A stretch of DNA of 62,140 nucleotides, counting the filler, from Bonamia ostreae (Eukaryota): NCBI GenBank assembly GCA_040357525.1. It is 28 parts of 28 records of this genome, joined end to end, with 100 filler letters (N's around TTAATTAATTAA, not from the genome) between each part and the next. Parts side by side here need not be neighbours in the genome. Positions count along the whole stretch, not along the records: positions 26,842 to 28,962 come from JBDODL010001030.1; 27 more parts are not named here. The stretch is one strand, 5' to 3'. Below, piece by piece: positions 1 through 62,140 of this stretch; the stretch's first letter is position 1, and every line of letters begins with the position of its first letter. A model generated the notes under the pieces. That model ran no database searches, had not been told where the DNA came from, and was given only the letters and a program-made list of their open reading frames with translations. The position numbers were made by a program, and so were the translations under genes.

Positions 1-689
1 ACGGAAGACCCCATAGTTCATAACGAGATCGTCTCTAGATAATATTGCTATATTTAGCAATATAACAATCATACAATGTAAAAACAATATTAGCATATCT
101 ATCATTCTAAAAATAAATTTCAGTTATAGCATTCTTTCATATTCTTTTTTTTCAGGGTTTATTTGCTGGATTTTACTACTCTCTCTCTCTCTGACGTGGA
201 TACCAGGTGTGTATCAGACATATTCCCATGTAGCAACTGATATGTTTTCCATTCACGAACACATAAGATTCTCATTCATTTATCTTGTTCGTAATCAACA
301 TATAATGCTTTATTTTTTGTGTAAGTGCATTTTACTGCTTGACTCGTTTTTATTCGTTTATTTGTCTTAATTTAATTTATATAGAGCTAAATAAGCGCGC
401 GACTTAGCTTGTTTCGTTTCGACCTAGTCGTACTATTAGTGTACTGTTTCATATTATTTCACATAAGTTCTTTTTCTAATATAGTCAGGGATCCACGTCC
501 CTTATTGACTGACACGCTTCATTTCAATTTATTCAGTGCTATATTCGATATAATAAAACACACAACTTATCGGGCTAATGACAGGTATGCCTGTAAATAG
601 GTAATGTTTACCCCTCTTCTGTTGATTCTAGGAGTCCGTGCTAGCCCTTCTCGAAATTTGATATTCTTTATATGATTCATGGAAGTGAG

Positions 690-982
690 CACGGTCACGA
701 TAGCTCAATGATAGAACGTTCTGGATATCTTGCGTTAAAGCCCCGCTTGTACATGTATCATGACCGCATCAAACTTAAGACTTCAACACGGGTCTTTCGA
801 ATAGGACCTTCAAAAACGAAGTCCTGTATCTGGACAGGCGTTTGTACGTTAAATAACCCTCACTGTTACGGCTGTAAACACTAAGCATATGTCTAAATTT
901 GTGGAACTTCATCCATTACTGCTGACGTCTCCTTATAATTGGTAATATAGCGAAGGAACATAAAACAATCAACCAACCACCA
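690..982 (+). mobile_element. Diverged tRNA-derived SINE copy (host-type DNA)
   Basis: Shares blocks with copies at ~23190-23500 and ~29640-29900 (GGGTCTTTCG-ATAGGA, GTCCTGT, AACCCT-ACTG-TACGGC, CTAAGCATA, TGACGTCT) and ends in a short AAC-rich tail. Confidence 0.65.
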
Positions 983-1154
983 CCCCTCCCCCGTTTACGG
1001 TTATCTTCACATGGATATTTAAATAATATAATAAATACAATCCACGTGTATGTATTAGCATCTTAGATACAATGTATTTGAATGCTTTGATAGCGACTTA
1101 TTGTTCTTTTCCAGATCCTATTAAAGACTTGATTTCAGACGTTTTGAAGTGGAT

Positions 1155-1735
1155 TAAAGGTACGTATAAAATGTATGCACACCATACACTCATTTACATG
1201 ATATGTATATTAAACATATTTGTTGCATGCGATTTTGCTCCCTAAATGGTGCGTATATTCAAGGGGTACCACGTGATTTCGACATTCACTTTGATACTGC
1301 AGATCGGTGTACAGTAACCAGGTTACATATTATAATTATGAATTGCTATGTATCGGAATGCAACGGATATGAAGGATACAAACTTTCAAAATCAGAGTTC
1401 CCTTATCTAAAATGCCTCGTCCTCATAAAGCTAAGGAAAGGAAACAACTGTGTAATACAACAACAGATTATGTTGTTTGCGGGCGACACTTCAAATCATC
1501 GGTCTACAAGAATGCCCTTTTAAGTAATTCGATATTATTTTCAACGATATGCCTATGAAAGACTGTCTCTCACGATTGAAGTTAATTAAAGGTGCTCATA
1601 CACTCAAATACAGTATACCTATATTCAAAATGTATGTTGCATATGATTTTCATCGCTAGATTATGTCTGTATTCTAAAAGGCCTCACATGACTTCGGATT
1701 TCACTTTGACACTACGGATCCTGTGTACAATAACG
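1155..1735 (+). repeat. Two diverged ~160-bp direct repeats (~1155-1320 and ~1586-1735)
   Basis: Collinear shared blocks TTAAAGGT, CATACACTCA, TGTTGCAT-GATTTT, TTCACTTTGA-ACT and GTGTACA-TAAC. Confidence 0.6.
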
Positions 1736-2297
1736 TGGCTATGAAGCGTAAATCCATTCCGACCAGACCATATCAGTAGCAACAACGAAACCCTACCGTT
1801 AATAATCCCCTATGCACCACGTTCCATTACTTAAGAAGCAATTCTACAGTGAAGTCATCTATGACGTGCACTTTTTCCAATATCTCTATCTGATAACTTT
1901 CGAGAAGAAAGTTATGGAGAACATTAGATCGACCAGACAGTAGAAACCCTACGACACATGATGTTTGTACACCGTCAACATAGGTCACTGGGATCTATCA
2001 AATCGACATTTGAATAAGACTTACATAAATTATAAGTACGTGTGATTCATAAAACGTCGTCAATATAGCTAACCGTCGACTTGAAAGCCACACCAAACGA
2101 CGGTTCTCCTCAGTGATAGACGCTGAGGAGTCACGGAATAGACANNNNNNNNNNNNNNNNNNNNNNNNNNNNNNNNNNNNNNNNNNNNTTAATTAATTAA
2201 NNNNNNNNNNNNNNNNNNNNNNNNNNNNNNNNNNNNNNNNNNNNATTTATTGGTAGTGCTAATGTTGTTTTTTATGCTCTTACAATTAATTGAGTTG

Positions 2298-2816
2298 CTA
2301 ATTTTTGTTCAAAAATTTAAAATTTGCGATTTTTGTAAAATAAACGGTGAATCGGAGAGAAAGGTCTTTTTTCCAATCGATGAAAGCGTTTTCTTCCGAA
2401 AAAGCGAGTTCGTTCGGATCCGTCGCTGAATCCCATCGCGGTCTTCTGATGACTTTGATGTCTTCTAGTAACTCTGATTTGTTTAGATTAGCCATTTTCT
2501 TCAAGTTTGAAAGTCCAGATCGGCTCAAGTCTTTTTTCAAGGCGAGATCGTCCAAGCCGTTTTCAACCAAAACGATATCGTCTTGGCGCGAACGTAGCAC
2601 AAAATTTTTCCTTGAACGAGAAACGTTGACCAAAAAATCGTCGACAGTGCCGATTTCGCATTTTGAAGCCAAACTCTCAGACTTTTTGCCTCTGAAGTTC
2701 GGCGGGCGAAAAGAGTCGATGTTTCTGTTGCGACTGTTAATATCGCTGTTTTTGATTTTCTGTTCTACGCGCCTTTGGCTTATGTTGTTTCTAATTGCTC
2801 TTCCCAAGTTCGACAT
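2298..2816 (-). CDS. LSG1: Large subunit GTPase 1 (60S export factor), N-terminal part; truncated by intron/contig end
   Basis: LGRAI..., VDDFL and IRRPRWDSATDPNELAFSEENAFIDWKKDL match the LSG1 N-terminal pattern (IPRRPxW...EL...E...FLEWRRxL). The last ~20 codons are probably intronic. Confidence 0.8.
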   Translation of the reverse strand: MSNLGRAIRNNISQRRVEQKIKNSDINSRNRNIDSFRPPNFRGKKSESLASKCEIGTVDDFLVNVSRSRKNFVLRSRQDDIVLVENGLDDLALKKDLSRSGLSNLKKMANLNKSELLEDIKVIRRPRWDSATDPNELAFSEENAFIDWKKDLSLRFTVYFTKIANFKFLNKN

Positions 2817-3408
2817 TAAATTTAATTAATATAACGCAATTAAAGCTTTAGCTTACAATTTTTATATCTGTTTAAGGATAATCTTTGAATAGCCGAATAT
2901 TTGACGATCTCGGTTGAATGAGAAAATGCCAATGGCGTTTTAGGGCAAAAGTCGTCACGGGTTTTCCCGCCGATCAGTTAATTAATGGTAAAAAAATTAG
3001 AGATGTTATTTATTTCAGTAGTACATTCTTTCGCTCTCCGAAGGTTTGTCTAGATTTTAATGATAAAAACTCAAATTGCCTATAATTAATGGATTTTAAA
3101 ACCGTCATTTCCGATCTCCAACATCAATTCTAATTTTTAATCTTAAAACCTTTCCCGTCTTCGTCGTCAGCGTTAACACTAAAATCGATTTTGAGACAAT
3201 CTGTGTTCGGCTCTAACTCCAAAACGGTGGTGCGACTGCAAATAAACTTTATTTTCTGTGTTCTGTCCCTCAGAACTAATGAACCTGCATCGTCAACACT
3301 TAAAAATTCGTTAGCGTATTCAATCTTTTTTTCTAAACGGCCACCTCCATTTTTCGTCGGATCGACTTTTAAATTTTTTGGTGGATTACTTTTTGAATAA
3401 TTTCTGTT

Positions 3409-3819
3409 CTACAAAAGTTTTGTTTTTTGGTTTAGTAACTTTATTTTAAAAACAGAATTTGCTTTTAACAACTTTATCTGCAGTGTAACTAAAATTAAAA
3501 AACGATCTATAGTAGAATCTTGAATGGTCCCAAAATTAAACACTTTTACAAACAGCGTGTTTTTAATGTTGATACGTAAAATATACAACTTATTTTCTCC
3601 AACCGTTGTAGTTTCCTGCATACTGTCCTTTTCAAAAAATTTTGCGTCCTCGAGGGAAGGTTCGAAATTGTAATTGAAAGTGCCATTTCCGTTTAAATTT
3701 CTAAAATTTTCGAGAAGGACGTTATAAGAAAGTTTATATTTGGCATCATCTGTTCTAGTCAAGATGAGATTCGTTTTTGCCAAAACATCTTCTGCGCTAC
3801 TCATTTTAACTTTATGCAA
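3409..3819 (-). CDS. Exon of a hypothetical protein
   Basis: 136-codon open frame in AT-rich sequence with protein-like composition; no recognisable motif. Confidence 0.35.
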   Translation of the reverse strand: MHKVKMSSAEDVLAKTNLILTRTDDAKYKLSYNVLLENFRNLNGNGTFNYNFEPSLEDAKFFEKDSMQETTTVGENKLYILRINIKNTLFVKVFNFGTIQDSTIDRFLILVTLQIKLLKANSVFKIKLLNQKTKLL

Positions 3820-5383
3820 GGTTCAATGCAATGCAATTTTTTGTTTTCGAATTTTAACGCGTTATTATAAACTAATGTTTTCAAAACATTATTTTGGAGG
3901 TAAATAATTTAAATTTGCACCTTTGATTTCAAAGTAAAGCCAAAAACCAGGTACTAATTTAAAAATTTTGACGGTCTAAAATAGTGATTGTCGTGTCAAA
4001 GAGAATTGAACAGTTAAATCGAGAAGATATTCCAGTACGAAGTATCAGAAAACATTTCACATTAAAAATGAAACAGCAAAATTAATGGAAAAATAGTTAC
4101 TCGAAAAAGCGATTTGGAACTTGTAAAAATGTGCAAAATCAATGCAAAAAATAAAATCATGTTAAAATTTTTAATAAACACGTTTTTGTTTAAAATAATA
4201 AATTTAAAAGTGAAAAATGTAAATTTTGTAATGGGAACATTATTTAATATGTCTAAATATTTAGAACACATAATTAAAAAAGTCTGGGAACATTATTAAA
4301 CCCAGACAATCAATCCAACGCTCAAAAAAATGACAAACTTAATTAAATGAAAAGAGTTCAAATCGAAAAATTTTCGTTTAATTTTGCANNNNNNNNNNNN
4401 NNNNNNNNNNNNNNNNNNNNNNNNNNNNNNNNTTAATTAATTAANNNNNNNNNNNNNNNNNNNNNNNNNNNNNNNNNNNNNNNNNNNNCATCCTACTCGA
4501 TACTTGTTTGAGAATAAATGAATCTGATCAATTTCTAAAATTGAATTTATGCAACATAGAAAATCATTTTGAATACGGCAGATTATGATTGTGGTCAACT
4601 TTTTGAATTATTTATTTATCGTATCTAAGTTCACTTCAAATTGATCTGAAGTTCTTCTTAATGTGAATCTCTGTTTAAAGAAACATAATATTCTGCCAAT
4701 AGAAAGGTGATTTAGAAAATCATATACCGTTTTTGTAATTCCCCCATTTCAAACATACCTTTTCGATACATCTTAACAGGGACTGAGAATGACTCCTGCA
4801 TTTTGCTCCAAGTGCATTAAAACTCAGCAAACACAATAAGAATTTCTTTAGTTAATAAACCACTAACTCTCAGTAAATTACAGGGGTTGATCTATTATAA
4901 TTAAATTAAAAAACTCTCTAAGTTATATGCAATTTTAAAACTGTTTGTTTGAATTTATTAAAATTATTTATGTTAGTTAAAAATAAAAAATGGTGGAAAT
5001 TTGTTGAAAATGATAATTATACGATTGACAAAATAACAATTTAGCTAAATCAAAAAATTCATTTTTAAAAATTTTGTGACTAACATTCTGCACCCCAAAA
5101 AAAGTATATCATTACATAAAATTAATTAAATATTTAATAATTTTGAAAAGTCTTTTTACGAATTCGATCATGAAGTTTACATTGGAGATGATTATTACGT
5201 TTATTAGTGCATAGATTTAAAAAAAAATTAAAATATTTATAATTTCTGTTTCAGAATTTATGAAAAGTTTTAATGTTCTCGAAATGGTGTTTACAAAATT
5301 ATTTAGATAAATTCTTTTGTTTTGATAACTATAAAAAAATTAGATAATCACTATATAAATAGATCTATTCCGAACATCCAAAA

Positions 5384-6631
5384 ATGACAAAAGAAAAAGT
5401 GAAAATACCTCCTTCAGTCAAAATCAACATCGCATTCATCGCTCTTCAGATAGTAACCACTTTCACTGCCGCTATTTCAGGTTATAATTAGACAAACTAC
5501 CAAATTTGTTATATTTATTTTTTCGTTAATAAAATTTTTCGAAAAAATATAAAATTAAATATTTTTGAATAAAATTTTTTTTCGATAAAATTTTAAGTTG
5601 CTGACATTTGGACAAATGTCTTTTCAAATAACATTTATACTATGTTCAATTATGTCGGTTCTATCCCAACTGTTGCACTCGCGTTGTTTATTCCTCTTCT
5701 TTTGAAATATGTCTCGGTTAACAAAATTTTCTACATTAACGCTGTGGTACAAATAGTATCTTCTGTGGTGTTTTAATTTTATCCCTACAATGAAAGTGAA
5801 ATTAGGTAGAGATGTCGCTCTGGCGATGACTAGTTTTTATTTGTTTATTGAAGTTTTGTTTTTACTAATTTCATCTGCCGGCTTCGCTATCTGTTCAACA
5901 GCCATTTTCGCGTTTATTTAATTATAGATTTTCCAAAGATTCGCAGCCGAATTTTCGAACCAGACAGTTCAATTCTACATAACGGGGTTGTCCGTTGCAA
6001 ACCTCATCTATGGTCTGTACTTCCTGCCATTTCCTTATAGTGTTAAAAACCTGCAGACTAGAATGATATGCTACTTCATCTTACCGCTTGTCGTTCATTT
6101 CGTTTCGGTCATCATTTTTTACTTCGCTTCAAAAAAAGTACCCAAAAAAGAAGAAAGGGTTGAAATTTTAAATTTAGAGAGGAATCGAAAAAAACAAGAG
6201 CAACATAGAAGAGAGCATCATGGAAAGTTTTAAAGTTGTGTTGAAGAAGAAGTGGCCATATTTTCTTCTTAACTTCTGTTTTCTTTTTTATTTTAGTTAT
6301 GTTCTTGGGAACCTTCTTGGTTTACCCATCGTTTATGTTTCAAGCGACATCGTCGAATTCTAATCTGAAAGAGTTTTGGCCCAAGATCCTCATGATAATT
6401 TTCGGGATCACCGAAGTGAGTGCTCGCGTCATTAACACTCTGAAGATCAAGTTCATCGTGGATGGGATAACAGAGAGAAACATTTGGATGTTTTATGTTC
6501 ATTAGTAGCTTCTGCATCGTGAGATACATTGTTTGTCTATTCCCGATATTTACCTTCCTGGCAATGAGGGGGGTGTTCTACATGTCCCCTCTGGTGATAG
6601 ATATCTGCAATGGAGTTTTCTACGGCATTGT
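5384..6631 (+). CDS. Equilibrative nucleoside transporter (ENT/SLC29)-like multi-pass membrane protein, 3' truncated, several micro-introns
   Basis: ATG at 5384. Spliced product has many TM segments and ENT-like stretches (QFYITGLSVA; GTFLVYPSF...WPKILMIIFGITEVSAR). 19-nt introns at 6159-6177 and 6278-6296. Confidence 0.6.
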
Positions 6632-7986
6632 NNNNNNNNNNNNNNNNNNNNNNNNNNNNNNNNNNNNNNNNNNNNTTAATTAATTAANNNNNNNNNNNNN
6701 NNNNNNNNNNNNNNNNNNNNNNNNNNNNNNNTTGTAATGTACGCTTTCTCTTCGATTTAATTTAGACCATATAATGATCAAAACACTTGCAGTCCCTTTC
6801 GATGATGGTATTTTGAAAACTGGTCAAATTCTGAAGAGAGGACCACTATTCCGTCATTGATTGTATCTCATATGAGAAATTGTGATTCAATTGAATGATA
6901 AAAATGACAACTTCCAAAGAGGGTCCAAGTTATATTGTTGCCTAATCCAATTTGATATATATCAAATTTGGCAAGAACATATAAATAGACATTTTACAAC
7001 TTAATCATCTATCCATTTTGACTTACTTTCAAATTGTATATATATTTTGTACAAAATTATGTCGCTAATTTTCAAAAGTTAAAAACTTATAATGTAAATT
7101 TGTTAAAGATCGAACTTCTTTTAGAATTCCAAATGGAAAGGCGTGATTGGTGACACCCCACCCCCAAGATAATCTTCTTAACAATGACAATTTAATATTT
7201 TTCATCAAGAAGATCTCTTATTGCATGCTTTTGTCAAAAATAAAGAATAGACACCCCCTTCAGGAGTCGCTGTTGATGTATGTACGATATGACAATCTAT
7301 GGTGATGATTCACACTGCACTTGATTTCTACTGTGCATTTAAATTGCTTTTATAATGAAAAAAAATATCTAGATTGTTTTGTTACATTTAGCAAAATGCA
7401 GATAGCTACTTTAAGGCATGATTTGCAAGAAGGATTTATTGCAGCTCAAAATGTATTTTACCCTAAATATTAAAAAGCAGATCTTAATTGTTTAGGGAAA
7501 AAAATTAAAGCTTTATTTTTCTTCCTTTGACAAAGAATCATATCAACACTCTCACTAAATAAGCAATTGCGTTGTAAATTCTAATATACAGTATTAGCTG
7601 CATGATGGGTTTGATTTCAAGAAGCATGATACATTCAAAATCAGTTCTGAATTCATATGACCGTTGCATGACATGAGGATTTATGTCATTTGTAAAGTTA
7701 CTCACACTGGCAGTAAACAACCTTTGTCTGAAAAGAGGACATTATCTGCATATTATCACCAATCACATTGTGTAAATATAGCAGGATTGGCAATTCTACA
7801 ACACTATTTTGTAGAGTATACAGTATATATTAGTCGTTATAACGTTGTTGGAGCATATGCATGTGTGGTGCGGTTTATTTAAACCGTATGCGGATACCAA
7901 TTTAATATTTTCAATCCACTAATGCATTATCTTACTGAATAGGTAATACTTTACGACCTTGATTACATGAACAATATACTGCTTAC

Positions 7987-8540
7987 ATTGCAGTATCTCA
8001 GTAGAATAATATTGCTGTTGTGGACAATCTGGTAACAGAGAACTGCAGTTGTATTGGTCTGTTATTCGTTGTCCTTCCAAACTGTATGCAGGACAGTACT
8101 CTGTCAATATAATATTGAACATTGTTTTCATAATCTTCTACATCATTAGGATGGATAATCAATTACAATTTTGAAGCAATGCTTGTAGTTAACAGTGAAA
8201 CATTTCTCTTTGAAATGAATTCATCGATTATTTAAACATTCATGATCAAAACAATTTTGATTACTGATATGTGTACACGTCGCACTTAATGTTATACTAA
8301 TCTGAAAACCCGTACGCTGCACTAATCTTGTTTTTGGAGCACAAACTTCAACACTTTCATTTCCATATGGATTTAATAAGCAATGATATTGCAGTGGTTT
8401 GAAGCATGTCTGGGGATACTTGGAACAATTCTTCATTTTTGCCCTCTCTTTCCATTGTCTTTCATCCACAGGGCAAGCGTTGATATATTCTAGGGAATCA
8501 AATGACGGTGGACAACTGTAGGCCATTTTCAGCAAATTAT
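7987..8540 (-). CDS. Two exons (8316-8540, 7987-8100) of a Cys-rich uncharacterised protein of an oyster-expanded family (host)
   Basis: CP...W..RA...NC....C...LQYHCLLN.YGNESVEVCAP and YCPAYSLEGQRI...C....PDCP...Y.STE is a pattern I recognise from expanded uncharacterised Ostreidae families. Donors are canonical (GTACGG, GTAAGC). Confidence 0.7.
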
Positions 8541-8984
8541 CTGTTAAAGAATGATGCTGCATGAGTTTGGGTACTGCTTTCAGAATCTCTATGCATGAAG
8601 GGAATCTGTTACACCAAAATCTAGTGATATCCCTACATGAGTGAAAAAAGAATATACAACCAAACAAAACATGCACAATATTTAAAATTCCTTGCAAAAA
8701 AATCTAGATAATCCATGTAGTTTGTCTCAATTTCATATTAAAAAATGCGATAACTTGAATTACATATAAACTTCAAAACGAATTAAGATTTCAATTGATT
8801 TTATTTTGATTACACTTTACCAAAAAAAAAAAAAAAATTAAGAAGATAAAAACAATGGAGATTACTTGAACAATNNNNNNNNNNNNNNNNNNNNNNNNNN
8901 NNNNNNNNNNNNNNNNNNTTAATTAATTAANNNNNNNNNNNNNNNNNNNNNNNNNNNNNNNNNNNNNNNNNNNNAGTTTCAGCT

Positions 8985-10560
8985 TCAAACTGTTTTGGGA
9001 TAATATTTGCCACATTTCGTGATTTCCGTCGATTGAAGGACGTCCCAAAGCTTTTGAACGTATTTTTGCATATTAGGGCATACAAATGTAAGAGCTCTGT
9101 GTTCAGAAGCAATTATTTTGTCAGTGTGCGATTTCGACGCGCCGATAATGATTTCGGATCCGTAATCAGTTCTTGACAGACAATGGAATTTCATTAACGT
9201 CGCATTGTCTTTGTGCCGATTGCACTATAAGATCTCGAAAGGTATTGGAGTTCAGCGCATCTTTTTCATAGTTGACTTCGATTGCTTTCACAGTGTCGTT
9301 TGAATGTTATTTTTCTGCCAAATAATATTCCGAGATAACGGTACTCGTTTAATAACTCTGCACCGCAATATTGAAAAGAAAACATCTTTAGTTTTTTCTT
9401 CGGAAAATTTAAGGCCTAAAGTTTTTGCTTTTTAAAATTGTTTTTATGTCTTTTTTGAGTTTGATATTAACAGATGCAAAATTTTTTCCTGTGGAATACA
9501 AAACTATCAATAGTCCTGATGCGTACAGATTAAATAGTGAAGGATAAAGGAGACTCCCTTTGGGAACTCCCTTATAGAGTTGACCAAGTTTGCTATTTAA
9601 GTCGTATTCTTGCGACTTGATTTTTTGAAAAGACAATCCCGGTTCACTCTGCAGTACGCTTTTGATAAATCCATGAACACAGCCAAGGTTGACGTTTTTT
9701 GGATACGTATGCGAGAATATCTGCTCTCAACAATGAAAGGGATTTTTTTGAGTGAGTTAAGAAGATTTTAATTAGATTCCGATGGATCCTTTTTTGTTTT
9801 TCTCGTATGTCTATTTTCTATTTAATGAGCTTTCTGATAGCTGGGTTTCGCCATCCCACATATTTTTTCTTTTTTGCGGAGGAGTTTTCGTGGAAAGTTG
9901 CCAGTTCTTGTGATGTTAATTTGAGACATTTTAAAATATTTCTGTATTCCTCTTTTAAGTCATTTGATTTCGTGCTTACAATTTTGATTTAAAAAGTTTC
10001 TCGAAGTCCTTCTTTGAACGCATTTAAATTCAAGATTACATTTAATGGATTTATCGATATCGGGGTCAAATTTAATAACAAAGATACTGGTAGATGATGG
10101 GATATTTCATTACCGGCATTCCAGATCTGCATTACTATGTTGGTTAGGTTCTTCATTTGTTCTATTAATTCTGAAAATTTATTGTTATGGCTGTCTCCTT
10201 TGTTGGAATTATCGAGATATGCTTTTTTTGAATCATTTTTTAATTGGCAATTGCTTTTGAATTTTGAAGCATAAACTACAAAGATGATTTTTTCCCGCTC
10301 TTCTTCAGACTGGGGTTGATCGTTTGTTTGCAATGAGTAAATTTATTTTCCCTGGAATTTTTCTTGATAGCATTGTCTCTCTTCTGCTTTTTGTATGCGA
10401 TATATGAGGAGCAGTTCCTTGAATCAAATTCACGCGACGCTGAACAATTTGGAAATTTCGCTGTTTTTTCTTTGCAACTTCTGTCATTGTGGTTGCCAGA
10501 GCACAACATAACATTTACTGCATTCTTTTAGAAGTTTTCTCTTGTTCTTGAGATTCTCAG
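8985..10560 (-). mobile_element. Decayed non-LTR retrotransposon (gag-like Cys/His ORF1 remnant plus frameshifted RT remnants)
   Basis: CSGNHNDRSCKEKTAKFPNC...SRNC knuckle. RT remnants STLAVFMDLSKAY, GVPKGSLLYPSLFNLYA, YLGILF and LQYLSRSYSAIGTKT parallel the intact element at 33504-35622. Contains stops, frameshifts and deletions. Confidence 0.8.
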
Positions 10561-10832
10561 ACGTTTGAATCCCAACGGAAATCATTTAAGTTTGGAGAAT
10601 ATTTCATATCCTTTGTCATCTATTGTCTCTATGAAGATTGTAGACCGTTTATTTCTCAGAATGGGCGGGCTTTGTGTTAGGCGATTGTTCTCGCGCTATT
10701 TTCGATTTGTTTTTATAGAAAAGTGGTTATTTCGATTTGCCACTATTTTTGACTGTAACTTCAACTAAAAAATAAGTAATATGCAACTGATTTGTTAATA
10801 CAAAAAAAAGAATTACAGTAACACAATTGACT

Positions 10833-11117
10833 ATGTTTCGACTTCTATTTTTGATTATGACGATAATTTTTGTCCATTCGGAAAAATTTGAAGATAAATT
10901 GAAGAGCGATGTAAATCCATCTGTCTTCTACATCGAACCAGATATTCAAAGAGCTAAATTTGATAGCAGAGCAGCCAAAAAAGGAGACCAATCGGGCTTC
11001 TACAGCAAACCAGAAAAAGTAACTTATTACGACAACGCAGAAAAAATTGAAAATGCCTTTAAAGAACACGAGGCTTCAGAATACGTAGAAAATATTGAAA
11101 ATGACTTTAGTGAACAC
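10833..11117 (+). CDS. Orphan protein with predicted signal peptide, 3' truncated
   Basis: MFRLLFLIMTIIFVHS followed by a charged, acidic region open to the contig end. Confidence 0.55.
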
Positions 11118-11339
11118 NNNNNNNNNNNNNNNNNNNNNNNNNNNNNNNNNNNNNNNNNNNNTTAATTAATTAANNNNNNNNNNNNNNNNNNNNNNNNNNN
11201 NNNNNNNNNNNNNNNNNTCCATTTATTAATTCATCCTTTGTTGATATGCCGACTTTTCGAAGATATGTCGTTTCCGCGTTTTCCATAAATTGAACGGAAT
11301 TCTAGTTTAAAAATTTTCACCATATTTTACTAACCTTAA

Positions 11340-13150
11340 ATGGATCCTAAGAAACCATTAAATATCGCGGACAAGAAAAGACTAGAAATTAACTCGGACA
11401 GCGTCACTTCTTATATCCGGAATACCAAAATGTTCGGCGGACAAGCGAGCATTAAAGCCATTTCGGAGTTTCCGGGAAACGACATATGCGCTGATTGCCG
11501 CAGAAAAGGTTCGGAAATTAGATTCATTATATTCGTCCATCTTTAAAAGCGAAATTAGTGCAAATTTAAACAAATTTGTTTTAACAAAATTTTCAATTAA
11601 AGAGAATGAGTGGGTTAGCTTGAAAATAGGAATATTCATTTGCATTGATTGCGCTAGAATACACAAAACGCTCGGGAAAGAATTTGCCGAAGTCCAATCT
11701 ATAAAACATGACGCGGTTATATGGGACCTGGAAAAAATCCAAGTTAAAATTTGTTACAAATCTCATTATTTTTTCGAAAAAAATTTGCAATAATAATAAA
11801 ATTTGGAGCAAAAATAAAAATTTGGAACAAAAATAAAATTTGGAACAAAAATAAAATTTGTAACAATAATAAAATTTGTAACAAAAATAAAATTTGGATC
11901 AAAAATAAAATTTGGAACAAAAATAAAATTTGTAACAATAATAAAAATTTGTAACAATAATAAAAATTTGTAACAATAATAAAATTTGGAACAAAAATAA
12001 AATTTGCAAAAAAATAAAATTGCAAAAAAAATAAAATTTGGAACAAAAATAAAATTTGGAACAAAACAGTTTTTGGAAGCAGCCGGGAATTTAATGATGA
12101 ACAACATCTACGAACATCGATTGCCGAGTTATTATTTGACTCCGAATGAGCTGATCGATTCCCCTTTCGTCCGCAAAAATTTTATCTCGGTTAAATATCT
12201 TGAAAAACTGTTTTTGAAAACCGACAGAAATCTCCACGAAAACGAAATTAACGAAAAAGATCATCTCGTTGTGGAAGGATGTCCTTTTTACAAAATGCCG
12301 CAGGTTTTGCCAATCTTTCCAAAAGCACTTTTGCCAATTTACAATTTCTTCCAAAGAACCCGTTAACGTTTGAAGGCGAATATCGATCTGAGAAAAAACA
12401 AAAAGGATCAAAAGCTTCGATGATATTGATAAACTCGATTCTTTCTGTTTACAAATCCGAAAAAGTTTCGCTTCAAAAATTTTAAAATTTCGAAATTGTT
12501 AAATCTAAAATATATTAGGATAAAAACCCGAAAGCAACGATAGAAATCGAAAAAGCGAAAATCGATTTGACGAACCGCATCGTCAAAGGACTGCAAGAAT
12601 ATTCGATAAAGGTCGCTTCAAAGGACAAATGTCACTTTTTTGACATGAGAGAGACTTCCGGAATCATTGATATCGTCCATTCGATGAGAAGAGCTAGTGC
12701 CTTTTATTCCACAAACCCAAATCAAAAATTGTCGAATATTTTGCCCAAAAATATGGTCAATTTGCAATTTTAAAAAAAAATGTCGATTTTTTTAACAAAA
12801 TTTTCGGTAAAAAGATGTTTGAAAAAGCAATTTTGGAGAATTCTGCAATAAAAGGAATGGCCAAAGTGTCCGGTTCGAAAAAATGGATTGTTCTGGTCGA
12901 CGAAAATTTATATTTTTTCAAAAGCCAAAAGAATGTCAGTCCGAATGGTTGTGTCTTATTGAGAGAATCGCTAATCAAAGAACACAAACAAAATTCAATA
13001 ATGATCGTTTCGCCGTTCCAACGCGTTATCGTAAAACTTTCTGACGCGGAAGAAACGACAAAATGGCTTTTCGAGCTTAAAAAAGTTGGTGAAACGTTGA
13101 ATGAACAGAAGTTGGTCGATTTTAAGGATTTGTGTGAGTATGAAAAATAG
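11340..13150 (+). CDS. ArfGAP with two PH domains (ADAP/centaurin-alpha-like), 6 exons
   Basis: Spliced GNDICADCRRKENEWVSLKIGIFICIDCARIH is the ArfGAP zinc finger with catalytic Arg. PH-like segments follow (KKWIVLVDENLYFFK...EETTKWLFEL). Introns include 11509-11602, 11743-12069 and 12304-12356. Confidence 0.85.
11790..12066 (+). repeat. Tandem array of ~18-bp units (AAAATAAAATTTGGAACA / ATAATAAAATTTGTAACA) filling ArfGAP intron 2
   Basis: About 15 adjacent units are directly visible, with no spacers. Confidence 0.9.
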
Positions 13151-13457
13151 AATATCTAATTTTGTTGTCCTTTTTAAGACAAAATTGTTTAAAAATATTG
13201 TTTTTTCAGCAAAAATTGCTTAAAAGCTACAAAATATTGTTTTTAAACCAAAAAACTAATTAAAAGTAAAAAAAAATTTTATATTCATCAAAAAAAAGAT
13301 TAAAAGATAAAATAAATTGTTATATAATAAAAATCTGCATAAATATTACAAAATATANNNNNNNNNNNNNNNNNNNNNNNNNNNNNNNNNNNNNNNNNNN
13401 NTTAATTAATTAANNNNNNNNNNNNNNNNNNNNNNNNNNNNNNNNNNNNNNNNNNNN

Positions 13458-15510
13458 AAAAGAAAAAGATGAAGTTTTCGAGTTCAATCAAAACATCAAA
13501 AATTTGAGAACAAAATATGAACAAAAACAAGAAAAAGCCGTTAATCTCTTTTAAAGATTTAAAAATTAAAATTTGGCTTTTCTAGAAATTACTAAAATCT
13601 GATTTTTTTAAATTTCTCTAAAAGCTAAATTTTAAAGTATCACGGATTTATATTTCCGAGAACGCCGGGAGATGTTGAAAATTGCATTTTAGATTTCAGC
13701 AAGCCATCTCCGACGCTCCAAAACTTAATTTTGGAAGAGAAATTGAAAGATCAATTTACTGTTGTTGTGATAAGAGATATTTTCAAAGAAAATGGAAATC
13801 GATTTATCGAAAGAGAAAAAAGAGAAGATTTAATCAAAAATCTCGCTTCTGTCTATCATTATGTTTTTTTTTGACAATTTTACCTATTTTTTTTACCATT
13901 TTTAACAATATTTTTTGTCAATTTTTACCGATTTTTTAACAAAAACAAAATTATTTTTTTTGTCAATTTTTACCGATTTTTTAACAAAAACAAAATTATT
14001 TTTCGACCATTTTTAGCGATTTTTTATTATAAAAAACTATTTTTTTTGACAGTTTTTACCGATTTTTTTAATAAAAACAAAATTATTTTGTCAATTTTTA
14101 GCGATTTTTAGCGATTATTTAAACAAAATAATTAATCGACTAAATTTTAAGTATTTAAACGGAGTTTTTGGAAAGAGTGCGACTCCAAATCAAAAGCGAT
14201 TTTCACTGAAAAATTTGAAACCAGTTGACATTGAAGTCTCATTTCATGACGATCGTCGTTCGCTCAACGAAATAGTTTAACAAAAAAATTTTACAAAAAA
14301 ATTGCAAATTATAGATAAACTTAAAAACTGTCGAAAACGATACTCAGTCATTAAATCATCGATCGTTTAAAGGAACTCCTTTTAGATTCGAACTTCACTT
14401 GCCACAAAAAGATCCAATTATCGTTTTTATATTAAAAACAAATTTTAGACAAAAATCGAAAATTTTTATTCTCAGAAAAACTAAATTTTAGACAAAAAAT
14501 CACATTTTTATTAAAAAGGGAATAATTTTTTATTATCCGTTCGAAAATGAAGAAGAGACAATTCCGTCTTTGGAAACTATCAAAAACAACGAAGAAAATA
14601 ACGAAAACCAAAATTTATCAAAAAATAGAAAAGATTTTAGAAAAGATACCAATAAAACGGAATTCGATCCCATTTTCAATTGTTTTTGGCAAGGAAGACA
14701 AATTCCTTACGCTAATGTCGCCATGTTTTTTGGATTAATTTTAATATTTATTTTTTCAAATAATTTATTAAAATAAAATTTTATTTTTCGACTAATTTTT
14801 TTTATTTTTCGACTAATTTATTTTAATTTTTGACTAATTTTTTTACAACAAATTTAATTTTTCGACTAATTTATTTTAATTTTTGACTAATTTTTTTACA
14901 ACAAATTTTATTTTTAAACTAATTTATTTCAATTTTTGACTAATTTTTTTACAACAAATTTTATTTTTCGACCAATTTTTAACAATAAAATTTTAAAGTC
15001 TAAAATTTATGATTGGAATAGAACCTTATTTGAGAAAAAGAATAAGAGGAGCACTATTTTTCAACGAAAGTTTTGCAGTGAACCCGAATAAAAATATTTT
15101 CAAAAGCGATTTGAACGAAATTCTTAACGTTCAAGGAGCAAAAGTTATTTTAAAATTTTGATCTATTTTTGCTTTTTGATCTATTTTAAAAATAATCCAA
15201 AATTATCTTTTTTCTTTTTTTTCTAAAAAAATTTTCTAATCGAAAAAGCAAATTTTAATAAATTCTAATTTTTTAGAAACGGTATTTTGATTTTTATTAA
15301 ATTTAACGAAAAAGATTGAAAATAATTGATTTTTACTAAAATTAACGAAAAAAGATTGAAAATATGCTTGACGATTTGAAAGAAGAAAATTCTGATTTGT
15401 TCGCGCGAAAATCGCAAAGACCAATATCAAAATACGAAAAAATGCTTTTCGTCCCAGAAAAACGTTTTCTAATGTGGACCAGACGAATGAGCGAACAATT
15501 TGATAAAGAA
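13458..15510 (+). CDS. SMCHD1-like protein, GHKL-ATPase/transducer region, internal multi-exon fragment
   Basis: Spliced product matches SMCHD1 collinearly: KDQFTVVVI, LASVYHY|YLNG, VDIEVSF, GIIFYYPFENEEETIP, PIFNCFWQGRQIPY, RIRGALFFNESFAVNPNK, FLMWTRRMSEQFDK. The corresponding SMCHD1 blocks are DSFTAVVI, LAHIYHYYIHG, GIIRYHPF, IFECFWNGRLIPY, RISGALF, FALWLKDCHEKYDK. Confidence 0.85.
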
Positions 15511-15763
15511 GTTTTTTGCTAAAAAAACAATTTTATTGTTATTAAAACAATTTAAAAAAAACAATTGAAAGTTACAAAAAAAAAAACTAACCATTACNNN
15601 NNNNNNNNNNNNNNNNNNNNNNNNNNNNNNNNNNNNNNNNNTTAATTAATTAANNNNNNNNNNNNNNNNNNNNNNNNNNNNNNNNNNNNNNNNNNNNAAA
15701 TTTTACGACATTTCGATTGAACAACAAAACATTGCCGTTTTTAAAAATTTTTTGCAATTCGTT

Positions 15764-16469
15764 TTAACAACAAAAAACTTTCAATAAATCAATAAGAGGT
15801 TGCCCTTGAATTCTAATCAGGTTATTTAACGCGTTGAGCGCGGGAAGCACAACGGTCGGCTGCGCCGGGAACACTTTAAGCGACTCCACGATTTCCACAA
15901 CCGTTTTTTCAGACGTTCCTCTAGCGAAATTGTCGTCTTCTGTCATTCTCTCGAGCACGCTGAGAATGGAGCTCGCAAGTTGTTTGTTCTTCGTCCTGTT
16001 GGCCTCGGCCAACGTTTCCCTCAAAACCTCTTCTCCGCCAAGTTCTTTTATTCTATTTTTTCGGAATGAAAAACTTGTCGATATTGGGCGGATATCCGTC
16101 GCAAAGTGCGCGCAACAGATCCGCCACGCGGGCCGAGGACAGCTTGTCTTTGGAGCTCCGCAGTTGTTTGAGGCAGAACTCCACGCCGCCGTCGTCAGCG
16201 ATCTGTTTCGCGTATTCTTTGACGCGGCACGCGGAGATGAGCGGATTGCAGCCTTCGGAGATGATGCGCGGATTGTCTCTGTGCAGTTCGAGAGTACTGA
16301 GAATGGTCGGGAAGGTCTTCTCGCGAGCCATTCTGTCGAGATTCACTCTGTTCTTCGCGAGATGGCCAAAGCAGTTTAAAGTGTAAATGCACAAACGGCC
16401 AAATTTTGGTTTTTCTTTGAGTGCTTTAACCAAAGTTTTGACGTCTTCTTCTCCTTTGTCGAAGCCCAT
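15764..16469 (-). CDS. Armadillo-repeat protein, N-terminal part
   Basis: Helical ARM-like repeats (IADDGGVEFCL; IKELGGEEVL; VEIVESL...ALNALNNL). A 22-nt intron at 16053-16074 restores the frame. Confidence 0.7.
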
Positions 16470-17085
16470 TAGTTTTTTATTGAATTAATACTGTTTTCGA
16501 ATATAATATTATATAGCTGTTTTTTAAGCTTTAAATTTATTGCGATTTTGTAAGCTTAAGATTTGTAATTTGTTTCCAAATGAAGAATCGGAATTTATAA
16601 ATTTAAAATATAATTTTATAAACAATGGAAGATCTAAATCTAAATAATTTAAAGTTTAAAAAATTTATCAGAAAATTATGTGATTGCTTAAAATGAATAA
16701 AAAATGAGATTGATATAAAAGAAAATCAAACAAGGTTTGATCAAATAAAAAAATTTGAAAAACATGAAAAACAAAAAATTTGAACATTTTCAATTTTTAA
16801 AGGGATCATCGTAGATGAAATCGCTGATCATTATAATTGTTTAAAAGATAAAAATTTAAAAAATGAGTAACGGAAAAATCATAACTAGAAATGGTTAAAA
16901 TGCTATCGCCAAACAACATTAATCGTTCTGTATTTCCGCCATTAACAATATCAAAATATCGTTAACGATGGAATTCAGAACGACAAGAAACTCATAACAA
17001 GTCTAATCAATTAAATCCATAAAAAGTCAAATGTTCTCGCCATTCCATTATATGCGAAGCAAATAATATCCAAATTTTGTTTCTC

Positions 17086-17835
17086 ATGTTCCGACAATCT
17101 ATAAAGAACAAAGCTCTTTTCTTTAAATCCGCGACTGCTCTCGGTTGTTCATTTGGAGTCCAAGCTCTTTTTCTGAACTGCGCGTTTGCGGAAGACACGA
17201 AGAAAACGAGAGTTTTCAGTTGGGGCGCAAGCCAATATTTCCAGACTGGTTTGGGGCGCAACAAAGGAGTCTATTCCCCTGAGCCGGTCTCGTTCTTCGA
17301 CGACGTGGCCATAGCCGACATCCAAGCCGGGGGCCAGCAGACCTTCGTTCTCGCCAAAGACGGCAAAGTTTACTCTTTCGGTCGTGGCGACGACGGGAGA
17401 CTCGGCCACGGCGGAGAGGCGAACGAGGTTCTGCCGCGCGTTGTGGAATCGCTTCTGGGCACTAAAATAGCATCCCTGTCCTGCGGCGAAAAACATGTCG
17501 CCGCTGTCACCGAAGACGGGGACTTGTACACTTGGGGAAGAGGGCATTCGGGGCAACTGGGGCGAGACCCGTCTGACTTGCCTCGGAAAGTGCCGGGCAT
17601 GGCCAACATAAAAGCGGTTTCGTGTGGGAAGTTCCACACGGTCGCAGTCGACTCTTCGGGGCGCGTTTTTTCGTGCGGCGAAGGGCGCTCGGCCGCTCTC
17701 GGCCATGGCGACCGCGATTCCAGAGAGCAATTTGAACTCGTCGGGAATCTGAAAGACGTGAAAATAACCGATGTGGCCGCTGGAGAAGATTTCAGTCTTT
17801 TTTTGTCCGAAGATGGACGCCTCTTTTCCTGTGGA
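17086..17835 (+). CDS. RCC1-repeat (beta-propeller) protein, 3' truncated
   Basis: Repeated G..H/T..........GxVYSxG.G..GxLGxG motifs. The basic, acid-free N-terminus resembles a mitochondrial presequence. Confidence 0.9.
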
Positions 17836-17935
17836 NNNNNNNNNNNNNNNNNNNNNNNNNNNNNNNNNNNNNNNNNNNNTTAATTAATTAANNNNNNNNN
17901 NNNNNNNNNNNNNNNNNNNNNNNNNNNNNNNNNNN

Positions 17936-18167
17936 TGAAGGATGTCCATTCAAAATTTTCAAGAAACAACAAATGGAAAGAACATTGAGAGAATACAAAT
18001 TGAGCAAAAGAGGATTTAGTGACGTAATGGCTAAATTCAATTCTGGAAACTATCAAATTGCTTGCGGCGCTTTATTTCATTATAGCCATCCCGGGAGCGT
18101 TCTAGATGAAATTGCGGTCAATCATCCAAATTATTATTTTGAAGAAAGCGTCAAACTGTCAAAATAA
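17936..18167 (+). CDS. PRIM2: DNA primase large subunit, C-terminal Fe-S domain end (5' truncated)
   Basis: GCPF...NYQIAC..LF...H......VNHPNYYFEES is the PRIM2 C-terminal signature. Confidence 0.85.
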
Positions 18168-18390
18168 ATATTTTACAAATTTTACTTTTTCGACAAAAAA
18201 TAAAAATGATAAAAATTTAAAAATGATAAAAATGTTCTAATAAAACTGATAAAAATTTTAAATGAAAAAATCCACCATTAATGTCAAATTTAGCTTTATA
18301 GAAGTTTAGATTCAGTCAATATAAAAATATTTCTATTTATCAATATACGACAACAATCAAAACTTCAATAAATAATAAAAATTAGCTTTA

Positions 18391-19862
18391 ATGGCGGATC
18401 GAGACAATATAATGTTAAAACAAGAAAACATAAACAATAATATTGAAAAATCGATTTTAGAAGAAAAATTGTCGAAAATGGCGTTAACTTTAAATTACAA
18501 AATTGAAGAGATTTCAAAACTAAAATTTGAACTTAAAAATAAATTTGAAATAAAAATGGAGAATGAAATTAACGGTTATAAGACTGTTTTAAATAAATAT
18601 GAGAATTTGCAGAAAGAAAATCGTGTTTTTAGAAGAACAATAGAAAATTTAAATTTCGATCTAAAAAAATTGACTGACAAAATTGTTGATTTGGAGAATG
18701 AAAAAACGTTTTTTGTTTAATATTTTTAAAATTCGATCGATTTGTCATATATTTCCAACGAAAATCAAAAGTCCGAAAAAATTTAATAAAATTAAAAATC
18801 GAACTAATTTAATCAATTTTCAAAAATCGATCGATTTCTCATATATTTCAACCTAAATCCAAAAGTCCGAAAAATTTGCTAAAATAAAAAAAACTAAAAG
18901 AGCAATAGAACAAAAACAAAAAACAAAACTTTTGAAAACAGAAAAAGATTTGGCAAAAATTAAAAAACAAAATTTAGTTTTAAACGAGAACAGAGAAAAA
19001 TCAAAATATTTTATAAAAAGAGAAAAATTATTATTGTCCAAAATCGACAATTTAAGAAAATCCAATTTTGATTTGAACAAATTAAACAAATCTCTTTTAA
19101 TTAAAAATTGCAAAATTGATGAAAAAATCGACGAAAAAGATTTTTCAAAAAATAAAAGAAAATTTGATAAAACTTGTCAAATTAATGTTTAATTTTCAAA
19201 AATTAAATTTTTTTGAAGATTGAAAATAAAAAGATAAAAGAATTAAAAGAGAAAAAACATAAAAATGATTTATTGGCAAAATATGCAAAAAATAGTCAAA
19301 AATACGAATTGATTTTATTAAAAATTAAATCGATATTTTCAAATTATTCCGATTTTGATTTATTTTTTGACAAATATTTAATTTTGGACAAAAATTCGAC
19401 GTTTTTGTCCAAAAACAATCGTTTTTACAAAAATATGTTTTAGTTTTTTTAAAACAACAAATTGAGGAAATGAAGAACTTGATTTCAGAAGTAAAAATGG
19501 AAAATTTGAATTACAAAGAAAAATTTGCGAAACAGATGTCGGAAATTGAATTAAAAAATGGCGAAAACAAAACTTTGAAAAATAATCTTTTTGTTGCAAC
19601 TGAAAATCTAAAGTTATTAAATGATTTTTTGGTTTTTACTATTTTAATCGGAAAGAGAACATTTGAGACGGACAAAAACAGCGAAAATTTGGGAAAATTG
19701 GTTTTAGAAATAAAAAAATTTTGCGAAAAAGTGCAAAATTTTGATAAAAAAGAAATTGTGAAAATTAGCAATTTTTCGGAAGACAGTTCTGAAGATACTG
19801 AGAAAACTGGCCAAAAATGGTCACAAGAAATTGATAGTGATTCTGTTATTTGTGTTGATTAA
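18391..19862 (+). CDS. Lys/Glu-rich coiled-coil protein, multi-exon, function unknown
   Basis: Successive heptad-like open frames separated by GTTT...AAG/TAG introns. Confidence 0.55.
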
Positions 19863-19952
19863 ATCGATTTTTGTTTTATAAAAGACAATTTTAATAAAAT
19901 TGAAATTTGCAAAGTTTAAAAAATGTAAATTTTGAAAAATAGTCAAAAAAGT

Positions 19953-20051
19953 TTAATTTGTCCAAAGTTTTAGAATTTTGTCTTTCCCTCCAGAAGCAAC
20001 TTTGGATCCGTCCGGGCTCCAATCCACTGCATAAACTTCATCTTCGTGTCC
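19953..20051 (-). CDS. NLE1: Notchless/Rsa4 WD40 protein, last exon
   Basis: [30 protein letters not shown] is nearly identical to the NLE1 C-terminal repeat. Confidence 0.8.
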
Positions 20052-20370
20052 CTTTTTGTTGAAGTTNNNNNNNNNNNNNNNNNNNNNNNNNNNNNNNNNN
20101 NNNNNNNNNNTTAATTAATTAANNNNNNNNNNNNNNNNNNNNNNNNNNNNNNNNNNNNNNNNNNNNCTTACCTCTTTTCCCCGACAGTTTTCACACTTTT
20201 TTATAAAATCAGCTTTGCGAATAAATATCCCACACTGAAACAGATCAAGAAAACTTCTACATTATGGACAGTTTTTTAAATCTAAAAATGTTGTAATGTA
20301 CTCTCTAGATTTTTAAATTTATATTGATACTTTGCGTAGAATACCATTGATTGTTGTATTTTCTGGAATT

Positions 20371-22030
20371 TCATGAACTTACTTCAAAGGTTTCTCCGTT
20401 GATCGTCTCTATCATTGCGTCCAAGCACTTCACTGAGGTTTGTGATGTACATATAACCTCTGGACATTCTATCTGATCCTGTATACAGTCTGGTTTTAAA
20501 TATGGGCTCTCTTCTGCTTGGGCACACGATTTCAAATAACCAATACATGGAATGCAATATGCATGGAAATAAGAACATGATCTGTTGCGAATCTGCACCT
20601 GTGAAATTCAATAAAGAACAATATACATGACAAATGACATATTTTCCTCTCACAAGTATACATAATTGCAACGATGCATATAGTATCAACTCATGGGCAA
20701 GACAAATAATTAGGTGTATCCCCTTCTTTAAGATGTTTGCTTAATTTTTTATAGGAATATTTTCTGTGATAGGAATCGTATCTGAATATACACTGGGTTG
20801 TATAATCTAGGTGTACCATGGTTGATGTAAATGCACAATATTATGCGATTATCACCTTCTGATGAGGATTACTCGTGACTATATGGACTGGTCAAGTATT
20901 TTACCGTAGCCGTAGACCATCTACGATTTCAACATCAATCAAAACTGTCTGAAAAAAATTATTTTGGCCATATCGTATTGCTATCAGTCTTTTCGCTGTT
21001 TTCTTGCAGAACTTCGAAAAACATTTTGACAACACAAAATTTAAAAATGCCAAGTCAAATAATTCAAACATTTGACTTTTTCCTTTCGCTTACAGTTAGC
21101 ATCTGAAAAAATTCACAGCTGAGGTGGTGTATTTTCTTATATTTACGGAATCCTTGTCAAATAAAATTGATCTTCGACAGTGGCAAACCTGCCGTCCAGA
21201 TCCGCCATTTACTTGTTACAGACGTCTCTAATTGTTTTAAAAATGTCAGCAAATCGTTTATGATCGGTCAAAATGGAATAGGTGAAGTTGATCTTAGGAA
21301 AAGATCATCTTTACCAATGAAAGAACATCAAAATTGTTAATAATTTTTATATTTTTTATATTTTTTATCGCTTTCTAATTTTTTAAGCTTATCTATTGTA
21401 AATATTGCTACATGTATGTGTTATAGTTTTTGCATCGACATCGATTTGCTGAGTACATTACCTTTCTAGTACTACATGCAACTTATATTTTGATATTTTG
21501 TCAAACAGAGCACAGCGTTATGAGATACATGTATTCATAAATGAATAATAATTCTGAATTCTGAAAGAATATGCTATGTAGTAGACAATGCAGTCAATGG
21601 TTAATCTTGATCTCCTTACCGTGTTTGAACAATAATCTTTGCATCTTCTGCAGGAGAATTTGCTCAATTCCAAAGTAACCGCTGTCTGTAACATATCATT
21701 TAATATATGTTTGAATATATCTTTGTTGCAGTAATGCTTACTGACAGAAATGTTGTCATGTACAGAAACAGTGAAATAAATATCTTATTCACCCGTTCAG
21801 AAAAATATATAATCGGCAATTCATGTTCCATAGTTTCTTGTAAAAAATGACTTTACCATAAGCGGTGTCTTTCTAAACTCTCGTAAAAGGTTTTGGATTA
21901 CTGATCCTGGAACTTCTGTTTTACAAAATCTGTTGAAACATTGCACATAATTCTGCTGTGAAGCTTTCTGTGCTTGCTGTGTACATGTCAGGCAATGAGA
22001 GTGTCTACATCTCTTGAATCTAAAGATAGC
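20371..22030 (-). CDS. Host-type multi-exon gene with RING-like Cys/His modules (partial)
   Basis: Exons encode CRHSHCLTC...VQCFNRFC and CSYFHAYCIPC...IECPEVIC, with canonical GTAA donors and long introns. Confidence 0.5.
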
Positions 22031-23189
22031 CTATGAAAAATACGAATACCTTATTACCCTCTGATGGCATTGTTAAACACCAATATTTCCTTTTTCATGC
22101 ACGAATGTAAACTCGGTGAAGGTATATGTGGGGGTGGTGATCACTTATTTTGATAGCGATCATAGTCACAAATACAGATATAATAATTTTTGATAAAAGT
22201 AGCTGATGAAAAGAATTGAAAACTGAAATATAAGGATGGGGGTTTGCGATTTCAAAAATCTTAAATTGAAGGTTGGGAATAGGGAGTAAACTTTNNNNNN
22301 NNNNNNNNNNNNNNNNNNNNNNNNNNNNNNNNNNNNNNTTAATTAATTAANNNNNNNNNNNNNNNNNNNNNNNNNNNNNNNNNNNNNNNNNNNNCAAAAT
22401 CCACCTTGTGTAAGTGAATCCATTATGGTATAATAGGAGGTGTTCTAAATCCTTCGAACAATAATATACCATGTATTCTATACGTATTCGACATTGGGTA
22501 GCAGTGGTTAGAGCCTCACACAAACTTTGACTGTGTCAAACCTAAACTGTATCAATATACAATGACTTCTTCTTGGTCAAACCTTCGGCACTTGCAAGAG
22601 AAATTCATAGGTTTTTCAGAGATGACCTTAAATGCCCATATAAGGTAGTGTTTACATCGACAAACGAGTATGAGAAGAAAGTGCTTTCGTCGGTATAACG
22701 GTTTAGATTTAATACCAGGTTAAAATAAGAACAGCAGGGTGTAAATTTCCCCATCTGAATTTCCTTTCTTTGGTGGTAGCATCCACAATTTATTCCAAGT
22801 TGAACAAGTACATTTTGCAGCTGATTGTTAACGGGTTTTTGGTTTCTCTGCGCGCTGTGCATATTTTGGAGAAACTCTGACTCTTCGGTTTACAAGCAAT
22901 CATTATGGAACAAACGAAGAATTTGGTATATCTATGAAAACTATTTGGTACTCGTTTAGTATAAATATCGTTTAAGACTAACATACGGAGTTTATTATTG
23001 GTTATTCATGAAATTATCCTGCATCATGACGAAGTTTCAATGAAAAAGCAATCCTCTCCCGAAAACTTTGAATTTGCAACGCTGAACCAATGTTCACAAT
23101 TTCATGCTGACGCAACAATGAGAGTTGTTGCGGGTGTTTTTATCTATTTTTAGCCTAACATTATTATATATTGCTTACGTTCTCACGAT

Positions 23190-23500
23190 CGCGGTAACTC
23201 ATTGGTATATCATTCGCTTCGTAGCCGGGAGACCATGAGTTCGAACCCCGTCTGTGCCAAAGAAGAGTCAAACCTAAGACGTAAATATAAGTAGTAATCG
23301 CTCCGTCGCTAAACGCTCAGCATTTAGAAGNNNNNNNNNNAGAATCATGGGTCTTTCGGATAGGATTTCTAAAAGAGGGATCCTGTGTCGCGGCACATTA
23401 AAGAACTATCACTAATACCGCCCCGAGTGCTAAGCATAGGACATCACCTATAACTGGTGACGTCTAAAGTCCTCGATACGATGTAAAACAAACAAACAAA
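23190..23500 (+). mobile_element. tRNA-derived SINE (host-type), near full length, contains a 10-N gap
   Basis: Pol III B-box GAGTTCGAACC at ~23237, a conserved core shared with two other contigs, and an (AAAC)n tail. Confidence 0.75.
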
Positions 23501-24000
23501 TAACCATAAGCCAACAAGTTGCAATTTGCACCAAGAGTGATTATCAAGAAGCTAAAATATTCCATTGCCATATGTAACGTACGAAGGGCAACAATAGATG
23601 TAGACCAACAGCAATAATAAGGCCACATGAGTCAACAAATTCAAGTAAATCAAAGTATATGCGAATACCACAGTCTCCTTCCACGGTACAGCAAAATATG
23701 AAGATTCTGACTATGTTGATATAATATATTATAGTCTTCAACATAATTAATAAAAGTAAATACATAAACATGGAACTACAGTTACCCAGTGATATTTGTG
23801 ATGTTAAGGGTAGTGTAGAATATGCACATACCTTAATTTGAAAACACAAGGTGCATATATTCTGAAAATTAAAATAAGTTGCGTTGAACGTGAACAGAAT
23901 ACACACAATTATAATTTCCAATTTTCATAATTAAATGTTATTAATAAAAACTTATTCTTAAATTTGACTACTACATGTATATGTTGAATACATTCTGTAC

Positions 24001-24422
24001 CTTTTCCTGCAGAAGATTGTACACATCGTGTTTTGTCACCCAATTAATGTCTGAGTTAAATGAATATCCTGTATATACACACTGCAGACAGGCAAATGCT
24101 TTTTCTGACTTATGCTTGACAAAATTTACAATCACTTCTGTCTGTTGGAGACAATGACCACAGAATTGATGAGAGCACTCTGGTATTTTGAATCCTGCCT
24201 GAAACACAAATAAATGGCACAGATCTGCTGCAATCAATAAATTATAATATTATATGAACACAAAACTCATAACAGGTGTCAAGCAAAGATCACAGTGCAA
24301 TACTGGATATATGATATGTTTCTCACCTTTTGTTTGCATTCATTAACTCCACATTGTTTAGCATAGTCTGGTACTAAAATCGTTCCTCTTTTCCCATGCA
24401 CTGGTGGTCCATATTGTCCATC
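24001..24422 (-). CDS. Two host-type exons (24327-24422, 24001-24198) with a RING-like motif
   Basis: IPECSHQFCGHC...FACLQC, with donors GTGAGA and GTACAG. Confidence 0.5.
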
Positions 24423-24699
24423 CTAAATTGCAAAAGATGCCCATGATCAATAAGCTCATCGGCCTCACCATTCATTTACAAAGATAAAGGTCCTAAATAT
24501 TTTAACGACCTGACTTTGNNNNNNNNNNNNNNNNNNNNNNNNNNNNNNNNNNNNNNNNNNNNTTAATTAATTAANNNNNNNNNNNNNNNNNNNNNNNNNN
24601 NNNNNNNNNNNNNNNNNNTTAAGAAGTGCATTAAATTTTTTTATTTCAGATAAAAAAAGAAATCTTTTTAACTGAAAAATTAATGTTTTATTCTTTTAG

Positions 24700-26219
24700 A
24701 TAACATCGAACAGCACTGCTGCAAGTTAAAAACAGACGAAATAAATACGGTACGGGGAAATTTGTTCGTTTCATAAAAACATAATATTCCGACATTATTT
24801 TAACCTAAAACATTTTAAAAATTATCTTGAATCCTCATTTACTTATTCCGCACAATAAACGCAACGACGGAACATGTCGCCGCTGTCGCCAAACTGATCA
24901 GCGACACAGTGTGCCTGCTCCCAATCCGAATCATGTATTCTTCCGGCACACTGAAAGTACTTCCACTGGTTATCCTCTCAATCCCGGCGACCAAAATGAC
25001 GAACCCGGCCAAAATCCCGAGAACTTTGCTGACAAAGTTGAAGCGGGTGATTTTGAGCAACATCAAAATCTCAAAAGCGAACAAAATGGTCAGACCGCCG
25101 CAAAGAAAATGCCCGAACGGAACTGCTTCTCTCCCGACGCTTTTTTGGACTGTTTCGATAACCGGTGCAAAGATCGTTTTTTGGCCGAAATTCGACGGAA
25201 CGAAATCGTTTAGAGAGACAAAATATGAAATTATCAAGGCGATGCTCAGATATTTGTCTTTTGATTAACAAATTCGATGATTTTTTGTTGAAGTCGATTA
25301 TAAAGAAGATTTATAAATTCGATATTTTTTTTTGTTTAAGACGATAATGATGTACATATTAGCTTTAAAACGGATAGAGCTCAACGCAAAGATGACTGTA
25401 GCGACGAAAACATGAAAAGCGATGATTCCGAGGATTGGATTTGCGGTTCGGTCATTTGAGATTATTTTCAGATATCCGACCAAAACGCGTTCTTTCCCCA
25501 AATTAAAATTTTCGACAACATATTCGGACACGTAATTTGCCAAAATTAGCGACGCAATGACTTTTTTAGTTCAAAATTAAGGTAAAAATTTGTTGACAAA
25601 GCAATTTTGGTAAAAATAAACTGACAGAAACGGTGATAGCGAACAAGAAAATGGGTTTGAACGCTTTGGCAATGATTTTTGCGAAGAGAAATCCAGACAA
25701 AACGGCGACGACGAGAATTGATAATATCATGAAAGTGTTTGTTTCGAGCTAATTTTGGCGATAAAAACGTTGTCGAAGAAGTTTGAGATGAAATAGAGGA
25801 AGAGAGCTGTTCCGAACAAAAAACTGCTCGATCCGAGGACCATTTTAAAGAATTTGGTAGGAAAGAACATAAAACCGATTCCGATTAACAGATAAATTGA
25901 GCCGATAAAAACTGTTTTTGTTGTTGGCGAAGAATTTGCAACTTGATTTTAGCAGTTTTTGAATTATGAAATAACAAAATTATAGATTTTATCGATTTTT
26001 GGATTACGAAATATCAAGATTTTGGCCTAATTTAATATTAAATTTTATTTGTTTTAACATAATTTTCAAAAAACAAAGATAGTCTGCAAATTCGACAATT
26101 TTACTTCGCAACAGAAGAATAATTTCCAGTTCCAATAATTTTTCTACTTGAGAAGTGGCACTGGAAAGATTTTTAAGGGCGGCATTTTTAATCGAATCAA
26201 AATCGATGGCTGAAATCAT
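24700..26219 (-). CDS. Multi-pass membrane protein (weak DUF4203/TMEM198-like resemblance), multi-exon
   Basis: Many hydrophobic segments (IGIGFMFFPTKFFKMVLGSSSFLFG; FVSKVLGILAGFVILVAGI) linked by GTTT-type introns. Ends are approximate. Confidence 0.5.
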
Positions 26220-27521
26220 TGACCTTTAAATTTTAGTTGCTGAAATTATATGAGTTTAATTTTAATTGAGTTTTGTAATATTTAGCAGAATATGCTTATT
26301 TCACAGTTTTTACAAAACATACTAATATTCAAAGGATTGAGTTTGTAATGTGGCTTGGACAATTTATTTTTTTGAGTGATAAGTGTTCATATATTTATTT
26401 TGATTGCTTTCTTTTGGAAATGTAACATAAGTCGTAGGTTGTTTTTTCTAAACCTCAATTAACATGGACAAATCTTTTAAAAAGGTCATCCACCATTCCC
26501 TCGATATATAAAAATTTTCGAAAAGAGGGAGAATACGATTGTAAAAATCGTTTCGTAAAAAACTTATTCCGAAGTTATACCTCAAAACCGAAAAATGATT
26601 CTGACGAAGATGTTTAGAATAATAATCGGCACATTAATAATACAAAGATTTGGTTACTTGGGGGGGGGGGGGGGGGGTAAATGCGAAAAAATTTTTAAAA
26701 ATTATTTTTTGGATTTAACAAAATTTTTATTTTTTTTTTATNNNNNNNNNNNNNNNNNNNNNNNNNNNNNNNNNNNNNNNNNNNNTTAATTAATTAANNN
26801 NNNNNNNNNNNNNNNNNNNNNNNNNNNNNNNNNNNNNNNNNAAATAAATACTTTCTTTAAAAATTTGAAAAATTCTGAGAATAATTTTTTAAAGGATACA
26901 AATTAAATGATTTTAATCTTAAGTTGTCCCCGTTGACTAAAAAGGGCAGAATTTTAAATTTGCATCAAATCTCAAAAAGCTTAACCCCCCCCCCCCCCCC
27001 TCCAAGTGCACCTTTACCCAATCTTCTTCTCTCCCTTTCCAAACTTCCATCGAAGAAGGTTTGCAGTAGGGTTCTAAACTTACGACATGGTCAATTTCTG
27101 CAGAAAAGGATTCCCGACAAACTACTAAAAACAAGATCGCTACGTTTAGTAAACGGAAGCGATTTTGATAACTTTAAAAGCGGGCAAGTTAAATAAACTA
27201 ACTATTCAGGGATAACATTCAACGATAAATTAATTTCACGTCCAACACCAATAATTGCTCGACTTCAATGCAGAAAAACAGATATTTGTCGGAAAAACAG
27301 ATCAACAAAAAGACTGAACTCCCCCATGCAACAAAACGAAAAAATTTGGCAATTTCTTTATCATAAATTTTTATCTAGAAACGATTAAAATGCTAAGACG
27401 ACATATTTTGAAACTAAGCGTCGCCCTGCCCACAAAAGACGAAATATAAACTGGAGAAATTAGTTCAATAAATCCCAATTGAGCAAAAAATTAGTTCAAT
27501 ATGACAAGACCAAAAAGTAAT

Positions 27522-28316
27522 TTATGTATCGTCAAAAAGATCGTGCATAGAAGTAAACTTCTCATGCGCTGTGTCAATTTTTTCTCGAAGCACTTTCAAG
27601 GCCGTTCGAACAAGTTTTTCGGGGGCCATTTGACCCATCGATTCAACTTCCATTTCAAATTCCGTCGGCGCGTTTTCGCCGCTGTCGTTGCCTTCTCCGC
27701 CTTCGTAATTGAATTTTACGAAAGCCGGAGACCACTTCGAATGTTCTTTTCCGATACCTCTTCTGGCAACTAGAACTATTTCCAGTTTCTGGTTCGGACC
27801 CAATTTTGCAAGAATGGTCCCTTCTCCTTTCGGAGCATCGGCGTCGAAGATTTTGACGCTGTGGCCCTATTTTACGGTGAGCTAACGAAACCGGTTGTTC
27901 TCGCTTCGACTCGTTTTTGATATCTCCGCTGTACACCAAAAGCTTGTCTCGCTGCGCCCGCACTCTTAACTTGAAACACACCTGGCATTTTGGGCAGGCC
28001 CCTTCGCATGAGCATTGCTACCGAGTTTGCTATAAAACTTCGGGGATGTTGAACTCTTCGATGTTGTCGCATTGAAGAGGAACCAGTCCCAATCGGTGGG
28101 CTATCATTTCGTCACTGAGGAAACTGGTGTTTTCGTTGATTTCGGCGGAATCGAATGCCAGACAAGGAATCTAAAAATCTGGCTTAGAACCTCAGAAATC
28201 AGAATCCGCCTCAGTCCGTTTGCGATGCTGTGGTTGGTTTCAAACATTTTAAAGCGAATCGAACTACTGTTCAGTTCCAGTATCTTTATTTTAGGGTATT
28301 TGCTCGGCGTGTCCAT
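27522..28316 (-). CDS. RPB3: RNA polymerase II subunit RPB3, complete, 3 micro-introns (28171-28190, 28018-28038, 27867-27891)
   Basis: [35 protein letters not shown], zinc motif [10 protein letters not shown] and [12 protein letters not shown]. The frame is restored by 20-, 21- and 25-nt GT-AG introns. Confidence 0.92.
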
Positions 28317-29399
28317 TTAGCAGCGTTGCGTCTAAATTAGTTAAACTTGGCTAATTGCGTTGATATTGCTAATTACGTTAAACTTGGCTTATTAGTTAAA
28401 CTAGTTACGTCGAAAAATAATGAAAATTAGGCTTCGTAATGGAGCTTTTTAGATTTGTGCATAAATCTGGTAATCGATGAATTATTTTTCGAGTCACTAA
28501 CAAAATTTTTTTCTAGTTAATTGTGATTTAATCAAATCTCTCCACTTTTAGCAGATATGTAGACGCTTCGTTAACGCAAATATGTCGTATTAGCATTTTA
28601 GCAATTTCTAGATTTGTTATTTTTCAAATTATTTTTTTCTTTGTATATTTGCAAATTATATTTTTCGTTGGTTTTCGAAAAATTATATTCTCGCATCCGA
28701 TAATTAAATTATAATTCGAAAAATTATATTTTCATTTAACGCTCAAAAAGTAATATGTACCCAGAATTGATAATTACCAAGATCTAGTTAAATGATTCTT
28801 TACTTCACTCGAATTTGTTAACAAGATGAGAATTTTTAAATTAAGTAAGATGAAAAGTGGGCCTTCTATGACACTTCTCTCGCGAGAAGCTCTGATTGAG
28901 AAGCCAGGGGTCATACAACTCTCAAAACAACTTAAATTAATTTCCCGCAGTTAGTGTCCTGANNNNNNNNNNNNNNNNNNNNNNNNNNNNNNNNNNNNNN
29001 NNNNNNTTAATTAATTAANNNNNNNNNNNNNNNNNNNNNNNNNNNNNNNNNNNNNNNNNNNNTCCGGGTCGGGTACACGTTCTGGAACAAGTTATATTCG
29101 TACTGTGTTGTTTGTAGCAGAGAATTCTTTTTTCTAATCAAGAAGTTTTGTTTTGTATAGGAAATGACTTTCTTTGATAAGGTTCAATTTTGACATTATG
29201 TATTGTTTTCATATAATTCAGATCATATCATTTAAATGAAAAAAAAAGTTTCAGAAATAATATAAGACTGACCTCTGGTATTTATTCAAATGAAAATATT
29301 CTAATTGATTGAAATATCTCCATATGTTGAATTTTATTGGCCATTCATACTACTTGTATCTTTATTGCTTCAGCGATATTCTCCAAGAAATACAGTGCG

Positions 29400-30093
29400 A
29401 TGAACAAAGCTGGAATATTTGTTTTCTTGCTGTTTGTTGTTTGTCTGGCGGCAACACAGCCACAAAAGTCTGACAGCCTTCCCATGAAAAGATGCAGCAA
29501 CAATTGGTTGTGGGTTTGGTGTAGAAGGGTAAGTATTAAGTAATATATTATAACTGTAAAAACTGGGGAAAAGGTTCATGGCAAACCACCAATAATGTTT
29601 GGTGTTTTAAAGAAACCTAGTACACGAATAAATTTAATCGAAATCAAACCTAGGCCGTAATAATAGGTAGTGGTTACTTCTACACCAAACGCTTGTCAAT
29701 TAGAAGTGGGAGTCGTAGACCATTCGGATGAGACCTTAAAACAGAGGTCCTGTGGCATGCGTTGGCACGTAATAAAACCCTAACTGCTACGGCCCTGAGC
29801 GATATGCCTTACTTTTATTTTTATTTTTGGCATTTCACCTGCAACTGGAGTCTTTTAGATATGTGTGAAACATTCTCGAAGGGACGCAAAACACCAAACA
29901 AACACTATTCATTCTTCCATTGAATATATCTTTCAGCGTGATGGTATGAAATCCGAGGGAACACTACCTTGTGACTTTGGTGTCTTTGACACCAACCATG
30001 ATGGGGCCATCAGCCTCGAGGAATTTCAGCGGCACGTGGCTCCAAAATCGAAGTCATTCACAGAGACCATTTTCTTCCGAATGGATGCTGATG
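29400..30093 (+). CDS. Host secreted precursor: signal peptide + KR-CSNNWLWVWC-RRR peptide + EF-hand C-terminal region (exons 29400-29528, 29937-30093; partial)
   Basis: Hydrophobic signal peptide, GTAAGT donor, pyrimidine-rich TTTCAG acceptor at 29936, and EF-hand DTNHDGAISLEEF preceded by LPCDF. Confidence 0.7.
29640..29902 (+). mobile_element. 5'-truncated copy of the same SINE family, inside the intron of the peptide/EF-hand gene
   Basis: TCAAACCTA, AAACGCT, TTAGAAG, TTCGGAT, GGTCCTGTG, GGCACG and CACCT..AACTGG are shared with 23190-23500, followed by an AAAC tail. Confidence 0.7.
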
Positions 30094-31435
30094 GTATTTA
30101 ATATTACATCTTTCAACTTGAAATGTTCTAGGGTTTTGGTGCCACGCTCAACTACTTGACCAAGTGCAACATATAGTGCACCCTTTGCATGATAAAAATC
30201 AATCTTGAAATATTAGTTGCCCTTAGAGATTGAACTTGGAATATGTGATACGTTAAATCTGATAGGTATTTTGAGATAGACTTGTTCTTAGTTACTAAAC
30301 AATGATCTACGATTTAATTCATGATGGATTATCCAAAATGTCCAAAATATCCAAAATCCAAAATGGGGGCCATTAAAGGCCCTTATTTTGAGTTTTCCTT
30401 TATGGTAATAGAATTTATAATTGTCCTATAATTGTTTCCGGGTCGCTAGAGAGCAAATACTGATTTTAGAAAACTGCAAATTTATTGTCAACCTATGGGG
30501 CCCTTACCGTTTTACCATCAGAACTGGCTTAACTCATCAGGGATTTACGTGTTCGAACATATTCCGACTCATTGTACATCAACAACAGTGTTCCGGAAAC
30601 TGCGACCGAGGAAATGAATAATTAATTCAACTTGGGTTTTACTGAACTAATAATTTCAAAATATCATTTTATATCATATCTCAGTTTTATTCTCTTTGTT
30701 TTGTGAATCAACCCTTTGGACGAATTTTCTTTGAAAACCCTAATTTTGTTAAAATTTGTCACAATAATGTGGTTTTTTGCAGTTTCGTCATCAGGCAAAA
30801 AATCGCTTACTTGTACAGTAATATTTTACACTTCAAAGTAAAACAGACTGTTGGTGTTTTATTTCTAATCGGGGATGTTGGTTTTCGAATAGGAATTTCA
30901 ATTCTCCTTTTTTAGGAAGGGGGTGGGTTCAAGATTTCGATTATTCGTGCTACATGTACCTTTTTATGTGAAATATCTCACAATATTATCCTGTATAGAT
31001 GTAAATATGCTTACTTAGATATCAACATTTTATTCAACAACAGCCGACGCTGCCATAACGGAGACAGAGTTCAAAGACAGTTTACCAACTCTAAGGGCCC
31101 ACAAAATTGCCGACTGCTAATCTCTTTTGGGTAATTATGATTTATGAATTGTCATAAAAGGCGTGTAAAACGATGCAACATTGNNNNNNNNNNNNNNNNN
31201 NNNNNNNNNNNNNNNNNNNNNNNNNNNTTAATTAATTAANNNNNNNNNNNNNNNNNNNNNNNNNNNNNNNNNNNNNNNNNNNNGCTGAAATATTGAAGTC
31301 TAAATTTGAATCTATTCAATAATTTCTGTCCCAAAAACAAAGTGACCTGAAAAAACTTAACTAAATCGATGGAATAAGATAAAAAACTAAATATTCAACA
31401 AACAACAAAAGTTGAAGACCACATTGTTTATTAGA

Positions 31436-32756
31436 TCATCCCAAATAGCAAAACGTAACAAGAATGACAATCGAAAGAAAGTGGAAAGTCGATAATTGGG
31501 AAAATGCTCCGGAAATATTTTGTGGCACGCAGCGAGGACTTCCGACCCAACTTTTGTTCACGCATTTATAAAATCCCACAACATTGAAGCCTGCGACGCA
31601 TTTCAGGTTCATAAACTCTCCTTCGTTCGTCACATTTTTCGGGATTTGAATTAATCCTTTGACATCCGGCCCTTTCCCGGTGCAAAAACAATTGCAAGCG
31701 TCAACAGATTTTATGCCGGTGTCGGTGCACCAAACAGAACCTTTTTGAGTGTTGTTACATCCGGCTTTGCAAATGTACGAGTTGTATTTGATCGCTGTCC
31801 TGTTGATTTTTTTGTAGTCTGTGCTCGGTTTGACTCGTCCCGAAAATTTCGAGCTGTCACAAACTAAATATTTTTCTTAAAACTATCGCAGAATTCTGGG
31901 ATGTTCGCCTCGTAATCGAAAGCCCCGTTTATGCAAGTGATTTGTCCAAAGTTCTTGCGATCTTTCCTGCAATACGAATTTTGTAGATAATCTCTAGAAG
32001 AGACAAAATTGGTCGTCCAAGACTGTGTTGTGTACAAGCCTTTGGAGAGCTTGTCGATGCCGCATGCTTTGTTGGAAGACAAAGAACTGCAGTTTGATTC
32101 AGTTATTTTGCTGTTCTGGCATTCCATTGTTTCCAGATCGTACGTTGGGCTAGTTTTAGATTCGCAGCCCGAGTAAGCGCTGCTTTTGTTTTTGATGTAC
32201 TTTATAAAGTCGGCTCTAAATAAAGGAGCGGGCAGAGATTCTGGAACTGTGCAATGAGCGGGATTAAGGAGTTTCCAATTAGCAATGTCTTCGAAATTTT
32301 TTTGTTGGCGAAAATTTGTTAAGAATTTTAAAAAAACAGTGAAAATCGCACGGAAATAAAATTTATTAAATTTGAACAATTTTGGAATATTTGCAAAAAA
32401 AACAGTTTAAAATTAAAAAAATGACTATTTGGGAAACCAACACAAGACATTCCAAAATTATCGCCATAGATCGTTATCAAAGTTTCTTGCAACGCATAAT
32501 ACAGAAAATCGACAATAAACTCATTTGCATTTTTATTGATTTTAATTTTATTGGTCAAATCAGAACATCTAAAAACGACTTCATCCGAAAAGTCTGTGTT
32601 CGCATCTTCAACTTTTGTAAATCCTTTTGATAGAAATTCTTCCCTGGTTTCTTTTAATTCACGTGGAAAATATTTAAAATCGAATTCTGTTGTCAAATTT
32701 TTGATTTTGTGGGCGTTATTGAAGATCAATAGCAATTGAACTATTCCAATAATCAT
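31436..32756 (-). CDS. Cys-rich surface protein with sushi/CCP-like modules, signal peptide and C-terminal hydrophobic (GPI-like) tail; complete, introns 32289-32437 and 31864-31883
   Basis: MIIGIVQLLLIFNNA N-terminus; GQITCINGAF, YICKAGC...GSVWC and LKCVAGFNVVGFYKCVNKSWVGSPRCVP modules; ends SGAFSQLSTFHFLSIVILVTFCYLG*. Confidence 0.7.
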
Positions 32757-33503
32757 TTTTCTGTTTTTAAGTTTGTTGGTTTGCAAATATCCGTTTTTAG
32801 AAAAATATAACATAAAAAAATTCTTTTTATCGTTTTAACTGGTTACAAATAATATGCGATAATCTTTGATGTATCTGTATTGAAAAAACTAACAAAAACT
32901 GATAATAAAACTGATAAAAAGAATATTCAGATTATTAATGGAGTCAATCAAATTTGATAAATTTTTATTTTCAAAAGTCAAAATTTCGGAAAATTTAAAT
33001 CAATGAGACAAATTTTTTTCGGAAAATTTTTATTCCCCTTCGCAAGAAAGATTTGCTCGCAAAATTTAAAAAACTTGAAAAATATTAAAACTGACAAATT
33101 TTTTTCTGAACAATTCCATCTTTTGCAATTGGAATAATTTTTTGTTATATCTCTTGATAATTGTCAATGTTAAACATTTTTTGTTCGAGTTTGTTGTAAT
33201 TTCTTATCTTTTTTGGAAATGGATATTTTGTTTATTGACGAAAACATTTCTTTTTTCTGTTTTTAGTAAATATTAACTTTTTCTGAAGCCATTTTTATAA
33301 TTAGAAAATAACTTTTTCTCTTCGTTGTTATTTTAAAAATAAAATGATCAAATGTTTCCAAGCCATTTAATAACTTTTTCTGAAGCCATTTTAAAAAATA
33401 ATCNNNNNNNNNNNNNNNNNNNNNNNNNNNNNNNNNNNNNNNNNNNNTTAATTAATTAANNNNNNNNNNNNNNNNNNNNNNNNNNNNNNNNNNNNNNNNN
33501 NNN

Positions 33504-35622
33504 GACTTCTAGCTATCATCAATAGAGTTTTAGTGTTGATTTTCGAGTACTGTCTCGATAAGTACTTTATGAACGATGCTTTCTTTCTCATATTGATTGC
33601 GCAGTCATTGATATGGGATTTAAAGGTGAGTTTGTCATCGAATCTAATCCCCAGGTAATTATGTTCTCGTACTATCTCAATGTTGAAGCTGTCAAATTCG
33701 CAAGTCCTGTCGTTTGTTTTCCTTTTTGTGGAAAAGTACATTGCTTTCGTTTTCTCTTTGGACAGGACCAGGCCCAATTCTTCAGCTTTTCTTAGCATAT
33801 CGCGCATATCTGTCTCGAGTGTTGATGTGAGATGATTAACGCTATTTCCATGGGCATAGAGGACAATGTCGTCTGCGTATCCTAGGCTGTTATTGTCGTT
33901 TCTAAGTAGCGGCGCAGAGTATATGTTAAACAGGAAGGGAGATAATGGGCTCCCTTGTGGAACTCCTTTTTCAACCACGTAGTCTCCTTTGATTGACCCG
34001 TTCAGTCTTATTTTGCACCATCTGTCTCCTAGGAAGAATTTCAGGAAACTTATCTCCTTCCTGTCTTCGATAATATTTTCGAGTTTATCGATCAGTATTT
34101 CTCTACGCACCATGTCGTATGCTTTCGTCAGATCTACAAAGATAGCGAGAGTCGATTTTCTTTTATGAAGGTTGCTCAAGATGTCGCTTTTTAACAAATG
34201 AAGCGGTTCTGCAGTCGAAAGTCCTTCGGTGAACCCAAATTGGTTTTTCGGTATGACTTTCGTTAATATGTTCTTCGAGCAAAGTCTTCTTAGCATCAAC
34301 TTTTCAAAAATCTTTCCGATTATTGGCAGTAATGCAATTGGACGCAGATTCCCTGTATTGATTTTTCTGTGTCTTTTTGGAATTGGCACTATTATGGCTG
34401 TTTTCCATTCATCTGGGTACCATTCGCATTCCAACATTTCGTTGAATAGTTCTGTCACGTTTTTTATGGCGAAATCAGCTCCGAGTCGAAGCATAAAGTT
34501 GCAAACTCCGTCGATTCCTGGAGCTTTATTCGTTTTTAGCGTTTTTATGATATTTGTCGTTTCTACAGTATCGAAGTATGTTCGGACACACGTAGGTATT
34601 TTCGGAATTATTAGTCGCTTCTTCTCTGGAGATTTATCATTTTTGATATAGTTGAATTGTCTCGCAATATCTTCACTTTTTATGCTCTCTGGCAGTTTTT
34701 TCATCGATTTTTTCGTACCCAAAATGCAGCGTGTTATTTTATGAAGTTCTGATTCCTTCAGGTTGCTGATCTTGTTCCAAAATTCCTTTTTCGCTTTTCT
34801 ACACTCTTGTCTCACCTTTTTGTTACATTTCTTGAGAAAGGCTTTGTTTTCCGCGGTAGGGTTTTTGTTAAATTCGCGATGAGCTTTGTTTCTCTTCTTT
34901 ATCAGTGATCTTATTGAGTTGTTCCACCATCCACAATAAGCATTGATTTTCGAGCCATTACTGTTGAAGTGGCAAAGTTTTTTGCTTGTGGTCAATAGAG
35001 CTTCTTTGAAGTGATTGTATTTTTCTTTAATATTCATTTTGTCTGTTTTCTTGTAACTGTTTTTAAGTTTTGTTTCGAAGTCTTTTTGTGACACCTTCTT
35101 GAAATTCCACGTTCCGTTCATAATTTGTTTTATTTTAGGAGAGTGGTTGACTTCAGCTATCATAGCTCTGTGATCGCTTCGGAAATTGTTCTGCATTATG
35201 TCAAGTGATTTCACTTTTGTTCCTTGATTCCAAGTGATATAATCGACGGTTGATTTACTTCCTTTGTTGTTTATCAGCGTGAAGGAGTTTTCTGGAATTT
35301 TTGTTTCTAGATTTGCCACTTTCATAAGGTTTTTGAAATTAATCGCCCTGTATTTGGCTCTGTTTCTTCTATCCATAACTTCTGGTGATGAAATTGCTTC
35401 TGGCGTCGTGTTAAAATCTCCAAGAACGATTACTTTCTCGTGTTTAATGAAATCAAGTTTGTCGAGGTCATTCCCACTGTTGTTGGGAGGTATGTATATG
35501 GATATGATCAGGATTTTCGAATGGGTAGTGCTGATGTATGCTCCAACAGCTTCGATGCCCTTCATGTTCGGCAGTTTGCACCTTTTCGATTTAATCTTGC
35601 TTTTGATCAGAATCGCGACGCC
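33504..35622 (-). mobile_element. Non-LTR retrotransposon ORF2 (APE endonuclease + reverse transcriptase), uninterrupted across the contig
   Basis: EN motifs SIYIPP, GDFN, STVDY, SDHR. RT motifs KAPGIDG, RPIALLPIIGKIFEK, QFGF, DLTKAYD, GVPQGSPLSP, YADD, YLG. Confidence 0.95.
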
Positions 35623-35758
35623 NNNNNNNNNNNNNNNNNNNNNNNNNNNNNNNNNNNNNNNNNNNNTTAATTAATTAANNNNNNNNNNNNNNNNNNNNNN
35701 NNNNNNNNNNNNNNNNNNNNNNGATTTTTTTGTATCGACTTCTTTTTTTGAAAATTTT

Positions 35759-36670
35759 TTGAAAGCGAAGAAGAGGAAAATCTACGACCAATTCGGCGAA
35801 GAAGGCCTCAAATCGGGAGCAGGCGGGAATCCGGGCTACAACTTTGAAAATTCGGACGTCTTCAGCCAATTCTTCACAAAAGGCGGTGGAGCACGCAATT
35901 TCTCCTCCTTCTCCAGTTTCTTCGGAGGTGACCTCGGCGACATCTTCTTCGAATCCTCCGGAACCAGAAACCGCAACAAAAACACTTTTTCGTTCGGGGG
36001 CAACAACCGCTTCCGACAGAAACCGAGTCCCATCGTCCACTCTTTGCCCTGCTCGCTCGAGGACCTCTACAAAGGATGCACTCGCAAAATCAAAGTGACG
36101 AGGAAAAGAGTGAACGCGCGAGGCGCCGTGGAGGACGAGGTGAAGATGCTGACGTTGGATATAAAGAGAGGTTGGAAGGAGGGAACCAAAATAACGTTCG
36201 AGCGAGAGGGCGACCAGTTGGGAGACGGCGTCGAAGCGGCGGATATCGTCTTCGTGGTGAAAGAGAAGGCGCACGCGCGGTTTTCGCGGAGTGGAAACGA
36301 CTTGACGAAGCCGTTGAGATGTTCGCTGAAGAAGGTGTTGAGTGGATTTGTCTACTCTCTGGAGACTTTGGATGGCCAGAAGGTGAACGTCAAAGTGCCT
36401 TCTTTCAGTTTGATGTAATTTTTTCGTTATTTTTTGTCGTCTTTTAATAAAACAAAAATATTTTGTCGTTCAATCATTTTATTTTGTGAAAAAAATTTGT
36501 GTTTAAATAACAGAACTTTTTGAAAAAGACCAGAAAAAGGGTTGAAACACAGAATAACCGGATATGGAATGCCAATTAGCAAAAATCCCAATCAGAGCGG
36601 AGATTTGATTCTCGAAATTGCAGTCAAATTGCCGCGATTAAACAAAGAACAGCTTCAAATGCTCGAATAA
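35759..36670 (+). CDS. Class II DnaJ/Hsp40 (DNAJB/Sis1-like), 5' truncated
   Basis: KRKIYDQFGEEGLK, a G/F-rich region, LPCSLEDLYKG, GWKEGTKITF and last exon GYGMP...GDLI ending at TAA 36670. Confidence 0.9.
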
Positions 36671-36719
36671 AAGCTTTGTTTGTCATTTGTCATTTTTAAA
36701 AATAAAAATGTAATTTTAT

Positions 36720-37787
36720 TTATCTTTCGAGTTTTGAACACAGTTCTTCAAATTCTTTGTTTACAAAGTGGATTCTTATGAAACTGTCTTCTCCGCCTGT
36801 TGCGAGTCTAAACAAAATTTAAAAATTCGAAAAATAAAAATTCGAAAAATTGGAAAATAAAAAAAATGAAATATTTAAAAACGAAAAAAAATTGAAAAAG
36901 AAAATTAGAAATTGATATTTAAAAAATTAAAACAGAAAATGGAAATGACAAAAATTTAAAAATTTGAAAAATAAAAGACAAAAATTTTGAAAAATAAAAT
37001 TTGAAATTTAAAATTTATAAAGTTTGTAAGAAAATTTGAAAATCAAAATTCGATAAATTGGAAAATAAAAAAAATTGAAGAAAAAAATTGAAAAAAACGA
37101 AAAAATTGAAAAAGAAAATTCGAAAAATTGAAATTAAAAAAAATAGAAATATTTAAAAAAAAAGAAAAAAATTGAAAAAAAAAACGAAAAAATTTGAAAA
37201 AGAAAATTAGAAATTGATATTTAAAAAAATAAAACAGAAAAAGGAAATGACAAAAATTTAAAAATTTGAAAAAATGTGATCTGACATTTTTCCTTCGGGA
37301 GACAAAGCGATTTGGTAAATCGGCCCAAAGCTGCTCAGAACTTTTCCTATCAACTTTTCGTTGACAAAGTCGTAAAACAAAAGTTCGAGTTTTCCTTCTG
37401 TCTTGGAAGTCGAAGTGACGTGTAGTTTGTCCTGTCCGCCGCCCAGAACCAAAACGGGATATTGTGGTAACAAAGCAGCGGCTCTGATGGGACGATCTGT
37501 TTTGATATTTTTGAGGATCGTCAATGAGTCGGTCATTAGAACGGTCGCAGAGTTGTCCAGATTGCAAGAAATGAGCAATTTGCCTTCTTTCGCCAAAGTG
37601 AGATTGATTGCGGAGTTGTCAGAGACATTGACGGAATCGACTAATTTGCCGTCTTCGATGGAGAATTTGCGGATGATCCCGTCATCTCCACCGGAAAGAA
37701 TTTGTTTGTCGAGGTTTGTCCAAAGGACGCTTTTGAATGAGGTTTTTTTGTATTCGAGTTCGAATTTTAAGAATGGCTCTGTTGTTT
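36720..37787 (-). CDS. EIF3I: Translation initiation factor eIF3 subunit I (WD40), 3' part; intron 36808-37285
   Basis: VLGGGQDKLHVTSTSKTEGKLE, FGPIYQIALSPEG and ATGGEDSFIRIH match eIF3i. Confidence 0.85.
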
Positions 37788-38672
37788 CTAGAAATTTTTT
37801 TTGTTTTTGAAAAAATGATTTTTGTTTTATTATTTTTTTNNNNNNNNNNNNNNNNNNNNNNNNNNNNNNNNNNNNNNNNNNNNTTAATTAATTAANNNNN
37901 NNNNNNNNNNNNNNNNNNNNNNNNNNNNNNNNNNNNNNNGAAATTTGTTGCGTATTGATCTAATAAACGCTGCAGGTTAACTTGATAAAAAAAAGTCTCA
38001 ATTTTTTAAAAATGTTTTAAATGAAACGCGCGGGTACATACATCGTGTTGCTCAGTACGTATTTGGATCCATATGTATCTTATAGGGGGGGGGGGGGATG
38101 TTCAGAGATAACGGGCACACGTGAAACTTTTTTCACAACCTTGTAATCATAGATAACACGTGTTTTCAAAGAATATAAAATAAATGTTGTTTAGTGATAA
38201 AAAGATTTTTGGGACACTTGGTAACGCTAATTGAGTTTCTTACATAGACACACAAATTAAACACGTGATGTTTTAGGCGCAATTTTCAACTTCAGAATTC
38301 ACGTTCCTTAATTGTATGTGTAAATGTGATTAAGTAAGATTATGTTCCTATAAAAACGATGTTTAGTCAGTAAAACTTTACCGCTCCTTCCAGCCTTGAT
38401 TAAAGCATCGACGTGATTGAAGCTAATTGAATACGAGAGGGTTTTTGTTGTTGTTGTTGGACTAAATGGCTGAACAATACCAAGACAACACGTAAGAATT
38501 AAAATTAAATTAGATATTCTTTTACAATTCATTGTTTTTTTCTTTGAGCAATATTCCCTTTATTTTCATGTAACGATATTCAAAGTAAAAGTCTGATTAG
38601 CCTTTTTATGTTCATAACTTATCAGCAGTTAGAGGGTAATATATTCTTTCATTTATTATTATTAAAATTAGG

Positions 38673-39776
38673 ATGACCTCATCAGCGCAAAGATCATTTA
38701 CGGATTTTGAGAGAGAATGGTGTGAAAAAGCTAAATCCCTCATCACCTTGAAATCAGGGTAAATATCTTGTTCTTTATAGCTTCAGGGTCTAGGTATTTA
38801 ATTAGTATAGAAAAGTTGTAATTTTAGTAAAGAGGTATAATGCTTTCAAAAAATTTTCCATGAGTTTTTGAAAGTAATTATATTCCGTGATCATTAGATT
38901 TTGTTATTAGTTAAATTACCTGTATGGGTAAATAACTCTGGTAGTAAATAAAGGACTGTTGATTTTCTTTAGGTTATTCCTCTTTCTTTGTAAAATTTCT
39001 TTTTAATATCGTAGGGAGCAAATAAATAAGCCAAGTAGAAAAAGCAAGCTGAGTGAGGCTGAAGATTCTTATATATTAAATGAAAGGTCGGTTCTTTATG
39101 AAATGTATTGTTATATAAAAAAGTAGTGGATAATTTTAAAATCAGATAACTATTTTTTAATTCACTTCAGTTGATAGGTGGTTTTTAATTTTATTCGTTT
39201 TGTTAGCTGTAGATATCTTATATATTTTTTAATCTCTCTTTCAGAGCAATAAAGAGAAGAAGATTATGTAAAGAAGAAGACGAGTTTATATCTTATTTCC
39301 GGTAGGAAAGTCATTGATCCCCTTTTTTTTGTTCACGCAAAAGTTTAACATAATTTATGGAGTAGGTATCTTCTTAGGTTTATTTGTTACTGCATTTTTT
39401 ATTTAGATTTAATAACTCTCATAGGTACGAGCAGTTAGAGAAGAGAGTGAGGGGAGGGGGAGGATTGACATATATAGGATATGGAGATGAAGTCATGTCT
39501 TTGGAAAATAGCAACAACATAGCTTCAAGCATTGTGTCGATGGGGGATAATTATTGCGGTATAAGTTCTAGCACCTCCCACAGCACGGTTCCTTGTGACT
39601 TATCGATGGTGAATACTGTTTCAAGCACCGTATCAGTGATGAAGGAGGATTTGCGTACGATCCCCTTAGAGCATGAAATTAACGCTCTATCTCAGTTGGT
39701 GGAATGCATGAGAGTAGACGTAGAACAAACGTCTATGTTAATGATGTATATAAAAGATTACATGAAAAAAATTTAG
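38673..39776 (+). CDS. Four-exon hypothetical protein with canonical donors (origin unclear)
   Basis: Three consecutive phase-2 introns (donors GTAAAT, GTCGGT, GTAGGA) join MTSSAQRSF.. / EQINKPSRKSK.. / AIKRRRLCKEEDEF.. / YEQLEKRV.. into one open frame. Confidence 0.55.
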
Positions 39777-40054
39777 AGTAATATTTGTATTTATTGCATT
39801 TACTCGGAAATTATTATTGAATTCAGCGCTATAGTTTAGTACATTGTAGTGTTGTTTTTATTATTTTATTCTGGTTTATTTTGAAGTTTATAATAGTGTT
39901 TTAAAAAATTTGTTATGTGTATAAAATGAAAACGAGGACTTGCGTATGATCCCCTTAGAGCATGAAATTAACGCTCTATCTCAGTTGGTGGAAGTCTATG
40001 TTAGTGATGTATATAAAAGATTACATGAAATTTTTTAGAGTAATATTTGTATTT
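39645..40054 (+). repeat. Local duplication of the gene 3' end (39645-39794 repeated at ~39935-40054 with a 26-nt internal deletion)
   Basis: Near-identical GATCCCCTTAGAGCATGAAATTAACGCTCTATCTCAGTTGGTGGAA...AAAAGATTACATGAAA in both copies. Confidence 0.9.
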
Positions 40055-42659
40055 NNNNNNNNNNNNNNNNNNNNNNNNNNNNNNNNNNNNNNNNNNNNTT
40101 AATTAATTAANNNNNNNNNNNNNNNNNNNNNNNNNNNNNNNNNNNNNNNNNNNNGTGCGACTGACTGTGGGTTTCCGACGATGGAGAAATGGTGACCTTC
40201 AGATCTCATAAGCATCAAGTTTGCACCATTGTATCTAATACAACCAGTCTCTGCTCCTTTGACGACAAGAGGTATATCCTGGACGATGGTATCCACACCT
40301 CAGCTCATGGAAATTATAAGATATAAGAAAGCCATTCATATTTATTACTTGTTTTATATGTCGGTGTAACTGTGAGCGTTTGTTTTATCATGTTGATGTT
40401 TGTGAATTGAAATTACAAATTTTATTAATTGGATGTTACAATCAACCTAGTACTATGTCTACTGTGCGTAATATAGAAACATGAATAGGTATGTATCATA
40501 CAAAGGATACCTGGCACCTCCGCGGGGTCCTGGGGTCCTGGATCCCTGTCCCCTAGCGACCAATGGTCCCGGTGATTCTGATTCCGGAGTCTAAAGTACC
40601 GGAAACAGAGTCCAGTGAGAGATTATCTTTGTGGATGTAAGATACAACTGGAATTTGTGTACTTTATATTTACCAAACGATATGCAGAGAAACTCACGTC
40701 TATAATTGTGGAAACATCAGTTATTTTGCCATTTTACGTGAGGACACCAAAGTATCAATATTTTTACTTGCAATCTGTGCTCAAGTGTTTACGTCTGGCT
40801 TGAAAAGGCATGTGAAATATAAACATAGTGAACGGGAATTTGAAGGGTGATGACAGCAGAAATAATTGCCTTTGTTGCCGCCACAATCGCAACAACAATA
40901 ATTGTATTTGCCACCACAAGAACAACAACAACAACAACACGATTTTGTTTTTCCACATCCTTCTACTGCGAATGTATCAGTGCCCATCTGTCATCACAAG
41001 ACCTATTTCGTCAAAACTTTGTTGCATCATTGTATGACCAATGTTTCCTCTCCGCCAGAATTATATGGCTCTACAAAAGATGACAACCTCGTTTTGACAT
41101 CATGAAAGCTACGGTGCCTCACACCGTTGAGTTTATTTAGGACATTATATTAGATATGGATCAAGAGTCATCCCGGAATCAGGAATCTCGTCATTTTGAA
41201 CGACCTTATGTCCACGGCATCTAAAGATTCCAGGACTAGCGAGGTCTTTACGGAGGGCAGCCATCATAGAAATTTGGCTATCGACCACAATTTATACTAT
41301 GCAAAGATCCAATCCAGAGAAAAAATTGACATTACTTTGTGTTGTTTGATAATCTCATGCATTGACAACAAATCTGACTGGCTCGGCAGATTTATCCAGA
41401 AATCTCAACACCTGTTTTTAAAAAAATCACGTCTAAGCTCTATGGGATTTTGCTGATCAACTTTAGGCTAACCACACCCCAACACCTGTGTCTGTGCGTT
41501 GACGTTTTAAATCATATAAACTGCAAGCCACATCACATTTGTCTCATTGTCCACAAAACACACCTAGTTATCGGACGTACCAAGATTCAGTTCGTCCAGC
41601 ACCCCACCAATCCTTAATATTAACTGAGGGAGAGGCCAGAAAGAAGATCGAAGAAAATAAGAAGTCAAACGATAAACAAACGTTCGTCACTGGCTACGCT
41701 GCCCTCATCTAAAGTTAAAATACGGTTCCATTCATGTTACTGTCATAGATGACGCAGCAGACTTCTTTGTAGTGGCTACAGTGAACGCAAGTTCATTAGA
41801 ATGGCCCAAAATAAAAACCATCATCTCTTCGAATAAATGATGAAACCGAAATGGATTCGGACGAACATGCAGACAGTAAAACAGAAGATACGTACGACAG
41901 TGTTGAATTCGAGGAAGATGCTTAACTAACTGTTAGAAATACAAAATGAAAGATCGTTCCAAATTACTCTGATACATAAGATGTATTTATTAATGAAACT
42001 TTTATTGGTGGAAAAGTGTAAGCTTTATGTGAATAGACAAAAATAAGACTATATTTCCTTTTAAAATGGGTCACGCGATCAAGTGTTATATATCAGTGTA
42101 CGATTCATTTTTATGCCTCATTTCCACGGTGTATGTCAAAGAAGAAACATGTCTTGTGAGGACTGTCTCAAGCATGTTTATTACGATCCTGGAAATGTCG
42201 TAAGTTTCTTGCGGCCAGATAAAATGTATTGATGTGTGCGCAAACAAGGAAAACATGTCCGGAGCAAANNNNNNNNNNNNNNNNNNNNNNNNNNNNNNNN
42301 NNNNNNNNNNNNTTAATTAATTAANNNNNNNNNNNNNNNNNNNNNNNNNNNNNNNNNNNNNNNNNNNNCCAATTTTGATGCACCAATTGCGCATGTATGA
42401 TAACTGACTTCCACATGATTTTGATAATAGAATGTAACATTCGCAATGACAAAACGGACACATGATGGTTACGCTAGATTTACAATTCATGACTTCTTAA
42501 TGAAAACAAATCAGTTGATGTTGTGGGAGTTTTAACAGTCTCCTTTGAATTCAGGATGTTGCAAATTATTTGGTTGTTTAATAATCTAATTTGGAAATAC
42601 AAGATATCACTGTTATATGACGTGTATCAAACCAATTGCTAGGCCGTTCTTCACATTTT

Positions 42660-43070
42660 TTGTTTTATTTACGGATTGCTCACTTTACCTCATCAAGATA
42701 TAGGGGTCACGGTTGGTATGGCAGGTCAACAAAGGATGCTTGCTCGTCATAGGAACCCGATCCACCTCTGATGTCTCCATGAGTTCGTGTTTGCCCTACT
42801 CTTATTTATTTTTTATTCTTTGGGCATTCATGACATTGGTCATTGTTTGTTCTCTTCATTTACCCCTTTCAAATTAACAGATCAGCTTATATCAAAATAT
42901 CAGATTGTTTCGTTTATTTGATCAGGCTCATGACGAGTGTAACCGGTCAGCAGGAAAGATTTACCCCTCCGCTCTGGTGTATCTAGGGGTTTATATTGAC
43001 ATATTCAAAATCTTAAATTCTTTATAGGATTCACTAGATTGATAACTGTTCGTTACCTTCAATTTTTCTT
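42660..43070 (+). repeat. Two diverged tandem copies of a common oyster-type interspersed repeat
   Basis: Both copies carry ...GGTCA.CA..G.ATG/TT..C.C.TC...CTCTG.TGT.TC...GG...ATT...CTGTTCGTT; I recognise the pattern from bivalve genomes. Confidence 0.55.
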
Positions 43071-43620
43071 GCAAAGGGTCACCATTTATATCCGATGTTT
43101 TCTAAAATAACTTTCATATGTTACTATAAGTAATTGAAAACGTTAATGAACCTTTAATACTTAAAATTTAATTGCAAAATCATCAGATCCAGTACTCTAC
43201 AAGAAAAACGTTGCTAACCAGTGAACCAGGTTTTTTCATTGTTGTTCATGTAGAAAGTATGCATTCACTCCACTAATAGCACGTAAATGATATTTAATGT
43301 ATCAATATAGATTATATTTTATCATGACAGACAAGAAAATGTGATTCGCAACCTAAAATGTTCTCTTTCGTCCATGAAAGGGTTGATGATGCCATAAATA
43401 TTGCAGTGACGAAAGACAGGTAAATGAAAATTATCAAAAGTACTTCAGACCGTATAAGGACAGTTTTATCAGAGTAACCTATGTGTGATAAGCCAATAGC
43501 AATTTCGTAAAGACCTTAAGTGTTTGTGTACTTCAATATACCGGGATGTGACATATTACTAGGTAGTCTTGGTACGCCAAACTCGACTGCATGTTTATGA
43601 ATGTTGAAATAAAAGGCAAA

Positions 43621-43888
43621 ATGTTGACACTTATAAGAATTGTCTTCGGGTTTGCAATTTGTTTTAAGGTTATGTCATATGGCGACAAAAATTACACATC
43701 GCAAATTGCTAATTGTTACACGTCTTGCCTTGAAAAAGGCAAAGTGCTATCTGAGATGAATCATGATCCTTCTAACGTTAGTAATAACACCAAAGACTGT
43801 AATGTTGACCATGGGAACAATAATGAACAGCATTGTATGGAAATATGTGGAGTTCGTCGAATTAAAGACATCGATCCTCGTTTTACAG
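43621..43888 (+). CDS. First coding exon of a host secreted Cys-containing protein
   Basis: Signal-like MLTLIRIVFGFAICFKVMS, then CYTSC...CMEIC; donor GTAGGC. Confidence 0.4.
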
Positions 43889-45549
43889 GTAGGCATATTT
43901 TCTTTTCAATGACATAATTGCTTGGGTATTCTTTTGTGATTCACATAATATATTCTGTTCAAAGCGTTTTATAAAATATCGGGGTGAAGGACAAATTTGA
44001 ATATATTTTTGATTACCTCCTGTTAATCAAATTTAGCAAGTAAATAAGAAAAAATGGTTGATAGATTCTCATGTAACATTCATATTGATGTCATTTTAAA
44101 AATATATGTTAATGTCGTTCGATTAGATAAAGTTTTGCAATAAATATTGCTTAGCATGAGAAAATTATATATGTGTAAATGAAATTTGAACATTATCATG
44201 AAGGAAAATATAGACTAAAACGAACATTTCTATCATTGATATGTTTAATTTTTCTCTTTTGAAATGAACTGTTTATGTAACTACATTATACCTTATTTCT
44301 TCTCATGGCTATGTGTTGTCTTTCGAATATATCACATGTAAGGATTATATAACCTGCTCTCAAATCTGGAACGTTTTTACACTATTTAATCATAAATGTC
44401 TCAGAACGCAGTTATGACTTCACGAATTCATGTAATTTTCCCCAGATGAAAGTGATACGTTGCCTTTCTTGACAACCAGACGNNNNNNNNNNNNNNNNNN
44501 NNNNNNNNNNNNNNNNNNNNNNNNNNTTAATTAATTAANNNNNNNNNNNNNNNNNNNNNNNNNNNNNNNNNNNNNNNNNNNNCAACATTTACATTTCAAA
44601 ATACAGTGCCAAAAATGTCCATATTCAACATGGACGCAATAAAGATAGACATGGCTATCACAACAGTAACATGTACTTTCTAGTACGGCACAGTAGACAA
44701 GCTTCTAAAGGATGACCCGGACTTCCATAGATTATTACACACGAAACAGACCTATATTATCAGCATTTTTATTAGGCTCAAATTATTTCTGAAAAGAATC
44801 AAAATTAAAAAACGTAAACAAATACTCCACAATCCTAAACAATCCAGCAAACACATTTACCCGATTCGTTTCCAAACGATGTGATGTTGACGGTTCGGAT
44901 ACAATTTCTGGAATTAAGCTTGCTATGAAATAACAGTATTGATGGTATTGTACAAAAACAGTGAATCCCTCTCATAAATTCAATGAAAATACAAAACTGA
45001 ATGTAGGACAGACACAATAAAGGTGAGCATCACCCGCCGCGAGCCCTCCATATTGATCAGGTTAACGGAAAAATCCATAGTCAAATGTAGTAGGAAAAGA
45101 ACGATTTTTCTGTTTGACAACCCGTTGAGTCTAATGTGTTAGGTACATGTATATGTTTGTGCTTCCAGTCTGTCCTGCTGTAGTAAACACAAAATATGCA
45201 CAGAACAGACACATAAATCAGACGCAATATCTAGATTGCATTAGCCTTCGGTTAGGCCATACCTCGCTGAGACTGTAGTGGCTCGGTTAAATCATGATCT
45301 ATGTAATTCATTATAAACGATCTTTCAGTACTATAATATTTTCCAGAACGATTCTATTTCAACTTATAAATTGATTAACTGATGTACTTCTTATCCAAAA
45401 CGACTTTTTTAAGTAATCAGGCACCGCATTGTAAGGCACACTCAGGTTTATGCTTTAAAACATGTTTAAATTGCTAGGTTAAGGATATCTGTCGGAAGTA
45501 CATCGTAATTCACTTAAGAGTAAGCGTTCAAAATTAATGATATTGTGGA

Positions 45550-45630
45550 GGTCAGACGGGTTCAATTGACGGTAGAGAACATGACTAGAGATTCAGGGGA
45601 CTCCGGGTTTGAATCCCGGTATGGACCAAT
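45550..45630 (+). repeat. Degenerate tRNA-like head (probable SINE remnant)
   Basis: GGTAGAG A-box-like and GGTTTGAATCCCGG B-box-like motifs; no intact cloverleaf. Confidence 0.35.
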
Positions 45631-46795
45631 GCATGTTACATCATTCATATATTACATTGCATGTCAACATGAATATATAGCGTTAAATAATTGAACTTTG
45701 ATATAAACAAGTTCATTCGGTTGTTGGTACAGATAATACCTATTTCGGTGCATCTCGCAAAGGTTCATCATGAAGATATGCACTGTAAACGATTTCTTCT
45801 GTGAAGTGTTGTTTATTGCATATACATGAATGTATGATAATGATTTATTTGTACAGTGCATACAGACTATATGTAATTTTACGATAAATGAATATAATAA
45901 TAATGATATATAACTTATTTGCAGATTTACTTTATTTTGCATGTTAAAATGATCTAAAAAAAATAACTGCACATGAGACGGAGATACGCCACCATATATC
46001 GAACTCTTGGTGAAGTACAGACGTCCACTGCAAGATAAATCTATGATAAGGCTTTGGATTAGAGGGTGACTATGTTTGAATTTTAATGGTAAATGTACTC
46101 CCTAGCAGCTGTTACCTTCTATAGCTTTCCTGCGATGCCAGACACTTTATCTTTAGCAACAACCACTCTCTCTTTATTTCCTGTTATACCCTATACGAAA
46201 GCAATTATAAAAGGCACCATTTTGCTTCTAAATTTAAACTAGTGTTTTGAAAAGCAGTACATTTAGTATAAGTCTATCTTTATTAATTGTAACCTTCACA
46301 GTGTTCTTTTGTAAATTTTGATAGAAGTGTGGTTGAGCGATAACAGAAATTAGAACATAACATCAAGTCATATCAGTTCTGCACTTGAAGAAGAGATGTT
46401 TTATCAGCATTGACGTTATTCAGTGTCATTATTCAAAGTCACACGGTGTTTGTAGGTGAGTATGCATTTACTATATTGTTGTATTTTTCACGCCATGTAT
46501 TTTCCTGTCTGATCTACTATTTTCACCAAATCAAATACGCATAAGTTTTCAGTTTTTTATCAATAAAGGATTACTGAAATTGCGATGGGACTCTTTAATG
46601 ATACCCAGATCTTTTGAGTTTCCGTGAATAGTAAGAATCTAGAGCTGTCATTGATATTCGTCCCTACATCGATCACTCCAACTGCCCTTTCAAAANNNNN
46701 NNNNNNNNNNNNNNNNNNNNNNNNNNNNNNNNNNNNNNNTTAATTAATTAANNNNNNNNNNNNNNNNNNNNNNNNNNNNNNNNNNNNNNNNNNNN

Positions 46796-47164
46796 TCTTT
46801 GTTGATTTTATCTTTGTTATTTTTCCTTTCTTCCTCAATTTTAATTTGTTTTTGCTCTTCCTTCGAGAGGCTTTTCTCACCGTCCCTTTCTCTTCGCTCT
46901 CTTTTTCTGTGTGAATAGTCGTTTCCAGGTTTTCTTTTTGTGTGGGAGTCCCGCACTTCTCGTTCAAAATCCTTTCTCTCCTGACGAGTTTTTTTTAGCT
47001 TTCACGTTTTTTCAAAAAACCAATTTTCTCTTCTTTTCGCTATTCTTCGATTCTTCTTCTTTTCGCTTTTTCTCTCTTTCTTTTTTTGAAATGAATTTCG
47101 GTCTGGCGAGTTTCGACATTGTCGATGTACTGCTTCTCGACAAGCTTAAGTTTGCTAAATCCAT
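46796..47164 (-). CDS. PRP28/DDX23-like DEAD-box splicing helicase, N-terminus only; 22-nt intron 46999-47020
   Basis: RPKFISKKERE followed by a charged R/E/K region and EQKQIK resembles the PRP28 N-terminus. The helicase core is not on the contig. Confidence 0.55.
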
Positions 47165-47569
47165 TTAAAGCTTAAATGATATATTTAAATAGATTTAAAG
47201 CTCAAATCGATTTTAGTCAATAAAAATTTAATCTCTTTAATTTCCGTTTCATCTTTTGCGATTATGTTTTGGCTGTTTGTTGTTTCATCTTTTTTTACCA
47301 AATTTTCTTCGTGATTAAGAGCTGTTAATGGAAAAATTAAAATGTAAAATTTTCTTCGTGAAATGTAAAAATCTGTTTGAAAAATTAAAATGTAAAAATT
47401 AAAATCTTAAACAAAACAACTTAAATATTGCATAATTGGGACCAACAAGACAACAAAAAAATTACCAGACAAGATCAAAGCTACAGAAATCGCAAAACAA
47501 GAAAAGTTTTCGTCCCGAAATTTCCAAAACATGTTAAAGTTTACGAAAATTCACGCAACAATTCAAAAG

Positions 47570-48906
47570 TTAAATCTTTTTGTTAAATGTGCTTGTTTTA
47601 GAAGACTTGTTTTTGAAATGTTTTAGAAGATATGTTTTTAATATTTTTGAAGATATATTTTTGAAATGTACATAAATATTGTTGTCATGTGGATGTAACA
47701 ATAATTCTAAATTTAGAAAATATTTATGTCTATTAGTACGACTAAAAATTTTTGCAATTTGCTGTGGCCAATAATTTTTTGAGTTTTTTATAGAAGGAGC
47801 AACAAATGGAGTAAATGGAGGATCTCTCGTTCTCATTCGAATATTTTTCATAAACACTAAATTTATTCATTCTAAAATGGACTATTTAAACAAATTTTTC
47901 TTCAAAATGGACAATTTAAAATTTATCGTCTAGATTTGAATATCTAAATAAAAACGAGGCAATGTCAGAAACACAAGTTTTAGTGCCATTGGAAATATCA
48001 ATGTTCTCAAATTTTAGATTTTTTATGTAACTTCGCCAAAAATAAACCATCAATATGTACAAGTTCTTGTCTTTGCTCGATAGCCAATTTTTAAATGTTT
48101 TTGGTTTCCCGAAAAATCGTATTGTTTCATTAAAAACATCAGTTAATCTGCTTGCACACTTTGGCTTTTATGCAGAATATTAAATTTTGCTATTATCGCT
48201 GATGTAACAATATTATAAATTTTGGTGAAAATAATTTTCAAAACAATTTTTTGGAACTTTTTATGAGAAAACATAATTTTTAAAGACTTTTTGGTAAATT
48301 TTTATTAAAAATTGCAAATTTGGTAAAAAAATAATCTTTAAACGATTTTTTGCAACTTTTGGCGATATTAACAAATATTTTTGCTAATTTTGGCGAAAAA
48401 AAAAATCGTTTAAAAATTTTTTTCGGAAATTTTTATGAAAAAGAAACAATTTTTAGACCAATATTTTTTACAAATTTCGCCAAAAATGATAAAAAAAACT
48501 TGTTCGGCAGCTTTCCGCAAGAAATTCAAAAAAGCTTTAACCAAATCGATGTCTTTAAGTCCTCTCTTCTTTAAATTTGAAATCGTCAACTCGGAAATTT
48601 GTAGTACAATTTCCACTGGAACAGGAACATTTTCACGCATGACCGAAATAAGCAAACTAAAACAATGCCGTCCATACAATCTGATGTCCCTTCTCGCCAC
48701 CGCGAGCAAACTCTCGAACAAAAAAAATTCTGGCTCCGTTTTGTACCAAAGACCTTTTTTCACAAAGTTAATGAACATTCTTATTCCGCCAATAGATACT
48801 TTGCTATCTGTGCTTTTTGCCAACCCCTTCACCTTTTATGTTACCAAAGAATTGAAGTTTTGAGCAATGACCAATTATTCGTATTTTGATAATCACAAAA
48901 AATAAA
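47570..48906 (-). CDS. Multi-exon helical protein of unknown function (partial)
   Basis: Open frames at 48500-48832, ~48050-48165 and 47570-47857, separated by GTTT-type donors. Confidence 0.4.
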
Positions 48907-49032
48907 NNNNNNNNNNNNNNNNNNNNNNNNNNNNNNNNNNNNNNNNNNNNTTAATTAATTAANNNNNNNNNNNNNNNNNNNNNNNNNNNNNNNNNNNNNN
49001 NNNNNNAAATTTCAGTCGAAAAATTATCGAAA

Positions 49033-50250
49033 CTACAAACTTGCAACGTCCATAAACGGCAGTCCTTTATTTTCAATCCAAAAATGGTCATTTTCGTTAA
49101 GCTCAAAGGTCGTAGAATTAGTTTTTTGGTTTTTCAAGAAATCTTCCCGTTCCAAAGAAACTTGATGATTTTGATAATTTAGGAGATCGTGTACCAGCGC
49201 TTGATATGTAGATGTGTGATGTAACATTGTGCTGATATCTATTTGTCTATCTACCAAAATCAGCACTTCATTAATTTTTTTTAATAAAATTGCAAAATTT
49301 TGTATTTCGATAAAATTGAAAATTAGCAAAAACAGGTTCGTTTAAAAGAAAATCCAAATTTCTTTTTTGGAAAAAGGTCTTCGTTGCGCTCCGAACGCGA
49401 TCTTATTTTTTCTGCCAATTTTCTTCCAATATTTTCCGCCATCGAACCTTTTGCAGCTTTAATTATCGGAACTTCTTTCTACAGCGATTTAAGATTATAA
49501 AACAATTGTCACAAAAATGTCAAATAAGCCATTTACTATTCTTTTGGCTAAATTTTGATCGTTTTTGATCATCTTCGAAAACGAGTTTTTTATCGACAAC
49601 GAAAACAACCGTTTTTCAAGACATTGGAAATGCGAAAATTGGTCGTACACCTTTCCATAAAATTTGCAAATTTAAAAGTTTTTCGAATTATCGAAAACAG
49701 TAAATTATAAAATTTGGAAAAACTGATTTTATTTTGTCTGAAACGCCGAGTTCTAAGCTCTTCTTGGCAAGATATGAAAGCATTTCTTTTGAAATCGACG
49801 AAACAAAATTTAGATAATATTCTCTATACAAATCCTCCATTAAATCCTTTTATGATTTTGCCAAATTAAACATTTAAGATATTGTCAATATTCTCCTTAT
49901 TAGGTTCCACAAAATAAATTGAAATTGCATCCGAAACTGCTTCTTTTTTCGAATTCGATAGTCTAAATAAACCAGGAAATTAAATTTGGCAGTTTTTTTT
50001 TTAATTTTAACCAATTTGCAAATTTGTAAATTTTATAAAAAACAAAAGCAAAGTGACGCCAAAAGAGCGGATTTCGTTCAAATTGAAAAGAGGCGAAATG
50101 ATTTCTCTGCCAGTTATATCAATTATAAGCACTTTCCAAATTTTGTCGCTTTTGCCGTTTTTGTTCAGATTCAACATTCTCTTGATCGATTCTTCTTCGT
50201 CTAGTAAAAAAACTTTTTTGCACGTCTAACAGGCTCGATTTTTCCGACAT
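49033..50250 (-). CDS. SLY1: Sec1/Munc18 family protein Sly1/SCFD1, N-terminal half, at least 6 introns
   Basis: SIKRMLNLN, WKVLIID, IISPLF, GVTL, IYFVEPNKENID, LYREYYLNFVSSIS, VYDQF and LILVDRQIDISTMLHHTSTYQALVHDLL. Confidence 0.92.
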
Positions 50251-50455
50251 CGTCTAATTTGAGGATTCAGTTTGTTTCAAGTTTTCAGATATAATATTTA
50301 CAGTTGCTAATTTTGACTATGAGATGTAAACAACGACTTAAAAGCAAAAATTGTATTTGTGGCAATAATCAATTTAATAATAAATAATTATTTTAGCCAA
50401 ACGTAAAATTATATTTGTTTGCTTAATATTTAAAGCTGCAGTTAAACAAAAATAA

Positions 50456-51070
50456 ATGATGGAGTTTAACCGACCATGCAGATTGTAATTTTAGTCAAAT
50501 AAAAGGTGTTGGAACAAAGAGAGCGTTCACGCATGTCCGAAATGCAATATTTCGTATTGTTCCCTTTCGTGTTACCAAGTTTTGAGTCCAAACGTAAAGT
50601 CGCATAGTAACGATTGCACTGAAGCGTTCTACAAAGACAACGTGGAAAATCAACTAAAATCTGGAAACTCTATTCCCGAAAAAGAACGACAAAAAATGGC
50701 CGAACTAGTCCAAAAAGAAATCAACAAAATCGTAACTGGCGAAATAAGCTTCAAAAGCGAAGAAAATCACGAAACCGACTCGGAATCTGATATTTTCGAT
50801 AAAGAAATGACGGGAAAAATGGAAAGAATGGCAGAAGAAGAAAACTTCGACTTTGGAGAATTTAGTGAAAAAGAGCAAAATCGTTTTTTCAATGCCGTCA
50901 ATAGCGGTCTGCTCAATTCAAGTGTAATTGAATGGATTCCGTGGTGGAAAAGTTATTTCCCGCAATTACAAAACGGCAAGACCGACATACCAAAAAAGAT
51001 TTTGGTAATTGACCATCAACGTAATTTTAATTTTCAAAAATTAAAATCTCTCAACTTTCCAATTTTTTAA
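50456..51070 (+). CDS. ZNHIT2: zf-HIT protein, ZNHIT2-like; 21-nt introns 50485-50505 and 50579-50599
   Basis: Spliced CRLC......ACPKCNISYCSLSCYQSHSNDCTEAFYKDNV, and later WIPWW. Confidence 0.8.
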
Positions 51071-53422
51071 TTTTTCCATTTCATTATTATGGCGACGCTT
51101 TGTTTTCGAAGATATGNNNNNNNNNNNNNNNNNNNNNNNNNNNNNNNNNNNNNNNNNNNNTTAATTAATTAANNNNNNNNNNNNNNNNNNNNNNNNNNNN
51201 NNNNNNNNNNNNNNNNCTAAATATGTCCCAATACTTTCCCAGAGAGCCACGGTTTTGCAGCTAATCCAGATATAGTCTTTATTTATTTGAGTAAAGTTTG
51301 AAAAAAAATGAAGAAAAAACATTACAGGGACGAGTGATCATTATATTTTAAAGTTGGGATTTATTTTTTCTCATCCTGGACTTAGTCCGGCATTATGATC
51401 CCAGAACGTAATGCATTCCATGATTGATAGATAATTTTATTTTAATCAGCTCGACAAAATATTAATCATGCTTGCACTGACCAATTCGAACGGCTGCAAT
51501 TCCTATATAGTTACAAAATTTGTATACTGTTTACAATTTATTTTCCAAAGAACTCGATATACTACGATATTGATTTGAGACAAATATTCACCAACATATA
51601 AATGTGCATTCCAAACGTTGATAAGACATACATAGAGTAGCATAGTATACATTTGTACCTCTTGATAATATAAAACAATCCGCAATGATTGAAACTCTAA
51701 TTTCTCTAGTCATTTATCTCGTGCAATAATAATCATTTTCATCCTGAGAGTTGATTTAAATACTAGTCTTATAATATTTCTTTCAATTGGAAATAATTCT
51801 ATTTTTGATTTTGGCAAATCACGTAATACCTATACATTTATACCGCTCCTCTACTTTGGATAACCATCATCCGGTATAAACATCCGGAAATTTTGTACTC
51901 TTATTCCTTTACAAGCGGTTCTCTGAGGCTTTTTAATTATTAAGTTTGTACTCCTTACGTGTGCATTATACCGTCTGTGTGGTTAATTCCGTTTAAAGGA
52001 GTGTTCATTCCGTTATTTACTTTTCAACTGAATTATTTCTTTGTGAATAGATTCTGCTAAATTATAACAAAATCTGATCCGCGTCTATGTGAATTGTTTC
52101 AAATGGACGGGTCTTCGTTAATGTACATCATGCACAATCACAAATCGTTGATTGTGAAATATTTAACTGGTTCTGCAATACTAGGAATGAGAGACAATTC
52201 AATTAATACATTGAAGACGACAAATTCATGAGTAAGAGGAATTATTTTGATGAAAGGAAAAGTTATGGAGGTGAGTCCTTTTCTCAATTTGACTGTACAT
52301 GTCTGAAATTATTAATGCATTATTCCTCAGACCCATTAAAATGTATCAGCTCAGTCGATCTATTCGGCACTTCACGTTTCCGCATGGCTTCTTTTGCGAC
52401 TACTCTTGCCACGACTTGCATGTAACATATTTATAGAGTGTAAAACATGCTTTGTAAGTCGTATCCAAGTTATAGTTAACTATAGATCCAAAATCAAGTG
52501 GAAGATACTGATACGGTGTGTACAGATAGAAGGTGACACGGCTGACACTAGTCCTAAATTAACAATGGTATACAAATTCGTTACAAAATTATGATTCATT
52601 CATTCACTTAACATGCGACCGACAAAGAAAAAAAATGTACGAATGACGAGTTCTTTTCAAATTTCAAAGACAAACAAATAATATTGATACCTGGTTGCAA
52701 AAGCAGTCGCAAAACAATCAAAGACTACGTTGTTACATCAGTAGAATCTAATTTTTTCGAGCCTAAGACATACTTAGTGTCATCAAGTAGCGATGATTGT
52801 CAGCCTCATACGTGTAGGCGCAAATTCTGTTGCCTCCGATTTCTAGGTTGAATACTGTAAATGTATCATAATTGGACAATACCACCGCTCTCTCTGTCTC
52901 ACCAGGCTAGTATTCAAACGTTTATTATCGCCTCGATATTCATTGTAAAAGGGGATTTAGCAACGGGTCCGTTCATGTGTGGTTGTGTGTATGCATAAAA
53001 CACTGATCTTGTAGACATTCCACAGGACACATTTTTGTGCCATATGAGAGGATGAACACTATTGATTTTGGTAAACGGTCAAAGTACCATAGAAAAGCTC
53101 GCATACACTCTAAAGTCTACGTTTAATTTTTGTCCATTGATTTTTAACTTTTGTATCAATAGAAGAAGAATCGTATTGCTTTTGGGGTCGAAAGGTCAAA
53201 GACCAGGGTCACTACGGGATTTCATTGAGAAAGCTTGGAGACAGTCTGCAGGCCACCTATGTTTCTCGATTAAGGTGATACGTCACATGTAACTTTGTGA
53301 TCAAAAGAGGACGAACCGGAGGNNNNNNNNNNNNNNNNNNNNNNNNNNNNNNNNNNNNNNNNNNNNTTAATTAATTAANNNNNNNNNNNNNNNNNNNNNN
53401 NNNNNNNNNNNNNNNNNNNNNN

Positions 53423-55427
53423 TTTTGAGTGGATTCTACTCGCTTAAATATTGCAATGATTTTGCAGTCGTTGAATTGTCGCAACGCCGCGAAAACTTCG
53501 CACGCGCTCGAGCGCACTTCGGATGCTCCGTCAGCGAACATTTTCACAGTAAGTTCTGCCAAACTTTCTCTGTTCTTCGCAATTACCTTCTCGCTAGAAC
53601 TATTTTTGATCGTTTCGGCTATCCACAAAAGTGTGCATTTTCTCACTTTTGGCGATTTGTTCTGCAGAGCTTTTTCGACCGACGCAAACACTTCGTCCAA
53701 AGTTACAGACTTTGTATTTTCGAAACAAAAACGTTTTCTATAAACGAACTCAACGCCTCGAAGCAGCTCTCTTCGAGAGTTCTTTTTTTGTCTTTGAATT
53801 TGAGCAGAATCGGTAAACAGAAAAGTTTTGCGAACGGAGAAAAGTTTCTGCCCATTCCCTTTGAAAGAGGCGGGAAGACTTTGAGCGCGAAAATGACTGT
53901 GTTGACATTTGGATCTTTGAGCAACTTTGAGATGGCGTCGAAAAAGAGATTTTCTTCGAAATGCTTTTTGATTCCGCCATTCTCCGCTTGGCTGCTTCTC
54001 TCAATTACTTTGGACAACATTTCCTTTTTTTCTTGCCATTTTCCGGACAAAAGTTTTTCTGTCCAGTCTGGTCCCATTCCCAATTCCGAGAAAAGGTCAA
54101 TTTCCGGCACAGAAATTTTAACTTTTATTTTTTCAGTTTGTTGCGAAGAATTTTCGATTTTTTCGATTTGATCGATTTTGATTTGATCGATTTCTGATTT
54201 GATCGATTTTATTTGCAGTTCTCTTCAATGTTTTAGAATTAACTTTAATTTTTTCATATTTTTCAAGTTTAGAAGATCTGAGCCGCCTTTTTTGTACATT
54301 TCGATTGCCAAAGTCATCGCGTTTTTTCTGACAAAAATGTTTGTCGACAAAAAAGCGATTTCCAGTTTTTCTTGAAAATATTTTTCGTTTATTATTTTTG
54401 TGCCGCTATGAGACATCAACTTTTACAAAATGAAATTAATAAAATTTTGAAAATATTAAATGACTTGAAAAACGTTTATTAGTAGTTGCAAACTTGAAGC
54501 AACAACAACAGGTTTTTTATCGAAAAAAATTGCCGTGACGATATTTAATATTTTTTCGAATATTTCCATGTCGCCGATTTGTCTTGCTTTGGTAACAATC
54601 ATTTCGGCAATCGATATTCCAAAACTGCAAAGTTTTGGGGACTGGAAAAGATTTTTGATTACGGATTCAAACGTTTCTTCGGCGGTAGAAACAAAAATTT
54701 CATTTGGGGCATTTTCGATAAACGTTTCAAAACAATTTTTGCCCTTTTATAAAATTTGTTGTTACCGCTTTTAGAACAAGAGGATTTGAAAATGACCCGA
54801 TTTTTGTCATTATCTTAAAATGGTTCTCAAAATTATTGGATTTATCATTTTGGAATATTTTTCTCAGTTTGTTAAATCCCTTTTTTGCGAAATTTATAAA
54901 GACGAATTTTGATTAAATTTGTAAAAATTTTGTGTTTCTTATTTTGACAATTTGATTAACTGCCAAATATGTCTATTTAAATCTAATACCATTTTATAAT
55001 TTAAGACTTTCTTAATTATACCATATTACTTTAATATTTTAAGCTTCACAAAAGTCCAAAAAACAAAAATTTTGTGCTTCAGAGATTTGCTTTCGAACAA
55101 TTCATCTATCGATAATTTGTCAAAATCGATTTCTTTCTCTTTTCCTGTCACAGAACTGACGGCGCGTTCGTAAAGAAGCAAAGCTTCGTTTTCTGGAGAT
55201 TAATTTTGTTACTTTTTTGATCTTTGCAAAATGGTTTAATTTCGTTGTCAACATTGGAATTGCTTAAAATGTTGGTTAATGTGTTCGCTGTGTTGCTAAA
55301 CTGCGGTATAGAATTCTCGTCACAGCCCATTTTCGACAACATTTTTTCATAAAAATCGGCGCCAGATCTTTAACACAATAAATTTAAACCTCGAAGAAGC
55401 TGCTATTTTTTCATTTTCAGCGCTCAT
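53423..55427 (-). CDS. XMAP215/ch-TOG (CKAP5)-like microtubule polymerase, TOG1-TOG2 region, multi-exon, 3' truncated
   Basis: KLSIDELFESKSLKHKIF|GFNKLRKIFQ (TOG1 start), then SGKWQEKKE, KDPNVNTV, LLKFKDKK, NKSPKVR and DGASEVRSSA. Micro-introns at 55368-55389, 55193-55212 and 53710-53732. Confidence 0.85.
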
Positions 55428-55701
55428 CTTTAAATAATATGATATTTTGATATCTTGCTAGTTTAGTTTTGTTCAAAAATTTTAAACAGTTTCATATATT
55501 TTGCTTTTCGCGAAATCGCTTTTTTTGTNNNNNNNNNNNNNNNNNNNNNNNNNNNNNNNNNNNNNNNNNNNNTTAATTAATTAANNNNNNNNNNNNNNNN
55601 NNNNNNNNNNNNNNNNNNNNNNNNNNNNTACGTTTAACGAAGACCTTTTCTATTTTTACAAAATATAAAATTATATTAGAAATGACTAATATGCCGAAAG
55701 C

Positions 55702-56455
55702 TTAAAAAATGTAAAAATGAACAAAAGTATTCAAAAGATCGTCATTTTCGTTTTTTTGTGTTTTTTCTCGAGTTCTCTCAAAACTTCTTTTTCTTTTAAA
55801 TTTTATTGAGAAATTTAACCTTTTGCGGTTATTAAAAAGATTTTTGTTTTCAGTTTCATTTCTAAAATCAGAACTTTCTTCTGAGTCGGTTGTAGATAAT
55901 TTGGAATCGTCATTTCTTCCAAATTTTAGATTTTCGACATTATTGCTAATTTTTTCAAATTTAGCTTTTGTTTGATTTTTTTTGCGCTTCCATTCGTTGT
56001 AATCGACAAAAAGTTCTGCGAACGTTATCAAATAGCTTTTGAAGCCGTTTCTGATAAATGAACATGTTTTTAATGAAACTTGTTATACGGGATTTTGGTG
56101 AGAGCTAGTTTGACATCTTCTTCACAACGACGTTCTTTGCCAAAAGATAACAGCATTTGACGAGATGAGAGCAATTTGTCAATACTAAATTCGCTCATTT
56201 TGCAGAAATTGTTCGTTTTTTCAACAATCCGCTTTAATATCAATTCCCTCTGTTATTGTCAAAAGTTTGATTTGAAATTTAACAGTTTTTAAATTTAATT
56301 GGATTTTTGCAGTTTTTAAATTTAAATTAAGTAATTTTTAATTTGGAATTGCTTATTTGGAATTAATATTTAGTGTTTCAGTTAACGTCTTCTTCTTGCA
56401 GAGATTCAAGTAAAAGATGTGTAAATTTGATATAAGAGTTTGTAGTTTCCTCCAT
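55702..56455 (-). CDS. Hypothetical protein, multi-exon
   Basis: ATG at 56455. Exons join in frame via GTTAAC..CAG and GTTTCA..CAG introns; no recognisable motif. Confidence 0.45.
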
Positions 56456-56692
56456 TTCTATAAATCAAAAAGCTTTTAGTTTTAGTTTTATTTTATTGTA
56501 AAACTTAATATTCAAATATGTTTTATTTAGTTTGTTTATTATATAAAAATCTAATTTTTAGCATGCAAGCTTTAATTTAGTGATCCTTTCACTGTTATTT
56601 TATATTTTGTTTAATTTGATTAGGATATGTCACCTCAAACTTCGATGACATTTTATATTCATATTTATTCAGTCTGAAGAGATCTGATAACA

Positions 56693-56900
56693 CTTTTTTA
56701 CATTTTATTAATTGATCAGTTTTAATAATCACTTTAATTTAGATTCTTTTTTACATTTTATTAATTGATCAGTTTTAACAATCACTTTAATTTTGATTCT
56801 TTTTTACATTTTATTAATTGATCAGTTTTAATAATCACTTTAATTTTGATTCTTTTTTACATTTTATTAATTGATCAGTTTTAATAATCACTTTAATTAG
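56693..56900. repeat. Four near-identical tandem copies of a 53-bp unit
   Basis: CATTTTATTAATTGATCAGTTTTAA.AATCACTTTAATT starts at 56701, 56754, 56807 and 56860. Confidence 0.95.
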
Positions 56901-56933
56901 GATTAAATTAAAAAAAATAAGTTGTTTATTAAT

Positions 56934-57352
56934 TCAAAGAGGCAAGTTTCTTAAATTCTGTATATGTCTGGCGATATGAAAAGGGGGTTCTTCAATGACG
57001 GGAGGGAAAAAATCTGCTCTGTCTGGAGCAGTGACGAACTTCATCACATATTCTTCAATGATATCGGGATCTTTGAATTTTGTGTAGAAGAGCATATGAC
57101 CTTGTTTCGAGAATACGAAAAACTTGTAAAAATTTTTGAATGCGTTAATAATTTAAAAACTGGAATGACGTTAACTCGTTTTGTCAGTTTGTCTAAATCT
57201 TAAATTTTGGTGAATGAACCTGGCATAAAATCGACATTGATAGAATAGATTGGGACATTATATTTAAGGAAGAGACTTGACAAACGATCCCTCAAAGCAA
57301 GGGAGTCTGTGTCCCAAGGCGCGTTGTAAAATAGAATATAACGATACGCCAT
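56934..57352 (-). CDS. Small thioredoxin-fold protein lacking CXXC; introns 57199-57219 and 57123-57160
   Basis: ILFYNAPWDTDS, YSINVDFMPDL and VNVIPFFVFSKQG follow the Trx pattern (F.APWC..C, ..VD....L, V..IPTF.FFK.G). Not present in the ORF track. Confidence 0.6.
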
Positions 57353-57834
57353 TTTGTTGAGCAATCTTAATTCCACTTAAAATTAGTAGTCGTTTTTTGT
57401 CAATTTAGTGGTCGCATTGATGTCAAAAAATATGATTTTTGTATTTGTAAACAAATTGCATTGTTGCCAATAATAAGAATGGGAAACAATGTTTTTTTGG
57501 TTGTACAGATCGTTTTAAATAAAAGTTGCAATGTTTTAAATCAAACAAAAACGAGTCGTTGTTATTTAAAAAAAACGTTTGTTGTTATTTTTATTAAAAA
57601 AAGAATATAAAAATAGGTTTTTGATTTCCAATTTTTTTTTTAGGTTTTATAAAAAAAAAAAATAATATAAAAAAAATTAATATTTAAATATTTTTTGTGC
57701 GGCATAGAAATTTATAAAAATTAAATTTTGTTTTNNNNNNNNNNNNNNNNNNNNNNNNNNNNNNNNNNNNNNNNNNNNTTAATTAATTAANNNNNNNNNN
57801 NNNNNNNNNNNNNNNNNNNNNNNNNNNNNNNNNN

Positions 57835-59847
57835 ATTCTCTTTTAAAATCTTCGTCTTGAACCAATCTGTTAATCTTTAACAATTTTATTATTTTTTCTT
57901 TGACTTCCAACGACAATTCGATCACCTTTACACTTTTATCATCTTCTTTTTCCGACAACGAGATCTCTTCAACTTTGGCTTCAGAAATGTTCATTGCAAG
58001 AGGTTTCCCGCGATAATCGTAAGCCAAATTAAAGTGCACTGTTTGGCCTGGATATAAATCTTCTATTTTGTGTTGTCGGTCGAAGCTCGATTCTTTTTTC
58101 AATTGTAATTTTTGTTCGAAAGTACTTGTAACAATCAATTGTAGTAAACAACAAAAAGCAAAATTTAACCGATAAATTCAACAATCGAGACGGGAACGCT
58201 TTCGTTCGAGTCGGATAATATTTGTTTTAAGTAATAAGCTTTGTAGGAGATTTCGCCTAAAGCTCTTTCGATAGAATGGTCTCCGTCTCGATCACGAGAC
58301 GGGAATATTTGGATAATTTTGCCTGTGCAAATTCCAACGTTCATAATCTTTTTTAAACTTTGTTATTTTGTTCAAATTTTATTATTTTTTGATCAAATTT
58401 TATTATTCTTACAAATTTTATTATTTTTTGATCAAATTTAGAAATTTTCGATCAAAATTTTTTATTTTCGATCAAATTTATTATTTTCGATCAAATTTTT
58501 TATTTTTTGATCAAACTTAGAAATTTTGATTATTGATAAAATTTGTAAAAATCAAATTTGACTTTTATCAAATGATTAATGTTCATTCCGTTTTGAAGAT
58601 GAACATTTGACGCAATATATCTGTTCGTAAAACTACTCCATTTTGATTCAAATCTAACGATATCACCGTGTTTAAACTTTCCCACATATTTTTCCTCGTT
58701 ATTAATAAATATCGGCTCGTCATGATCCGCCGCCTTAAAAATTTATCAATTTTATAATTTAAGAATTTTGAGTTGAACATTTTAAAAAATTTAAAATTAA
58801 CAAAAATTTCAATGTTTCTTTTCTCGCCGTAATTGTTCATAAAATCGCCGTGACCGATTCTCACAATCCCAAAGTTTGGAGACATTTCCTTGCGCAGTTT
58901 TTTGTTTTCTTCTTCTATTCTTCGCCATATAAAATTTCTCGGTCTTTCTTGAATAGTTCTAAGCTTAGCGCGTAACTGATTTATCGTCTTTTTTGCACTA
59001 TTTTTGATTATTTTTTAAAAATATTTTGAAAACTCAATTTAAAAAACACTTTAAGCTCTATGCAAATAAATGCTTAGATAGTTTACATAAAATGACATCA
59101 ACGAAAAGTTTATTATAAACAACTTTTCCAAATTACAAAATTACAAAAGCTTTATTATAATCCAAAAATAAACTATTTTGGCTGATAATCAACTACGTTC
59201 GAAAAAATGTGATTAAGCTCTTGACATTCCGGGCAGTTCGCTTTAAAGCGGTCCGCGAATTCAAAATAGAGCGAATCGATTGTTCCCAAAAGATCGGTGT
59301 CGTGTTGCGAAAAGAAATCGATTCGCTCTCGCGTTTCAGAGGAAAGACTTTTCCTCGGAATCGGAGCCTTCGGCCCAGAATAGTCGAAAGCGTCGACTGT
59401 TCGAGAGGGCATCAAAGACGGGTCCCAGCAACACCAATAAAGGTCGCCGTCTAGATCGCCTCCGCTCATTTCGTCGGAATGCGGACGAGCGCTTTGGCTG
59501 TCCGTCGGGAAAACGAGCACATCGATCAAATGCGCGTACTCGTCCCCGGGATCGACGCAAGTCAAAATTCGCATGTCGCCGGGAGAGTAACAAGGCGTTC
59601 TTCCGACAAGAATTTTGCCGCGGAGAGGGACGGTTTCCCTGTCGGCTCGCGTGGGGCAGAAGAAAACTTGGCCGTACTTGAGTTTTCCGGAGGTGTCTCT
59701 GACGCCGTGGACATTTCTAGATTTGGGCACGAAAATTCTCACTCTTTCAATTTCGTCTCTGCGGCGATGTTTGATTCCAGTCTTGAGATTTTTGGTGAAT
59801 TTTGTCAATTCTTTGATTTTCAGCGATCTCAGTCCTGTAATAACCTC
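57835..59847 (-). CDS. Cellular (RNAi-type) RNA-dependent RNA polymerase catalytic region, apparently spliced to two cold-shock/OB-like domains
   Basis: GVRDTSGKLKYGQVF, VGRTPCYSPGDMRIL, HLIDVLVFP, RPHSDEMSGGDLDGDLYWCCWD. Predicted introns 58998-59173, 58734-58801, 58348-58562 and 58093-58169 keep one frame. The RdRP call is near certain; the fusion is less so. Confidence 0.85.
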
Positions 59848-60102
59848 CTTTTGGATTTTTTATATTTTAAATTAGAAAATGTGCTTTATCAGTAACATAA
59901 AATTTTTTATATTTGAAAATATGAATATCCAAATTTGAANNNNNNNNNNNNNNNNNNNNNNNNNNNNNNNNNNNNNNNNNNNNTTAATTAATTAANNNNN
60001 NNNNNNNNNNNNNNNNNNNNNNNNNNNNNNNNNNNNNNNTAGCAATTTTCGCAATTTGAATAATAAATTAAAAAATTTTGGCATTTTAAAAAAACAAAAT
60101 AT

Positions 60103-60509
60103 TTATTTGAAAATCAAGCTTAACAGAACCCCCAAAATTAGCAACAATCCAAAAATTATAAAATAACGCCCTTTTTTAGTAATCAAAAGAGAATCGATTT
60201 TTTTGTAGATTTTTGTAAATCGCTCATTAAAAACACTCAAATTTTCTGTTGTTTTCTCGAACAATCTAAAAATTCACAAAATTTGCTTTTTACAAATTAG
60301 CTTTTCTAAATTCAGTCAAACCCTTTTTGTTCATTAATTTCCACTCCAATGTTCTCAGACATGTCGCTAAGACGTTTGACGCAATCGGTCATCGAATCTA
60401 AAATTTTGTCTTCGCCCATTAATTCAATGTTCTCCTCTTTTTCGACTTCATTCGACATATCAGACGAATCCGATAAATCAAGTTTACTGTATTTTGAATT
60501 TTGAACCAT
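60103..60509 (-). CDS. Small Qc-type SNARE (Bet1/syntaxin-6/8-like) with C-terminal TM anchor, 2 exons
   Basis: EDKILDSMTDCVKRLSDMSENIGVEINEQ SNARE motif; tail RYFIIFGLLLILGVLLSLIFK*. Confidence 0.8.
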
Positions 60510-60714
60510 TTTTAAAGCTCTATTGCAATATATCGCAACAACCTAATGTTCAACAATAAGACGATCGAACATAATAGATCTTTTTAGATGTTTTTTATAT
60601 AATAAATTAAAAATGCCAGACATTAATTATCACTATAAATGTACACAAATATTTCAAATCAGTAAAAATTTACATCATAACATTCCAATATAATAGTTTA
60701 AGCTCTTATTCTAA

Positions 60715-61198
60715 ATGGGCACAGAATATTATTTCTGTGACTACTGTTATACAAAATTTCCATCGACCACAAAAAACAGAAAACAACACTTTTCGTCAAA
60801 AAACCACAAAGAAAGACGGAAAAAATGGTACAACCAATTTTTAAGTTTTTAAAATTTTAAAAATGGCCAAATTTTTAGCCGAACAAGATATAAAATTGAT
60901 CGAACAAGCTTTTGTTAGACCGCAACAATGCCCAAAAAACACGAAAAATAACTGCGACGATCCATATTGCCTGTTTCGACACGGAGAACGTTATTCGATA
61001 AAAGAACAAGTTCGGAAAATGTGGCTCATCAGACAATTGCAGAATTCGCCAAATTTGGCCGAATGGAAACCCGTTTTGAAATTTGGTCAATTGCCCAAAA
61101 AATTTATCGAGTTTTGCAGAAATGTTGAAAACGAAGAGATTTTAGCGATTTTGGGGCGTTTTGATATTGAACATTTTATAAATTCATTTTTTTATTAA
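60715..61198 (+). CDS. ZMAT5: ZMAT5 (U11/U12 snRNP 20K)-like protein: matrin/U1C-type zinc finger + CCCH finger; intron 60845-60878
   Basis: MGTEYYFCDYC.......KNRKQHF....H......WY..F followed by C-x7-C-x4-C-x3-H. This compares with ZMAT5 MGKRYFCDYC...NRKKHL...H.....WY..F...C..C..C.F.H. Confidence 0.75.
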
Positions 61199-61200
61199 AT

Positions 61201-61992
61201 TTAATGATCGTCATCTCCGTCGCCCGGACATTCATTTTTCAGATTTTCGAAATTTGAAAACTTTCTTACGCAATAAACACAATAAAAATATTTTTTTCGC
61301 AAATGGCCGATCAAGTTTTTCATCTTTTTTAAGATTGATCAAAAGTTTAATCGAAAATGATTAAAAAAACTGAAAATAAAAGTTTGTCCAAATTCAAATT
61401 TTCCACAAAATCTTCGATTTCTCCATCCTCGGAATTTTCGTTCCATCCAATTATCTCTGCAAGATTTTCATTATCATCGCAATTTCCTAAACTCGTTCTT
61501 AAACCATCTAATATTCGAAGAAACTTCAAAAACTGCCTACTCGTTTCCGTCTTTCTGTGTTTTTCTTGCATAAGCAACCGGAAATCTTCTTTTTTGCTAT
61601 CTTCAAAAATCGTCTTTTCTGAGATGATAAAATCGGTTTTATCGTTTCGACTGAGATGGCCCAGTCCATCCTTGATCCTTTTTCTGATATAAAGAGGAAT
61701 TGGATTCTGTTTTCCCTGCTTCTGTTTGCCTAATCCTTTTCCTTCTCTTTAAATGGAGATGAAAAAACTGATATCCCATTTTTGATAAAAGTTTGTGACC
61801 GATATTCGTTTTGGGAATTTTCTTTGACAATCCTTTTATTCTGTTTTCTTCTTCAATCTTTCGAATCGATTTTTTGAAATTTTCGGCCGATTTTGTTTTT
61901 CGCCCAAATCTTTTAGCGCTTTTAGCGATTGTTCTGTCGTCGAAATTCAAGAACATGTCTGACATATAATCGATTTCCACTTTTTCAGACAT
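61201..61992 (-). CDS. GPATCH11: G-patch domain protein 11 (CCDC75)-like; 22-nt intron 61747-61768 plus a further intron
   Basis: DYMSDMFL, NIGHKLLSKMGYQ|EGKGLGK and C-terminal HLRKKYFYCVYC...L..ECPGD....H*. Confidence 0.85.
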
Positions 61993-62140
61993 TTTCCGAC
62001 AATTAACTAACGATTTAAAATATAATTAAAAGTTTTCCGCGGTTTATTGGATTTTGTTAAAATTCGTAAACTTTTAAAATGAGAGTTTTAAATGTTGCGG
62101 AAAAGCCGTCTGTAGCGAAATCCGTTTCTTCGATTCTCAG

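Follow-up and report, generated by a model that had tools for sequence, protein, structure and literature searches.

The seventh contig of the window (i.e., the whole stretch of DNA that was analysed, 62,140 bases in length) raises two related questions: does it carry part of a gene of the SMCHD1 family and, if so, to which organism does that gene belong and by which route was it obtained? According to the contig map, the window consists of 28 contigs of 2,101-2,144 bp each, arranged from the longest to the shortest and joined to one another by an artificial spacer (44 N, TTAATTAATTAA and 44 N). The contig under study (13458-15597, no strand assigned; 2,140 bp; GC content 23%) has this N44-TTAATTAATTAA-N44 spacer on either side and, in consequence, physical linkage to the rest of the window is absent. 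The gene fragment occupies this contig only, and the span previously attributed to it (13458-15510) begins with the contig itself and stops where exon 7 ends.

Regarding family identity, the sequence-only reading had proposed an SMCHD1-like protein rather than one of the MORC type. When the seven open segments of the contig were scanned against Pfam (E<=10), two of them matched the SMCHD1_S5 model (PF22899) and the remaining five matched nothing. The segment at 14492-14776, which corresponds to exon 5, scored 56.7 bits (E 3.5e-15), the cutoff being 27; the segment at 14997-15161, which corresponds to exon 6, matched profile positions 104-128 with 19 bits (E 1.3e-3), a score that falls below the cutoff when taken alone. 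At the same threshold, the MORC S5 model and the other GHKL transducer models of Pfam were matched by none of the seven segments. Among solved structures, mouse Smchd1 (6MW7) was the best match both for the exon 5 segment (E 2.8e-5; chain residues 405-471) and for the segment at 13629-13874, corresponding to exon 2 (E 5.9e-3; chain residues 265-335), so that both matches are collinear on one and the same chain; the exon 6 segment, compared alone with the solved structures, gave no match. A HMMER pass with exon 5 over 1.84 billion representative proteins returned four matches, all of them with an SMCHD1_S5 domain. A word-index search with the same exon, restricted to proteins of up to 2,000 amino acids (a range which excludes the protein P0001 described below, as well as many relatives), found no match. 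The ESM Atlas matches of exon 5 belonged exclusively to bacterial or phage clusters (0.80-0.88), below the level of evidence, and were discarded.

The homology search with the spliced peptide, which had been suggested as a check, also led to the SMCHD1 family. Its best match was P0001 (eukprot:833878_1), a protein of 2,143 amino acids that contains HATPase_c_3 and SMCHD1_S5 domains and that was the top match in every search (47.8 bits with exon 5 alone; 219 bits with the spliced fragment). By means of tblastn, P0001 aligned to the contig in seven collinear segments, in the same order, along its residues 212-583: four of them were individually significant (E 2.3e-22, 2.0e-11, 1.7e-8 and 1.6e-4) and three were weak on their own (0.18-0.94). 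Similarly, blastp of the fragment against P0001 produced a single alignment across 348 residues. P0001 shares only 40% identity with the fragment and cannot be counted as a close relative; it also differs in the S5-domain loop, which is longer than that of the fragment and of other composition. Pfam shows only PF22899 and PF13589 in P0001, PF06470 not being reported. When a hinge-region profile, built from the final 460 residues of eight animal proteins, was run on a set of 40 proteins, it matched P0001 at residues 1650-1957 (E 2e-18), which indicates that this nearest relative has a hinge-region homologue. Taken together, the Pfam, 6MW7 and HMMER matches and the collinearity with P0001 place the observation far beyond chance: the presence on the contig of a fragment of a real SMCHD1-family gene is confirmed.

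The seven exons that had been spliced by hand were all recovered, in order, against P0001, and the five motifs quoted for them were all found in the translation of the + strand, to which all the features that follow belong. The splice sites are predictions, those of the exon 5 and exon 7 acceptors being the least certain. Exon 1 (13459-13539; 27 codons; predicted donor GTTAAT) is truncated by the contig start and corresponds to residues 212-236 of P0001 and to residue 258 onward, approximately, of hamster and human SMCHD1; its match to P0001 is weak alone (E 0.94), but it retains two columns, V and E, that are conserved in the family. Exon 2 (13638-13862; 75 codons; predicted acceptor ...AAATTTTAAAG, predicted donor GTTTTT) contains the last part of the GHKL domain, including the Thr codon of Motif IV (13758-13760), aligns with residues 238-314 of P0001 (tblastn E 1.7e-8) and ends with the residues YHY. 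The motif YHYYLNG is therefore split across the junction between exons 2 and 3 (YHY at 13854-13862 and YLNG at 14152-14163). Between both exons lies intron 2 (13863-14151; 289 bp), which is occupied by 5.6 copies of an AT-rich tandem repeat with a 43-bp unit (13867-14109). Exon 3 (14152-14274; 41 codons; predicted donor GTTTAA) begins with YLNG and corresponds to residues 315-343 of P0001. After an intron of only 40 bp (intron 3), exon 4 (14315-14422; 36 codons; predicted donor GTTTTT) marks the start of the S5 transducer, corresponds to residues 353-388 of P0001 and is part of the tblastn segment with E 2.3e-22.

Exon 5 (14519-14724) encodes the core of SMCHD1_S5, from GIIFYYPF (starting at 14519) to CFWQGRQIPY (approximately 14681-14710), and ends in phase 2 at a predicted GTTTTT donor. 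For this exon, an alternative acceptor at 14491/14492 was considered and rejected: its motif is more typical, yet it lowers the score by 9-17 bits for every one of the 14 homologues listed, and it adds a 9-residue insertion in a conserved strand that is removed when the exon begins at 14519. The latter is the preferred predicted start. Intron 5 (14725-14998; 274 bp) harbours a 53-bp tandem repeat (14800-14978; 3.4 copies). Exon 6 (14999-15143; 1 base plus 48 codons; predicted donor GTTATT) contains RIRGALF (approximately 15036-15056) and the codon of the switch-loop Lys (15090-15092), and is 56% identical to residues 474-523 of P0001 (E 2e-11). Finally, exon 7 (15355-15510; 52 codons) encodes the end of the transducer, with the motif FLMW...FDK within 15463-15507, and matches residues 548-583 of P0001 (E 1.6e-4). 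Its predicted acceptor (...CGAAAAAAG) is the least typical one, and the sole in-frame AG past the last stop; on the 3' side, after a GTTTTT donor, 87 bp of intron remain before the contig ends. Once spliced, the frame comprises 1,044 nt and 348 codons (357 codons with the alternative exon 5 acceptor), with no stops or frameshifts.

The six complete introns measure 98, 289, 40, 96, 274 and 211 bp. Their GC content (15.2%) is well below that of the exons (31.8%), and three of them are made up of AT-rich repeats in tandem, whose units measure 43, 53 and 39 bp; a tandem repeat at 15287-15364 duplicates the acceptor region of exon 7. Four acceptors share the pattern ...AAATTTTA(A)AG, often with CTAA upstream. 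All introns had been described as being of the GTT type, and this was indeed the case for the seven predicted donors, including the one that follows exon 7. Of the 44 GTN trinucleotides present on this contig's T-rich strand, 25 are GTT, in which case seven GTT out of seven has a P value of ~0.02; with the GTT share of the whole window (41%; 2,287 of 5,579), P is ~0.002. Since GTT is so frequent on this T-rich strand, the donor type is a weak marker of origin.

With respect to its content, the fragment spans the final third of the GHKL ATPase domain and the entire S5-type transducer. In human SMCHD1, the GHKL domain is placed at residues 110-395 and the transducer at residues 396-578; Thr320 (Motif IV) is located in the adenine pocket, and Lys525 (Motif V) is the switch lysine that contacts the gamma-phosphate, as described in Pedersen et al. 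(2019; PMC6620310). Both residues are kept in the fragment. In an alignment of the spliced fragment with 36 relatives, each represented by its N-terminal 950 residues, the Motif IV column (hamster residue 321, human Thr320) is T in all 36 homologues, and the Motif V column (hamster residue 526, human Lys525) is K, again in 36 of 36. That alignment contains 56 conserved columns (>=85% in the 36 homologues), at 43 of which the fragment is identical; among the 13 changed columns are three with His and one with Pro, all of them almost invariant in the other proteins. The intact frame and the retention of conserved family positions give the fragment the look of a working gene, and it is probably functional.

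The contig covers about 350 of the expected 2,000 or more residues. Its start falls after Motifs I-III (the catalytic Glu, the Mg-binding Asn and the ATP lid), and the UBL and the hinge also lie off the contig. When 40 relatives were compared with the window by tblastn, all 17 segments obtained fell within this contig, and Motifs I-III, the UBL and the SMC hinge were found nowhere else in the window. Consequently, the earlier designation of the protein as an ATPase is backed by the Motif IV Thr and the Motif V Lys but not by Motifs I-III, and both "ATPase" and "hinge" are attributes that we infer for the complete protein. By analogy with the human and mouse protein, the full-length product would bind ATP in an N-terminal Bergerat fold located off the contig, and the transducer would swing the switch Lys onto the gamma-phosphate; the ATP-bound N-termini would then dimerise, and a C-terminal SMC-type hinge would join the two chains and bind nucleic acid. 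A dimer of this kind would clamp or loop chromatin and thereby help to keep repeats silent.

When compared with known systems, the fragment resembles vertebrate SMCHD1 in the Pfam family of its transducer, in its collinearity with residues 265-335 and 405-471 of the mouse chain, in the conservation of the Motif IV Thr and the Motif V switch Lys, and in the blocks YHYYLxG, FxCFWxGRxIP and RxxGxLF, which are common to both (the human module of residues 24-580 is described in PMC6620310). On the other hand, it differs from vertebrate SMCHD1 in its identity (26-30% over ~295 aligned positions), in its position outside the animal clade and in carrying a low-complexity loop within the central part of exon 5; the UBL, Motifs I-III, middle domains (PF26194-PF26201) and hinge of the vertebrate protein lie outside the fragment. 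The proteins of green algae (Gonium, Volvox, Chlamydomonas, Ulva, Tetraselmis and others) have the same architecture of GHKL plus SMCHD1_S5 and the same invariant blocks as the fragment, but they are only 25-29% identical to it and form a separate clade (100/98). With the MORC family (GHKL plus S5, without a hinge), SMCHD1 has in common the GHKL ATPase, the S5-fold transducer and a basic switch residue; the difference here is that all the relatives of the fragment that were retrieved carry PF22899. Actually, SMCHD1 is treated as a divergent MORC in PMC2292703 and PMC5651269, and the latter presents GMI1 as the plant relative of SMCHD1.

Relatives were collected through a search with P0001 followed by a search with an alignment of four proteins, and 36 proteins were obtained at E<=1e-5. 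According to their labels, these correspond to: (i) 17 green-algal proteins; (ii) eight animal proteins (fishes, hamster, sea urchin, the sponge Oscarella and two more records named SMCHD1); (iii) one protein of Willaertia magna (Heterolobosea); and (iv) 10 proteins without an organism label. Land-plant GMI1 was absent among the 36 proteins returned. Apart from P0001, each of the other 35 relatives is 22-30% identical to the fragment, animals and algae alike. These data bear out the ancient wide distribution that had been put forward, with relatives in green algae, a heterolobosean and a sponge; such distribution is not new, as Iyer et al. (2008; PMC2292703) already spoke of an "ancient eukaryotic lineage". 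Our literature searches found no paper that treats SMCHD1 in protists or the phylogeny of SMCHD1.

The phylogeny that had been recommended was inferred from 37 rows and 353 columns under LG+C20+F+G4, with proteins carrying PF22899 only and leaving out the short fragments P0002-P0004 and the weak match P0040. As there is no outgroup family, this tree shows affinity within the family and not the exclusion of others; moreover, its branches are very long, and the amino-acid composition of the fragment deviates from that of the alignment. The fragment and P0001 are sisters (100/100) on a stem of length 2.0. The animals, the sponge included, form a clade without the fragment (100/97), the green algae form another one (see above), and the pair adjoins the animals with support of just 95/70. 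A tree in which the pair is constrained to lie among the eumetazoans (with the sponge left out) is 27 lnL units worse and is rejected (AU p=0.0014), whereas forcing it onto the green clade costs 0.7 lnL units and is not rejected (p=0.25), the groups of the AU test having been named after the tree had been seen. The tree and the AU results thus place the pair outside the sampled animals, as a separate deep lineage of the SMCHD1 family.

In relation to ownership, the gene had been assigned to the protist and not to its animal host on account of its introns. The sixth contig of the window, next to the one studied here, carries an ArfGap/PH gene whose first two donors (GTTCGG and GTTAAA) are fixed by the continuity of the ArfGap domain, and one of whose introns holds an 18-bp tandem repeat in 16 copies; both contigs are therefore alike in intron style, with GTT donors and AT-rich tandem repeats within introns. 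Elsewhere in the window, donors were pinned where a Pfam match reaches the end of an open frame and, read by eye, they are mixed: GTT (DnaJ_C, Sec1), GTC (eIF3I) and GTA (the EF-hand gene). The assignment to the protist is then upheld by the intron style shared with the neighbouring contig and by the exclusion from the sampled eumetazoans, but the argument from donors loses force, as GTT is largely expected of a T-rich intron and the other donors of the window are mixed. Protist ownership of the contig is plausible.

Codon GC3 in 13 Pfam-matched stretches of the window ranges from 0.30 to 0.72 without two classes, and two genes on the same contig differ by 0.22; taken as a whole, the GC3 values vary in a continuous manner between 0.28 and 0.72. 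No sign of a second genome was seen within the window, where contigs of 2 kb give such a comparison little power. Rfam and tRNA scans of the whole window gave no matches (no rRNA, snRNA or tRNA genes). The very divergent nature of the encoded proteome is indicated by the Pfam results: none of the 148 shorter open frames of the window matched a model, and only ~20 of the 146 long ones did. The eIF3I, DnaJB and RCC1 fragments of the window were compared with the PDB as possible pointers to the lineage of the source, and the outcomes were either at odds with one another or uninformative. The eIF3I fragment is equidistant from its human (95 bits) and yeast (91 bits) counterparts, and the DnaJB fragment, located on another contig, reaches 121-126 bits against mammalian proteins (DNAJB13/DNAJB1 being the best) and 71 bits against those of yeast or Chlamydomonas. 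An ascetosporean parasite was considered as the source and set aside, as PMC11069148 speaks only of "canonical introns", which offers no link to GTT donors.

In view of the above, the contig very probably contains an internal piece of a nuclear, intron-rich gene of the SMCHD1 family, which was inherited vertically and shares its AT-rich eukaryotic source with the neighbouring contig at least. The gene would thus be present by descent from an old eukaryotic family and not as a recent transfer from an animal. The alternative that the whole contig comes from an animal (host DNA or a fast-evolving parasitic animal), the gene being that animal's own SMCHD1, draws on the position of the pair beside the animal clade in the free tree, on the mammalian affinity of the DnaJB fragment and on the phmmer scores of the spliced fragment, with 59-86 bits for animals as against 23-59 bits for most green algae; besides, long branches can hide a true position inside the animals. 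Nevertheless, this origin is highly unlikely given that nesting among eumetazoans is rejected, identity to animals is no higher than to algae or Willaertia, the intron style is that of the neighbouring contig, and GTA or GTG donors are absent from the seven. The equal distance of eIF3I from human and yeast, the paucity of Pfam matches in so divergent a proteome and the continuous codon GC3 also speak against it.

The same phmmer scores and the same weak sister relation to the animal clade might be invoked for a horizontal acquisition of the gene by the protist from an animal, e.g., its host. This source, one of those initially suggested for the gene, did not hold: the gene is not nested in the sampled animals, its six introns are of the resident type, and placement with the green clade is not rejected. 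Furthermore, the closest relative is a EukProt protein without an animal label and of only 40% identity, so any transfer would have to be ancient and shared, and the existence of the family in Heterolobosea and Chlorophyta makes descent a sufficient explanation. A transfer of this type is barely credible. Just as improbable is a decaying pseudogene or relic instead of a working gene. That only a fragment is seen, that 13 of the 56 conserved columns are changed, that the branch is very long and that expanding tandem repeats fill the introns, the acceptor region of exon 7 having been duplicated by one of them, would all suit decay; by contrast, seven exons free of stops and frameshifts, a clear contrast in GC between exons and introns, and the retention of both visible catalytic residues point to a working gene, and the branch of its sister P0001 is equally long, yet P0001 is full length.

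As for the place of the gene within the family, it is possible, though rather unlikely, that the fragment and P0001 constitute a separate, fast-evolving, non-animal lineage that is the true sister of animal SMCHD1. Should this be the case, either the animal-type protein would predate animals or the gene would have been taken from a stem animal, by an ancestor of this lineage, before the split between sponges and eumetazoans; and, in a gene-dense parasite in which LINE-like elements and an RNA-dependent RNA polymerase are likewise present, the protein encoded by the fragment would be a retained repeat-silencing factor.

In any case, the fragment adds an ordinary further member to a family that was known before from animals, green algae and some protists. 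As one more very divergent and intron-rich SMCHD1, it supports the family being old and widespread in eukaryotes. Knowledge of the family itself is unchanged, as the ATP site, the hinge and the middle domains are off the contig and the broad distribution was already in print and in databases. If the source is a parasite with a reduced genome, the keeping of a large silencing factor would be of modest interest for chromatin biology. From a practical point of view, homology can recover a gene with exons of fewer than 100 codons from a contig of 2 kb.

The start of exon 7 (15355-15510, +) of the SMCHD1-family gene fragment lies within a 39-bp tandem duplication (15287-15364; two copies, 92% match) which covers the acceptor of the exon and its first bases. 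Since an in-frame stop is met from the upstream copy, exon 7 can start from the downstream copy only. The exon is overlapped on the opposite strand by an open frame of 98 codons (15236-15532, -) which has no Pfam match; most likely, this frame merely results from the AT-rich composition.

The same habit of building introns from tandem repeats as on the SMCHD1 contig is found on contig 6, in a gene that encodes ArfGap and PH domains and whose donors are GTT (11340-13150, +): in one of its introns, an AT-rich unit of 18 bp is repeated approximately 16 times (11780-12066) and makes up the intron. On contig 17, a DnaJB-type chaperone fragment (35723-36415, +; best PDB matches DNAJB13/DNAJB1) and an eIF3I fragment (37261-37839, -) face each other within a single 2.1-kb contig and, in consequence, the genome is gene-dense. 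The codon GC3 of these two fragments differs strongly (0.72 for the DnaJB-type vs 0.50 for the eIF3I fragment), the value for the SMCHD1 exons being 0.28. Contig 8, with the highest GC among the contigs (43%), carries an RCC1-repeat frame of 271 codons without introns (17023-17835, +). Among solved structures, it is most closely related to HERC2 and plant UVR8, with similar scores and, hence, this frame is uninformative on the organism.

The window consists of 28 unlinked contigs of 2,101-2,144 bp each, concatenated in order of length. Adjacent contigs are joined by an artificial linker (N44-TTAATTAATTAA-N44; all frames closed by stops), as in the spacers that flank the SMCHD1 contig (13358-13457 and 15598-15697), so the placement of two contigs side by side in the window has no biological meaning. 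In contrast to the 44-N spacers, contig 11 contains an internal run of 10 N (23331-23340), presumably a scaffolding gap.

A frame of 706 codons on contig 16 (33505-35622, -), which reaches both contig ends open, encodes an AP-type endonuclease (Exo_endo_phos_2) plus a reverse transcriptase (RVT_1, E 3e-33). This frame is a LINE-like non-LTR retrotransposon, and such an element is a possible target of a silencing factor. Finally, contig 27 encodes part of an RNA-dependent RNA polymerase of the eukaryotic type (59176-59859, -; PF05183, E 1e-48), which suggests that the assembly also contains an RNAi-type pathway.

Follow-up and report, generated by a model that had tools for sequence, protein, structure and literature searches.

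Evidence for miniature GT-AG introns with GUU(U) donors in the haplosporidian oyster parasite Bonamia ostreae

Introduction

Can segments of 20 to 25 nt that interrupt the reading frame of a conserved gene be spliceosomal introns and, if so, how would a donor that opens with GUU(U) be recognized? The usual donor is GUAAGU, and the 5' end of U1, 5'-ACUUACCU, pairs with donor positions -1 to +6. The gene for RNA polymerase II subunit RPB3 in Bonamia ostreae (Rhizaria; Endomyxa; Ascetosporea; Haplosporida) raises both questions, as a reading made from sequence alone placed three such segments within it and proposed from these and neighboring genes a grammar of 19-27-nt introns with U-rich donors, A-rich acceptors and potential pairing between the intron's two halves. 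The minimal length of a spliceosomal intron, together with what replaces the signals that are lost as introns shrink, is an open question that has so far been argued from few lineages, namely heterotrich ciliates, nucleomorphs, mikrocytids, dicyemids and myxobolids.

The draft genome of B. ostreae is given as 12.24 Mb at 33.3% G+C with 2 introns per mRNA on average (PMC11069148, Table 1), and the main text of the same paper says merely that B. ostreae 'carry canonical introns' (PMC11069148). The word intron is absent from the B. ostreae transcriptome paper (PMC9329632), and neither the length nor the donor motif of introns in Bonamia or other haplosporidians is described in the searchable literature, which leaves subscription papers and supplements outside. 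Gene models are already public, and the intron grammar of B. ostreae appears undescribed in the literature within reach. Here we follow the RPB3 segments into sequencing runs and public proteins, and ask of a set of introns chosen blind to their donors which parts of the proposed grammar hold.

Results

Parasite and host-like contigs in the window

The window, by which we mean the whole stretch of 62,140 bases analyzed, consists of 28 contigs of 2101-2144 nt with N-run spacers between them. Trinucleotide composition and the CpG observed/expected ratio separate two sets of contigs: a parasite set of about 14-16 AT-rich contigs (CpG o/e 1.3-2.3) carrying short-exon eukaryotic genes, and a host-like set of 12 contigs (CpG o/e 0.5-1.1). 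The sequence-only reading had described protist-parasite contigs intermixed with host-like ones, and this is borne out. Long open frames of the parasite set have Pfam matches to RPB3, ArfGAP+PH, SMCHD1, RCC1, DNA primase large subunit and DnaJ, and further frames to eIF3i, Sec1, TOG/XMAP215, RdRP, zf-HIT and G-patch; a public protein search with the eIF3i exon returned no match. A reverse-transcriptase ORF lies on a host-like contig.

It had also been proposed that host-type contigs use GTRAGT donors. A crude count fits this (14 of 2793 GT sites in host-like contigs vs 4 of 2779 in parasite contigs). Several of the GTRAGT sites in that count sit at the ends of open frames.

Three introns in RPB3

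The exons of the RPB3 gene (Table 1) match the Pfam families RNA_pol_L and RNA_pol_A_bac, and the frame is open solely after removal of all three segments, every one of which starts with GTT and ends with TAG. Once spliced, the frame has no in-frame stop under the standard code. A search with the last exon returned, at 100% identity, the 242-aa public protein MES1921026.1, 'DNA-directed RNA polymerase II subunit RPB3 [Bonamia ostreae]', which equals the four joined exons exactly (42+44+42+114 aa), includes none of the three introns and carries PF01000 and PF01193. It is encoded on a contig of 2121 nt, as long as contig 13, on which RPB3 lies here.

Assembled sequencing runs bear on the same junctions. 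Record 21 of run X3, a contig of 675 nt with a k-mer depth of ~10981 and 0 mismatches, spans 27554-28294 and omits exactly 25, 21 and 20 letters at the intron sites; the 25-nt gap is placed one base to the left (27866), an equivalent position given the identical flanking base. Record 2 of the DNA run X1 (26867-28486) retains all three segments, and the DNA run X2 gives almost no cover over them. Run X3 is taken as RNA by guess (its record reads 'RNA? (a guess)'), with an organism label that differs from that of the DNA runs, and we refer to its contig as RNA-like. All three segments, bounded by GT and AG, are absent from the RNA-like contig and present in DNA, as expected of spliceosomal introns, and they are introns rather than assembly errors. 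The lengths of 20, 21 and 25 nt read by eye were confirmed, with the interval 27867..28190 that had been singled out marking the outer intron edges, and the micro-introns are real: gone from the RNA-like contig, kept in DNA, and restoring a conserved frame when removed.

Donor-blind selection of further introns

Open reading frames proved a poor guide to further introns. Listing every ORF-joining GT..AG pair gave 348 candidates, in groups that were equally numerous per contig on host-like and parasite contigs, and a path chosen to maximize open codons placed every one of the RPB3 introns wrongly. Since calling introns from ORFs failed, we used three selections blind to the donor from +3 onward, which together yield 15 introns, hereafter set A: 3 from the RNA-like contig, 5 from a protein profile and 7 from a gene finder that we call flat, a codon model with an intron term scoring GT..AG alone (Table 1). 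RNA-level support covers 3 introns of this set, all in RPB3; for the other 12, GT..AG was a condition of the search and not a result.

Table 1. Position and form of the RPB3 gene, the 15 introns of set A and one further candidate, in coordinates of the window
Feature	Position	Strand	Length (nt)	Ends	Basis and remarks
RPB3 gene, B. ostreae	27522..28316	-			ATG at 28316, stop at 27522-27524; ORF reading, Pfam, public protein
RPB3 exons	28191-28316, 28039-28170, 27892-28017, 27522-27866	-
RPB3 intron 1	28171..28190	-	20	GTTC...TTAG	phase 0
RPB3 intron 2	28018..28038	-	21	GTTT...GTAG	phase 0; in-frame TAG inside
RPB3 intron 3	27867..27891	-	25	GTTT...ATAG	phase 0
XMAP215 J1	54880..55064	-	185	GTTT...AAAG	best of 8 candidates, +8 bits over next
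XMAP215 J2	54744..54765	-	22	GTAA...AAAG	best of 9, +11 bits over a 34-nt GTT alternative
XMAP215 J3	54420..54473	-	54	GTTT...AAAG	best of 13, +8 bits over a 45-nt GTC alternative
XMAP215 J4	54223..54243	-	21	GTTA...GAAG	phase 2; best of 6 by 11 bits
XMAP215 J5	53710..53732	-	23	GTTT...AAAG	best of 112
Predicted intron, ARM-repeat gene, contig 8	16053..16074	-	22	GTTT...ATAG	flat gene finder
Predicted intron, cysteine-rich gene ('sushi'), contig 15	31864..31883	-	20	GTTT...TTAG	flat gene finder
Predicted intron, G-patch gene, contig 28	61747..61768	-	22	GTTT...AAAG	flat gene finder
Predicted intron, contig 26	56051..56079	-	29	GTTT...TCAG	flat gene finder; 38-nt GTA alternative
Predicted intron, ArfGAP-PH gene	12304..12356	+	53	GTTT...AAAG	flat gene finder
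Predicted intron, ArfGAP-PH gene	12465..12518	+	54	GTTT...TTAG	flat gene finder
Predicted intron, ArfGAP-PH gene	12756..12814	+	59	GTCA...AAAG	flat gene finder
Candidate intron, hairpin example	46999..47020	-	22	GTTTTTTG...GAAAG	links ORFs of 48 + 67 codons

For the XMAP215/TOG gene on contig 25, a profile was built from 33 homologues over their first 520 residues, and its matches are collinear on minus-strand frames. Every frame-compatible GT..AG pair at five junctions (J1 to J5) was then scored by the profile with the donor sequence unused. Chosen in this way, the donors are GTT in 4/5 cases, J2 being the sole exception. J4 is the single short solution linking its two ORFs, J5 leads by 4 bits over a 17-nt alternative that likewise starts with GTT, and J1 may hide a small exon. 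An exhaustive public protein search with the middle exon of this gene found 265 relatives and 0 identical sequences, and an exon searched among longer public proteins gave no match.

The codon gene finder drifts when self-trained and is weak under fixed training, at ~0.2 bit per codon. Trained without contig 13, it called introns 1 and 3 of RPB3 exactly, and for intron 2 it found the donor but misplaced the acceptor (57 instead of 21 nt); the 7 introns that it contributes to set A are therefore given as predicted only. Unsupervised re-estimation of its intron model added one intron only. Among the predicted introns, that of the 'sushi' gene, a cysteine-rich gene with no Pfam match, is the sole solution linking ORFs of 174 and 141 codons, and the exon downstream of the G-patch intron carries the G-patch Pfam match. 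A gap of about 315 nt separates two ArfGap Pfam matches in the ArfGAP gene. The candidate at 46999..47020 shares its donor with alternatives of 40 and 43 nt.

A U-rich donor beyond base composition

How much of a GTT(T) donor would arise by chance depends on the context of GT in this genome. Of the GT sites in parasite contigs, 49% (0.488) are followed by T and GTTT makes up 23% of GTNN (0.231), and the null for GTT is therefore 0.49 rather than 0.25-0.35. Against this background set A has GTT in 13/15 introns (p=0.0028, or p=1e-4 against the intron-interior T of 0.37) and GTTT in 11/15 (p=5e-5). Position by position, U stands at +3 in 13/15 (p=1e-4) and at +4 in 11/15 (p=0.005), both against interior T of 0.37, then at +5 in 9/15 and at +6 in 7/15; A is found at +3 in 1/15. 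The RNA-plus-profile introns by themselves give a modest signal of the same kind (GTT 7/8, p=0.03; GTTT 5/8, p=0.02).

The flat gene finder offers a second view, with its controls run alongside. As its penalties are loosened, the introns of retained genes begin with GTT in 13/16, 19/23, 28/34 and 38/48 cases, against 1/3, 3/7, 10/16 and 13/25 on the losing strands and 0/0, 0/0, 0/4 and 3/13 on host-like contigs. Retained genes thus stay near 80% GTT throughout, and the controls at or below background. At the loosest setting this amounts to 38/48 (79%; p=1.5e-5) vs 16/38 among decoys (42%; Fisher p=7e-4).

Could these introns be real and yet have no special donor recognition, the GTT(T) start following from base composition and from the choice of boundaries? 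The T-rich context of GT just described lends itself to such an account, as does the small sample, and a crude GTT enrichment test on the ORF-joining candidates was not significant (23/40 vs 513/1122, p=0.15). We nonetheless consider this explanation unlikely: the excess persists in a set chosen without regard to the donor, U at +3 and +4 exceeds what the intron interior would supply, decoy strands and host contigs fall well short of the retained genes, and GTT opens 3/3 of the RNA-verified introns. U at the donor is enriched over what GT context supplies, and over intron composition as well. The sequence-only reading had put GTT, mostly GTTT, at the start of about 42 of ~48 introns; that figure is itself a hand count, and its sense is upheld by the donor-blind fractions. 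It had also named, as the outcome that would count against it, U at +3 and +4 no higher than composition predicts; both lie above interior T, so that outcome is not what we found.

Other elements of the grammar fared less evenly. G at +5, which had been called rare, occurs in 0/15 introns of set A, although with a background of 0.14 this absence falls short of significance. At the other end, the introns close with AAAG (7), TAG (6), GAAG (1) or CAG (1), and the pyrimidine fraction at -14..-3 is 0.50, with no polypyrimidine tract. The A-richness of the acceptors does not stand out, A at -3..-8 being not above interior A (0.40) in set A.

Intron length and folding

Set A divides into introns of 20-29 nt (n=10), 53-59 nt (n=4) and 185 nt (n=1), the shortest being 20 nt. 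The modal length thus falls below 30 nt, the range of ultra-short introns, in 10/15 cases that include all three of RPB3. The rest of the spread, 5/15 at 53-185 nt and the gap in the ArfGAP gene, comes from one window, with the long introns outside the RNA evidence. A length of 19-27 nt, as first proposed, consequently describes the mode, which lies at 20-25 nt, but not all introns: with 5/15 longer than 50 nt, miniature size is the mode and not the rule. That length defines the introns is plausible within the 20-25-nt mode, and it cannot hold in general because introns of 53-185 nt occur too.

Pairing between a U-rich 5' half and an A-rich 3' half had been proposed as well, and a hairpin of this kind could define micro-introns by drawing the splice sites together. 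The halves do differ in the expected direction among short introns (T 0.46 in 5' halves, A 0.44 in 3' halves), the U6/A6 run pair cited as the example is present at 46999-47020, and weak folding is predicted for 2/10 short introns, that of the ARM gene (-2.1 kcal/mol) and XMAP215 J5 (-1.6 kcal/mol). That example is not typical of short introns, however. The ViennaRNA MFE is 0.0 for 7/10 of them, the RPB3 introns stand at 0.0, -0.1 and 0.0 kcal/mol, and interior shuffles fold at least as well in a mean fraction of 0.72 across the 10 short introns. A/U-only stems of 5-6 pairs are in any case marginal at physiological temperature. The pairing proposal is thus not supported as a general feature of the short introns, and we regard a hairpin-based definition as very improbable.

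Small nuclear RNAs

Rfam searches of the window for snRNA genes gave 0 matches, both at the gathering score and at E<=1.

Discussion

Here we have examined short frame-breaking segments in B. ostreae by means of an RNA-like contig, a public protein, a protein profile and a gene finder. We are confident that they are genuine GT-AG spliceosomal introns of this haplosporidian oyster parasite, the commonest class of which is miniature, at about 20-25 nt, with a GUU(U) donor. That the segments are instead assembly or strain indels, or that X3 represents DNA of an intron-less retro-copy, is scarcely credible: the RNA status of X3 is a guess and the run includes low-depth contigs over the RPB3 non-coding flanks as well (records 18, 19 and 24), yet depth there is 76 vs ~10981 for the spliced contig, each of the three gaps coincides exactly with a GT..AG pair and brings a conserved protein back into frame, X1 record 2 spans and keeps all three where X2 is nearly without cover, and an independent public annotation has the same junctions.

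On the reading as genuine introns, a typical B. ostreae intron opens with GUU(U), where the enrichment in U weakens between +3 and +5 and +5G is lacking, continues through an A/U interior with no polypyrimidine tract on the 3' side, and ends in AAG or UAG; longer introns of about 50-300 nt form a minority, mostly with the same start. A GUUUU donor should pair with the canonical U1 5' end at about -1 to +2 only, leaving some three pairs, and recognition would therefore have to proceed via a changed U1 or via U6/U5 and proteins. The 5' splice site is probably read in one of two ways: by a co-evolved U1, after the manner of Entamoeba (ACAAAC vs GUUUGU), or with little or no help from U1, as has been suggested for mikrocytids. 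U6 and U5 together with proteins would then fix the 5' splice site. The branch point is presumably an adenosine of the A-rich 3' half, a few nt from the AG and at a near-minimal distance. The miniature size itself would most simply reflect deletion-biased shrinkage to the spliceosome's lower limit, rather than a basis in structure.

Introns of this kind are known already, from the miniature introns of reduced parasites and the U-rich donors of Entamoeba. The closest relatives for comparison are the mikrocytids Mikrocytos mackini and Paramikrocytos canceri, whose introns are described as sequence-conserved and 16 nt (217/224) or 17 nt long, for which a reduced spliceosome is reported with U2, U4 and U6 as the only snRNAs found, and in which the size is argued to represent shrinkage to a functional minimum (PMC10245619). 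In Ascetosporea at large, a 2026 paper reports intron numbers and sizes as drastically reduced (PMC13746701). Like the mikrocytids, Bonamia belongs to the Ascetosporea, lives as an intracellular parasite of marine invertebrates and has GT-AG-type introns of extremely small size. Unlike their fixed 16/17 nt and small number (224 introns per genome), its introns are spread between 20 and 29 nt, with longer ones of 53-185 nt or more, 0/15 being shorter than 20 nt and hence none at the mikrocytid lengths; and unlike the high sequence conservation described for mikrocytids, that of Bonamia is confined to GUU(U), at about 2 introns per mRNA (PMC11069148).

Donors rich in U have been worked out in Entamoeba, where GUUUGU is reported in 88-90% of introns and the U1 snRNA, with ACAAAC in place of ACUUAC, is described as having co-evolved with the donor (5'-AACAAAC-3' vs GUUUGU(U)) (bioRxiv 10.1101/2022.06.08.495308). 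Bonamia resembles Entamoeba as an AT-rich parasite in which most introns carry U rather than A at +3 and +4 (GTTT in 11/15 here), and Entamoeba provides a worked precedent for the idea of an altered U1. The two part ways downstream, as Entamoeba retains +5G/+6U whereas in Bonamia +5G is found in 0/15 and +6U in 7/15, the motif decaying after +4. To our knowledge, Entamoeba introns are not miniature.

Reduced signals recur in other parasites. Introns of myxobolid myxozoans and of Dicyema japonicum are described with medians of 22-27 nt and signals reduced to 'GTa' and 'AG', a few A residues being the putative branch site (PMC13644364). Bonamia is like them a reduced parasite, with an intron mode comparable to these 22-27-nt medians and splice signals that comprise little beyond GT and AG; unlike these animals with their 'GTa', it has U at +3 in 13/15 introns and A in 1/15. 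Chlorarachniophyte nucleomorph introns of 18-21 nt and heterotrich ciliate introns of 15-16 nt (as summarised in PMC10245619) likewise form narrow length modes near a presumed spliceosomal minimum. The Bonamia introns, unlike those of nucleomorphs, belong to the nuclear genome of a rhizarian and not to a relic nucleus; the standard code is used, and the lineage is other than both.

These observations have a practical side, as the default minimum intron lengths of gene callers and read mappers will break genes of an oyster pathogen of commercial importance. Among the public proteins searched, the XMAP215 gene of this window was not found.

For the wider question of how short a spliceosomal intron can become and what takes the place of its lost signals, B. 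ostreae is an added lineage, one in which introns have their mode at 20-25 nt, some are longer, and the GUUU donor should be unable to pair with standard U1. Since this haplosporidian adjoins the most extreme case, the mikrocytids, within one class, a stepwise comparison becomes possible. Tentatively, and as a possibility that we hold to be somewhat doubtful, B. ostreae might splice its 20-25-nt GUUU...(A/U)AG introns without conventional pairing of U1 to the 5' splice site, whether through an A-rich, co-evolved U1 5' end or because U1 has been lost or sidelined, and haplosporidians might represent an intermediate toward the frozen 16-nt introns of mikrocytids. If this were true, an A-rich U1 5' end would join that of Entamoeba as a second case of independent origin, and the order of donor change, shrinkage and spliceosome reduction could be read from living lineages.

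Micro-introns and a long intron

Contig 25 (window 53425-55528) is filled by a TOG/XMAP215 gene with at least five introns. Searches of public proteins 337-2000 aa long and of cluster representatives yielded none identical to its product. The gene may be unannotated or broken in public annotation, the outcome expected if gene callers overlook micro-introns. For the zf-HIT gene, the candidate GTTT...AAAG segment is one of the two 21-nt ZNHIT2 introns listed by the sequence-only reading. It is in frame and stop-free, so that the reading frame alone cannot decide between splicing and retention; the Pfam zf-HIT match stops immediately upstream of it.

Parasite introns are not all of miniature size. 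Two ArfGap Pfam matches, covering profile positions 22-68 and 65-115, lie about 315 nt apart with a low-complexity repeat between them, and on this evidence the parasite has at least one long intron as well.

Positions and strands of the intron-related features and of the repeated element beside RPB3
Feature	Window position	Strand	Remark
ArfGap gap	11746-12060	+	~315 nt, between two Pfam matches
36-nt element, copy 1	27371-27406	+	one side of RPB3
36-nt element, copy 2	28580-28615	-	other side of RPB3
Candidate 21-nt segment	50579-50599	+	within zf-HIT gene

Parasite and host-like contigs

The observed/expected ratio of CpG is 1.6-2.3 in the AT-rich parasite contigs 2, 6, 7, 9, 12, 17, 23, 25, 27 and 28, an excess that is unusual given their 23-36% G+C; host-like contigs have ratios of 0.5-1.1. 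Contig 8 (window 15698-17835) has 43% G+C, far higher than the remaining parasite contigs, and its ARM-repeat gene carries a predicted 22-nt intron (GTTT...ATAG) of the type common to other parasite contigs. We consider that contig 8 probably belongs to the same organism as they do.

GTRAGT hexamers occur at 14 of 2793 GT sites in the host-like contigs versus 4 of 2779 in the parasite contigs, and several of those in the former lie where open frames 66-101 codons long terminate, for example at 20382 (-), 29529 (+) and 321 (+). Both placement and counts fit canonical donors in the host, as the sequence-only reading had stated. One host-like contig (window 33505-35622, minus strand) holds a single unbroken 706-aa reading frame, apparently an intact non-LTR retrotransposon ORF, since its closest Atlas clusters bear RVT_1 and endonuclease domains.

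Surroundings of RPB3

Record 22 (97 nt, depth ~2658) among the contigs of X3, a run guessed to be RNA, matches the window only through its letters 26-97, at 28265-28336. The 25 letters without a match fall at one end, close to the RPB3 start codon (28316), and could reflect a chimeric contig or a 5' stretch, for instance a leader, that is encoded elsewhere.

RPB3 is also bracketed by two mutually inverted copies of a 36-nt element. Between the copies there are 7 mismatches over the full 36 nt and 1 within the 20-nt core. Depth over the element reaches ~2300-2500 in the DNA runs X1 and X2, against ~8 in adjoining sequence, and ~27960 in X3; at both of its ends many contigs diverge. High depth together with this branching identifies the element as a high-copy, dispersed motif of the B. 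ostreae genome, possibly a promoter, a terminator or the end of a mobile element.

Follow-up and report, generated by a model that had tools for sequence, protein, structure and literature searches.

An RNA-silencing-type RdRP gene of Bonamia ostreae with a predicted C-terminal tail of cold-shock-like modules

Gene layout on a single contig

The window analyzed here, a 62,140-nucleotide stretch of DNA from Bonamia ostreae, was joined artificially from 28 contigs, each about 2.1 kb long, separated by spacers of the form N44-TTAATTAATTAA-N44. The gene under study occupies a single contig (57835-59939, 2105 bp) on the minus strand and is truncated at both contig ends, at 59939 and at 57835. The stretches that flank this contig in the window are not its true genomic neighbors. 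A search of the window for further pieces of the RdRP gene found none elsewhere, all four matches at E ≤ 1 falling on this contig. The window also holds an eIF3I fragment at 37261-37839, which scores alike against the mammalian and the yeast eIF3I in the PDB (95 vs 91 bits); used as a query, this fragment gave 343 candidates, none of them at E ≤ 0.001. There were no Rfam matches at the gathering score in the window and no tRNAs according to ARAGORN.

The RdRP reading frame (59176-59859, minus strand) is closed by a TAG at 59175-59173, whose G at 59173 is also the first base of a GTTTAT splice donor. The acceptor AG of this intron lies at 58999-58998, and the open frame resumes at 58997. An earlier note on this DNA had claimed both the overlap of the stop with the donor and the in-frame continuation after the acceptor, and the sequence bears this out. 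Splicing of four GT-AG introns yields a frame of 496 codons with no stops, which is still open where the contig ends in exon 5, and the GC content is 0.33-0.49 in the exons vs 0.12-0.23 in the introns (Table 1). The other three introns, likewise proposed in the earlier note, are supported by homology to P0001, a related protein, with one correction: homology puts the intron 3 acceptor at 58348 and not at the later CACAG (58323), which with the same donor would make an intron of 240 nt and, read by eye, would be out of frame. At the upstream end, similarity to P0001 begins at 59856 (minus strand).

P0001 has 1091 aa and holds the RdRP and both downstream modules. When compared with the contig by tblastn, it gave five collinear minus-strand blocks, covering P0001 residues 487-707, 697-776, 778-834, 836-891, and 903-973, with E-values of 7e-96, 4e-31 (two blocks jointly), and 1e-10 (two blocks jointly). 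Aligned locally with residues 486-973 of P0001, the spliced product showed only a few short gaps, none of them at junctions 1 and 2. The library search also returned a public gene model, P0041 (316 aa), of which 315 residues are identical to residues 96-410 of the spliced product; over this length the model therefore shares junctions 1-3. P0041 overlooks intron 4 and runs into a stop, and it may itself be an ab initio model. Based on these junctions, which are deduced from homology and the gene model, our main reading is that the contig covers the central portion of a single spliced gene, encoding an RNA-silencing-type RdRP that would be headless and bear two barrels of the cold-shock/S1 kind; we put its probability at roughly three in four.

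Table 1. Coordinates of the gene's exons, introns, and other features, in window positions.
Feature	Position	Strand	Remarks
AT-rich sequence preceding the RdRP exon, truncated at the contig end	59848..59939	-	probably the 3' part of a preceding intron
Candidate acceptor AG before exon 1	59849-59848	-	placed by eye
Exon 1, RdRP core	59174..59847	-	frame open up to 59859; PF05183; 65% identity to P0001 487-707
Catalytic DLDGD motif	59443..59457	-	residue 135 of the translation; matches the RDR2 DLDGD through P0001
Intron 1, 176 nt, GTTTAT...ATAG	58998..59173	-	GC 0.19; TAG 59175-59173 straddles the donor
Exon 2, RdRP tail with NFIW and first half of module 1	58802..58997	-	single open stretch
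Intron 2, 68 nt, GTTAAT...TAAG	58734..58801	-	junction common to P0041
Exon 3, second half of module 1	58563..58733	-	42% identity to P0001 778-834
Module 1, whole	~58882-58563	-	spans exons 2 and 3
Intron 3, 215 nt, GTCAAA...AAAG	58348..58562	-	junction common to P0041
Minisatellite inside intron 3	58355-58515		20-nt unit, ~8 copies
Exon 4, first half of cold-shock-like module 2	58170..58347	-	36% identity to P0001 836-891
Intron 4, 77 nt, GTTAAA...AAAG	58093..58169	-	position set by collinearity to P0001
Exon 5, second half of module 2, linker, and LOTUS start	57835..58092	-	33% identity to P0001 903-973
Module 2, whole	~58344-57974	-	spans exons 4 and 5
First LOTUS-aligned residues of the homologues	from ~57910	-	alignment A1; ~25 aligned residues before the contig end

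Relatives with the same tail

Relatives were sought among 1.84 billion representatives. This exhaustive scan gave three matches, namely the window's own model P0041, one true relative, and one unrelated protein. P0001 and P0042 carry the same tail, and the predicted arrangement is shared with only these two other sequences among the 1.84 billion representatives. P0043 (419 aa, E 7.5e-6) was considered as a relative and rejected on inspection, since it looks like a secreted protein built from repeated acidic beta units. A word-index search with residues 745-1000 of P0001, at near lengths, returned P0001 itself only. We found no description of an RdRP with a cold-shock/LOTUS tail in the literature searched. 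Such a rare architecture is easily overlooked in surveys that count the RdRP domain alone.

P0002 (EukProt 490266_1) is an RdRP from a second species that ends just past NFIW. P0042 (507 aa) starts where P0002 ends, the two overlapping with 33 identical among 38 aligned residues, and runs through both modules into an OST-HTH domain and then a zf-CCHC. The OST-HTH match of P0042 (Pfam PF12872) reaches 24.7 bits, against a cutoff of 23.8; its LOTUS domain is modeled with a pLDDT of 67-87, and Foldseek aligns that model with the LOTUS domains of Oskar, TDRD7, and TDRD5 at a target TM of 0.70-0.81 and an rmsd of 1.4-2.0. For P0001, the LOTUS domain is an aligned region only, with no Pfam match at E ≤ 1, and the zf-CCHC scores 12.1 bits, below the cutoff of 20.8, compared with 31.8 bits in P0042. 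A Gly-rich linker between LOTUS and CCHC is seen in P0042 only, and an N-terminal MYND finger is found in P0001 only among the homologues seen. The LOTUS, CCHC, and MYND domains of the homologues had been overlooked in the earlier note, as had the contig ends. Beyond the first aligned LOTUS residues, these domains are not observed in the window because the contig ends first.

In a tree of 41 rows, the window sequence, P0001, and P0002 cluster with an SH-aLRT of 100, and by this sequence-based measure the three form a distinct RdRP clade. Besides this clade, P0001 and the P0002/P0042 pair share with the window the succession of NFIW, module 1, module 2, linker, LOTUS, and CCHC. They differ from it in that they come from other organisms and in that P0001 is intronless on its contig, while the window copy is incomplete. 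P0001 and the window product are 65% identical over the RdRP part and 33-50% identical over the tail. The full protein would most likely be composed, in order, of MYND (P0001 only), RdRP, cold-shock-like modules 1 and 2, LOTUS/OST-HTH, linker, and CCHC.

The polymerase core and the modules that follow it

Exon 1 matches the Pfam RdRP family PF05183 with an E-value of 1.2e-48 and 166.7 bits (cutoff 23.8) over profile positions 304-531 of 582; coverage of the domain by the contig starts at position 304, compared with 37-547 in P0001. Residues 264-729 of P0001 align with residues 469-941 (of 1133) of Arabidopsis RDR2 (E 3.3e-51), and P0001 also matches Neurospora QDE-1 (E 4.5e-15). Like RDR2 (7eu0, 7roz) and QDE-1 (2j7n), the window protein has DLDGD and is predicted to share the two-barrel catalytic core.

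The C terminus of RDR2 past the trigger loop consists of neck 3 and a five-helix head, and this head is genetically required while its function is still unclear, as described in portions of the RDR2 study (10.1101/2021.08.31.458351). In our sequences, a canonical RDR neck-3 helix with a helical head was not found, the similarity to RDR2 stopping at residue 941 of 1133. In the window product, NFIW falls on residue 250 and module 1 begins at 268, which leaves 14 residues in between; in this interval, the P0042 model places one helix and then strands, at low confidence. RDR2 further differs from the window protein in its N-terminal RRM and PH-like domains, and where RDR2 has its neck and head the window tail is predicted to consist of beta-barrels. 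The earlier note had proposed that OB folds replace the helical head region that normally follows the AVD motif. Replacement fits both the end of the RDR2 similarity and the short gap between NFIW and module 1; the break does not come directly after the VVD motif, since RdRP homology reaches about 30 residues past it. The related RdRP P0003 also drops out of the RDR2 similarity, at residue 934, so the missing head similarity is not lineage-specific; only the lack of space is. The head appears to have been lost, with predicted beta-barrel modules taking its place.

Two lines of analysis, one a sequence profile and the other Foldseek on a predicted model, support a cold-shock-like nature for module 2. 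The profile of alignment A1 gave seven matches against the PDB at E ≤ 10, the best three being Unr/CSDE1 cold-shock domains (6y6m_A, 3.5e-4; 4qqb_X, 0.029; 1wfq_A, 0.67), with the sequence matches of module 2 to cold-shock domains confined to the last two strands. With exon 5 alone, the single PDB match at E ≤ 10 was again 6y6m_A of Unr (E 0.085). The AlphaFold model of P0042 has a mean pLDDT of 46.1 and predicts module 2 (residues 139-227), with medium confidence, as five strands and one helix (block-mean pLDDT 48-76). The Foldseek PDB list for this model is headed by UNR CSD1 (1wfq, E 1.7e-3, target TM 0.60) and includes Unr 4qqb_X (target TM 0.69), CspA (0.71), CspE, CspB, and CRHSP-24, no other proteins appearing among its non-LOTUS entries. 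These cold-shock matches span E-values of 1.7e-3 to 3e-2 and target TM values of 0.6-0.77, with alignments of 90-117 columns and an rmsd of 3-7.6; no Foldseek match of the P0042 model had E ≤ 0.001. In both sequence and fold, module 2 is best matched by the cold-shock domains of Unr/CSDE1 and Lin28; those proteins have no polymerase, and module 2 of the window is without a Pfam CSD match. RNP1 and RNP2, through which cold-shock domains bind RNA with aromatic residues of strands 2 and 3, were not identified in canonical form; each of the predicted strands 2 and 3 in P0042 has one aromatic residue, and no sequence alignment spans either strand.

For module 1, a cold-shock/OB-like fold is suggested by weaker leads. 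Its exon matches Pfam OB_DEPS-1_3rd (PF24339) with an E-value of 0.0079 and 16.4 bits, and P0041 matches the same family with an E-value of 0.071 and 13.3 bits, both below the cutoff of 27; the weak match is to the last strands of the third OB fold of C. elegans DEPS-1, and the window protein is not a member of that family. An Atlas feature search placed module 1 with S1/CSD clusters at 0.77-0.84, a range often reached by shuffled proteins, and all its matches bearing a Pfam family were of the S1/CSD kind; the same search with P0001 745-935 gave no usable match. The AlphaFold model of the P0001 tail, built on a four-row alignment, was unusable (mean pLDDT 36.7), and module 1 had a pLDDT below 50 in both this model and that of P0042. 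Of the two CSD-like modules described in the earlier note, the second is supported and the first is suggested only.

These results bear on an alternative to which we assign a small but real chance, that the fusion is genuine and the modules are not of the cold-shock/OB kind, being instead another small barrel or a strongly diverged remnant of the neck or head with a protein-binding or structural role. Pfam CSD (PF00313) matched none of the four A1 members at E ≤ 10, module 1 was never confidently folded, and the sequence matches of module 2 do not extend past two strands. Using hhalign, A1 aligned with E. coli CspA at P 0.051 (probability 1%, 21 columns) and module 1 with module 2 at E 0.019 (probability 2.5%, 18 columns), both matches being short, sub-significant, and on the same strand. 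The predicted helix of P0042 sits between strands 2 and 3, an unusual place for a helix in a cold-shock domain. Against this alternative stand the Unr domains as the best three of the seven profile matches, the cold-shock proteins that Foldseek returned independently for module 2, and the uniform S1/CSD kind of the Pfam-bearing Atlas matches for module 1. Fusions of LOTUS with S1/cold-shock-type OB folds have also been reported in other eukaryotic proteins, according to parts of the OST-HTH paper (PMC2848206).

One fused gene and its place among known systems

The earlier note had also proposed that the RdRP is fused to the downstream modules, and four independent observations agree with it. 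P0001, with its 1091 aa on a separate 3438-nt Logan contig, is a single uninterrupted ORF. The junctions of P0041 are those of the fused product, and the PF05183 match on P0041 (97 bits, above the cutoff of 23.8) crosses junction 1 and reaches profile position 554 of 582, where exon 1 alone ends at 531. Moreover, exon 2 by itself joins the final RdRP motif to the beginning of module 1, so the fusion is independent of intron 1.

The locus could instead give two products, with a polyadenylated RdRP that ends at the TAG and a separate cold-shock/LOTUS gene downstream, or with a truncated isoform beside the fusion. We consider this improbable. The TAG does close the frame, and AATAAA hexamers follow 17 and 59 nt downstream, in intron 1 at 59156 and 59114; against these two stands an expectation of 0.42 from the composition of the intron. 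A split pair, P0002 and P0042, does exist in the database, but its overlap of 38 aligned residues resembles that of two fragments of one gene. Exon 2 opens with an RdRP tail that is conserved in P0001 and P0002 and runs unbroken into module 1, and its first in-frame Met, read by eye, comes only after this conserved tail. The profile match across the junction and the single ORF of P0001 likewise argue for one fused gene. Least probable of all is a decaying pseudogene, contaminant, or assembly chimera without a functional protein, for which the short contig cut at both ends and the unusual donors (pyrimidine at +3 in all four introns) might speak, but against which stand 496 stop-free codons in DNA of 65% A+T, an intact DLDGD, 33-65% identity to P0001 along all five exons, the sharp GC contrast between exons and introns, and the same donor style, judged by eye, in genes on the next contig.

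Known architectures of cellular RdRPs include N-terminal RRM/PH modules and helicase fusions. Outside the three-member clade, the RdRP cores closest to it (39-47% identity) belong to animal and fungal RdRPs with a fused UPF1-like helicase, examples of which are P0010 from Dendronephthya gigantea, proteins of Trichoderma and Xylaria, and Branchiostoma BL02069 (AAA_12). These resemble the window protein in having an RNA-handling module C-terminal to the polymerase, as far as described in sections of PMC6396948, and differ from it in that a superfamily-1 helicase lies about 700 residues downstream, with no cold-shock barrels, LOTUS, or knuckle. An expansion of RdRPs in bdelloid rotifers is described in part of PMC7943196; an origin of the gene in that group was considered and judged unlikely, since it would lead one to expect dozens of paralogues, compared with the three matches of the scan. 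The likeness to LOTUS/OST-HTH proteins (Oskar, TDRD5, TDRD7, MARF1; C. elegans MIP-1/2 and LOTR-1) belongs to the homologues, through the LOTUS domain of P0042; the window copy has the first LOTUS residues only. No LOTUS protein with a polymerase was found in the portion of the OST-HTH paper (PMC2848206) consulted or in the LOTUS titles and abstract openings examined. LOTUS domains recruit and activate Vasa in germ granules, according to excerpts of that literature.

We read the locus as encoding a real enzyme of a known kind with a new C-terminal arrangement, whose working mode may be pictured as follows. The polymerase would bear its own ssRNA grip, formed by both barrels together with the knuckle, in the manner of Lin28 or Unr; Lin28 and plant CSPs likewise combine a cold-shock domain with a CCHC knuckle. 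This grip may hold or select templates at the place where the canonical RDR head faces the template cleft, and the LOTUS domain could tether it, within a particle resembling a germ granule, to G-rich RNA or to a DEAD-box helicase of the Vasa type. In this picture, the binding of RNA, the attachment to a helicase or granule, and any part in amplifying small RNAs are predictions. In nematodes, template capture, granule recruitment, and synthesis are spread across RdRP, helicase, Tudor, and LOTUS proteins. It is a tentative idea, with the odds against it, that a silencing-polymerase lineage gave up its head and acquired a Lin28/Unr-like ssRNA grip and a Vasa-docking LOTUS domain, so that these three activities would be coupled within one polypeptide.

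If true, this would point to granules in which RdRPs amplify small RNAs in organisms other than nematodes, plants, and fungi. The tail is predicted to bind both ssRNA and a helicase of the DEAD-box kind. A natural enzyme with recognizable RNA-binding barrels at the position of the head would offer a handle on the function of the head, and the LOTUS domain after the barrels would be a pointer to how templates might be chosen.

Gene structure of the polymerase and its tail

Judged from sequence, the RdRP (RNA-dependent RNA polymerase) and its tail on the reverse strand of 57835-59939 are one gene, a conclusion that draws on four lines of evidence. The earlier note had proposed that the stop codon of the RdRP frame overlaps a splice donor, that splicing lets the frame continue and that three more introns follow; an open frame in the correct phase is indeed found directly after the intron 1 acceptor, and removal of this intron and of three further GT-AG introns yields 496 codons with zero stops. 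These splice junctions are predicted. The GC content is 0.33-0.49 in the exons versus 0.12-0.23 in the introns. Given the 0.42 expected from composition, the two AATAAA hexamers seen in intron 1 are unremarkable.

Features of the RdRP-fusion gene, in window positions
Feature	Position	Strand	Details
RdRP frame	59859-59176	-	228 residues; Pfam PF05183, E 1.2e-48, profile positions 304-531 of 582
Catalytic DLDGD motif	59457-59443	-	Inside the RdRP frame
TAG ending the RdRP frame	59175-59173	-	Its G is the first base of the GTTTAT donor (59173)
Intron 1 acceptor AG	58999-58998	-
Intron 2	58801-58734	-	GT-AG; donor GTTAAT
Intron 3	58562-58348	-	GT-AG; donor GTCAAA
Minisatellite in intron 3	58355-58515		20-nt AT-rich unit, ~8 copies
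Intron 4	58169-58093	-	GT-AG; donor GTTAAA

In the database, the RdRP frame is closest to P0001, a homologue whose 1,091 residues on a contig of 3,438 bases imply a single unbroken ORF. Searched against our contig with tblastn, P0001 gave five collinear reverse-strand blocks covering its residues 487-973 (identities of 65, 50, 42, 36, and 33%), and an alignment of the spliced product with P0001 486-973 shows just a few short gaps, none of them at junctions 1 and 2. An exhaustive HMMER scan of the P0001 tail against 1.84 billion representatives returned three proteins, among them P0041, a public gene model of the same contig. Of its 316 residues, the first 315 agree exactly with 96-410 of the spliced product, and the public model thus shares the first three junctions; it overlooks intron 4 and runs into a stop. 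The Pfam RdRP match on P0041 crosses junction 1 and reaches profile position 554. Exon 2 is one open stretch holding both the conserved RdRP tail, with the motif NFIW, and the first half of module 1, which makes the link between polymerase and tail independent of intron 1. The change of domain had been placed right after the VVD motif, which is slightly off, as ~30 further residues are still RdRP.

The 5′ splice-site consensus here is unusual. All four donors of the gene have a pyrimidine at +3, and by eye we noted GTTTGA and GTTTTT donors (~60310 and ~61765) in SNARE-like and G-patch-like genes on the contig at 60040-62140, where the intron of the G-patch-like gene may be only ~22 nt long.

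Make-up of the window

The 62,140 bases are not a single locus; they comprise 28 contigs sorted by decreasing size from 2,144 to 2,101 bases and separated by spacers of 44 N, TTAATTAATTAA, and 44 N (for example, 57735-57834 and 59940-60039), so genes on adjoining contigs are not genomic neighbors of the RdRP gene. The RdRP-fusion contig has 2,105 bases and a GC content of 0.345, and the gene is truncated at both of its ends. GC per contig ranges from 0.23 to 0.43, and the contigs may be of mixed origin. The GC-richest contig (0.429) has an RCC1-repeat frame (17023-17835, E 5e-50), and a SMCHD1-S5-like frame at 14492-14773 lies on one of the GC-poorest; the contigs concerned are 15698-17835 and also 13458-15597 and 17936-20066. 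The contig at 33505-35622(-) is spanned entirely by a single open frame of 706 codons that is, by its domains, a non-LTR retrotransposon, since Exo_endo_phos_2 endonuclease and RVT_1 (E 3.2e-33) domains stand in one frame. An eIF3I fragment at 37261-37839(-) is rather diverged, with 95 bits against mammalian and 91 bits against yeast eIF3I over ~170 residues, and a word-index homologue search with it gave no match at E ≤ 0.001; this divergence hints at a fast-evolving lineage.

Domains of the tail and of its homologues

Homologues come from two more species. The RdRP P0002 (EukProt 490266_1; 696 residues, 51% identity) stops right after NFIW, and P0042, a protein of 507 residues probably from the same species, starts at the end of P0002 with an overlap in which 33 of 38 aligned residues are identical. 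P0042 contains, in order, module 1, module 2, an OST-HTH/LOTUS domain (Pfam, 24.7 bits versus a cutoff of 23.8), a Gly-rich stretch, and a CCHC knuckle (Pfam, 31.8 bits). P0001 has an N-terminal MYND finger (26 bits versus a cutoff of 22.7), a C-terminal CCHC match that is weak and under the cutoff (12.1 bits), and a region that aligns with the P0042 LOTUS domain but itself matches no Pfam profile. A quick maximum-likelihood tree built from 41 RdRP rows unites our sequence, P0001, and P0002 in one clade (SH-aLRT 100), the program flagging long branches, P0002 among them. This clade adjoins one that includes a Dendronephthya RdRP-helicase protein and is apart from fungal RdRP-helicase proteins and plant RDRs.

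The earlier proposal of two cold-shock-like modules stands with fair confidence for module 2; for module 1 there are only leads. Searched against PDB sequences, the profile of the tail alignment gave seven matches at E ≤ 10; Unr/CSDE1 cold-shock domains take the top three places (6y6m_A, 3.5e-4; 4qqb_X, 0.029; 1wfq_A, 0.67), and the remaining four are unrelated proteins (E 0.84-1.8). Exon 5 alone matched only the Unr chain 6y6m_A (E 0.085). The Unr/CSDE1 sequence matches span the last two strands only. Structure prediction was weak because the family has only three members: AlphaFold returned a mean pLDDT of 36.7, unusable, for the P0001 tail (4 rows) and of 46.1 for P0042 (5 rows), in whose model residues 139-227 form five strands and one helix (pLDDT block means of 48-76) and the LOTUS domain reaches 67-87. 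When this model was compared with the PDB by Foldseek, no match reached E ≤ 0.001; nearly all of those listed are either cold-shock domains, with human UNR CSD1 ranked first (E 1.7e-3) and Drosophila Unr, CspA, CspE, CspB, and CRHSP-24 also present (target TM ≤ 0.77), or LOTUS domains (Oskar, TDRD7, and TDRD5; target TM 0.70-0.81, rmsd 1.4-2.0). Against the cold-shock reading count the Pfam CSD profile, matched by none of four sequences at E ≤ 10, and hhalign against Escherichia coli CspA (P 0.051). The leads for module 1 are subthreshold similarity to DEPS-1 in its third OB fold (E 0.0079), 18 columns that hhalign aligned with module 2 at the equivalent strand (E 0.019, probability 2.5%), and language-model neighbors of the S1/CSD kind at 0.77-0.84, a range in which shuffled proteins often score.

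No literature was found that treats DEPS-1 together with an OB fold. The available text of the OST-HTH paper (PMC2848206) describes LOTUS adjoining S1/cold-shock OB folds and names RNA-dependent RNA polymerase once, for bacterial genes without a conserved neighborhood with it. No description of an RdRP, cold-shock, LOTUS, and zinc-knuckle architecture was found in titles or abstract openings among the matches listed. AAA_12 is the sole extra domain named on RdRPs in the available text of Pinzon et al. (PMC6396948), and RdRP domain architectures are not given in that of Nowell et al. (PMC7943196).

The head region and a proposed mechanism

P0001 aligns to residues 469-941 of the 1,133 of Arabidopsis RDR2 (E 3.3e-51). 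In the available text on RDR2, the second barrel is followed by a bridge helix, a trigger loop, neck 3, and a five-helix head whose truncation abolished silencing and whose tip may guide the template (10.1101/2021.08.31.458351). Counted along the spliced product, NFIW begins at residue 250 and module 1 follows from 268, leaving no space for the ~190 residues of neck and head, in agreement with the earlier suggestion that the head is replaced. The similarity to RDR2 also ends, at residue 934, in P0003, a related RdRP without the modules, so this argument rests on space and not on absent similarity. P0003 and P0005, another related RdRP (both ~800 residues), have ~220 residues past an NFVW motif without a Pfam match or RDR2-head similarity.

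Most likely, the fusion enzyme would keep its active site intact and carry two single-stranded RNA-binding barrels at the position where the RDR2 head faces the template cleft, with LOTUS and the zinc knuckle lying further along the protein. Holding or choosing the template would fall to the barrels and the knuckle, a role for which Unr and Lin28 offer single-stranded RNA-binding parallels. Through its LOTUS domain, the enzyme would be anchored to a Vasa-type helicase or G-rich RNA, in line with what the published text available gives as LOTUS activities. Relatives arrive at a similar end through a fused UPF1-like helicase, as in Branchiostoma BL02069, listed as an RdRP with AAA_12 (PMC6396948).
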